DNA of 40,752 nt from a virus (Duplodnaviria; Caudoviricetes): the IMG/VR virus record IMGVR_UViG_3300025782_000027, positions 1 through 40,752 of that record. The stretch is one strand, 5' to 3'. The position numbers were made by a program, and so were the translations under genes. Shown here piece by piece: positions 1 to 40,752 of this stretch. Within the stretch, counting starts at the first letter, position 1. Every line of letters begins with the position of its first letter. The notes under the pieces were generated by a model that searched no databases, was not told where the DNA came from, and worked only from the letters and a program-made list of their open reading frames with translations.

Positions 1-1113
1 GTAGGTCAGTTGTTTGCAGGTACAGGCGTGCCAACAGCAACATACATTACTGCAGTTAATGGCGCTACGATTACGATTAATAAGGCATTTACAGCTCAAG
101 CCGCTGGTACATATAACTCATATGCACCTGGTGGACTGGGTACTTATCAAGTTAGCTCTGCACAAACTACTGGTACTGGCACTTTAACTGCCACAACCAC
201 ATACGCCGCTCAGACTTGGTTAATTCAATCTGTGCCATCTACAACCACAATGATTCTTCCAATTCAATTGTTGACAGGTGTAACAGCCACAACAAACCCA
301 ACTGGAACATATTGGGGTGCAAATCAGTGGGTTGGTAAATTTGTTTACTACCAAGCTAGTTTGCCATCTATCAGTGCTATTTCAAATCCCGCATCTGGAA
401 CTGTAGCTGGTATTACAAACTACACATCTACAATTACATTTAGCTCTGCTCATAATTTGAAACAGGGAGATGTAATTATTATTAGCGGATCAACTCCCGC
501 TTATATGAATGGCATTTACTCTGTAACAATACCAACTACAAACCCAACTACTACGGTTGTGGTTAGCTGGGGTTATTTTGCTAGTGCTCCTGCAAACTAT
601 TCTTCTGGAGCCAGTGCAGTTAGCCCATACACAGGTCGTATTACATCAAATACAACCAGTGCAATAACATTTGGAGATGTTGTTACGGGTTTACCATTAG
701 CAAATGGCCCATCATCTGGCAATAGCTATCAGATTGGTTTGATTGATCGCGGTCAATTATTGCCTGCAACATTGTTATTAAATTCATCTGCAACTTGTTT
801 GGTTGAGTTAATTTCAAGCACGCCTACAAACCAATTGTCTTTAAGTCAAGCAAGCTTTGTTCCTTTAAACACATTGGGTTCATATAACTCATTTGCTGAG
901 CAGGATTTAAGTGCTACGACTTTGGCTGGCGGTGAAGTTGTATACGCATTTTCAACACCTCCAAATGGTTTGCAACAGCTTGATTTGGGTAACTTCTTCC
1001 CAGTACTTACCAACATTAAAGGTAACGTAGCCGACATTTTGACGGTTGCTGTAACTTCTTCTGCTGGTGCTACGGTTCAGGTTAACGTTGTTGCACAAGA
1101 GGCGATGGCATAA
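1..1113 (+). CDS. Virion structural / fibre-like beta-rich protein, 5'-truncated
   Basis: Frame is open from base 1; Thr/Ser/Gly-rich beta-type sequence (e.g. TITFSSAHNLKQGDVIIISGS); TAATG overlap with the next gene. Confidence 0.6.
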   Translation, partial: VGQLFAGTGVPTATYITAVNGATITINKAFTAQAAGTYNSYAPGGLGTYQVSSAQTTGTGTLTATTTYAAQTWLIQSVPSTTTMILPIQLLTGVTATTNPTGTYWGANQWVGKFVYYQASLPSISAISNPASGTVAGITNYTSTITFSSAHNLKQGDVIIISGSTPAYMNGIYSVTIPTTNPTTTVVVSWGYFASAPANYSSGASAVSPYTGRITSNTTSAITFGDVVTGLPLANGPSSGNSYQIGLIDRGQLLPATLLLNSSATCLVELISSTPTNQLSLSQASFVPLNTLGSYNSFAEQDLSATTLAGGEVVYAFSTPPNGLQQLDLGNFFPVLTNIKGNVADILTVAVTSSAGATVQVNVVAQEAMA

Positions 1114-1400
1114 TGAGTACTCCAGCTTGGCAACGTGCGGAAGGTAAAAATCCCAATGGTGGATTGAATGCCAAAGGCCGTGCGTCAGCCAAGAAGGAGG
1201 GCCATAATCTAAAACCTCCACAGCCAGAGGGCGGTTCAAGAAAGAAATCTTTTTGCGCAAGAATGGAAGGCATGAAGAAAAAGTTAACTTCTGAGAAAAC
1301 GGCAAATGATCCCAACAGCCGTATTAACAAAAGTTTACGAGTTTGGAAATGTGCTGATGGATGTGCAATTCGTGGTCTTACAAAAGGCACAATGAGGTAA
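1113..1400 (+). CDS. Small basic phage protein (DUF6321-like) with a C-terminal ADGC..G.TKG motif
   Basis: PAWQRAEGKNPNGGLNAKGRAS and RKKSFCARM motifs recalled from aquatic phage late regions; translationally coupled start. Confidence 0.7.
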   Translation: MSTPAWQRAEGKNPNGGLNAKGRASAKKEGHNLKPPQPEGGSRKKSFCARMEGMKKKLTSEKTANDPNSRINKSLRVWKCADGCAIRGLTKGTMR

Positions 1401-1402
1401 AC

Positions 1403-1591
1403 ATGGCAGATATTGAATTAACAGAACGTGAACAAGCTATAGCCAAAGAAGCGGCAAAGATTGCCATTGAAGAATTGGCTGGTGAGTTTTACAAACAAGT
1501 TGGTAAGACTGTTATCAATAAAATTCTTGTTTGGGTTGGAGCAATTGTTATTGGATTTGCTTTTGGAAAAGGTTGGATCGTAAAACTTTAA
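1403..1591 (+). CDS. Small single-TM membrane protein
   Basis: GAGG RBS then ATG at 1403 (MADIELTERE...); C-terminal hydrophobic helix ILVWVGAIVIGFAFG. Confidence 0.7.
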   Translation: MADIELTEREQAIAKEAAKIAIEELAGEFYKQVGKTVINKILVWVGAIVIGFAFGKGWIVKL

Positions 1592-1592
1592 T

Positions 1593-2078
1593 ATGCCAAG
1601 TACTAGCAAAAAACAACATAATTTCATGGAGGCGGTGGCCCACAATCCAGCGTTCGCCAAGAAAGTGGGAGTCCCGCGTAGCGTGGGGCAAGAGTTCAGT
1701 AAAGCGGACAAAGGCCGCACATTCAATAAAGGTGGAGAAATGAAAGATCACGAAGCTCACGGGCATCACATGAAAATGGCTCATCATCATTTAAAAATGG
1801 CGATGAAACATGGCGGCGCAACACATCACAAATATGCTGAAGGCGGCCAGGTTACTGGTAAGCACGGCGTTGAAGAGAAAAAAGGCATGACTACAGCCAA
1901 GATGGGCAAAGTTACTGCTGGCGGTAGAAAGCCACATGGCGAGCACTCTGTTGAGAAAAAGGGCGCTACAAAAGCTATGATGCCTAAAATGAAGGGCAAC
2001 ACAGTTGGTGACGGTCCTTTGTACAACGTAAAAGGCCCAGCCATGAAGCATGGCGGTAAAACTCATCACAAAAGATAA
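1593..2078 (+). CDS. Lys/His/Met-rich protein with multiple xxGG motifs, putative internal head protein
   Basis: MPSTSKKQHNFMEAVAHNPAFAKKVG N-terminus; FNKGG, MKHGG (x2), YAEGG. Confidence 0.7.
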   Translation: MPSTSKKQHNFMEAVAHNPAFAKKVGVPRSVGQEFSKADKGRTFNKGGEMKDHEAHGHHMKMAHHHLKMAMKHGGATHHKYAEGGQVTGKHGVEEKKGMTTAKMGKVTAGGRKPHGEHSVEKKGATKAMMPKMKGNTVGDGPLYNVKGPAMKHGGKTHHKR

Positions 2079-2087
2079 GGACTAAAA

Positions 2088-2321
2088 ATGTCACATCCAG
2101 AACACCACAAGCATATTCACGAAGCTGGCCATGAGCATCATCATGAGCACAAGCATATGGTTCACCATTTGAAAGAGCATGAAGAGGGTGGGCATAAACA
2201 CCATCATCATCATTATGGTGAGCACGCCGCTGGTCACACCAAGCATCATGAAACTGTAGAGCACCTGCATAAGCATCAAGCTTACAAGCATGGTGGTCAT
2301 GTACATCATCACAAAGGATAA
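2088..2321 (+). CDS. Histidine-rich small protein (32 His of 77 aa)
   Basis: AAGGA RBS, ATG start, in operon; His counted by hand. Confidence 0.75.
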   Translation: MSHPEHHKHIHEAGHEHHHEHKHMVHHLKEHEEGGHKHHHHHYGEHAAGHTKHHETVEHLHKHQAYKHGGHVHHHKG

Positions 2322-2324
2322 ATC

Positions 2325-2525
2325 ATGCCAATGCCTATGCCAATGCGTGCACCTATGGCTGGAAGAATGCCTGTTAAGCCAGCAATGGCGGCGGCTCGTC
2401 CAGGCGGTATGATGAAAAAAGGTGGTATGGCTCATCGTTGTCACGAGCGTGCCGATGGTTGTGCTGAAAAAGGCCATACCAAAGGCAAGATTGTGATGTG
2501 TGGCGGCGGCCACGTTAAAGGATAA
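2325..2525 (+). CDS. Small Met/Lys-rich protein with MKKGG and ADGC..GHTKG motifs
   Basis: AAGGA RBS; motifs shared with neighbouring genes. Confidence 0.7.
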   Translation: MPMPMPMRAPMAGRMPVKPAMAAARPGGMMKKGGMAHRCHERADGCAEKGHTKGKIVMCGGGHVKG

Positions 2526-2528
2526 ATC

Positions 2529-2804
2529 ATGGCTACAAAAAATGCTGGGGGCGGCAGAGGTTTTATAAATCCTCAACGCACGGATGAATCAGATGCAGAT
2601 TATGTGTCACCTAAAGATCGTTACGAATCTGAAAAAGAGCGTAGCGAGCAAGAAACCCAAACTAGAACTAATACTGCCGCTGAAGAAGCCAGTAAAGGTA
2701 TGAAAAAGGGTGGCAAGGTTAAGCATAAGATGGCTAAAGGTGGCGCATCACACCGTGCAGACGGTTGCATTGAGCGCGGTCACACCAAAGGGCATATGCG
2801 ATGA
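2529..2804 (+). CDS. Small protein with MKKGG/MAKGG and ADGC..GHTKG motifs
   Basis: AAGGA RBS; motifs shared with neighbouring genes. Confidence 0.7.
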   Translation: MATKNAGGGRGFINPQRTDESDADYVSPKDRYESEKERSEQETQTRTNTAAEEASKGMKKGGKVKHKMAKGGASHRADGCIERGHTKGHMR

Positions 2805-3010
2805 TTTCAAGCCGTGGCATGGGTGATATTAATCCTTCTAAAGTGCCTGGCAAAAAGAAGGGTGGTGAAGTCTGGGATAAGCCCCGTCCAAAAGAACTGG
2901 GCAAACCAAAGAAGTTATCACCCAAAAAGAAAGCCAAGGCTAAAGCAATGGCAAAAGCCGCTGGTAGACCTTATCCTAATTTAGTTGACAATATGAGGGC
3001 CGCAAAATGA
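2801..3010 (+). CDS. Small basic protein (SRGMG...KKKGG...AGRPYPNLVDNM)
   Basis: ATGA overlaps at both ends; very Lys-rich. Confidence 0.7.
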   Translation: MISSRGMGDINPSKVPGKKKGGEVWDKPRPKELGKPKKLSPKKKAKAKAMAKAAGRPYPNLVDNMRAAK

Positions 3011-3333
3011 GTTTATTTAAACATCTTGAAGAAAAAGCTGAATATATACTTGCCGAGTTAAAAATCCGTGCAATACATCAGCAAAGAGATCATGGCCATA
3101 TTGCTGATGATCTTAAGAAAATAATTGAACAATTGGAGGGTCATGTCAATGTTCAAGCTCCTACTGAAACAATTGATCCCGTTGTTGTTAACAATGTTAG
3201 TTCTGCTCCTGCCGTGGATAATAGAGAGCCTGTTGCGGATATATCTGTCGAATCAGTCGCATCTGTTGTAACGACTGAAGTGCAACAAGTTGCACCTGTG
3301 GCAATACCTTTGACCTGCGTTGCACCTCAATAA
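3007..3333 (+). CDS. Hypothetical protein with helical N-terminus and low-complexity C-terminus
   Basis: Coupled ATGA start and TAATG end; carries one copy of the 16-bp palindrome. Confidence 0.65.
   Translation: MSLFKHLEEKAEYILAELKIRAIHQQRDHGHIADDLKKIIEQLEGHVNVQAPTETIDPVVVNNVSSAPAVDNREPVADISVESVASVVTTEVQQVAPVAIPLTCVAPQ
3280..3295. repeat. 16-bp palindrome GTGCAACAAGTTGCAC, perfect copy
   Basis: Read directly from the sequence. Confidence 0.95.
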
Positions 3334-4283
3334 TGGCTACTACTTCAGGCTCCTCCGCGTTTAATCTTCAGTTAACTGACGTTATAGAAGAGGCATATGA
3401 GCGCGTTGGAGTTGAAGTAAGAACTGGTTATGACGTAAAAACTGCCAGGCGTTCTCTCAATCTATTGTTTACAGACTGGGCCAATCGTGGCCTTAATATG
3501 TGGACGTTTGAGCAAGACTATATCCCGCTGGTACAAGGCCAGCCAACATACGCATTACCTGATGACACAGTAGATATTATTGAAAACGTCATTAGAACCA
3601 ATGCAAACGTAACAAATAATCAGGCTGATTTGACTATTACGCGTATTAGTATTGATACTTACGCTACCTTGCCTAACAAATTGATCCAAGGAAGGCCCAT
3701 TCAGGTCTGGATTCAGCGTTTAACGGCTAACAATCAACCCACTAGCAATGCTATTTCTGCCGCTATTGGGGCAACAGATACTACTATTGCTGTAAATTCA
3801 CTTGTTGGTTTACCAAATGCAGGGTGGATTACGCTAGAGTCTGAGTTAATTGGGTATAACGAGGTACAACCAGCCGCAAATGGTAACCCTCCTTACCTAT
3901 TAAACTGTACGAGAGGGCAACAAAGTTCGACTGCCGCATCTCATGCGCTGGGTACACCCATCATTTTGTCCCAAAAGAACAGTATTACCGTATGGCCAAC
4001 CCCAGATGCCGCATCAAGTTACCAGTTTGTATACTGGAGATTACGCAGAATGCAAGATGTTGGTAACGGCGTTAACATTATGGACGTACCATTTAGGTTT
4101 ATTAACTGTATGGTGTCTGGATTGGCTTACTATTTGGCATTAAAAGTACCAGATGGGCTGAATAGACTACAAATACTCAAGCAACAATATGAAGAAGCTT
4201 GGGATTTAGCCTCAACAGAAGACAGAGAGAAGGCTTCCTTGCGGTTTGTACCTCAGAGAATGTACATTGGTGGTGGAACTTAA
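3333..4283 (+). CDS. Putative head-tail adaptor (podovirus connector-type) with an inserted beta domain
   Basis: DVIEEAYER...ARRSLNLLFTDWANRG, TVWPTPD and GLAYYLA pattern typical of adaptor-like phage proteins; gene position. Confidence 0.6.
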   Translation: MATTSGSSAFNLQLTDVIEEAYERVGVEVRTGYDVKTARRSLNLLFTDWANRGLNMWTFEQDYIPLVQGQPTYALPDDTVDIIENVIRTNANVTNNQADLTITRISIDTYATLPNKLIQGRPIQVWIQRLTANNQPTSNAISAAIGATDTTIAVNSLVGLPNAGWITLESELIGYNEVQPAANGNPPYLLNCTRGQQSSTAASHALGTPIILSQKNSITVWPTPDAASSYQFVYWRLRRMQDVGNGVNIMDVPFRFINCMVSGLAYYLALKVPDGLNRLQILKQQYEEAWDLASTEDREKASLRFVPQRMYIGGGT

Positions 4284-4711
4284 TGGGAAACAGGTTTTCT
4301 TCTGGCAAAAACTCGATTGCCGAGTGTGATCGGTGTGGTTTTCGCTATAAGTTGTTTGATCTTAAGAAAGAGATCATCAAAACCAAGACATATGACCTGA
4401 AAGTGTGCCCAACTTGTTGGGATCCTGATCAACCACAGTTGCAACTTGGTATGTATCCAGTGGATGACCCACAAGGCGTGCGTGATCCAAGGCCTGATAT
4501 AAGTTATTATCAATCTGGCACAACTGGATTGCAAACTTGTAAGGGTAACGGTACAAATACATTGCAAGATGGGTATCCTAGCGAAGGTAGCAGGGTATTT
4601 CAATGGGGTTGGAATCCAGTTGGAGGAGCAAGTTCATTTGATGTTGCTCTTACACAGAATGACTTGCAGTTAAACGTGCAAGTTGGTACAGTCACTATAG
4701 TCACAACGTAG
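4283..4711 (+). CDS. Conserved phage protein with a CxxC...CxxC zinc ribbon
   Basis: TAATG coupling gives start MGNRFSSGK; CDRC and CPTC; WDPDQPQL and DPQGVRDPRPD. Confidence 0.7.
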   Translation: MGNRFSSGKNSIAECDRCGFRYKLFDLKKEIIKTKTYDLKVCPTCWDPDQPQLQLGMYPVDDPQGVRDPRPDISYYQSGTTGLQTCKGNGTNTLQDGYPSEGSRVFQWGWNPVGGASSFDVALTQNDLQLNVQVGTVTIVTT

Positions 4712-4719
4712 GAGCAATC

Positions 4720-4950
4720 ATGAAACATGACGATATTCAAGAAGACAAAAAGCTGATCAAAAAGGCTTTTAGTATGCACGACAAACAAGAGCATCCTGGT
4801 AAGCACACCAACTTATCCAAGCTTAAAAAAGGTGGCAAAACCGCCAAAAAGATGGCTAAAGGCGGTTCAGTTAGTGGACAATCTATGAAAGCAATGGGTC
4901 GCAATATGGCTCGTGCAATGAACCAGAGAAGTTCTGGTCGCGGAGGTTAA
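4720..4950 (+). CDS. Small basic protein with LKKGG/MAKGG motifs
   Basis: AGGAG RBS; DKKLIKKAFSMHDKQEH motif. Confidence 0.75.
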   Translation: MKHDDIQEDKKLIKKAFSMHDKQEHPGKHTNLSKLKKGGKTAKKMAKGGSVSGQSMKAMGRNMARAMNQRSSGRGG

Positions 4951-4951
4951 T

Positions 4952-5263
4952 ATGAAAACTATGGTTAAACCAACCAAGAAGAATAGCCCAGCTATTCACA
5001 GAGCAAAAGATGTTCACAATGGCAATGCTGAAGAATATGCGCCCCCCCACACAATGGAAGGGAAGCGTATTAGCCCTAAGACCGATTCTTTTGTTCATAC
5101 AGACCCAAACACACTTAATGCCAAACAACAAGGTCGTTTGACAGGCACATTGCGCGTTAGCATGGGTGATCCTGGCGCTGATGATGTTAAGACTAGCGGC
5201 ATCAAAATGCGTGGTGCTGGAGCGGCTGAACGTGGCTTTATGTCCAGAGGTCCGATGGCATGA
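4952..5263 (+). CDS. Small protein ending GIKMRGAGAAERGFMSRGPMA
   Basis: GGAGG RBS; ATGA overlap with the next gene. Confidence 0.7.
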   Translation: MKTMVKPTKKNSPAIHRAKDVHNGNAEEYAPPHTMEGKRISPKTDSFVHTDPNTLNAKQQGRLTGTLRVSMGDPGADDVKTSGIKMRGAGAAERGFMSRGPMA

Positions 5264-6372
5264 GTTTAGATTACTCTCAGCTTTCTCAGTCTATACAGGA
5301 CTATCTACAAAACTATGAATCTACATTCATAGCGGATATTCCTACGTTTGTTGAGCAAGCTGAGCAAAGAATCTATAACACGGTTCAATTTCCATCTTTG
5401 CGCAAGAATGTTACTGGTGTTTTGACAGCTTATAACCCTTATTTAGCTTGTCCTTCAGACTTTCTTGCGCCGTACTCTTTAGCCATTTATACAACCGCAT
5501 CTGCGACTGCAACGGGCACGGCTGGTACTTACACAATTACTACATCGGGAACTGTTACAGGAAACATCCAGATTGGCCAATATGTAACTGGAACTGGGAT
5601 AGGTGCTAGCGCTTATGTCACATCTGTATCTGGAACTACTGTTTATTTGTCTGTGGTTAATGCTAGCAGTGTTAGCGGAACAATTAACTTCCAGGGGCAA
5701 TATAACTATTTGCTTAATAAAGATGTTAACTATATGCGTGAGGCGTTTCCGCTTCCCAATTATTACGCTACACCAGGATATTACGCACTATTTGGGCCGT
5801 CCGTAGTCAGTTTAGCGATTACAAATAATCTATCGTTTATTGTTGGGCCTACGCCTGATATTGGATATAACGCAGAAATGCACTATTATTATTATCCTGT
5901 TTCTATTGTTCAGTCTGCTATTAATACAACAAGCATTTATACGGCTGGATCAGGATATACGAACGGAACATATTACAACACAGCACTTACAGGTGGTACT
6001 GGAAGCGGTGCAAAAGCCGATATTGTTGTATCTGGAGGTGCTGTAACGTCAGTAACAATGAGCTCAAACGGCTCTTATTTTGCTCAAAATGACTTGTTAA
6101 CAGCGTCTATTACAGGCGGTACAGGGTTCCAATTGCAAGTTACATCTATTAATAATCCAACAGGAACAAGCTGGTTGGGTCAAAATTTTGATTCAGTTTT
6201 GCTTTATGGGGCGCTTGTAGAGGCGTATACCTTTATAAAAGGCGAGACTGATTTAATAACTCTTTACGATAAAAAGTACAACGAAGCATTAGCAATTGCT
6301 AAACGTCTGGGTGATGGCATGGAACGTCAAGACGCTTACAGGGCTGGTCAATATAGACAGGCGGTTAAATAA
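5260..6372 (+). CDS. Putative tail adaptor / tail tubular A-like protein with two inserted beta modules
   Basis: IPTFVEQAEQRIYN, GPTPD and LLYGALVEAYTFIKG motifs; Thr/Gly-rich insertions. Confidence 0.6.
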   Translation: MSLDYSQLSQSIQDYLQNYESTFIADIPTFVEQAEQRIYNTVQFPSLRKNVTGVLTAYNPYLACPSDFLAPYSLAIYTTASATATGTAGTYTITTSGTVTGNIQIGQYVTGTGIGASAYVTSVSGTTVYLSVVNASSVSGTINFQGQYNYLLNKDVNYMREAFPLPNYYATPGYYALFGPSVVSLAITNNLSFIVGPTPDIGYNAEMHYYYYPVSIVQSAINTTSIYTAGSGYTNGTYYNTALTGGTGSGAKADIVVSGGAVTSVTMSSNGSYFAQNDLLTASITGGTGFQLQVTSINNPTGTSWLGQNFDSVLLYGALVEAYTFIKGETDLITLYDKKYNEALAIAKRLGDGMERQDAYRAGQYRQAVK

Positions 6373-6815
6373 TGGCGTTTCAACAAGGTGCAACAACTAG
6401 CTTTAAAGTTCAGCTTGCACAAGGCTTGCATAACTTTGGACCTACCAATCCAAATACTTTTTATATTGCTTTATTCAATGGGTCGGCAACGCTTGGTCCA
6501 TCAACAACGCAATATGTATCTGGTTTGACGGGTGAAGTGGTTGGAACTGGATATACCGCTGGTGGCCAGGCTTTGACAATAAGTACAACACCAACATCTG
6601 GATCAACGGGTGCAACGGTAGGATATTGGTCATTTAATAATGCCGTTTGGAGTCCTGCCGCCTTTACTGTTAGAGGCGCATTAATTTACAATGCAAGTCA
6701 AAGTAATGCAACAGTTTGCGTATTAGATTTTGGTAGTGATAAAACTTGTTCTAATTCATTTACTATTCAATTCCCAGTTGCTGGGTCTACAACAGCCATT
6801 CTAAGGATTGCATAA
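6372..6815 (+). CDS. Virion structural protein, paralog of 7017-7496
   Basis: TSFK...HNF...TFYIALF...EVVGTGYTAGG...F.IQFP...AILRI pattern. Confidence 0.65.
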   Translation: MAFQQGATTSFKVQLAQGLHNFGPTNPNTFYIALFNGSATLGPSTTQYVSGLTGEVVGTGYTAGGQALTISTTPTSGSTGATVGYWSFNNAVWSPAAFTVRGALIYNASQSNATVCVLDFGSDKTCSNSFTIQFPVAGSTTAILRIA

Positions 6816-7006
6816 TGCTTATTACAACAACAAAAGGCGATATGGATGATTCTCTTCTTGTGAAGAAAGAGGGTTCTATCGACAATGATATTGAAACAAC
6901 TACCTGGGTTGAGTATTATTACGAAGATGAATTGGTTCACCGTTCTGCTCATGTAACGCTTAAAACCAGCCCTTTTATGGATTTAATAGCCGCATCAATG
7001 GCATAA
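6815..7006 (+). CDS. Small acidic conserved phage protein
   Basis: TAATG coupling; TTKGDMD...WVEY...VHRSAHV. Confidence 0.65.
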   Translation: MLITTTKGDMDDSLLVKKEGSIDNDIETTTWVEYYYEDELVHRSAHVTLKTSPFMDLIAASMA

Positions 7007-7016
7007 GGAGAATATC

Positions 7017-7496
7017 TTGAGCAATACGCAATCAATGTGCACATCATTTTTGGGTCAGTTATTGTCTGCTGGGCACAACTTTAATTCAACAAACGTAGCC
7101 CGTTCTGCTAATACGGCTGATACATTTAAAGCCGCTTTGTATGTAACAACTGCTACAGTCAATGCCGCAACAACGGCTTATTCCGCAACCAACGAGGTAA
7201 GCGGTACAGGCTATACGGCGGGCGGTATCACGGTTACAAATGCAACGGCTCCGACTGCAACCAATTCGTCCTCAACGGCTGGAGTAGCGTATTGGACACC
7301 ATCTGCAAACTTGGTTTATTCAGGTGTTACATTGACAACGGCTTTTGATACTGTATTGATTTACAACTCAAGCCAATCAAATGCTTCGGTTAGCGTACAT
7401 ACGTTTGGTGCTCAAACTATTACCGCTGGAACATTTACGTTGACAATGCCTAGCAATTCAACAAGCTCAGCTCTTTTAAGATTGTCTACAACCTAA
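7017..7496 (+). CDS. Virion structural protein, paralog of 6372-6815 (TTG start)
   Basis: AGGAG RBS; CTSF...HNF...DTFKAALY...EVSGTGYTAGG...ALLRL. Confidence 0.65.
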   Translation: MSNTQSMCTSFLGQLLSAGHNFNSTNVARSANTADTFKAALYVTTATVNAATTAYSATNEVSGTGYTAGGITVTNATAPTATNSSSTAGVAYWTPSANLVYSGVTLTTAFDTVLIYNSSQSNASVSVHTFGAQTITAGTFTLTMPSNSTSSALLRLSTT

Positions 7497-7505
7497 AGGT
7501 AGATT

Positions 7506-7937
7506 ATGGCTGGATGGGGTGGTAATACCTGGGGTTCTGGTACATGGGGATTTGGAGCTTCCTCAATTACTGGTGTCCCTGCTGTTGGGAATGCGGGAAC
7601 GCTATCTAACGGTATTTCCATATCTTTAAATGGTGTTGGAGCTTCTGGATCTGTAGGTGCGGTTGGTGTTGCTTTAGGGGCGGTCATAGCAAGCGGATTT
7701 GTAGGATCTGCATCTCCAAGCATCAATATTGCATTGAGTGGGGTTGCGGCAAGTGGTGCTCCTGGATCGGTAAGTTTGGGCTCAAGGGGCGCTCAGATTT
7801 CTGGAGTTTTGGCTACTGGATCGGTTAGCACATTGAATCTTAGTTATTGGAGTTTAGTTAATGACAACCAGACTCCTTCGTGGCAAAATGTAGGTAATGA
7901 TGAATCTCCAAACTGGACGATAGTACCTACTCAATAG
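7506..7937 (+). CDS. Gly/Ser/Val-rich structural protein with WG repeats
   Basis: [14 protein letters not shown]-terminus; Trp-spaced C-terminus. Confidence 0.6.
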
Positions 7938-7945
7938 GAAATGAG

Positions 7946-9199
7946 ATGACGATCAATTACACAACACTATTAGGACTAGCTCTTCCAGTTACAGGCACTG
8001 AATCTGGAGCATGGGGAGACGATGTATCACTTGGTATTACGCAGTATTTAGATATTACTGTTGCGGGTACAAATAACATTACCCAAGATTCAGATATTAC
8101 ACTTACCATTACCAACGGTAGTAGTTCAGGATCTAATATTGTTTCCTCTCCGAATTCAACGACTGCACAGTATATGCAACTTTTGTGCACTGGATCACGG
8201 ACGGCAAACAGAAATATAAATGCTCCCAATTCATCAAAGATGTACGTTGTTAACAATAGTACAACTGGTGGATATAGCATTACGATTCGCGGCACAACAG
8301 GCCCGACCACTGGCGTAACTGTAGCTAACGGCGAAAAAGCTTTGGTATTTTGGAGTAGCGTAGCAAGTGATTTTGTAAAGATTACATCTAGTTCCAACAT
8401 TGCAAACCTAACTGGTGGTGCAAATGGATCTGTTCCATACCAATCTGGTAGCAATACAACAACATTTTTAGCTGGAAATACAGGTACAACTCCACAGTTT
8501 TACACTTCTACTGGTACAGGATCTGCGGCCCAGGCTCCAACTTTAACTAGCTCTACTGGATCTGGTAGCGTTGTTTTGGCAACAAGTCCTACCCTGGTTA
8601 CCCCAGCTTTGGGTACGCCAGCATCTGGAGTTTTAACCAACGCAACAGGACTTCCATTAAGTACAGGTGTAACAGGAACTTTACCTATTGTTAACGGTGG
8701 TACAGGTTCTACTACTTTAGCAGGGGCTAATATTGCGTTGTTCAATACAACACAGACTTGGACCGCTACACAAACATTTAACGGTACATCTGCTACTGAA
8801 GCAGTAAAGACTTTGAATATTGCGGAGCCTGCTAACGTAGTGGGAACTGCCCCAACCGCAACAACAAACTTCTATATTAACAATGGCGCGGTTCAGTATT
8901 ACACGGCCAACAATGCCAATAACTGGACGCTAAACTTTGCGTTTTCATCTGGTACATCGCTTAACACGGCAATGTCTACGAATGATTCAATCTCTTGTAC
9001 GATGATTGTTACCAATACAACAACTGCATATTATCCTAGTGCATTTACTATTGACGGAACATCTGTAACGCCTAAGTGGCAGGGTGGAACCGCTCCTACG
9101 AGTGGGGATGCCAGTGCAATTGACAGTTATACTTTTGTCATTATTAAAACCGCTTCTGCAACCTATACTGTGCTTGCTTCTGTAACTAAGTTTGCATAA
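7946..9199 (+). CDS. Tail fibre / spike protein
   Basis: [17 protein letters not shown]-terminus; [19 protein letters not shown] and LPIVNGGTG fibre repeats; C-terminal PKWQGGTAP...DSYTF domain. Confidence 0.7.
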
Positions 9200-9208
9200 G
9201 GATTATTA

Positions 9209-12121
9209 ATGCCACGTTTATCTAAGATTGGAGCCGCCGCACTAGCCGCATTTGGGTGGACAAGTGGCGCAACTGTAACTGCTTCTTATTTAGTAGTGGC
9301 TGGAGGCGGAGGTGGTGGTTCATTTGTAGGAGGTGGCGGAGGTGGTGGTGGATATAGAACAGGCACAGCATCTCTTAACCCATCATTGTCATACACCGTT
9401 ACTGTTGGGGCAGGTGGGGCGGGTGCTATTTATACATCTGGTCAAGCTGGTAACGGTGGGAATTCAATTTTTTCATCTATTACTTCAACTGGAGGTGGGG
9501 GTGGTGGTAATGGGGCAACTGGAACTTCGTCTTATGCCTATGGACAAAATGGTGGTTCTGGTGGTGGTGCTTCTTATGATGGTTCAACCAATATTGGGTT
9601 AGGAAATACTCCATCGACAAGTCCATCACAAGGTAGCAATGGCGGTACAGGAAATAATGGTAGCTCAAACAATGGCGGTGGTGGCGGTGGCGCATCTGCC
9701 GCAGGTACAAACGGGGCTTCTGGAGGTTCTGGTGGTGCTGGATCAGCTAGCTCTATTTCTGGTTCTAGCGTTACATACGCAGGTGGCGGTGGAGGAGCGG
9801 CTGATCAATCTGGTTCCGCAGGTACGGGTGGTACTGGTGGCGGAGGAAACGGTGGTGGCGCAAGAGGTGCAAGCGGCACAACTACCGCTGGCACAGCAAA
9901 CCTTGGTGGTGGTGGCGGTGGTTCACCAATTATAAGCGGCCAAGCAGGTGGTCAAGGTGGATCTGGCGTAGTCATCATTTCTTACGCAGGAGCACAACAA
10001 TTTGGAGGAGGAGTAGTAACCTCAGTTGGTGGCAACACTATTCACACATTTAAGACTTCAGGGATATTAACTCCTTTAAGTTCTTTATCTGCATCTTATT
10101 TGATTGTTGCTGGTGGTGCTGGTGGAGCATATGGTAGAGGCGGTGGTGGTGGCGCAGGGGGCTTGTTATCAGGCTCTAGCCTAACCATTGATACAAATTC
10201 CAACTATCTTGTCACTGTAGGGGCAGGTGGTACTGGCGGTACTTCTGGAACTCCAACAGGGGCAAATGGCACTAATTCAGCCTTTACTATGGTGATTACA
10301 ACGGCTGTTGGCGGTGGGGGTGGCGGTACTCCATCTGCAAGTGGACCTGGAGTTGCTGGCGGTTCTGGTGGCGGTGGTGGTTGTGATGCTACTACTGGCT
10401 ACGCTGGAGGTGCAGGAACATCTGGACAAGGTTATGCAGGTGGTCAAGGCAATCCTTTGGCAACTGTTTTATATGGTGCTGGTGGTGGTGGTGGTGCAGG
10501 AGCAGTAGGTTCAGCAGGAACATCATCAGTTGGTGGCAATGGTGGCGTAGGTGTTGCTTTATCAATATCTGGTTCATCAACCTATTACGCAGGTGGTGGA
10601 GGTGGTGGAATACAGAATACTGGCACAGCAGGCTCTGGTGGTAATGGCGGAGGAGGCGCAGGTGGCGCAGGTAGTACCGCAGGAACATCAGGAGCAACCA
10701 ATTTAGGTGCTGGTGGTGGAGGTGGAGGTGGAACTTCTGCCAACGGTGGAGCAGGTGGCTCAGGTATCGTAATCATCTCTTACCCAGGATCAACCCAACA
10801 AATGGCAGGTGGAACAGTAACTATAGTAGGAGGTAATGTCATACATACCTTTACTAGTTCTGGGTATCTAACACCTATTAAGTACGTTAATAACTCTTTA
10901 CGTTTTAGATCAAGTGCTTCTGCTTATTTGCAACGTACTTTTTCAACTCCAACTAACCAAACAACTTTTACATTTTCTTGCTGGTTAAAGCGTGGGAAAT
11001 TAGGAGTTAGTCAAACAGTTATTGGGGATGCTGGAGCGGGTTTTGATGGTGTTAATTTTTCCTCATCAGACCAATTAATTTGGTATGTAAATGGTTCAGC
11101 CTCAATTACAACTACTGCGGTTTATCGTGATCCAGCGGCTTGGTATCACATTGTTTTGAAAGCCTCTGGCGCAAGTAGTGTTTTGTATGTCAACAATCAA
11201 CAAGTTGGCTCTGGTTCTACTGCGGCTGTTTATTTCAATACGGCTGTCATACATCTTATTGGTCAAAACGCCAGTACAAACTATTTTGACGGCTACATGA
11301 CCGAAATCAATTTAATTGATGGTCAAGCATTAACACCTACATCATTTGGTGGATACAACTCATACGGAGTATGGCAACCTATTACCTATGGTGGTAGCTA
11401 TGGTACTAATGGGTTCTATTTGCCTTTTACAAATAATACAAGTACAACAACCCTTGGATATGACTTTAGCCCTAACGGTAATAACTGGACTACAAATAAC
11501 ATATCTCTAACAGCAGGGGTCACATACGACAGTATGACAGACGTACCTACGCTAACAAGTGCTACTGCTAGTAATTATGCGGTGTTGAATCCTCTTGTTC
11601 GGACAACAAACAACAGCGGCTCAATTAGTCAAGCGGACGGCAACCTGTTAACATCAATTGGAAGTTACGCAAACACTGCGCTTGCCACTATTGGTGTTAC
11701 ATCAGGTAAGTGGTATTGGGAGATGACCCCAACCGCAACAAATGCAGGCGCATATTTTTATATTGGTGTTGCCGCGCAAGGGTTTAACAGCGCGGCACAA
11801 CCAAACGCAGATGCTTTGCAATGGGCTTATTATGGGGCCAGTGGCAATGCAATGAACAACAGCAACGTGGCGTATGGTTCAACTTATACGACCAATGATG
11901 TGGTTGGTGTCGCCCTTGACATGAATGCTGGCACTTTGACGTTCTACAAAAATGGCGTTTCACAAGGTCAAGCGTTTTCAAATCTTGCTGGCAACACTAT
12001 TTTTCCAATGTGTTCGTTTGGTAACTCAGGGTCAATTACGGTTGTTGCTAACTTTGGTCAACGCCCATTCACCTACACCCCCCCAACAGGCTTTGTTGCC
12101 CTCAACACATATAACCTATAA
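9209..12121 (+). CDS. Gly-rich fibre / receptor-binding protein: two polyglycine repeat domains, LamG (ConA-like) and SPRY-like domains
   Basis: Two YL.VAGG...GGSG.VIISY...IHTF repeats; SLRF...TFSCWLKRG...WYHIV (LamG); GKWYWE...DVVGVALDM...FYKNG (SPRY). Confidence 0.75.
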   Translation: MPRLSKIGAAALAAFGWTSGATVTASYLVVAGGGGGGSFVGGGGGGGGYRTGTASLNPSLSYTVTVGAGGAGAIYTSGQAGNGGNSIFSSITSTGGGGGGNGATGTSSYAYGQNGGSGGGASYDGSTNIGLGNTPSTSPSQGSNGGTGNNGSSNNGGGGGGASAAGTNGASGGSGGAGSASSISGSSVTYAGGGGGAADQSGSAGTGGTGGGGNGGGARGASGTTTAGTANLGGGGGGSPIISGQAGGQGGSGVVIISYAGAQQFGGGVVTSVGGNTIHTFKTSGILTPLSSLSASYLIVAGGAGGAYGRGGGGGAGGLLSGSSLTIDTNSNYLVTVGAGGTGGTSGTPTGANGTNSAFTMVITTAVGGGGGGTPSASGPGVAGGSGGGGGCDATTGYAGGAGTSGQGYAGGQGNPLATVLYGAGGGGGAGAVGSAGTSSVGGNGGVGVALSISGSSTYYAGGGGGGIQNTGTAGSGGNGGGGAGGAGSTAGTSGATNLGAGGGGGGGTSANGGAGGSGIVIISYPGSTQQMAGGTVTIVGGNVIHTFTSSGYLTPIKYVNNSLRFRSSASAYLQRTFSTPTNQTTFTFSCWLKRGKLGVSQTVIGDAGAGFDGVNFSSSDQLIWYVNGSASITTTAVYRDPAAWYHIVLKASGASSVLYVNNQQVGSGSTAAVYFNTAVIHLIGQNASTNYFDGYMTEINLIDGQALTPTSFGGYNSYGVWQPITYGGSYGTNGFYLPFTNNTSTTTLGYDFSPNGNNWTTNNISLTAGVTYDSMTDVPTLTSATASNYAVLNPLVRTTNNSGSISQADGNLLTSIGSYANTALATIGVTSGKWYWEMTPTATNAGAYFYIGVAAQGFNSAAQPNADALQWAYYGASGNAMNNSNVAYGSTYTTNDVVGVALDMNAGTLTFYKNGVSQGQAFSNLAGNTIFPMCSFGNSGSITVVANFGQRPFTYTPPTGFVALNTYNL

Positions 12122-12131
12122 GGAATAGAAG

Positions 12132-13181
12132 ATGCCAACAACATATGCAATTCCTAATGGTGCTACCGCATTTGCCGCTACTACTTATACGGGTACTGGC
12201 ACTACACAAAGTATTTTAAATAGTGCTAACACAACAACGGGAGTATCTTTTCAACCTGATTTTGTGTGGGCCAAATCTAGAAGCGTTTCAAATAATCATG
12301 GCTTATTTGATTCTGTTCGTGGCGTTGGAAATGCCCTTTACTCTAACGGCACTTTTGCAGAGGGAAGTAACGGTACTACTTTAACTTCATTCAATTCAAA
12401 TGGATATAGCGTTGGAAGCGATTCTGCGGCAATTATTAATGTAAGTGGCGTAACCTATGTAGGTTGGCAATGGAAAGCAGGAGGAACATCATCCTCTAAT
12501 ACTAACGGCTCTATAACATCTACTGTAAGTGTTAATGCTACGGCAGGATTTAGTGTTGTTACTTATACGGGTACAGGTGCTAATGCGACTGTAGGACATG
12601 GGTTGGGTGTAGCGCCTAGCATGATGATTGTGAAAGTTAGATCAACAACTAACGATTGGGTTGTTTATCACTCAGGTCTTGCAAATCCCGCAACTAACGT
12701 GATGATTTTGGATACGACAGCGGCAGTATCCACGGGTGATTTGCAATGGAATAGCACCTCTCCTACGAGTTCTGTATTTAGCATAGGTACTAAAGCAGGT
12801 AGTAATCAATCAGGACAAACATTTGTTGCCTACTGTTGGGCACAAATACCAGGATATAGCAAATTTGGTAGTTATACAGGCAATGGTTCTACAGATGGGC
12901 CATTTGTGTTCACCAATTTTAGACCACGTTGGGTCATGATAAAAAGAACAGACACTACTGCAAATTGGATTATTTGGGACACATCAAGAGACACTTACAA
13001 CGTAACGCAAAACGATTTATTCCCAAATAGTTCAACCGCTGAAGTACAAGGAAATTACATCGATATTTTGTCTAACGGATTTAAAAACCGAGATACAAGC
13101 GTTACAACAAACGCATCTGGCGGCACATACATCTACGCTTGTTTTGCCGAGACCGCTTTTAAGTTTGCGAATGCGAGGTGA
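12132..13181 (+). CDS. Fibre-associated beta-repeat protein
   Basis: YTGTG, FQPDFVWAKSR, AGFSVVTYTG, GHGLG and FRPRWVMIK repeats typical of phage LamG/SPRY fibre distal parts. Confidence 0.7.
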   Translation: MPTTYAIPNGATAFAATTYTGTGTTQSILNSANTTTGVSFQPDFVWAKSRSVSNNHGLFDSVRGVGNALYSNGTFAEGSNGTTLTSFNSNGYSVGSDSAAIINVSGVTYVGWQWKAGGTSSSNTNGSITSTVSVNATAGFSVVTYTGTGANATVGHGLGVAPSMMIVKVRSTTNDWVVYHSGLANPATNVMILDTTAAVSTGDLQWNSTSPTSSVFSIGTKAGSNQSGQTFVAYCWAQIPGYSKFGSYTGNGSTDGPFVFTNFRPRWVMIKRTDTTANWIIWDTSRDTYNVTQNDLFPNSSTAEVQGNYIDILSNGFKNRDTSVTTNASGGTYIYACFAETAFKFANAR

Positions 13182-13182
13182 T

Positions 13183-13812
13183 GTGAGAATTGCGGTTTAC
13201 ACTATCACCAATAAAACCGATGGCAAAAAATATGTCGGTATATCCAATAATTTGGATAGGAGATGGCGTGACCACAAAAAAGCAGATGGGTGGTGCATTG
13301 CTTTGCATAATGCCATAAAAAAATATGGCGTTGACAATTTTGATTTTTGTCATATAGCCGATGCTTATTCTTGGGAAGATGCTTGTTTGATTGAAAAATT
13401 GCTTATCAAAGAGATGAACACAAAATCCCCAAATGGATACAACCTGACTTATGGAGGCGATGGGACGGTTGGCTTTAAACATTCAGAAGAAGAATGTCAA
13501 CGTAGAAGCGAACGATGCCCAACAAGAAATCCAGAGGTTGCCAAAATTGTTGCTGACAAACTTCGAGGACGTAAAAGACCTCAAACAAGTGGAGAAAAAA
13601 ACGCAATGTTTGGCAGAATTGGAAGAAGTTCTCACATGCTTAAACACATCGTAATTGCCAAAAATATTAAGAATGGCAATACAATGATTTTGGCTGGAGC
13701 CAAAGAAATTGAAGCCGCTGGGTTTTGTAGGGCGCATGTTTATTCATGCGCTAAAAAAATACGAAAAACTCACAAAAATCACACATTTGAATTTCAAGGA
13801 GAAATATTATGA
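13183..13812 (+). mobile_element. Free-standing GIY-YIG homing endonuclease with NUMOD-type DNA-binding repeats
   Basis: AVYTITN...KKYVGIS (GIY-YIG variant), RRW..H, GYNLT.GGDG, GFKHSEE, GEKNAMFG; probable GTG start at 13183 after GAGGTG. Confidence 0.85.
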
Positions 13813-14174
13813 GCCACTTTGCGAAAATTGAAAATGGGTTAGTGGTGCAGGTAATTGTTGCTGAAGAGGATTTTATTGCAACGGGAGCACTTGGCGACCC
13901 CAATAATTTTGTGCAGACATCGTATAACACTCGTGGCGGTGTTCACTATGGTGCTGATGGACAACCTGATGGTGGTGTGGCTCTAAGGGCTAACTACGCA
14001 GGAATTGGTTACACATACGATAAAACGAATGATGTATTCCATGCGCCCCAACCTTATCCATCATGGACGATCAGTGCTCCTACATGGATCTGGACAGCAC
14101 CTACACCTTACCCAACAGATGGAAAAATCTACACTTGGGATGAAGCTACAAAAGCTTGGGTAGAAAAAATCTAA
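13809..14174 (+). CDS. Conserved phage fibre-associated protein
   Basis: MSHFAKI...QTSYNT...RANYAGIGYTYD...PQPYPSW. Confidence 0.7.
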   Translation: MSHFAKIENGLVVQVIVAEEDFIATGALGDPNNFVQTSYNTRGGVHYGADGQPDGGVALRANYAGIGYTYDKTNDVFHAPQPYPSWTISAPTWIWTAPTPYPTDGKIYTWDEATKAWVEKI

Positions 14175-14183
14175 AGGTTAGAC

Positions 14184-14885
14184 ATTGATCCATTCACACT
14201 CATTGCGGCCGCCAGTACTGCCCTTAAGCTTGTCAAGCAAGGGTGCGAAATGTTCCGTGAGGGACAGGCAGTTGTTAAAGACGTTATCAAAACTGCCAAT
14301 GAGGTCAAAGCTATTGGCAAGGAAGTTACAGGAATATTTGGATGGATTGCAAATCTCTTTGCTCCTCCAAAGGAAGAAGTAAAAGCCGCCCCAGAAATAA
14401 AAAAGAAAAAGAAACAAGCCGAGGAGTTTAATGCACCAGCGGTATATGCGGAGATAGGAAAACAAATCACAGCATTCTATAAAGCATACAATGCACTGAA
14501 AGATCACATTGAGGAAGAAGAGTTAAAGTCAAAGACGGTCTACGATCCAACTGGGGATCAGACTGAAAGAGCAATTCAACGGGTTCTAGCCATGTCACAA
14601 ATGGAAGAGATGAGCATAGAACTAAGGGAGTATATGGTCTACCACGTTCCTCCAGAACTGAAAGATTTATACACCCGTGTGAACAAAATGATTGGCACAA
14701 TTGCAAATGAACAAGCTATTGCTAAGCAAGCTATGTTCAAGAAAAGAAGAGAGATTGAAGCGAGGGAGAGGGAACTGGCTGATAAAATTTGGTTTAGGAC
14801 AGCTTCGACTATAGCGGTGATAATAGTTGCAATTTATATGGCGGGGCTGATGTGGGCAATAAAAGTAATGACTGGGCCTATGTAA
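14184..14885 (+). CDS. Coiled-coil protein with C-terminal TM in the lysis region; probable ATT start
   Basis: Frame is open from the stop at 14174; ATT-GAT-CCA-TTC (xDPFTLIAAA) follows AAAGG; first ATG at 14250; C-terminal hydrophobic helix. Confidence 0.6.
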   Translation: MDPFTLIAAASTALKLVKQGCEMFREGQAVVKDVIKTANEVKAIGKEVTGIFGWIANLFAPPKEEVKAAPEIKKKKKQAEEFNAPAVYAEIGKQITAFYKAYNALKDHIEEEELKSKTVYDPTGDQTERAIQRVLAMSQMEEMSIELREYMVYHVPPELKDLYTRVNKMIGTIANEQAIAKQAMFKKRREIEARERELADKIWFRTASTIAVIIVAIYMAGLMWAIKVMTGPM

Positions 14886-15046
14886 TAACGATAATCATAT
14901 TGGCGTTGTTGTTTGTTCTGGTGCTTCCCATTCTAGGTCTTTTGTATATGGATGTGCGTCAAGAGCGCATATTGTTGCAGGCAGACATAAAGCGGATTGA
15001 AAAGCTGAAGAAAGAAATGGAACGGCAAAAGGAAAAAAGTGAATGA
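14852..15046 (+). CDS. Small protein with N-terminal TM and coiled coil
   Basis: YVITIIILALLFVLVLPILGLLY then a charged helix. Confidence 0.6.
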   Translation: MGNKSNDWAYVITIIILALLFVLVLPILGLLYMDVRQERILLQADIKRIEKLKKEMERQKEKSE

Positions 15047-15276
15047 GAATATGCGCTTTATTGATTTTATTATTAGCGGGGTGTCAAGACCGTTACCGCT
15101 ATTTTTGCCAAGATCCTGATAACTTTGGTGCGCCTCAGTGTCAGCATCCACGTTGTGAGTTCACCCAAGATTGTCCAGAATATTTAGTTGCACCTGTATT
15201 GGAGAAGAAAATTGAAGGAATTACTACTGCTCCTGTTAACCCCCAACCCCAATCAGGAACGACTAACTGCCGATGA
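15043..15276 (+). CDS. Cys-rich lipoprotein
   Basis: Signal peptide with lipobox LAG-C; DRYRYFCQDP with four more core Cys. Confidence 0.75.
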   Translation: MRICALLILLLAGCQDRYRYFCQDPDNFGAPQCQHPRCEFTQDCPEYLVAPVLEKKIEGITTAPVNPQPQSGTTNCR

Positions 15277-15673
15277 AATAGAAGCCCGTACAAGGTCTTT
15301 TGTTATCGTTGTGGTAACACTGATACTATTTTTCATAGTAGTTACCCTAATATATAGCGTAATGTTTGTGTCTCAGCCAATCAAGGCTATGGCTCCAATT
15401 GATCAAGCATTTACCAAGATGCTTAATGACATTGTGCTTCTTATCGTAGGAGGCATAGGCGGCATTATGACTAAAGGCTTAACAAATGAGGCTACCGCTA
15501 TGATGAACAACGTTAAATCTGGCAAAGATGCTTATGTAGCTCCTCCTGTTAAAGAAATTGTTATGGGTCCAGCCACGGGTTGGACAGCGCCCCCAGCGCC
15601 TACCAGCGGTCCTGTTTTAGAGGCAGATCATGAGCGTGAGCGTATGGCACAAGCGAGGGCAGAAAATGTTTAG
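15212..15673 (+). CDS. Two-TM membrane protein, holin candidate
   Basis: GGAG RBS 7 nt before TTG at 15212; two hydrophobic segments; in the lysis cassette. Confidence 0.55.
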   Translation: MKELLLLLLTPNPNQERLTADEIEARTRSFVIVVVTLILFFIVVTLIYSVMFVSQPIKAMAPIDQAFTKMLNDIVLLIVGGIGGIMTKGLTNEATAMMNNVKSGKDAYVAPPVKEIVMGPATGWTAPPAPTSGPVLEADHERERMAQARAENV

Positions 15674-16139
15674 TTTATTTAATCCCTGGGTTATTATTGG
15701 AGCTATTGCAACTTTTATAGGAGTGTACTTTTATGGACATCATGCAGGCTATCAACAACGTGTTGACGAAGATCAAGCAGAAATTATCAGACTTAATGGC
15801 GAAGCTCGCGCAAAAGAAGCAGAGTTAAACCAGAAAATTGCAACCGCAACGACTGCTCTAAGAAAGGCGAAAGATGATATTAAAACCCAGCAATCTAGTC
15901 TTAATGCTCGCGCTGACTCTGGCGAGTTGCGGTTACCTCAAACCTCCTGTGGTGTATCAGCCAATTCAAGTACCGCCTCTCAGCCTGGAAATTCAACCAA
16001 TGAATCCGAATCTGAGCGACAGACTGTCAAAGAGCTTATCGCCATCGCAACAGACGGCGACACAGCCATCCTCTCCCTCAACGCCTGTATCCAGCAATAC
16101 AACAGCGTCAGAGAAACGGTAAACAAGGGGGTCAAATGA
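15666..16139 (+). CDS. Rz: Rz-like inner-membrane spanin
   Basis: N-terminal TM, coiled coil, GELRL motif, LNACI near the C-terminus; hosts an embedded lipoprotein ORF. Confidence 0.8.
   Translation: MFSLFNPWVIIGAIATFIGVYFYGHHAGYQQRVDEDQAEIIRLNGEARAKEAELNQKIATATTALRKAKDDIKTQQSSLNARADSGELRLPQTSCGVSANSSTASQPGNSTNESESERQTVKELIAIATDGDTAILSLNACIQQYNSVRETVNKGVK
15874..16122 (+). CDS. Rz1: Rz1-like outer-membrane spanin embedded in Rz
   Basis: +1 frame inside Rz; lipobox LAS-C; Pro-rich mature part. Confidence 0.7.
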   Translation: MILKPSNLVLMLALTLASCGYLKPPVVYQPIQVPPLSLEIQPMNPNLSDRLSKSLSPSQQTATQPSSPSTPVSSNTTASEKR

Positions 16140-16732
16140 TCAGCCCAGAAAAGCTCCACGCCCTTGGGATTGGTTCAGAATGGTCTGAGCCACTTACCAC
16201 TACTTTTGCAACTTTTGGCATAGACGATCTTAACAAACAGGCCGCTTTTATTGGCCAATGCTCCCACGAATGCAACAAGTTTAAAACGTTAGAAGAAAAC
16301 CTAAATTACAAAGCCGCAACGCTTGAAAAACTATTTGGGCATAAGTTTAAACCTGAAGAAATAGCGCTTTATGCTGGTAATCCAGTCAAGATTGCTAACA
16401 GGATTTACTCTAATCGTATGGGCAATCGGGACGAGGCAAGCGGAGATGGCTGGCTTTATCACGGCCGTGGGTGCATACAGTTGACTGGACACGATAATTA
16501 CTGGCATTTTAGTCAGGCTGTAAACAAAGACTTTACAAAAGACCCGCAACAAGTTGCACTTCCAATGTACGCCGCTTTATCTGGAGGATGGTTTTGGAAG
16601 ACCCACGGATGTAATGAATTGGCAGAGGCCAAGAATTGGGAAGGCTTGACAAAGCGCATTAATGGTGGCACTTTTGGACTTAATGAACGTATTGAATTAA
16701 CTCAGCGTGCCCTTGCTGTTTTGGGTGGATAA
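16136..16732 (+). CDS. Glycoside hydrolase family 19 endolysin
   Basis: AAFIGQCSHEC, EENLNY, GDGWLYHGRGCIQLTG..NY, WFW and TKRINGG motifs. Confidence 0.92.
   Translation: MISPEKLHALGIGSEWSEPLTTTFATFGIDDLNKQAAFIGQCSHECNKFKTLEENLNYKAATLEKLFGHKFKPEEIALYAGNPVKIANRIYSNRMGNRDEASGDGWLYHGRGCIQLTGHDNYWHFSQAVNKDFTKDPQQVALPMYAALSGGWFWKTHGCNELAEAKNWEGLTKRINGGTFGLNERIELTQRALAVLGG
16544..16559. repeat. 16-bp palindrome, 14/16 copy (CCGCAACAAGTTGCAC)
   Basis: Read directly from the sequence; inside the endolysin gene. Confidence 0.75.
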
Positions 16733-17433
16733 TGAGAAAATCAAAACGTAAACCTAAAAATGAACCAATGTGTAACGCAAAACCAGAAGCTCCAATTTTA
16801 ACCCATTCATTAGATGTTGGGCATTACTTCACGTCTGTTGTTTATTCAAAAGAAAAGCCAGAATTTTTAGATGCCGTCAAAGCTGTTACTGACGAGCACC
16901 TTGCAATTGTCAAAGCTAACGAAAAGCTGGATGAAATATATCCTGTTAGGATGACTAACAACATATATGCTGATCCGCGTTTGGCTGAGTTTATTCAATT
17001 TGTAGGCAATCAATCTTGGTTTATTTTGTTTAACCAGGGTTATAAGATGCAACAAATGAGTACTGTTATTGAGTCTATGTGGTGTCAAGAACACCATAAA
17101 CACTCACTAATGGAGCAACATACACATACAAATCCAGTGCAAGTCGTTGGGTTTTACTTTATTGAATGTCCTGAGAATTGCTCAAACTTGGTATTTCATG
17201 ACCCAAGGGCGGGGAAAGTTCAAGCAAGTTTGCCTGAAAATGATCCTAAGTTTATAACCCCAGCAAGTAACAATGTTGGATTTATACCCAAGCCTGGGAT
17301 GTTTTTTTTCACAAATGCTTGGTTAGCGCACTCGTTTTCTAGGCACGCATCTGAGTTACCAATTCGGTTTATACATTTCAACATGGAAGTTCGGCCAACA
17401 ATGTTAGCGCCTGCACAGGTTGAGATAGTGTGA
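16732..17433 (+). CDS. Putative 2OG-Fe(II) oxygenase (TIGR02466-like)
   Basis: W...HTH, GFYFI, LVFHDPR, PKPG...F.NAWLAH and terminal R.IHFN. Confidence 0.8.
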   Translation: MRKSKRKPKNEPMCNAKPEAPILTHSLDVGHYFTSVVYSKEKPEFLDAVKAVTDEHLAIVKANEKLDEIYPVRMTNNIYADPRLAEFIQFVGNQSWFILFNQGYKMQQMSTVIESMWCQEHHKHSLMEQHTHTNPVQVVGFYFIECPENCSNLVFHDPRAGKVQASLPENDPKFITPASNNVGFIPKPGMFFFTNAWLAHSFSRHASELPIRFIHFNMEVRPTMLAPAQVEIV

Positions 17434-17648
17434 AGTACAGAATAAGATTTAATAAGTCTAGGGGTCAGCCAGGACGCGGTACGTTGGACCATGTTTGGCG
17501 GCTTTTTGAGGGCGATAAAGAGTATTTGGTTAAGCACGTCAAAATAAATGTCCCATCTTATAGTGAGCGTGAAGGTGAAGATTGGAATATGTGTTGTGAC
17601 GGTGCGTTAAAGTTAGACAGAGAAACATCCACTGCGATCATTGAATAA
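17430..17648 (+). CDS. Conserved hypothetical phage protein
   Basis: GTGA overlap; YRIRFNKSRGQPGRG..DHVWR. Confidence 0.65.
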   Translation: MKYRIRFNKSRGQPGRGTLDHVWRLFEGDKEYLVKHVKINVPSYSEREGEDWNMCCDGALKLDRETSTAIIE

Positions 17649-19720
17649 TGTCATTTTTAAAGCTTGTTTTCAAACCTGGGGTTAACAGGGAAAAGACTCA
17701 ATATGCTACAGAGGGTGGGTGGTATTCGAGCCAGCTTGTGCGTTTTCGAGAGGGTTTTCCTGAAAAGATAGGCGGCTGGACACAATATTCAATCAATACA
17801 TTTCAAGGTGTTTGCCGTTCTCTTTGGAATTGGTTTACGTTTAACAACATTAGCTATATTGGCGTTGGTACAAATCTAAAGTTTTATATTACCTTTGGCA
17901 ATCTTTATTACGATATTACTCCCATTCGTGCAGTTAACACGCTAACAAATCCTTTTGCAACGACAAGCGGCAAAACTTCGGTGGTGGTTACAGATGCTAA
18001 CGGAGGATTTTCAATTAATGATTTTGTTACTTTCTCTGGCGCATCGGCTGTAGGCGGTCTTACGCTAAACGGAACGTATCAAGTTGCAATCGTATTGTCA
18101 GGTACTACTTATACGATTAATGCGGCTACGGCGGCCAGTAGTAGTGCAACAGGAGGCGGTACAGTTACGGCCTCTTATCAACTCAATACAGGGCCAGAAT
18201 ACGAAGTTGCATTTAATGGATGGGGCGCTGGTGCATGGGGTGGAGGAACATGGGGTAATGGTAGTACGACTCTCCAGTCTCTTCAGATATGGAATCAATA
18301 CAACTATGGCCAGGATTTGATCTATGGTCCTAGAGGCCAAGGTCTTTATTATTGGACAGCTTCTAATGGAACTGGAACGCCAGGTGTTAATTTAAACTCT
18401 CTTGGCGGAACGGTTACGATCTCAATAGGTACACCAGCTCTTATTGTTTCTAGCTTAAATTTGCCAACAGGAAGCTCAGTCACATTTGCAACAACTGGCG
18501 CTTTACCTACTGGTCTTAGTACGGGCACGCAGTATTATGTAATTAACGCGTCAGGCACACAGTTTAATGTGTCTTTGACTCAAAACGGCGCACCTGTTGC
18601 TACGTCAGGCACACAATCAGGAACGCAGTCTATTGCGATACTAGGAGACGTGCCTACCTTACAAAATAACATTGTTGTTTCTGATTCTTCTAGGTTTGTA
18701 ATTGTATTTGGTTGCAACAATATTGGTTCAACGACTATGAATCCTATGTTGATTCGTTGGTCAGACCAGGCTAATCCTTATGTTTGGTATCCATCTATTA
18801 CCAACCAAGCTGGTGGTCAAACACTATCTCATGGATCTCAGATTGTGACGGTTATTCAGACTCGTCAAGAGATTTTGGCTATTACAGATGCGGCCGTTTA
18901 TTCTGTACAGTATGTTGGTCCTCCTTTTGTGTGGAGCACTCAGCTTATGGGTGAAAATGTATCCATCATGGGACCAAATGCGGCAACGCTTGCGGCTGGT
19001 GTTGTGTACTGGATGGGGCGAGATAAGTTCTATATGTATACAGGTCAGGTTATGACTTTGCCATCGGACCTGCGTAGGTTTGTATTTCAAAACATAAATC
19101 AAAACCAAGCTCAACAAGTTTATGCCAGTACGTCTGAGGCTTTTAATGAAATTTGGTGGTTTTATGTTTCAGGATCAGGAACTAGGATTAATGCCTATGT
19201 AGTTTATAACTATATTGACAAGATTTGGTATTATGGATCATTGGCTAGGACAGCATGGTTAGATACGGGATTGCAATCCAGCCCAGTTGCGGCCACATAT
19301 AACGGCTACCTTGTTAACCAGGAAAGCGGTGTTGATGACAATGAGACGGGTACTCCAGCGGCCATAGATTCTTACATTATTTCATCCGAGATTGATATTG
19401 CACAAGCGCAGGGTGAGCGCTTTGCTTTTGTAGATAAAATGCTTCCAGATGTAACGTTCACTGGTTCTACGGCTGGTACAACGCCGCAAGCTACGATGAC
19501 GATATATCCATTAACAAACATGGGTTCAGGTGTAGGCACGCCAAACTCGCCGCAAGTTAACTATATAGCGTCTGTAAACCTTACCGAAGAATTTACAGGA
19601 TATGTGTATGTTCGCATTAGAGGCCGTCAATTGATTGTCAAGATGGAATCCAACAAGATTGGAACCCAATGGCAATTAGGTACACCTTTGATGAGCATTA
19701 GACCAGATGGCAGAAGATGA
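17648..19720 (+). CDS. Tail nozzle / packaged-DNA stabilisation protein (P22 gp10 / T7 gp12-like) with inserted beta modules
   Basis: KPGVNRE...VRFR.G.PEKIGGW, LIRWSDQ, YWMG..KFY.Y.G, FNEIWWFY and RPDGRR C-terminus; beta-propeller-like size and position. Confidence 0.7.
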   Translation: MSFLKLVFKPGVNREKTQYATEGGWYSSQLVRFREGFPEKIGGWTQYSINTFQGVCRSLWNWFTFNNISYIGVGTNLKFYITFGNLYYDITPIRAVNTLTNPFATTSGKTSVVVTDANGGFSINDFVTFSGASAVGGLTLNGTYQVAIVLSGTTYTINAATAASSSATGGGTVTASYQLNTGPEYEVAFNGWGAGAWGGGTWGNGSTTLQSLQIWNQYNYGQDLIYGPRGQGLYYWTASNGTGTPGVNLNSLGGTVTISIGTPALIVSSLNLPTGSSVTFATTGALPTGLSTGTQYYVINASGTQFNVSLTQNGAPVATSGTQSGTQSIAILGDVPTLQNNIVVSDSSRFVIVFGCNNIGSTTMNPMLIRWSDQANPYVWYPSITNQAGGQTLSHGSQIVTVIQTRQEILAITDAAVYSVQYVGPPFVWSTQLMGENVSIMGPNAATLAAGVVYWMGRDKFYMYTGQVMTLPSDLRRFVFQNINQNQAQQVYASTSEAFNEIWWFYVSGSGTRINAYVVYNYIDKIWYYGSLARTAWLDTGLQSSPVAATYNGYLVNQESGVDDNETGTPAAIDSYIISSEIDIAQAQGERFAFVDKMLPDVTFTGSTAGTTPQATMTIYPLTNMGSGVGTPNSPQVNYIASVNLTEEFTGYVYVRIRGRQLIVKMESNKIGTQWQLGTPLMSIRPDGRR

Positions 19721-19896
19721 TACCCAATAACCCAGCCCCTCCTAATTTGCCGCTTGCGCCGACACCCTATTCTAATGAATGGATGAATCAGTTCGAGAAG
19801 ATATTACAGTTGTACTTTTCTCAACTTAATGCAACAAATACTGCTTCATTGGCTCAAATATCAACAAATCAAACATTAATCTGGTTGGAGACTTAA
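19717..19896 (+). CDS. 59-aa conserved phage protein (not in the ORF track)
   Basis: ATGA and TAATG overlaps fill the gap exactly; MIPNNPAPPNLPLAPTPYSNEWMNQFEKILQLYFSQLN... Confidence 0.75.
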   Translation: MIPNNPAPPNLPLAPTPYSNEWMNQFEKILQLYFSQLNATNTASLAQISTNQTLIWLET

Positions 19897-20234
19897 TGGC
19901 TAATTATCAAAACGTCACCCCCAATCAACTTGCTCAATCGGCTTTGACGGCAAGCTATGTATCTATTTATACGGTTCCTGCAACAGTTAGGGCGTATCTT
20001 AAAGATATGGATATTTGTAACACAACATCTGGGGCGCTGACAGTTTATGTATCTATTGTTTCTCCATCTGGAACGGCAGGGACTTCAAACGCTATCTTTT
20101 ATTCAACATCAGTGCCAGCTTACTCTACCCTGCAATGGACGGGCTCGCAGATTATGTTGCCAGGCGTGACTTTGCAAGCCAAAGGATCAAGTACAGGGTT
20201 AACCATAACTGTTAGCGGTGGGGAGGCAGTATGA
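19896..20234 (+). CDS. Small virion structural protein
   Basis: IYTVPA...ICNT...SGGE beta-sandwich pattern common in phage tail regions. Confidence 0.6.
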   Translation: MANYQNVTPNQLAQSALTASYVSIYTVPATVRAYLKDMDICNTTSGALTVYVSIVSPSGTAGTSNAIFYSTSVPAYSTLQWTGSQIMLPGVTLQAKGSSTGLTITVSGGEAV

Positions 20235-21034
20235 TTACGCTATATCCATCACAAGGAAGCTCTTCAAATCCATTAACCGTTTACACAAATAACGAAAATC
20301 CGTTGGCTTTGCCGCCATATTTGCAAGTTTCTCGCGGGCTTGTTACAGGTACTTCGGTAGTTAATATTTATGGGTATCAAAATGCACTACCCAATTCTAG
20401 TGCCGCAACTTATTATCCCGTTTGGGAAAACACTACTGCTTATACATATCCAGGCTCAGCGTCAACAATGTTACTTTGGAGTTCATCTGGATCAGATACA
20501 AACGTATCGGTATTAATTAACGGACTTGATTCAAGCTACAACTTATTGTCAGAAACTTTGACTTTAACCAATGGCACAACAGGTGTAACTACTGCAAATT
20601 CATACTTAAGAATCAATGGAATACAAGTTTCTGGATCGGTTAATGCTGTTGGCACACTCAACTTAGGAAATGCGGGTAAGACCGTTCAGTACGCAGAAAT
20701 TACTGCTGGGAATGGTAAAAGCCAAGCCATGATATATACCGTGCCAAACGGATATACGTTTTATCTGACCCGCTCCAATGCTTATTCAAATCAAAACGGA
20801 AACACAATTAACAACTATTGTAGTTATCGGGTATGGACGCAAAATACAAATGGAATAATTAACATCTTACTCCAAGCGCCATTTACAAATTCGTACCAAA
20901 CACTTAGGGTAGCGCCCCGTGCATATGCACAAAAAACTGATATTCAATGGCAAGCCGCTGGCGGTCCGTCTTCTGGAACATCGGCAGTGGGTATTGGTGT
21001 AGAAGGTATTTTAATTGCCACTGGAACGGCTTAA
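20231..21034 (+). CDS. Virion structural protein
   Basis: LQVSRG, I.GLD..Y, YLRIN, IYTVPNG.TFYL and KTDI motifs. Confidence 0.6.
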   Translation: MITLYPSQGSSSNPLTVYTNNENPLALPPYLQVSRGLVTGTSVVNIYGYQNALPNSSAATYYPVWENTTAYTYPGSASTMLLWSSSGSDTNVSVLINGLDSSYNLLSETLTLTNGTTGVTTANSYLRINGIQVSGSVNAVGTLNLGNAGKTVQYAEITAGNGKSQAMIYTVPNGYTFYLTRSNAYSNQNGNTINNYCSYRVWTQNTNGIINILLQAPFTNSYQTLRVAPRAYAQKTDIQWQAAGGPSSGTSAVGIGVEGILIATGTA

Positions 21035-21056
21035 ATGTTAAAATTTGACCAAATTT
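21015..21056 (+). promoter_or_regulatory. Putative sigma70 promoter for the ejection-protein genes, overlapped by an inverted repeat
   Basis: TTGCCA (21015-20), 18-nt spacer, TAAAAT (21039-44) preceded by TGn; AAATTTG-AC-CAAATTT at 21041-56. Confidence 0.5.
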
Positions 21057-21067
21057 AAGGGGTTATT

Positions 21068-22471
21068 ATGGGTTTTTTCAGCGATTTAGTATCCAATCCT
21101 AGTAAAGCATTTGGCTCTGACCTAACAGGCGGTAGTTCTGCTATTGGTCAAGCTGGTCAAGCTATAGGAATATGTGGTCGAGCCGCAATCTCAAATCCTT
21201 TAGTAGATGCTTTAGCTGGAGCCGCATTAGCTTATTTTGACCCCTTATCAATGGTGTCTGGATTAGGCGGGCTGACTGGTCTTGGCATGGGTGCTAATGC
21301 TGGTTTAATAACGGGAGGTCTTGCTGGATTATCTACGGGTAACTTAAAGACTGGATTACAAGCTGGATTAGCGGGCTGGACTGGAGGTTCTTTAGCATCT
21401 GGAATAGCTGGATCTGCCGCATCAAAAGCAGACGCAATTAATCAACTTGGCACACAGCAATTACAACCTACGGCCGCACAAACTGCTTCTAATAATGCTA
21501 TTGGTGTAGCTCAACCTTATGATACGGTTAACTATACAGCTAACCCAGTTACGGCTAATCCTGCTACGGCTGGAACTGGCGCAAGCAATCCTTTATCTGC
21601 CGCAACAACTACTGCCGCACCTAGCGCCGCACCCGTTGTAACTCCATCTGCAACAGCCAGTAATCCAAGTATGTTGCAACAGGCAAAGAATTACATTATT
21701 AGTTCTTATGAAAAATGCGCTCCACTGACAATAGCGGCTGGATTGGGTGCAACAGGTTTGGCGGTTCAAGGACTTAAGAAAGCTTCTTCAGCTAATACTG
21801 TTTCAGCGCCTGTAAGTCCATCATCAAATGTGATTCGTGAATATTCTTACAATCCTTCTACGGGACAATATGCGGCTGGGCCTGTTATAAATGCGTCTAA
21901 TTTTGGAACGCAACCCATAGTTCCAGTTAATTATTGCAATAAATGTAGTACATATACATTCCAATCTGCACCACAACAATCCAGTCAAAACTACAATACC
22001 ATGACTGGCGATAGTAAAAATGCTTATAACTTTCTTTCTGGCCAAACTAATCAACCCAAAATAACTGGAAACACATATCAAGGACAAGTTGCTGTTCCTT
22101 ATTTGTGTTATGCGCAGAACCCAACTAAGTATGCACTTGGTGGTATTACCGCTTTAAATCATGGTGGTCAAGCAGTGGGTCATTTAGGAGGTTATTCAGA
22201 TGGAGGTCGTTTATTACGCGGGCCAGGTGATGGTGTCTCTGATTCGATTCCTGCAACTATTGGTGCTCATAACCCTGAGCCTGCCCGTCTTGCTGACGGT
22301 GAGTTTGTGGTTCCTGCTCGTATTGTTTCTGAGCTTGGCAATGGATCGACTGAAGCTGGAGCTCGCAAACTTTACCAAATGATGGATCGCGTACAGAAGA
22401 ATAGAGCACGCTCTGTTGGCCATAACAAAGTGGCTGTAAATTCGCACTCTGATAAATTTTTACCCGCATAA
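21068..22471 (+). CDS. Putative internal virion (ejection) protein
   Basis: Gly/Ala/Leu hydrophobic N-terminus; YALGG and YSDGG motifs; GPGDGVSDSIPA...ARLADGEFVVPA C-terminal domain. Confidence 0.65.
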   Translation: MGFFSDLVSNPSKAFGSDLTGGSSAIGQAGQAIGICGRAAISNPLVDALAGAALAYFDPLSMVSGLGGLTGLGMGANAGLITGGLAGLSTGNLKTGLQAGLAGWTGGSLASGIAGSAASKADAINQLGTQQLQPTAAQTASNNAIGVAQPYDTVNYTANPVTANPATAGTGASNPLSAATTTAAPSAAPVVTPSATASNPSMLQQAKNYIISSYEKCAPLTIAAGLGATGLAVQGLKKASSANTVSAPVSPSSNVIREYSYNPSTGQYAAGPVINASNFGTQPIVPVNYCNKCSTYTFQSAPQQSSQNYNTMTGDSKNAYNFLSGQTNQPKITGNTYQGQVAVPYLCYAQNPTKYALGGITALNHGGQAVGHLGGYSDGGRLLRGPGDGVSDSIPATIGAHNPEPARLADGEFVVPARIVSELGNGSTEAGARKLYQMMDRVQKNRARSVGHNKVAVNSHSDKFLPA

Positions 22472-22480
22472 GGATTAAAT

Positions 22481-23581
22481 ATGGCTTGCCCTACCTCAGT
22501 CAGTTACACAACGACAACGATACCGTGTTACGCGGCTCCTTATGCTACGAGCATGTTGGGCAAGACCCAGGCATTAACTTGTACAACTCAAAATCCTTAC
22601 ATGAAGTATTTGGGCTGTACAGTAGCCCAATTTACTCCTCTTGAGCAACAAGCATTTACAGCACAAGCCGCGCAACAAGTTGCACCCCAGCTTAAATGTG
22701 CAACAACTATGGCGGGTAATGCTGGACTTGCAGGATTAAATACACGTTACGCCTACAACCCTTATCAAGCTCAACAGGTAGGCACAGGGAACTTTACTGA
22801 TCCTAATACGGCTATGGCCTATATGAATCCGTATTTGCAGGCATCTTTGGCTCCTCAAATACAGTTGATGCAACAGCAACAGGCTCAACAACAACAAATG
22901 AACCAGGCATCGGCCGTTGGACAAGGCGCATTTGGCGGTACACGTTGCGCTGTTTTGACTGGAGCTCAGAATCAAGCTAACCAACTGGCTCAACAAAACT
23001 TAATTGGTAATGCGTTTAACCAAGCTTATAAATGTGCAGAAGCTCAATACTCTACTTGTGCGGCTAGAAACTTACAAGCGCAAACAACAAACCAGGCGGC
23101 TAATCAGACTGCGGCTAACCTTAACGCACAACAACAACAGTTTGGAGCTAATTTAGGTTTGCAAGGACTTAACTTAGCCAACACAGCGGCTGGTACGCTT
23201 AATACGCTTGGTAACTCACAGTTTACACAAGGTGAAAATTTAATTAACAATCAAGAGCAATTGGGTGCTGTACAACAACAGCAAGTTCAAAATGTTCTTA
23301 ACCAACAATATCAATGTTACTTAAACGCTAAGAATTATCCTTATGAACAATTAAGTTATGAGTCTAATATTTTGCATGGTTTGCCAATGACAAATACAAC
23401 TGCTCAAACTTATCAAGCTCCTCCATCTATGTTATCGCAAGTGGCAGGCTTAGGTCTTGGTGTGGCTGGTCTTTCTAGCCTTGGAGGATCTACAACAACT
23501 TCTAACAAGAAAAAAGGTGGTGCAATTAAGCATCGAAAATCCAATGGCATTGTTGATTTAGCAATAGCGAAAATGGGGTAA
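22481..23581 (+). CDS. Putative internal virion (ejection / pilot) protein, Gln/Ala-rich
   Basis: YMNPY, GAFGG.R, poly-Q helices and a C-terminal GLGLGVAGL segment; 9 Cys and only 2 Asp. Confidence 0.65.
   Translation: MACPTSVSYTTTTIPCYAAPYATSMLGKTQALTCTTQNPYMKYLGCTVAQFTPLEQQAFTAQAAQQVAPQLKCATTMAGNAGLAGLNTRYAYNPYQAQQVGTGNFTDPNTAMAYMNPYLQASLAPQIQLMQQQQAQQQQMNQASAVGQGAFGGTRCAVLTGAQNQANQLAQQNLIGNAFNQAYKCAEAQYSTCAARNLQAQTTNQAANQTAANLNAQQQQFGANLGLQGLNLANTAAGTLNTLGNSQFTQGENLINNQEQLGAVQQQQVQNVLNQQYQCYLNAKNYPYEQLSYESNILHGLPMTNTTAQTYQAPPSMLSQVAGLGLGVAGLSSLGGSTTTSNKKKGGAIKHRKSNGIVDLAIAKMG
22670..22685. repeat. 16-bp palindrome, 15/16 copy (GCGCAACAAGTTGCAC)
   Basis: Read directly from the sequence. 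Confidence 0.85.
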
Positions 23582-23583
23582 AT

Positions 23584-25179
23584 ATGTTTAATCCAAGTAC
23601 TACACCTTTCCAGCCTGGTCAAATCGACCAGACTATGGCTATGTTGGCTAGTTTAAAAGACCAAGGTAAGCTACAACAGTATGTAATGCAACACCAGTGC
23701 AATCCTAATTTGGTTGCACTTGCATCTCAAGTTAATTCTATGAGCCAACAATCAGCTCAGCCAGGGCCGCAAACGACAGTTAAAGACCAGGCTATTCAAG
23801 CTATGGGTCAGCCAAGTCAGCCAGGAGCACCCACAGGTCAACCCGAACAAACGCCTGATCCAGAAATGGAAATTAGACAAGCTATTGACGAAAGTATTGC
23901 CAACAAAGACTTTGAGACTGCAAAAAAACTTATTACGAAATTAAAAGATATTGACAAAATAGAACCGCCAGAACCTATGGTTCCTGGTGGGGGTGCTTTG
24001 CCTGGAGATAATCCTAATATGCCTCATGGTGGATCACCTATGGCATTACCAGAAGAACAAGGAATTGGTACTTTGCCAGCTCAAAATCTTCAAGGTATGG
24101 GTCATGCAGATGGCGGGATTATTGGTTATGCAGGCGGCGGTACTGGTAGCACTTATAAACCATTAACAGATGAAGATATTTCTGCTGTATTAAATCCAAA
24201 AGATACACAAGGAAATAGTTCTCTTATAACTCCTGAACAATTGCAGACAAAACAAGAGGCAATGGTTAAGCCAAAGAATCAACAAGTAGAGTCTGATTAT
24301 GCGCCATTTGCACAAAGAATTGCTCAAAAACAAGCTAAGCTCGATGCTAGTTCTGGAAACAATTTAGGTACTGCGCTATTAACTGCTGGTCTTGGAATGA
24401 TGGCGGGCACTTCCCCTTATGCAATGGCTAACATTGGTCAAGGCGGGTTAAAAGGTCTTGAGACTTATACAGCGGCACAAAAAGCCGATCAACAAGCACA
24501 AGATGCTTTGGACAATTCCAATCTATCACTTATGCAAGCCAAACGCGCTGAGAAATCTGGCAACTATCGTGATGCCGCTTTACTTATGGATACGGCTCAG
24601 AAACAAAACGATGCCAAAGTTGCTCACGGCCTTGCCTCGTTACAACTTAAAAACACATCTCAATATCAGAATGAAGAAGCTATTGCTAAGAGAATCCAAC
24701 TTGGTAATGAAGCTGAGAAAATTAAATCTGATGCAGATTGGCATAAAATTTATGGTGATTATTTAACTAATAAAAGCGGCCCGCAAAGTGCAGAGCAAAA
24801 AGAAGTTGATGCTTTATTTGCAAAACAAACTGCAAAAGCAATTGCAGATAGAGACGCATTAATTAAACAAGGATTCCCGTCTAATGTTTCAAAGATTAAT
24901 GCTTTAAGCGCTGAAATAAATCAAGTTGCCGATAATCTTTACGGTTCTAGGCCACATTTACAACATCCAGGCTATCAAACAACATACGATCCAAAAGCGG
25001 CTCAACCACAAGCTGGTCCTCACTTCTGGAGTGAAGATATTCCTGGTACATTACAGGCTATGCCAATACAAAAAACACCACCAGTAGTTCCAAAACAAGG
25101 AATTCCTAATACAAACGGTTTGCCAACTGCTCAACAAGCAGGAGCTCCAGCGATAGATTTTTCTGCTCTTCCTAGATAA
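23584..25179 (+). CDS. Putative internal virion (ejection) protein
   Basis: LPEEQGIG.LPA.N, HADGGIIGYAGGG and AGLGMMAGTSPYAMANIGQG motifs; coiled coil. Confidence 0.65.
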   Translation: MFNPSTTPFQPGQIDQTMAMLASLKDQGKLQQYVMQHQCNPNLVALASQVNSMSQQSAQPGPQTTVKDQAIQAMGQPSQPGAPTGQPEQTPDPEMEIRQAIDESIANKDFETAKKLITKLKDIDKIEPPEPMVPGGGALPGDNPNMPHGGSPMALPEEQGIGTLPAQNLQGMGHADGGIIGYAGGGTGSTYKPLTDEDISAVLNPKDTQGNSSLITPEQLQTKQEAMVKPKNQQVESDYAPFAQRIAQKQAKLDASSGNNLGTALLTAGLGMMAGTSPYAMANIGQGGLKGLETYTAAQKADQQAQDALDNSNLSLMQAKRAEKSGNYRDAALLMDTAQKQNDAKVAHGLASLQLKNTSQYQNEEAIAKRIQLGNEAEKIKSDADWHKIYGDYLTNKSGPQSAEQKEVDALFAKQTAKAIADRDALIKQGFPSNVSKINALSAEINQVADNLYGSRPHLQHPGYQTTYDPKAAQPQAGPHFWSEDIPGTLQAMPIQKTPPVVPKQGIPNTNGLPTAQQAGAPAIDFSALPR

Positions 25180-25187
25180 GGATAATC

Positions 25188-28100
25188 ATGGATGTAAGAA
25201 TGCCAGATGGGACGCTTGTCAGAGGCGTTCCTGATGATATTACCCAAACTGAATTATTGAGAAGATACTCATTATTCAAAGCACCTTCTGAAGCTACGCC
25301 TGAAGAAAGTAGAAAATATGTTAATAACCAATTAGGATTAGCAGGTTTAGCCAATGCAGGCAGAGGTCCTATCAATCCCAATGAAGAAGACATACAGGGA
25401 ATCATTGCTCAAAATCAACAACCAGCAGTGCAACAAGTTGCACCGCCTGCACCTCCTGTAGCGCAAGCTCCAATAGTCCCAACCCCAGTGCAACAAGTTG
25501 CACCCCCAGAGCCACAACAGGAACAGCCTTGGTATTCTGGTATTGCCAAGTTTGGTCAAGATCAACAAAAGAAACGTGATCAACTTGCCAAATCCGCAGT
25601 TCCATTGGCACAAGACGTTGGAGCCGCTATTGCCGCTACTCCTTTGGCATTTGAGGCTGGAGCTCAAGCGTTATCTCAGGGAGCAGATCCTAGTGCTTTG
25701 ACAGGAGATGCTTGGAAACACGACTTTATTGCTGAACAACGTGCACTGGCCAAAAAGAATGCCGAAAATCCAGAGCTTAAAAACGAATATCTATTAGGTG
25801 TTGACAGAGCCAAGATTAGAAATTTGCCACAGAATGCGGCATTTTCTGTATTGTCTATGGGTTCAGGATTGGCAGGTGCGGCAGTTGGATTTGTTACTCC
25901 ACTTCCATTGGCAACCGAAGCAGGCACGATGGCGGCATCTGGTGCGGCGGCTTACCGCATGGATACCAACGGATTCTTACGAGACATAAGAGAAAAGCTA
26001 GACGATGCTTCTATAAAGGCAACAGGCAAACCATTGACCGATGAGCAATGGCTTAAAACAGCTCAGGAATACCAAGGACTTGTCAGAGAGCACGGCGCAT
26101 GGGAGGCATTGCCAGAGGCGCTAGGAAACGTGTTTGGTAACAAATTGGCTGGGGTTATATTCAAGGAAGCAGGCCAAGGACTTATGGGCGTGCTCAAGTC
26201 TTTTGGTGCTGGTGCGTTAGAGCTTGTAAATGAGCTTGGCACAGAAACCATCACACAAATTGGTCAGCACAATACTGAACTGGCCGCTGGAGTCAATGAC
26301 GATCCTAACGCTAAACCAAGATCATTTACCAATCCTGATGATATTTGGAAGTCTGCTAAAGAAGTAGCGCCAGATGTTCTTTTATTGACTGGTGCAATGA
26401 GCGGTGGAGCTCACGTTGCTGGTTCTATTTATAACTCAACAGATTACGCTAAGACTAAAGAACTTGCAAAAGAATTAAACGCAAAAGATTTCTTAGATAC
26501 AAAAACGCCTGAAGGTTTATTGGCATTACAAAAAGCCGCAGATCAACAGTTTGCACTTGGTCCTGGTACAAGTAACAATGTAATTCCACAAGTTACAACT
26601 AGAACGCCTGGTATTAATCCTAATCAACCGCCAGAGCCTCCAGAAGAAGAGCAAGCACCTGAAGTACCTACTGCTACTTCTACTCCTCCTGCCGCGCCTA
26701 CCACCCGCGCTAAAACTCTTCCTGTTGATGAAGATACGCAGGCTATGTTGGATGAGCTACAAGGAAAGCCAGCAAAACCTAAAACTCCTACTGCTGATAT
26801 TAACGAAAAGAATCTTAAAGGCCGTTTTGATGGAATTTTTAGCGGCAAAGACTTTTCTTCTGGTGAAGAAGGTGAGGCTTGGTATCATCCAAAAACAAAT
26901 AAATTAACTACTGAAGGGGTTGATGGAACACCAGTTCAACACTATGCAGGAGATAAAACTGCTACTGGACTGACAAATGTAACTCCAATTAACACGCCAG
27001 AAGAGGCAAAAGCGGCAATTGATGCTGGCAAATCTTTTGCTACTGTACAAGAAGGAACTGATCCTTTTAAACCTGTAGAGACAAAACCTGTAAAGACAAA
27101 GCCTTCAGGTAAAAAACCAGTTCAGAATAAAGACAATCCAATACAAACCTTTGATGCGGGAAACAATACGGAAGTTAGAGTATTTCCTAATGACAAAGGA
27201 TATATAGCAAACTTTTACGATAAAGATTCTGGTAATTACATAGGCGGGAAAATATTTCCAACTAATAATTTTGGCGATCAAGCATTGCCAAAAGCATTGG
27301 AATTTGCGCAAGTCGAATCTGACAAGTCCAAGAAAATGGCTGGTGAAGCGCCCCCAGAAAATGTTACTACCCGTATTCGAGATCAAATAAAAAATTCTGA
27401 AATTGGTCAAAATCAACAAGTTACTCCTGAAGTGCAACAAGTTGCACCTACTGAAGTTCAAGCTAACCCAGCTTCTACAGTTCAACCATCTGCTGACGTT
27501 CCCTTAGACGAGAAAGCCAAGGCTAAACAAGACTTGGAAGATGCGTTAGGAGATTTGTCTTTACTCATGGGTAAAGGCGGTCGATTAAACATTGTTCCTG
27601 AAGACGAACAAAAGTTAATGCCTATTCTTACAAAGCTGATGGATGCGGCTTTTAGAATGGGTTATATCAAGTTTAAAGAAGCGGCCAAGTTTGTAATGGA
27701 TATGATCCGCTCCAAGATTGGTAAAGATGTTGCAGACCAAGTGTCATTGGATCACTTGCAGGGCGCTTACATCGGCATGGCTGGAAAGTATCAGGACAAA
27801 GGTGCAGATAATAAGAAAGATGTTATCTCTGTTGAGTCTTTGCACGAAATCCACAATGAAGCGCCAACAACTACAGACGTAGATATTAATACTCCGCAAG
27901 GACAATTTCACGTTGCCACACAGATTGGCGCATTCTTTCTTGAAGGCGGTAAGTTTGAGAACATTAATCAAGCCAGAGCAAAAATCGAGGAAATCACAGG
28001 ACAGAAGATACCGCCAGGAACTAATGAGGCTAAATCAGCAGATGAAGCCATCGAGGTCGGCGTTGTTCTTGCGGCTAGACATATCGTAGGACAAGGCGGT

Positions 28101-31100
28101 AAACCAGATCAAATATACGATCAACTGGTAAACCTATATGGTAGACAGCCTAATTTGTCTGTCAGAAGTTCTGAAAGTGTATTGCATCAGGCTTATTCAA
28201 CACCAGCGCCCCTAGCTTACATTGCATCGAGGTTAGCAGGCATTAATCCAAACACAAAAGTTTACGAGCCCAGTGCTGGTAACGGTATGCTTTTGATTGG
28301 AGCTAATCAAGAAAACATTTATGCAAACGAGTTGCAACCTGGTCGTGCGGCTATTCTTGAGATGGTATTACCCAATGCCAATGTTACTGATTTCAATGCC
28401 GCTAAAACAATCCCAGGTGGAGCTGTTGATACAGGAACGATGGATGTTGTTATTGCCAATCCACCGTTTGGCGTAGTCAAAGACAAAGAAGGCAAGCCAA
28501 TTACGCACAATGCTCATTGGTATGACACTAGAGAAATAGACCATGCCATAGCATTTAGGTCTTTGCGTACCATGAAAGACAATGGTAAAGCCGTGCTTAT
28601 TGTTGGCGGCGTTATGGGCAAGACCGATGAAGCTCGCGTAGAGGATTATCGAGGTAAAGCTAAGCGAGATTTTTATGCAGAGCTTTATAGAAGATACAAC
28701 GTAGTAGATCACTTTACAGTTAGTGGAAATCTATATACGAAACAAGGTGCATCGTATCCAGTAGACGTTATTGTCATTGATGGCGTTAGGAATGGAGCGC
28801 CTTTGGTTAATGAAAAAGGTGAAATACAAACTGCAAGAGCATTGCCTGCCTTTGACTTGCCAAAGGTATACACAACATACGGTCAGTTAAAGGAGAAATT
28901 AGATGAAAACACCTTGGTATCCAGAGGGAATGAGCGCCCCAGTGGAGTTGACAGCGGTATACGCGCTGAAGGAAACGTTAACGAACAAGGAGTGGCTGGA
29001 GGCGTTAGCGGACAGGGTGTCCAACCTAGCACAACAGGAGGAGAAACCCCTGGAGGCGGCGAACAGGGCGTGTCAGAAAATGGACCTTCCACAGGTGGAC
29101 AACCCGAATCAACTGGGGCAGTCGCTGGTAACGCACAACCTAAACCTGGTAACGCACCTGAACCTGGCGCAGGAGGAGAAGCAGTTCCCAGCAAAGGTGA
29201 AGTCAAACCTACAGGCGGCAAAGGCACTGAGGGAAACAAGCCTGGAGGATTGGGTGGAGTCAGCGTTGTCTCTGGTGAACGCATCGGATCTGGCCTAAAA
29301 GACCGAGCTGGACAAGAAACAGAAACAGAAAACCAAGTTGGTTACGCACCGCACTCTAATGCCTCATCTGTAGGCACATTGGTTCCTAAAGCGATGGCAC
29401 AGGCTATTGAGAACTCATTAGCTAGTTTAGAACAGCAATACGGAAACATTGATGATTTTGTATCTGAAAACCTTGAAATGGATCCAGAGACGCTTAGAGA
29501 GTTATTCTCTGCTGAACAAATAGATGCAATTGCTTTGGCTATCAAGAATGCCGAAGAGGGTAAAGGGTTCATTATTGGAGATCAAACGGGTGTTGGTAAA
29601 GGCCGTGTTGTTGCGGCAATGATTAAGTACGCTTTGATCAAAGACAAAATACCAATCTTTGTAACTGAGAAACCTAATCTTTATTCAGACATGATTAGAG
29701 ATTTGGACGATATTGGTATGACAGATAAATTGGGATTAGACACAGCTAAGCCCAAAATTCTTATTACAAATGCCAGTGAAAAGATTCCTTATACATTACT
29801 CAGAAATGTAAAAGGTGAAATTACTGAAAACAATTTAACTTTAAAAGCGCCCAAGTCTGGTCCTGCATTAGATGGTCTTTTGAAGGATATGCAAAGGGAT
29901 GAAAGTCTTGGCGATTACAAAGTAATTTTTACAACATATAGTCAATTACAAACCGTCAAGGGCAAAGAAACTGAGCGTCAGCGTTTTATAAAAAACTTTG
30001 GTGCTGGTAATTACATGATCTTTGATGAGAGTCACAACGCTGGTGGGGCTGGTGAAACTCAAGCAAGATCAAAAGAACAAAGAGAAAGAGCTAAAGAAGG
30101 CAAGAGCTTGGTGGAGGGAAGAGCCGCTTTTGTCCGCAACTTGGTGCAAGGTGCTTACGGTACATTCTTCTCATCTGCAACATATGCAAAGCGTCCAGAT
30201 GTTATGGATTTGTATTCCAGCACTGATATGAGTCTTGCTGTAGATAAGTTGGCAGACCTGGCAGACGCAATTAAAAACGGTGGTATTCCTATGCAACAGA
30301 CCGTTGCTAAGATGCTGACCGAAGTTGGTCAATACATTAGACGTGAGCGTACATTTGCAGGCGTTTCTTACGATACAAAAGAAACCAAAGTAGATAAACA
30401 AACGGCTGAAAACATGGCATCGTCCATGAGCCAGGTGCTTGCATTCTCAAGAGCCAAAGAAAGTGCGGTTAAAGATTTACAGAAATCCCTTGATAAACAA
30501 GGCGGTAGAGCAAGCATCGAGGGCGAGAAAACCCAAGTACAGAGCGCAAACTTTGGCGCAATCATGCACAACTTGATTGACCAAATGCTTTTATCGCTAA
30601 AGGCAAAGGATTCAGTCAACCATGCAATTGAGCGCTTAAAGGCTGGCGAGAAAGTGGTGATGACCGTATCTAATACGATGGGTTCATTCCTGCAAACTTA
30701 TGCAGACGATATGGGTCTAAACGTAGGGGATGACGTTGACCTATCATTTAAGGACTTGTACTTGCGCTACCTTGAAAAACAGCGCATGGTTACGATCAAA
30801 ACTCCAGACGGCAAGAAAAAGCAATATCGTTTAACCGATAACGATCTTGGCGCTGGACTTACAAAGCAATTTGAAGACATTAAAAAGTTTATTGAAGGAG
30901 CTGGATTTGGTTCTGCACCAATATCTCCTATTGATTATTTACATAATGAACTTAAAAAAGCAGGATTTAAAACTGAAGAAATTACAGGCCGTACTGTTAC
31001 TTTAGACTATGCCAATGGCAAGCCTAAGTTAGCAAGCAGAACTGCAAATATCAAGCAACGTGTTAATGCAGTTAAAGCATTTAACAATGGAACGGCTGAC

Positions 31101-34100
31101 GTTATTATTCTTAACCAAGCTGGTTCAACAGGATTGTCTTTACACGCTTCTAGCAAGTTTAAAGACCAGCGCAAGCGCCATATGATCATTGTTCAGGCTG
31201 AAAAAAATATTGATACGCATATGCAAATGTTGGGGCGCGTACACCGTACAGGTCAAATCATGCCTCCAGCATACTCCCAGATGATGGCTGATATTCCTGC
31301 TGAGATGCGTCCAGCGGCTGTGTTACTTAAGAAAATGGCATCACTCAATGCCAATACAACTGCATCTCGCAAGTCTGCCGTATCTGCGGAAGGTGCTGTA
31401 GACTTTATCAATGATTACGGAGGTCAAGTTGCACAAGAGTATTTAAGGGATAACCCTGATATACACGAAGCAATTGGCGGTAAGAAGATCGTTGATTTGA
31501 CAGAAGACCCAACAGAAGGGACAGAAGATGATATTCGTAGGCTCACAGGATATATACCAATATTGCCAATCAAGCAACAAGAAGAAGTCTACAAAGACAT
31601 TATCGAGCGATACAACGACTTGTTGCAACGAGAAGAAAGTATGGGTACTAATAAGCTCGAAGCCAAAGCACATGACCTGGATGCCAAGACACTTTCATCT
31701 AAGCCTATTACCGAAGACAAAGGATCAAGTTCTGCCTTTGCTCAACCAGCAAACATGGAAAAGGTTGATGTTAAACGCACAATAAAACCTTACTCTAAAG
31801 CAGAGGTGCAAGAACAGATTGATGAGAACTTGGGTGGCAAGGAGCCAGAAGAGAAAGCCAAGGAAATGTTTGCCAGTTTAACTCCTAGAGCTAGTGAGTT
31901 TGGTAGGCAAAGATTGGCAGAGCTTGCAGAAAGCGGCGCTGATCCTACGAAGATTGAAGAAGTCAAAGGACAGATGAATCTTCAATACGGGAACATTAGA
32001 AGTATTTTGACTACTTATCCTATTGGCACGCCATTAATTCTTAAAAGTAAGAACGGTACGCTTATTTCTGGCGTTGTAACTAACGTAGAAAACAAGGGTA
32101 AGACTAAGAATCCATTGGCTGGTTCTGATTGGAAGATGCAAGTTGCGCTTGCTAACGGCGATGCAAAGAGCATTTCAATCAACTTCTCCCAGGTCAACAG
32201 CGTGTATGAGCTCAGGCAAGAGTCTGAAGTGCCGTGGCATAACCCTGAGACAGACAAGTACGAACATATCCCTATGATGGATTTGTTTGACAAGAGCGCA
32301 ACTGTTAGGCGTGAGAAACGTTGGATGGTAACTGGCAACTTGTTGGCGGGCTTTGCGGCTGTCAACAACATGGGTCAGATCATGTCCTACACCAAGGACG
32401 ATGGCACAACAGGCCAGGGTATATTAATGCCCCGCACGTTTGACTTTGAGAAAGAAGAGAAGAGAGCCCCAGTTAAGCTTAACACTTTGCAGAAGGTGCA
32501 AGTATTTTTTGATGAATTTCAAAACGGAATTGTTCAAACCGAAGATGGCTCATTAAAAATATCTAAGCGTGGTGAAAGATACCAATTTATTACTTCAAAA
32601 TCAAAGAGAGAAGGTGGCCAATATTATTTAGATTTAGGACTGACAAATTTTATTACTTCAAAATCAAAGAGAGAAGGTGGCCAATATTATTTAGATTTAG
32701 GACTGACAAATTTTACTGGCACTTTCCATTCGTCTGGTCAACAAATGAATGCAGTCATCTATGACCAAGAAAAAGGAAGAGATGCAATTAAATATATTTT
32801 GCACGATATGCAACTGGGATTGGTTGCGGGCAATTACAAAGATGAAGCTAGAGCACTCTTTGCACCCAAGGAAGAGTTCAAGCCGCCTTTGAGTAACTTG
32901 AGTCCTATCAACAACTTTATAGGTGACAGAGAGCAAAACATCAAAGAGTTGCAGGCCGCTAAACTTAAGAAAGCCGCACTCTTTAAAAAGTTTGCTGAAG
33001 GAAAGGCTGGGTTAGTAGAGCAAGAATCAGCTAATTTGATTAATGCCTGGGTGCGTGCATTACAAGAAACAATCTCGGCTACCAAGCCAGAGAAGAAAAG
33101 CGCTAAAGATTTCTTTGTAAAAGCAACCAAAGACTGGGGCGAAGGAAAGATCAGCGATTCTGTTTACTCAACCATAAAAACTTTGTATGAAAAGTATCCT
33201 TTTGTTCTTGAAGGACTGTCATTGTCTATCAATAAGGGCAAGGAAGACAAATCAGCGGCGGGTGAGTTTGAGCCTATTCAACGAGTCATAAACTTATTTA
33301 AGGGCACTCATGGCGTTACCGATTCAGTAACTATCCGTCACGAACTTACGCACTCATTAGAACAAATGATGGATAAGGATGCGTCTAAGTCTTTGGTTAA
33401 AGAATGGGGTATACAAGTCAAAGCCAAGATGAAATCTGACAAGACCAAAGAAGGAAAAGCATTCTTTAAGGCTTTAACAGATTTCTATGCTGATCCATCT
33501 TTAGAACAATACAACGCATTAATTGCGGCTTTGCCTGACCAATCCTATTACCAGTATGTTAACCCGTCCGAATATTGGGCTGTTAATGCTGAGCAACTAT
33601 TGGCTAAAAAGCTAGGTAGTGGCTGGGATAGATTCAAGTTAGCAATTAGAAAGTTATATGAAGGGCTTAAATCTCTCGTTGGCGCAACCAATCAATATGC
33701 TTTGCATAAAGTGTTTGATGACATTATGAGTGCAAAAGGCACTCGTATGACGAATAGTGCTTTACGGGATTATGTTGACGCTAGTACGATGGCGCTTCAG
33801 AACAAAAACTTCAGGAACTTTAAAGGAGCTCCAGCGCCCAAAGCAACATGGGATGTATCTGAGCCGTTTAAAGAAGGTGATTGGGAGCACAGACTTGTAG
33901 ATAAACATCTTGATACCAAACAAATAGTTAAAGATATTAATAACCAAGTTGGACAAATACAAGATGCTTGGGACCCATATCTTAAGTTAACTACGATGCC
34001 AGGTCGTAAGGCTGATCAGGTTAACAAGTTCTTAAAAGAAGAGGGCAAACCTTTAATTAAGAAAATGCACGACTTGGGCGTGACTGTTGAAGAGTTTGAA

Positions 34101-36515
34101 GAGTACTTGCACAACCGTCATGCAGAAGAGTACAACAATCTGATTGCATCTCGCAATGCCGCTTTGCCTGATGGTGGTTCTGGTATTGACACCAAAGATG
34201 CGCATGATTACTTAAATAATTTGCCTGCTGATAAGAAGAAAAAGTATCAGGACTTGGCTAAAGATATAGACAACATCGTTAAAGAAACGCAAGACCTATT
34301 GGTAGCAAGCGGTACTGAAAAGGCTGAGACTATCCAGGGCTGGCGCGATAAGATGCCCTACTATGTCCCACTCAACAGGGATGAGGAGGAGCTAGACTTT
34401 GCTGGAAATTCTGTAAAAGGATTTGGCAAGGGCATTAGTACTGGCGGGGCATTTACCAGGGCGGGTACAGGATCAACCAAGACTGTTGTTGATATTTTGA
34501 ATAATATCTTCCTCCAGCGTGAGCGTGCAATCAACAGGGCTGAGAATGCTCGCGTTGGTAAGGCGCTTATTGGTTTGGCACTACAAGCACCCAATACGGA
34601 TTTCTGGTTGCCTATTAATCCAAGAGCCATCCGCAATAAGAAAAAGCTGTATCAGAACCTGATTGATATGGGTTTAACGCAACAAGATGCAGATAACTTT
34701 ATCAAAGAGCCTACTGTAGCCAGCATAGACAAGCTGACAGGCCAGGTTCAATATAGAGTCAATCCAGTACTCAGAGGGTCTAAGAACGTTATTACAGTAC
34801 GCGTAAACGGCGAAGACTGGTATGTGTTCTTTAACCCTGGTAATGAGCGTGCTATGCGTATGGCAGAAGCGCTTAAGAACATGGATAGCAGTTCGGTGGC
34901 TGAAGTGCTTAGCAGGGTTGCAGAGGTAACTCGCACAATGGCGGCAATGAATACGCAGTACAACCCGCTGTTTGGTCCTTGGAACTTATTGCGTGATTAC
35001 ACAGAAGCCAGTATTACGCTTGGTTCAACTCCAATTGCAGGCAAAAACGAAGAGCTTAGAAAAGGCGTTTTACCTGCAATGCGTGCCATTTACAGAATAG
35101 GCAGAGAAAAAGGAGCCACAACTCCTGAAATGCAAGCATGGATGGATTTATTTGATAAATACAAAGAGGCTGGTGGTCTGACAGGATTCCGTCAACAGTT
35201 CAGCGGATCAAATAAGAGAGAAGCTATTGTTGATCGAGAGCTTGCAGTATTAGATAAAAGCAATGTACGCAAAGTAACTAGCAGTGTTATGGACTGGCTA
35301 TCAGACTATAACGAAGCGCTTGAAAACGCTGTACGTTTGTCGGCATTCAAAGTTGCTTTAGATCAAGGCATTAGCGAGGAAAGAGCCGCCGAGATTGGTA
35401 AAGAAATAACTGTTAACTTTGATCGTAAGGGTCAATGGTCTGCAAACTTTGCGGCGTTGTTTGCGTTCTTTAACGGTAGCGTACAAGGCACTGCAAAGAT
35501 GGCCAGGGTCATGATCGAAAAAGAAAATGGCAAAACAAAACTCACCAAGTTGGGAGCAAAGATTGTTGCTGGCGGTGTGTTCTTGGGTGTTATGCAAGCT
35601 ATTGTTTTGAAGATGGCTGGGTTTGATGAAGATGAGCCGCCAGAGTATTTGAAGAACAAGAGCCTTATTATTCCAATTGGTGGTGGTAAATATTTAAATC
35701 CCCCACTGCCACTAGGTTACAGTGTGTTCCCAAGTGTTGGGCGCATCATTGCTGAATATATGTTGTCGGGCGGTAAAGACCCTGCTAAGCATATTATTAG
35801 TATTATGAGTACTATTACAGATGCGTTTAATCCATTGGGTGGTGGTGGCTTTATCCAAAACTTTAGTCCAACCGTGGTAGACCCATTGTTTGGCTTATAC
35901 GAAAACAAAGATGCGTTTGGAAGGCCAATATCTAAGCCTATGAATGAAATGAAGCCTACACCTGGGTATGAGCGTAATCGTGAATCGGCCAGCGCATTCA
36001 GTAAAGGTCTTTCATATGCGTTGAACTATATCAGCGGTGGCGGTAAATACGGCATCGGTATGGTTAGCCCAACAGCGGATCAGCTTGATTATTTAATGGG
36101 TCAATACGCAGGCGGTGTTGGACGTGAGGTGATGAAGACCGTGGACTTGGCATCTATACCATTTAAAGATGAGCCAGTCCCGTCTTACAGGATTCCTATT
36201 GTTGGAAAACTTTACGGTGAATCAAAATCAGATGCGGCAGTACAAGATAAGTTCTATAAGAATATTATCCAAATGTCCAAGTATGAGGATGTAATCAACC
36301 GTATGCAAACACATAACGCCGATCCTGAAATCTTCTTTACTAAGAATCCTAAAGCCAGATTCTATGAAGAGGCTAACAAGTATGAGAATGAAGTTAAGAA
36401 ACTTGCTATTGAAAGAAAACAGTTGATTATGAACAAGGCAAGCAAGGAAGAGCTAAAAGCCAATCAAATGCAAAAGATTGAATTGATGAAAGAATTTAAC
36501 CAACAAGTTAGGTAA
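25188..36515 (+). CDS. Giant polyvalent protein (DarB-like): N6-adenine MTase, Strawberry-notch SF2 helicase, zincin-like HExxH, LPD38-like C-terminus
   Basis: EPSAGNG (~28266) and NPPF (~28458); GDQTGVGKGR (~29577), DESH (~30024), SAT, AGSTGLSLHA and QMLGRVHRTGQ; HELTH (~33339); TVNFDRKG...FFNGSVQG...NKDAFGRPI. Confidence 0.85.
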   Translation: MDVRMPDGTLVRGVPDDITQTELLRRYSLFKAPSEATPEESRKYVNNQLGLAGLANAGRGPINPNEEDIQGIIAQNQQPAVQQVAPPAPPVAQAPIVPTPVQQVAPPEPQQEQPWYSGIAKFGQDQQKKRDQLAKSAVPLAQDVGAAIAATPLAFEAGAQALSQGADPSALTGDAWKHDFIAEQRALAKKNAENPELKNEYLLGVDRAKIRNLPQNAAFSVLSMGSGLAGAAVGFVTPLPLATEAGTMAASGAAAYRMDTNGFLRDIREKLDDASIKATGKPLTDEQWLKTAQEYQGLVREHGAWEALPEALGNVFGNKLAGVIFKEAGQGLMGVLKSFGAGALELVNELGTETITQIGQHNTELAAGVNDDPNAKPRSFTNPDDIWKSAKEVAPDVLLLTGAMSGGAHVAGSIYNSTDYAKTKELAKELNAKDFLDTKTPEGLLALQKAADQQFALGPGTSNNVIPQVTTRTPGINPNQPPEPPEEEQAPEVPTATSTPPAAPTTRAKTLPVDEDTQAMLDELQGKPAKPKTPTADINEKNLKGRFDGIFSGKDFSSGEEGEAWYHPKTNKLTTEGVDGTPVQHYAGDKTATGLTNVTPINTPEEAKAAIDAGKSFATVQEGTDPFKPVETKPVKTKPSGKKPVQNKDNPIQTFDAGNNTEVRVFPNDKGYIANFYDKDSGNYIGGKIFPTNNFGDQALPKALEFAQVESDKSKKMAGEAPPENVTTRIRDQIKNSEIGQNQQVTPEVQQVAPTEVQANPASTVQPSADVPLDEKAKAKQDLEDALGDLSLLMGKGGRLNIVPEDEQKLMPILTKLMDAAFRMGYIKFKEAAKFVMDMIRSKIGKDVADQVSLDHLQGAYIGMAGKYQDKGADNKKDVISVESLHEIHNEAPTTTDVDINTPQGQFHVATQIGAFFLEGGKFENINQARAKIEEITGQKIPPGTNEAKSADEAIEVGVVLAARHIVGQGGKPDQIYDQLVNLYGRQPNLSVRSSESVLHQAYSTPAPLAYIASRLAGINPNTKVYEPSAGNGMLLIGANQENIYANELQPGRAAILEMVLPNANVTDFNAAKTIPGGAVDTGTMDVVIANPPFGVVKDKEGKPITHNAHWYDTREIDHAIAFRSLRTMKDNGKAVLIVGGVMGKTDEARVEDYRGKAKRDFYAELYRRYNVVDHFTVSGNLYTKQGASYPVDVIVIDGVRNGAPLVNEKGEIQTARALPAFDLPKVYTTYGQLKEKLDENTLVSRGNERPSGVDSGIRAEGNVNEQGVAGGVSGQGVQPSTTGGETPGGGEQGVSENGPSTGGQPESTGAVAGNAQPKPGNAPEPGAGGEAVPSKGEVKPTGGKGTEGNKPGGLGGVSVVSGERIGSGLKDRAGQETETENQVGYAPHSNASSVGTLVPKAMAQAIENSLASLEQQYGNIDDFVSENLEMDPETLRELFSAEQIDAIALAIKNAEEGKGFIIGDQTGVGKGRVVAAMIKYALIKDKIPIFVTEKPNLYSDMIRDLDDIGMTDKLGLDTAKPKILITNASEKIPYTLLRNVKGEITENNLTLKAPKSGPALDGLLKDMQRDESLGDYKVIFTTYSQLQTVKGKETERQRFIKNFGAGNYMIFDESHNAGGAGETQARSKEQRERAKEGKSLVEGRAAFVRNLVQGAYGTFFSSATYAKRPDVMDLYSSTDMSLAVDKLADLADAIKNGGIPMQQTVAKMLTEVGQYIRRERTFAGVSYDTKETKVDKQTAENMASSMSQVLAFSRAKESAVKDLQKSLDKQGGRASIEGEKTQVQSANFGAIMHNLIDQMLLSLKAKDSVNHAIERLKAGEKVVMTVSNTMGSFLQTYADDMGLNVGDDVDLSFKDLYLRYLEKQRMVTIKTPDGKKKQYRLTDNDLGAGLTKQFEDIKKFIEGAGFGSAPISPIDYLHNELKKAGFKTEEITGRTVTLDYANGKPKLASRTANIKQRVNAVKAFNNGTADVIILNQAGSTGLSLHASSKFKDQRKRHMIIVQAEKNIDTHMQMLGRVHRTGQIMPPAYSQMMADIPAEMRPAAVLLKKMASLNANTTASRKSAVSAEGAVDFINDYGGQVAQEYLRDNPDIHEAIGGKKIVDLTEDPTEGTEDDIRRLTGYIPILPIKQQEEVYKDIIERYNDLLQREESMGTNKLEAKAHDLDAKTLSSKPITEDKGSSSAFAQPANMEKVDVKRTIKPYSKAEVQEQIDENLGGKEPEEKAKEMFASLTPRASEFGRQRLAELAESGADPTKIEEVKGQMNLQYGNIRSILTTYPIGTPLILKSKNGTLISGVVTNVENKGKTKNPLAGSDWKMQVALANGDAKSISINFSQVNSVYELRQESEVPWHNPETDKYEHIPMMDLFDKSATVRREKRWMVTGNLLAGFAAVNNMGQIMSYTKDDGTTGQGILMPRTFDFEKEEKRAPVKLNTLQKVQVFFDEFQNGIVQTEDGSLKISKRGERYQFITSKSKREGGQYYLDLGLTNFITSKSKREGGQYYLDLGLTNFTGTFHSSGQQMNAVIYDQEKGRDAIKYILHDMQLGLVAGNYKDEARALFAPKEEFKPPLSNLSPINNFIGDREQNIKELQAAKLKKAALFKKFAEGKAGLVEQESANLINAWVRALQETISATKPEKKSAKDFFVKATKDWGEGKISDSVYSTIKTLYEKYPFVLEGLSLSINKGKEDKSAAGEFEPIQRVINLFKGTHGVTDSVTIRHELTHSLEQMMDKDASKSLVKEWGIQVKAKMKSDKTKEGKAFFKALTDFYADPSLEQYNALIAALPDQSYYQYVNPSEYWAVNAEQLLAKKLGSGWDRFKLAIRKLYEGLKSLVGATNQYALHKVFDDIMSAKGTRMTNSALRDYVDASTMALQNKNFRNFKGAPAPKATWDVSEPFKEGDWEHRLVDKHLDTKQIVKDINNQVGQIQDAWDPYLKLTTMPGRKADQVNKFLKEEGKPLIKKMHDLGVTVEEFEEYLHNRHAEEYNNLIASRNAALPDGGSGIDTKDAHDYLNNLPADKKKKYQDLAKDIDNIVKETQDLLVASGTEKAETIQGWRDKMPYYVPLNRDEEELDFAGNSVKGFGKGISTGGAFTRAGTGSTKTVVDILNNIFLQRERAINRAENARVGKALIGLALQAPNTDFWLPINPRAIRNKKKLYQNLIDMGLTQQDADNFIKEPTVASIDKLTGQVQYRVNPVLRGSKNVITVRVNGEDWYVFFNPGNERAMRMAEALKNMDSSSVAEVLSRVAEVTRTMAAMNTQYNPLFGPWNLLRDYTEASITLGSTPIAGKNEELRKGVLPAMRAIYRIGREKGATTPEMQAWMDLFDKYKEAGGLTGFRQQFSGSNKREAIVDRELAVLDKSNVRKVTSSVMDWLSDYNEALENAVRLSAFKVALDQGISEERAAEIGKEITVNFDRKGQWSANFAALFAFFNGSVQGTAKMARVMIEKENGKTKLTKLGAKIVAGGVFLGVMQAIVLKMAGFDEDEPPEYLKNKSLIIPIGGGKYLNPPLPLGYSVFPSVGRIIAEYMLSGGKDPAKHIISIMSTITDAFNPLGGGGFIQNFSPTVVDPLFGLYENKDAFGRPISKPMNEMKPTPGYERNRESASAFSKGLSYALNYISGGGKYGIGMVSPTADQLDYLMGQYAGGVGREVMKTVDLASIPFKDEPVPSYRIPIVGKLYGESKSDAAVQDKFYKNIIQMSKYEDVINRMQTHNADPEIFFTKNPKARFYEEANKYENEVKKLAIERKQLIMNKASKEELKANQMQKIELMKEFNQQVR
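25428..25443. repeat. 16-bp palindrome, perfect copy
   Basis: Read directly from the sequence. Confidence 0.95.
25488..25503. repeat. 16-bp palindrome, perfect copy, 60 bp after the previous one
   Basis: Read directly from the sequence. Confidence 0.95.
27432..27447. repeat. 16-bp palindrome, perfect copy
   Basis: Read directly from the sequence. Confidence 0.95.
28903..29298 (+). CDS. Overprinted 131-aa gene nested out of frame in the giant gene
   Basis: AAGGAG ends 7 nt before the ATG; amphipathic helical product; coincides with a Gly-rich linker in the host frame. Confidence 0.65.
   Translation: MKTPWYPEGMSAPVELTAVYALKETLTNKEWLEALADRVSNLAQQEEKPLEAANRACQKMDLPQVDNPNQLGQSLVTHNLNLVTHLNLAQEEKQFPAKVKSNLQAAKALRETSLEDWVESALSLVNASDLA
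32586..32711 (+). repeat. Perfect 63-bp in-frame tandem duplication
   Basis: FITSKSKREGGQYYLDLGLTN encoded twice with identical DNA. Confidence 0.95.
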
Positions 36516-36795
36516 CGACAATAATTTCTCTTTGGAAGAATTCGCCGATAGTTTTGCGGTGGGCTTCTTCCCAAAGTTCTTTCCTCATTTCCTTTGTAAG
36601 ATTAGCCCCTTGGTCTATTGCGCTATGACAAGTAAAGCATAAAGCCGCAACACGGAAATCGTGAGCTTTCAGTCCGCGTCCTTTGCCATCTCGAAGTTGA
36701 TTGGAATGCGCCGCTACTACAGTGCCGTCCTCTCGCCCACATTGTTGGCAGGGTAGCTGACGGCAAGCTTCCAGTAGTTTCTTATTCCTGTACAT
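36508..36795 (-). CDS. DUF1364/YbcO-like zinc-binding putative nuclease
   Basis: MYRNKKLL, PCQQCG...VVAAHSN...GKGRGLKAHD...LCFTCH. Confidence 0.75.
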   Translation of the reverse strand: MYRNKKLLEACRQLPCQQCGREDGTVVAAHSNQLRDGKGRGLKAHDFRVAALCFTCHSAIDQGANLTKEMRKELWEEAHRKTIGEFFQREIIVVT

Positions 36796-37000
36796 TCTTC
36801 TTCCTTTTCTTAAGTGCAACTATGCCTTGTTCTGGTGGATCTAATTCATTGAGCAGGGCATCGGCAAGCCTGACGCACCTTTGTGCAACAAGTTGCACTT
36901 CCTTGTTAGAGAATTCTTCATTGTCGCTGGCTGAATAGTAGGCCAGTCTGCTAAGGGCAAACATGGCCGCTAGTGCTCTAAAGTTTTCGCGATCTTCCAT
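36782..37000 (-). CDS. Hypothetical phage protein
   Basis: R...AAMFAL...A..CV.LADALL.EL pattern; coupled to neighbours. Confidence 0.65.
   Translation of the reverse strand: MEDRENFRALAAMFALSRLAYYSASDNEEFSNKEVQLVAQRCVRLADALLNELDPPEQGIVALKKRKKNVQE
36883..36898. repeat. 16-bp palindrome, perfect copy (read as VQLVA in a - strand gene)
   Basis: Read directly from the sequence. Confidence 0.95.
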
Positions 37001-37203
37001 TAATGCCCCTTATCTTTAACCATTGCCAAAGTGTCCTGGTAGACGTTTTGGATGAGCTTTATGGCATCTTCTTCGGGCACGCCCATATGGATGCCAGTCG
37101 TAGCAAATAACCCAGCAAAGGCCAGGAAAGCCTCTATTGGGTCATTCTCTAATATTTCCTCCAAAGACCGTGCAACAAAGTGTCCAATTTGTTGTGCTTT
37201 CAT
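37000..37203 (-). CDS. Hypothetical protein
   Basis: ATGA-type coupling gives start MKAQQIGH. Confidence 0.6.
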   Translation of the reverse strand: MKAQQIGHFVARSLEEILENDPIEAFLAFAGLFATTGIHMGVPEEDAIKLIQNVYQDTLAMVKDKGH

Positions 37204-37475
37204 AAGTCTAACTCCGCTATTTGTCGCATGATGAGCTCGTTGAGCTTGCAACCTTTGATGGATATATCTTGTAGGTCTTTGGACTTTTTAACGACTTTGA
37301 CGGCATCTCTGATACCTTTGGAGTAGCCAGATTTGTATTCGTCTTTGCCGTCAATAATCATGCAGATGGCATCTCGCACCATGCTGGAAGCTAGTCTTTG
37401 TTTGGCTAGTTCCTTGATCTTGTCGTAGTACTCTTCGGGAAGATACACGCTGTACGGTATCATTTTTTCACTCAT
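37200..37475 (-). CDS. Putative ribbon-helix-helix DNA-binding protein
   Basis: IPYSVYLPEEYYDKIKELA...ASSMVRDAI strand-helix-helix pattern. Confidence 0.6.
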   Translation of the reverse strand: MSEKMIPYSVYLPEEYYDKIKELAKQRLASSMVRDAICMIIDGKDEYKSGYSKGIRDAVKVVKKSKDLQDISIKGCKLNELIMRQIAELDL

Positions 37476-37894
37476 TCTTTCCTCCAATGCTCAAAGCTTT
37501 CGCGTAAGCGGTTAAACAAGTTGCGGGCGCTTTCGTTGGTCTTGAGTTCTTTCCTAGACTCAATATCGAGATAAGAGCAAAGCCACTCTGTACAAGCGGC
37601 CTCGTTTTGCTCAAATAGCCATTCCTTGCGGTGTAGCCATGACCAAAATTCTTTATCTCGGCATAGCATTCCTGCTATCTTTACCGCCATGTCTCCTGGG
37701 AATGCGTCTTCTCTTTCCATCGGTTGCTCGTTGTCCCCCAGTCGGACCATGACAACCACATAGCGAGAACCAATAAAGTCTCGCATAAGGTCATCACTGA
37801 TCTCGTCTGGGTGAATGGCTAGAGTGAGAATGTATCCTTCTTTCGATTGTTTTAAGGCGGTTTTAATTGCCTCGAACTGGATTGGTTCGCTCAA
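37472..37894 (-). CDS. Conserved phage protein
   Basis: AGMLCRDKEFW.WL...LCSYL.IESRKEL. Confidence 0.65.
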   Translation of the reverse strand: MSEPIQFEAIKTALKQSKEGYILTLAIHPDEISDDLMRDFIGSRYVVVMVRLGDNEQPMEREDAFPGDMAVKIAGMLCRDKEFWSWLHRKEWLFEQNEAACTEWLCSYLDIESRKELKTNESARNLFNRLRESFEHWRKE

Positions 37895-38033
37895 GTTTCT
37901 TCTCCAAATATTTGATAATGATCTCTTGTTCTTCGTTTTCTTTTGCCAAAAGCAATAGAACCTCTCTCAGGTTCTCAAGAGTCTGTTCAGTTGTCCCAGG
38001 GGTCTGGGACTGGGGTTTGCTGTTTTTTCTCAT
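37863..38033 (-). CDS. 56-aa coiled-coil protein (not in the ORF track)
   Basis: MRKNSKPQ...EQEIIIKYLEKKLERTNPVRGN; fills the gap between neighbouring genes. Confidence 0.5.
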   Translation of the reverse strand: MRKNSKPQSQTPGTTEQTLENLREVLLLLAKENEEQEIIIKYLEKKLERTNPVRGN

Positions 38034-38250
38034 AAGTATTTACCTTTAATGAAACCATGTGATTGCCTTCCTTGTCCTTTTTCTTCCAACCGTCAAGTTT
38101 GATTTTGACTTCTACATCCTCGCAGTTGTTAAGCATATGGAGCAAAAGTTCCTTGTCGATCTCGATGTAGCCGTTGAAGTGCGGTGACTTCTCGTTGAAC
38201 ATCTTCTTAGCGGTGAACAATACGCCAGTGTTTGGATAATCTACGCTCAT
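37987..38250 (-). CDS. Putative ssDNA-binding protein (DUF736-like)
   Basis: TGVLF...KSPHFNG.I.ID...GWKK...VSL, acidic/aromatic tail DPWDN; next to ERF. Confidence 0.55.
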   Translation of the reverse strand: MSVDYPNTGVLFTAKKMFNEKSPHFNGYIEIDKELLLHMLNNCEDVEVKIKLDGWKKKDKEGNHMVSLKVNTYEKKQQTPVPDPWDN

Positions 38251-38978
38251 TTGAATGATTCCTTCCTAATCTTAAATATGTCTAACAATTTGGCAAACTC
38301 TGTTGGGTACTCGGTCTTTAAACGCTCGTAGGACTCTTTATTGACACGGTAGATGTTTTGTACGTCCTCTGCGCTAGAAGTCGTTCCAATCAAGAATCTG
38401 GTGGCTTCCATCACAGATTTATCCCAAGATACACCTTCCTTTTCCACAACCCTGATCTGCCACTCCATCATTGGATCTTCTGATACGGTCATCTTCACGC
38501 CAGGAATGTCGGTATCTACACGCATAGTCGGCTTTGGATTCTCAACCTTGTAGGGCTTCTTTTCGACTTTGGGTGCAACTTGTTGCACTTCGCGAGGTAC
38601 TTCGGCGGGTGGCAGGGCATCAACCTGGTCATTTTCGGTCAACTCTAGCGCCATCAACCAAAGGTATCTGCGAAGATAAGTATGGGTACTGCCTAGGTCT
38701 TGGATGGGTTGTCCTTTAGGGTTGTGAGCCATGACTGTTGGCGTAAAGAATGTAATCTGCTCTCCAGACTCAACATCATGGATGCGTAGCGTAGCAGACG
38801 AATCGTCTAGGCTAAATACTCCGCATAGTCCTGCAATCCTGAATACATCATGGGCGGTAGGCAAAAAGTCACCCAATTCAAAATATTCGTAACCAGCAAA
38901 CTTATTCTTTCCTGATTTCTTAAGTGGCATAGTGGCCATTACAGCCCTGGCTTCCTGTAGTTTCTTAAATACTGTCAT
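38247..38978 (-). CDS. erf: ERF-family single-strand annealing protein
   Basis: KKSGKNKFAGYEYFELGDFLP, QDLGSTHTYLRRY...ALEL.E.D..D. Confidence 0.85.
   Translation of the reverse strand: MTVFKKLQEARAVMATMPLKKSGKNKFAGYEYFELGDFLPTAHDVFRIAGLCGVFSLDDSSATLRIHDVESGEQITFFTPTVMAHNPKGQPIQDLGSTHTYLRRYLWLMALELTENDQVDALPPAEVPREVQQVAPKVEKKPYKVENPKPTMRVDTDIPGVKMTVSEDPMMEWQIRVVEKEGVSWDKSVMEATRFLIGTTSSAEDVQNIYRVNKESYERLKTEYPTEFAKLLDIFKIRKESFK
38573..38588. repeat. 16-bp palindrome, perfect copy in reverse orientation (GTGCAACTTGTTGCAC)
   Basis: Read directly from the sequence; in the ERF linker. Confidence 0.95.
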
Positions 38979-39145
38979 TTTCTTTCTCCATTTTTAGGCT
39001 TGACATAAGTTCCTTGTTTTGCTGAATCCCAAAATAAAACCCCCTTTATCATCCGTTTGGCAACTTCCTTGCTAAGCTTTCGGCGGTTTCTGTACTGCTC
39101 TTGGTTCTCGAACGAATAACGTTCGGGTGTGTGTACCATCTCCAT
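38975..39145 (-). CDS. 56-aa basic protein (not in the ORF track)
   Basis: MEMVHTPERYSFENQEQYRNRRK...GVLFWDSAKQGTYVKP; TAATG and ATGA overlaps at its ends. Confidence 0.65.
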   Translation of the reverse strand: MEMVHTPERYSFENQEQYRNRRKLSKEVAKRMIKGVLFWDSAKQGTYVKPKNGERK

Positions 39146-39381
39146 TATTTCTTCTCCAATAACTCTGTTAGTTTTACAATTTTTGACTCTAAGAATCCAA
39201 TGATTCCTCGTTGCTCATATAAAAGCTCCATGTTTGCTTTCCCTTTTTCAATTGCCTTGTTGTATTCAATTTTTAAATTGCTGTAATCAACTAAAAGCTT
39301 GTTATACCCAGTAGCTAATTCTTCTTTTTCAGCACGCATTTCACGGTACGCCTTTGGATAATCAATTTTTACTCTTCCCAT
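39145..39381 (-). CDS. Coiled-coil hypothetical protein
   Basis: AGGAG RBS before MGRVKIDY. Confidence 0.65.
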   Translation of the reverse strand: MGRVKIDYPKAYREMRAEKEELATGYNKLLVDYSNLKIEYNKAIEKGKANMELLYEQRGIIGFLESKIVKLTELLEKK

Positions 39382-39383
39382 AA

Positions 39384-40262
39384 TTACTCCTTGTTTTCTA
39401 AGTATTTCTGATATTGGTCGCAAAACTTATTGACTGAGCAATAATTCTCGCAACGTGTCCTTTCTCCTGGGCGAACTACTACACTCGCCGCTCCTTTCAC
39501 AGTCTTCAAAGCCTCCTGAGCTTCGGCCTCTGTATCGTGCACGCTTGTGGCGCGTTTGTTTCCTTCCTTCATGACGGCATATGTGGTTGGCTTTTCCCAC
39601 ATCTGGTCAGATGTACATTCGGGCAAGCTATCGCCCATCTCTGCATCCATTTGCGCATTGGAATGGCTTTTGATGCAGTCAACTACAAAACTCTCACGTT
39701 GGTCATAAGGCCACAGATTAATCGGTAAAACGGTGATAGGAGCCTGCGGATAGCCTGGCTTAGTCTCAGCATCCCTTCTACTCCAATCACGCAACAGAGC
39801 CACGATTTCGAGCCGTTTAACAGGGATATTTTTAACTCGTTCAACCAACCAGGCATAGATGTTCAACTGGTATTCCCAGTCAATCTTCTCATTCATCACC
39901 GCCCAGACTCCAGTATTTTTGTAGTCCTGGATCGTGATAGAGCCATCTTCGTTAACAATTTGCAGGTCGATTGCACCTGATACAGTCCATCCCTCTATCT
40001 TTGTAAAGAGACGTTCTTCGTTGATATGGTTTTCCGCTTTACCGTGTTCTAGGATGCCGTGGACGGCTGTACCAAGAATAGACCAGTAATTGTCAGATAC
40101 ATCCACTTCGATTTCGTCAAAGTGTTTTTTGCGTAACTGGACAATACGCGGACTGTTGAGCATCTCAGTTGCAGATAAATCAGCTTTCCCCTTAGAGTAC
40201 TGGGGGCGCTTCATCACGTTTACAAAGACTTCGGGAATGTTAAATTTATTTGTTATGATCAT
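39384..40262 (-). CDS. PD-(D/E)xK Cas4/RecB-like exonuclease
   Basis: LSAT, GTAVH..LE, SGAID, DYK, QLNIY and C-terminal RC..YC....FC; AGGAG RBS before the ATG at 40262. Confidence 0.85.
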   Translation of the reverse strand: MIITNKFNIPEVFVNVMKRPQYSKGKADLSATEMLNSPRIVQLRKKHFDEIEVDVSDNYWSILGTAVHGILEHGKAENHINEERLFTKIEGWTVSGAIDLQIVNEDGSITIQDYKNTGVWAVMNEKIDWEYQLNIYAWLVERVKNIPVKRLEIVALLRDWSRRDAETKPGYPQAPITVLPINLWPYDQRESFVVDCIKSHSNAQMDAEMGDSLPECTSDQMWEKPTTYAVMKEGNKRATSVHDTEAEAQEALKTVKGAASVVVRPGERTRCENYCSVNKFCDQYQKYLENKE

Positions 40263-40272
40263 GTAGTTCTCC

Positions 40273-40316
40273 TGTGTTGGCAACACATTATAACCACATT
40301 AATTCATGTCTTGCAA
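40273..40316 (-). promoter_or_regulatory. Putative leftward sigma70 promoter with an operator-like palindrome
   Basis: On the - strand TTGCAA, 18-nt spacer, TATAAT (40292-40287); TGTGTTG-G-CAACACA at 40273-40287. Confidence 0.6.
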
Positions 40317-40324
40317 GGATATTT

Positions 40325-40633
40325 ATGGCAACATCACCAACTCAGTTAAGTCTCAAACATATGAGGAACAGGGGCTACTATGCTGAAGTGGTTGAACGTT
40401 ACAACTTTTTTACTAAACGCAAGAATGATTTTGCTGGATTTATTGACATACTGTGTTTAAAAGATGGTGTGTTGGGTGTGCAAACTACTTCGAATAACAA
40501 TGTTAGCGCCCGTGTAAATAAGATAAAAGAGCACGAAAACTATCCTATTGTTGTTGCATCGGGGATAAAAATAGAGGTGCACGGATGGCACAAGGTGAAA
40601 AACCGTTGGCAAGTGCGTATAGTTGAGTTATGA
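40325..40633 (+). CDS. PD-(D/E)xK-type endonuclease (VRR-NUC / resolvase-like)
   Basis: SPTQLSL...RGY..EVVE...DFAGFIDIL...GVQTTS...IEVHGW; AAGGA RBS. Confidence 0.65.
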   Translation: MATSPTQLSLKHMRNRGYYAEVVERYNFFTKRKNDFAGFIDILCLKDGVLGVQTTSNNNVSARVNKIKEHENYPIVVASGIKIEVHGWHKVKNRWQVRIVEL

Positions 40634-40668
40634 TTACGGCTGTATTTCTGTAGTTGCTTACTCCTTTT

Positions 40669-40696
40669 ATCCCGATCTGGTGTCGGGATTTTTTTT
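40669..40696 (+). terminator. Rho-independent terminator
   Basis: ATCCCGA-TCTGGTG-TCGGGAT stem-loop followed by a T run. Confidence 0.75.
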
Positions 40697-40752
40697 GCCT
40701 GTATACTTTAGCCGTGGGGTTGTAATACGGGTTAGCGCCGTATCACTTCAAA

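Follow-up and report, generated by a model that had tools for sequence, protein, structure and literature searches.

In Rz/Rz1, a spanin gene is embedded out of frame and both frames encode parts of one lysis complex, and in DNA-mimic inhibitors of the Ocr/ArdA type an acidic surface, spaced like the phosphates of DNA, binds a DNA-acting enzyme. The beta chain of M.EcoHK31I, as reported in PMC2836561, supplies motif IX of a split methyltransferase (MTase) and is needed for activity, and ShiLan is a homing HNH endonuclease encoded out of frame in actinophage methylases (PMC11855218). Polyvalent proteins, including the P1 DarB methylase-helicase dyad, have been described as delivered with the DNA (PMC5512222); the terms 'linker', 'overlap' and 'low complexity' do not occur in the main text of that paper. 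P4-like satellites are documented as having anti-phage hotspots (PMC9122126).

The window analysed here, the whole 40,752 nt of a linear virus record with a completeness of 63%, has virion, lysis and ejection-type genes in its upstream part and, after a gene with a match to the PHROG 'DNA ejection protein', a giant gene (Table 1) with Pfam matches to N6_Mtase, AAA_34, Helicase_C_4 and LPD38. With an adenine MTase, a SF2 helicase and an LPD domain in one large polypeptide, the product is a polyvalent protein, and the association of an adenine MTase, a SF2 helicase and LPD38 is like that of the proteins described in PMC5512222. Unlike P1 DarB, the helicase is of the Strawberry-notch type, and darB has no nested homologue. 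Comparison of related sequences leaves very little doubt that the linker of this methylase-helicase gene contains, in the +1 frame, a real and conserved nested gene. As in Rz/Rz1, a small gene is fully embedded, out of frame, within a larger phage gene, but the nested protein is unrelated in sequence to lysis proteins. It is acidic, with a median net charge of -9, and in this may resemble the Ocr/ArdA mimics. As in M.EcoHK31I alpha/beta (PMC2836561), a small protein is encoded wholly in another frame of a DNA MTase gene and has its own internal start; here, however, the gene occupies the interdomain linker behind an adenine MTase whose core motifs are its own, and free copies of it exist as well. 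As described for ShiLan (PMC11855218), the methylase frame is open and loop-like and the out-of-frame ORF encodes the folded protein, here a predicted one, whereas the nested protein has no nuclease signature and, in the close relatives, the +1 frame is open at 71 of 71 loci with no empty alleles. Copies that occur free are surrounded, as in the P4-like hotspots reported in PMC9122126, by a cargo of nucleases and small genes that varies among elements with an integrase, AlpA and a primase; here, though, the cargo gene has its counterpart within a phage's own giant gene.

Table 1. Features of the giant gene and of the gene nested within it, in coordinates of the window
Feature	Coordinates	Strand	Remarks
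Giant polyvalent protein gene	25188..36515	+	3775 aa; N6-MTase, Strawberry-notch SF2 helicase, HExxH motif, LPD38
Adenine MTase region	28143..28901	+	~aa 986-1238 of the giant protein, limits approximate; STP at 1004, EPSAGNG at 1027, NPPF at 1091
Shine-Dalgarno (SD) AAGGAG	28890..28895	+	giant frame reads Lys-Glu
TAG in the +1 frame	28900..28902	+	abuts the nested ATG; argues against frameshift entry from the MTase
G/E/V/S/P-rich linker	28902..29297	+	aa 1239-1370; open throughout, sequence poorly conserved
Nested gene	28903..29298	+	131 aa, +1 frame relative to the giant gene, whose codons 1239-1371 it covers; acidic product, predicted globular
Strawberry-notch helicase lobes	29496..31448	+	AAA_34, aa 1437-1740; Helicase_C_4, aa 1930-2087
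LPD38 domain	35631..36203	+	aa 3482-3672; Pfam match

The ORF was first reported in an earlier note, made from the letters of the window, and its description is exact, with AAGGAG separated by 7 nt from the ATG at 28903 and the protein sequence as quoted. The G/P/E/S-rich linker that it saw in the giant frame is likewise apparent from the composition of the interval (G36/E13/V13/S12/P12). The length of the ORF, by itself, is weak evidence because, of 5,000 synonymous recodings of the giant protein, 20% yield a stop-free +1 run of at least 131 codons at some place in the gene. The probability that exactly this interval is stop-free by chance is ~0.014, and an SD and ATG opening an out-of-frame ORF of at least 131 codons anywhere in the gene was obtained in 1.4% of 3,000 trials. 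No sigma-70-like site that could provide an internal promoter was found on the + strand from 28300 to 29500, and there is no stable RNA structure at the nested start (z 0.55). From the window alone, the case for a nested gene is moderate, and we regard the comparison with related sequences as the decisive evidence.

A search with the helicase as query returned 75 viral loci with 42-100% identity, 4 of which lack a flank. The 71 used, which include one identical to the window, contain 61 unique loci. Both frames can be read across the start of the linker at all 71 loci: the giant frame is uninterrupted through the linker in every one, and the covering +1 run extends for 93-190 codons. An in-register ATG is present at all loci except L074 (70/71), and the SD core at 60 of the 61 unique loci. 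The gene therefore appears to be separately initiated, as the earlier note had proposed, and the stops and loss of the ribosome binding site that it expected in relatives if the proposal were wrong are not seen, apart from the one locus without the SD core. Where the giant frame has the Lys-Glu pair that bears the SD, the pair is encoded as AAG-GAG at 49 of 51 unique loci, with 19.4 expected; 67 of 588 other Lys-Glu pairs are encoded in this way. The nested products of 58 loci form a close family of 128-154 aa, the product of L073 is divergent (133 aa), and 11 of the 71 loci have short nested ORFs of 89-99 aa, 10 of them unique, of which only 3 score above all 520 shuffles. At seven loci (L065-L068, L071, L073 and L206), the spacer between MTase and helicase is longer, with the nested ORF beginning at the end of the MTase and the extra sequence following it.

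Selection differs between the two frames. Based on an alignment of the nested protein and 50 unique core DNAs, which give 1,225 non-independent pairs, dN/dS in the nested frame is 0.22, 0.31, 0.33, 0.42, 0.45 and 0.58 with rising divergence, against 1.11-1.63 for the giant frame in the same DNA, and the suggestion that the +1 frame is the one carrying the constraint is thus substantiated. In the 50 paired rows, 8 columns of the 131 in the nested protein are invariant, with Trp, Pro, Asn and Leu among the invariant residues, and 29 are near-invariant; the giant frame of the same DNA has 0 invariant and 6 near-invariant columns of 132. The giant frame too is actively kept open across the linker, as the median probability of its staying open with selection on the nested protein alone is 6e-6 (61 unique loci). 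The median probability of an open +1 frame, given each giant linker, is 0.19. Open reading in both frames, conserved start signals and purifying selection on the inner frame are together the features expected of an embedded gene.

The nested sequence might instead have been joined to the MTase by frameshifting. A stop abuts the nested ATG at 45 of the 61 unique loci and is within 10 codons upstream of it at 54, and a slippery heptamer (X XXY YYZ) was found in the last 16 codons at none of the 61 loci. A frameshift fusion was therefore rejected, and a separate small protein fits better because the stop abuts the ATG and the heptamer is absent. Other ORFs that overlap the giant gene were also evaluated. 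The +1 ORFs at 31528 and 30019 were rejected as shadows because nearly all relatives interrupt them (45 of 45 for one ORF, 37 of 38 for the other), as was an antisense ORF of 133 aa that is open in only 37 of 69. A single close relative was available for comparison of the +1 ORFs at 26584 and 27883.

The nested product is predicted to fold by itself and to be mainly helical, as the earlier note had surmised. The AlphaFold2 model, obtained with 48 sequences, has seven helices besides a small beta portion (pLDDT 93.9, pTM 0.87). There was no match for the nested protein in a Pfam scan at E 0.01, with nuclease and MTase families included, only scattered weak matches and no family in a PHROG scan of 48 members, no match for its profile among PDB sequences, and nothing at E 0.001 or better when Foldseek was used to compare the model with the PDB and BFVD. 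The best row of the wide VIA comparison has Z 3.0 and rmsd 5.5 with 85 aligned; these fold comparisons do not imply a novel fold. The best ESM Atlas matches, at 0.85, are to unnamed clusters. No HNH motif is present in the conserved columns of the nested alignment; with no N-terminal hydrophobic signal in that alignment and a host gene that is not Rz, the protein is not a Rz1-type spanin. It appears, from these searches, to be a protein of no listed family embedded in a known type of host gene. The family is widespread, with 209 representatives at 50% identity from a profile search of 1.84 billion proteins; selection specific to the frame is clear, and gene callers miss the embedded members. 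With tblastn, the nested protein had no match in GenBank phages, the query P0076 had none in plasmids, and neither P0076 nor P0046 had one in viral contigs. No description of the nested gene was found in the literature covered, mainly papers outside subscription journals.

The position of the nested gene, at the end of the MTase, is the same in phages and in a cyanobacterial plasmid. Chroococcidiopsis plasmid pB has a nested homologue of 146 aa at this place (41.5 bits, top shuffle 11.0), and the record annotates just the Strawberry-notch gene there, which bears out the prediction that standard annotation would miss the nested gene. The plasmid is typed as non-mobilizable and its nested protein, in tblastn, matches its own plasmid alone. 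The viral locus L206 also has a nested homologue (65 bits). In all, eight distant MTase/Strawberry-notch genes were inspected: two have clear nested homologues, one has a similar-looking ORF, and the five from two Acinetobacter, Pseudomonas, Xanthomonas and Agrobacterium have none. The similar-looking ORF, in Bacteroides phage BS-TP4 (PQ571277, L198:4731-5090), is an unannotated, acidic +1 ORF of 115-119 aa in the same linker, alike by eye with a score not above shuffles; as BS-TP4 is a cultured phage, it could provide an experimental system. P1 darB has no nested homologue, and BLASTP aligned nothing in it significantly with the giant protein. Codons 647-823 of darB (L213), ahead of the helicase Walker A motif, are a 177-codon stop-free +1 run with no SD-ATG and no similarity to the family (gene-wide P 0.026) that is probably a shadow. 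Such enzymes can exist without a nested gene, because five of the eight distant genes and darB lack a homologue. The small gene and the enzyme are therefore genetically locked, in the words of the earlier note, only in part, given the distant genes that lack it and the 24 loci at which the domain is free of any giant gene. The small gene may have been overprinted on the linker or, alternatively, been swallowed by an MTase-helicase fusion. Criteria for judging an inner frame to be younger than the outer were taken from PMC8227390, and codon usage points both ways: the window favours the giant frame, but of the 61 loci, 22 by RSCU and 39 by codon frequency give the higher score to the nested frame.

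Free copies of the domain were located with a degenerate DNA pattern that identified 45 viral and 70 metagenome loci; with L080, 116 loci were sorted. In 89 (45 viral, 44 metagenome) the domain is nested, in one it is frameshifted beside the MTase, three have no profile match and 23 are free. All 45 viral matches are nested at the one site, with none free in a viral contig. The 28 free matches are in 23 loci that have no giant gene nearby, and genome G451 (L210) brings these to 24; the former giant frame has 3-20 stops in 22 free metagenome loci. At one short metagenome contig (L149), the MTase sequence runs into the nested frame, and the presence of frameshifts within the MTase suggests sequencing error. 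Five free loci have tandem pairs, and at L134, L145, L178 and L183 a basic paralogue (net charge +4 to +9) is second after an acidic copy. The domain is also fused to T5orf172/GIY-YIG, to ankyrin, to a tandem copy and to N-terminal segments that look hydrophobic by eye. A C-terminal fusion domain has a predicted YbjN-like fold (pLDDT 85); its best Foldseek rows are all of the YbjN family at E 1.1e-3, just short of the cut-off, and the ESM Atlas gave no usable match. This YbjN-like domain and the nested domain are encoded by adjacent genes in L153:4366-5365 and L169:4908-5907, and are fused in L187 and L188.

Neighbours of the free copies include genes for a tyrosine integrase, AlpA, a VapE or Toprim primase, HNH, MrcB-N/NOV_C, T5orf172 and Imm_superinfect. 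Satellite markers supported by Pfam were recognized at four of the free loci only (L080, L153, L169 and L210), with AlpA and VapE at L153 and an integrase at L169 (tyrosine) and L080; the others, for the most part short contigs from metagenomes, had too little sequence or no such match. Piscinibacter defluvii has an island that contains an integrase, a type IIG restriction-modification gene and a gene for a GIY-YIG protein with the domain at its end. In G451 it ends a 313-aa gene within an element that has an integrase, an AlpA-like gene (below the cut-off) and a Toprim+DUF3987 primase and adjoins chromosomal MerR and IHF-type genes; an integrase, an AlpA-type regulator and a primase in a small integrated element are the gene content expected of a satellite. 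The old giant frame is open across the G451 domain (P 0.0013), the nested start Met is kept and, past the nested stop, the giant frame reads SGERVQSGLTER, where the window reads SGERIGSGLKDR. The old giant frame being open, the domain in G451 seems to have been captured recently from a nested gene. The other free copies presumably originated in the same way, a direction that has to be inferred because the trees are not reliably rooted. The MTase and helicase parts of the giant profile have no match in the P. defluvii and G451 genomes. Free copies are rare in genomes, at 1 of 401 and 2 of 401 searched with the seed genome counted, and PADLOC, applied to the protein that consists of the domain alone and to the free fusions scanned, had no match for the domain. 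With dN/dS of 0.07-0.31 in 27 pairs of >75% identity, and two more pairs that are purely synonymous, the free copies are under purifying selection. They do not form one clade (p-AU 0.009) in a quick tree of 42 of the 61 rows from which the long branches L073, L206 and L200 and near-duplicates were excluded. These observations provide evidence of repeated capture of the nested gene by satellite-like elements, and the free copies constitute a natural experiment in which the small protein functions apart from the frame that hides it.

In pairs that are not independent, divergence of the nested protein tracks the N-terminal MTase half (Spearman 0.79, partial 0.58) more closely than it does either adjacent segment (0.14 and -0.07). 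In four pairs of loci, L012/L014, L030/L032, L022/L044 and L043/L044, MTase modules of ~70% identity have been exchanged under nested proteins that are at least 95% identical, which suggests swapping of specificity between close phages, and helicase segments have likewise been swapped under near-identical nested proteins. The co-divergence is only a hint because MTase and helicase segments are swapped in the same data. Inter-protein mutual information has no clear cluster, with ~31 effective sequences and so little power, and a predicted complex with giant aa 925-1765 (MTase, linker and first helicase lobe), based on paired 50-row alignments, scored 0.00, but as its controls were unfolded too, it speaks neither for nor against binding.

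Tentatively, we favour a role for the nested protein as cognate inhibitor or sheath of the MTase-helicase, reused by satellites in the form of an orphan inhibitor or decoy. The small acidic product would bind the methylase-helicase module and hold the enzyme inactive in the cell that produces it. Both proteins would be translated from one late mRNA; the giant protein would then be packaged and ejected with the DNA while its small partner stayed behind, so that the enzyme became active only in the newly infected cell, and embedding would tie enzyme and partner together. Satellites would have taken up the small gene on more than one occasion. Their copy, whether single, doubled or joined to a nuclease, YbjN-like or membrane module, could act as an orphan inhibitor or decoy sensor of the giant protein that belongs to a helper phage or an incoming one. 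Such an inhibitor accounts for the fixed position, the acidity and the satellites that keep and diversify the domain with no giant gene of their own. Several observations count against it. The exchange of MTase modules under near-identical nested proteins loosens a one-to-one pairing, covariation between the proteins forms no clear cluster, most of the distant genes and darB have no nested homologue, the free copies could have a host protein as their target and one free subfamily is basic rather than acidic. The rarity of free copies in genomes and the restriction of satellite markers to four loci also count against it. The wider proposal, that in phages and plasmids the gene for the injected methylase-helicase conceals an inhibitor of that same enzyme and that satellites have repeatedly excised it for defence, either as an orphan inhibitor that disarms an injected anti-restriction enzyme or as a nuclease- or membrane-fused decoy that fires when the giant protein arrives, is somewhat unlikely. 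If correct, the nested gene would be a direct handle on producer-cell control of an injected polyvalent methylase-helicase, and the free copies suggest a way, open to testing, in which cells could be defended against enzymes that phages inject.

Two other roles merit consideration, both improbable and to the same degree. The nested protein might serve as a chaperone or an adaptor for loading, maintaining the giant protein in soluble form and passing it to the capsid or transfer machine, with satellites copying it to divert or block this delivery. The giant gene does follow ejection-protein-like genes, the two products would, by position, share an mRNA and one free family is fused to the domain predicted to resemble YbjN and type III chaperones; a homologue is, however, nested in a plasmid typed as non-mobilizable, and relatives exist that manage with no nested gene. 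It might also be an independent factor for counter-defence or superinfection exclusion, directed at a protein of the host or of a rival element and parked in a tolerant linker. Purifying selection on free copies where the giant gene was not found is consistent with this, as are the fusions to ankyrin, GIY-YIG and predicted membrane segments (by eye), the free copy that adjoins an Imm_superinfect gene and, by analogy with DNA mimics, the acidity; such independence is difficult to reconcile with viral matches that are, without exception, nested at one site, and with a position kept from phages to a cyanobacterial plasmid. There is a precedent in M.EcoHK31I (PMC2836561) for an MTase subunit encoded in another frame, and co-divergence with the N-terminal half of the MTase would suit an activating subunit like that beta chain, but the giant MTase has its own STP, EPSAGNG and NPPF motifs, relatives do without the nested gene and free copies persist with no MTase, so that we consider this role decidedly unlikely.

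A selfish insertion, comparable to the out-of-frame homing endonuclease ShiLan in a phage methylase, would have the same layout of an open, loop-like host frame and a real out-of-frame protein (PMC11855218), and presence among distant relatives is indeed patchy. There is, however, no Pfam nuclease match and no HNH motif in the alignment, and the gene is present in 70 of the 71 close relatives with no empty allele; this reading is largely refuted and we assign it a very low probability. That the ORF is a shadow, left open by chance because a Gly/Pro-rich linker is poor in Leu, Ile, Val and Met, would agree with the median probability of an open +1 frame and with the frequency of such long runs in recodings, but is refuted by the frame-specific dN/dS, the fixation of the SD and ATG codons and free copies in which the other frame is closed by stops, to which the invariant Trp, Pro, Asn and Leu residues and the confidently predicted fold can be added. 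The probability that we leave to it is negligible, and the cognate inhibitor or sheath described above is the reading that we retain.

Inspection of the window revealed further features. The 3775-aa giant protein contains zero cysteine, and HELTH (HExxH), at aa 2718, is possibly part of a zincin-like peptidase domain. An exact 63-nt tandem duplication (21 aa) at 32586-32711 in the giant gene is missing from all 61 motif-carrying loci, among them L001, whose sequence close to the nested gene does not differ otherwise, and is likely an assembly artefact or strain variant. A GIY-YIG/homing endonuclease-like gene is located at 13144-13812 amid tail genes. At 15874-16122, an 82-aa lipoprotein-like ORF (LASC) is embedded in a Rz-like spanin gene (15630-16139), and the two are a probable Rz/Rz1 pair.
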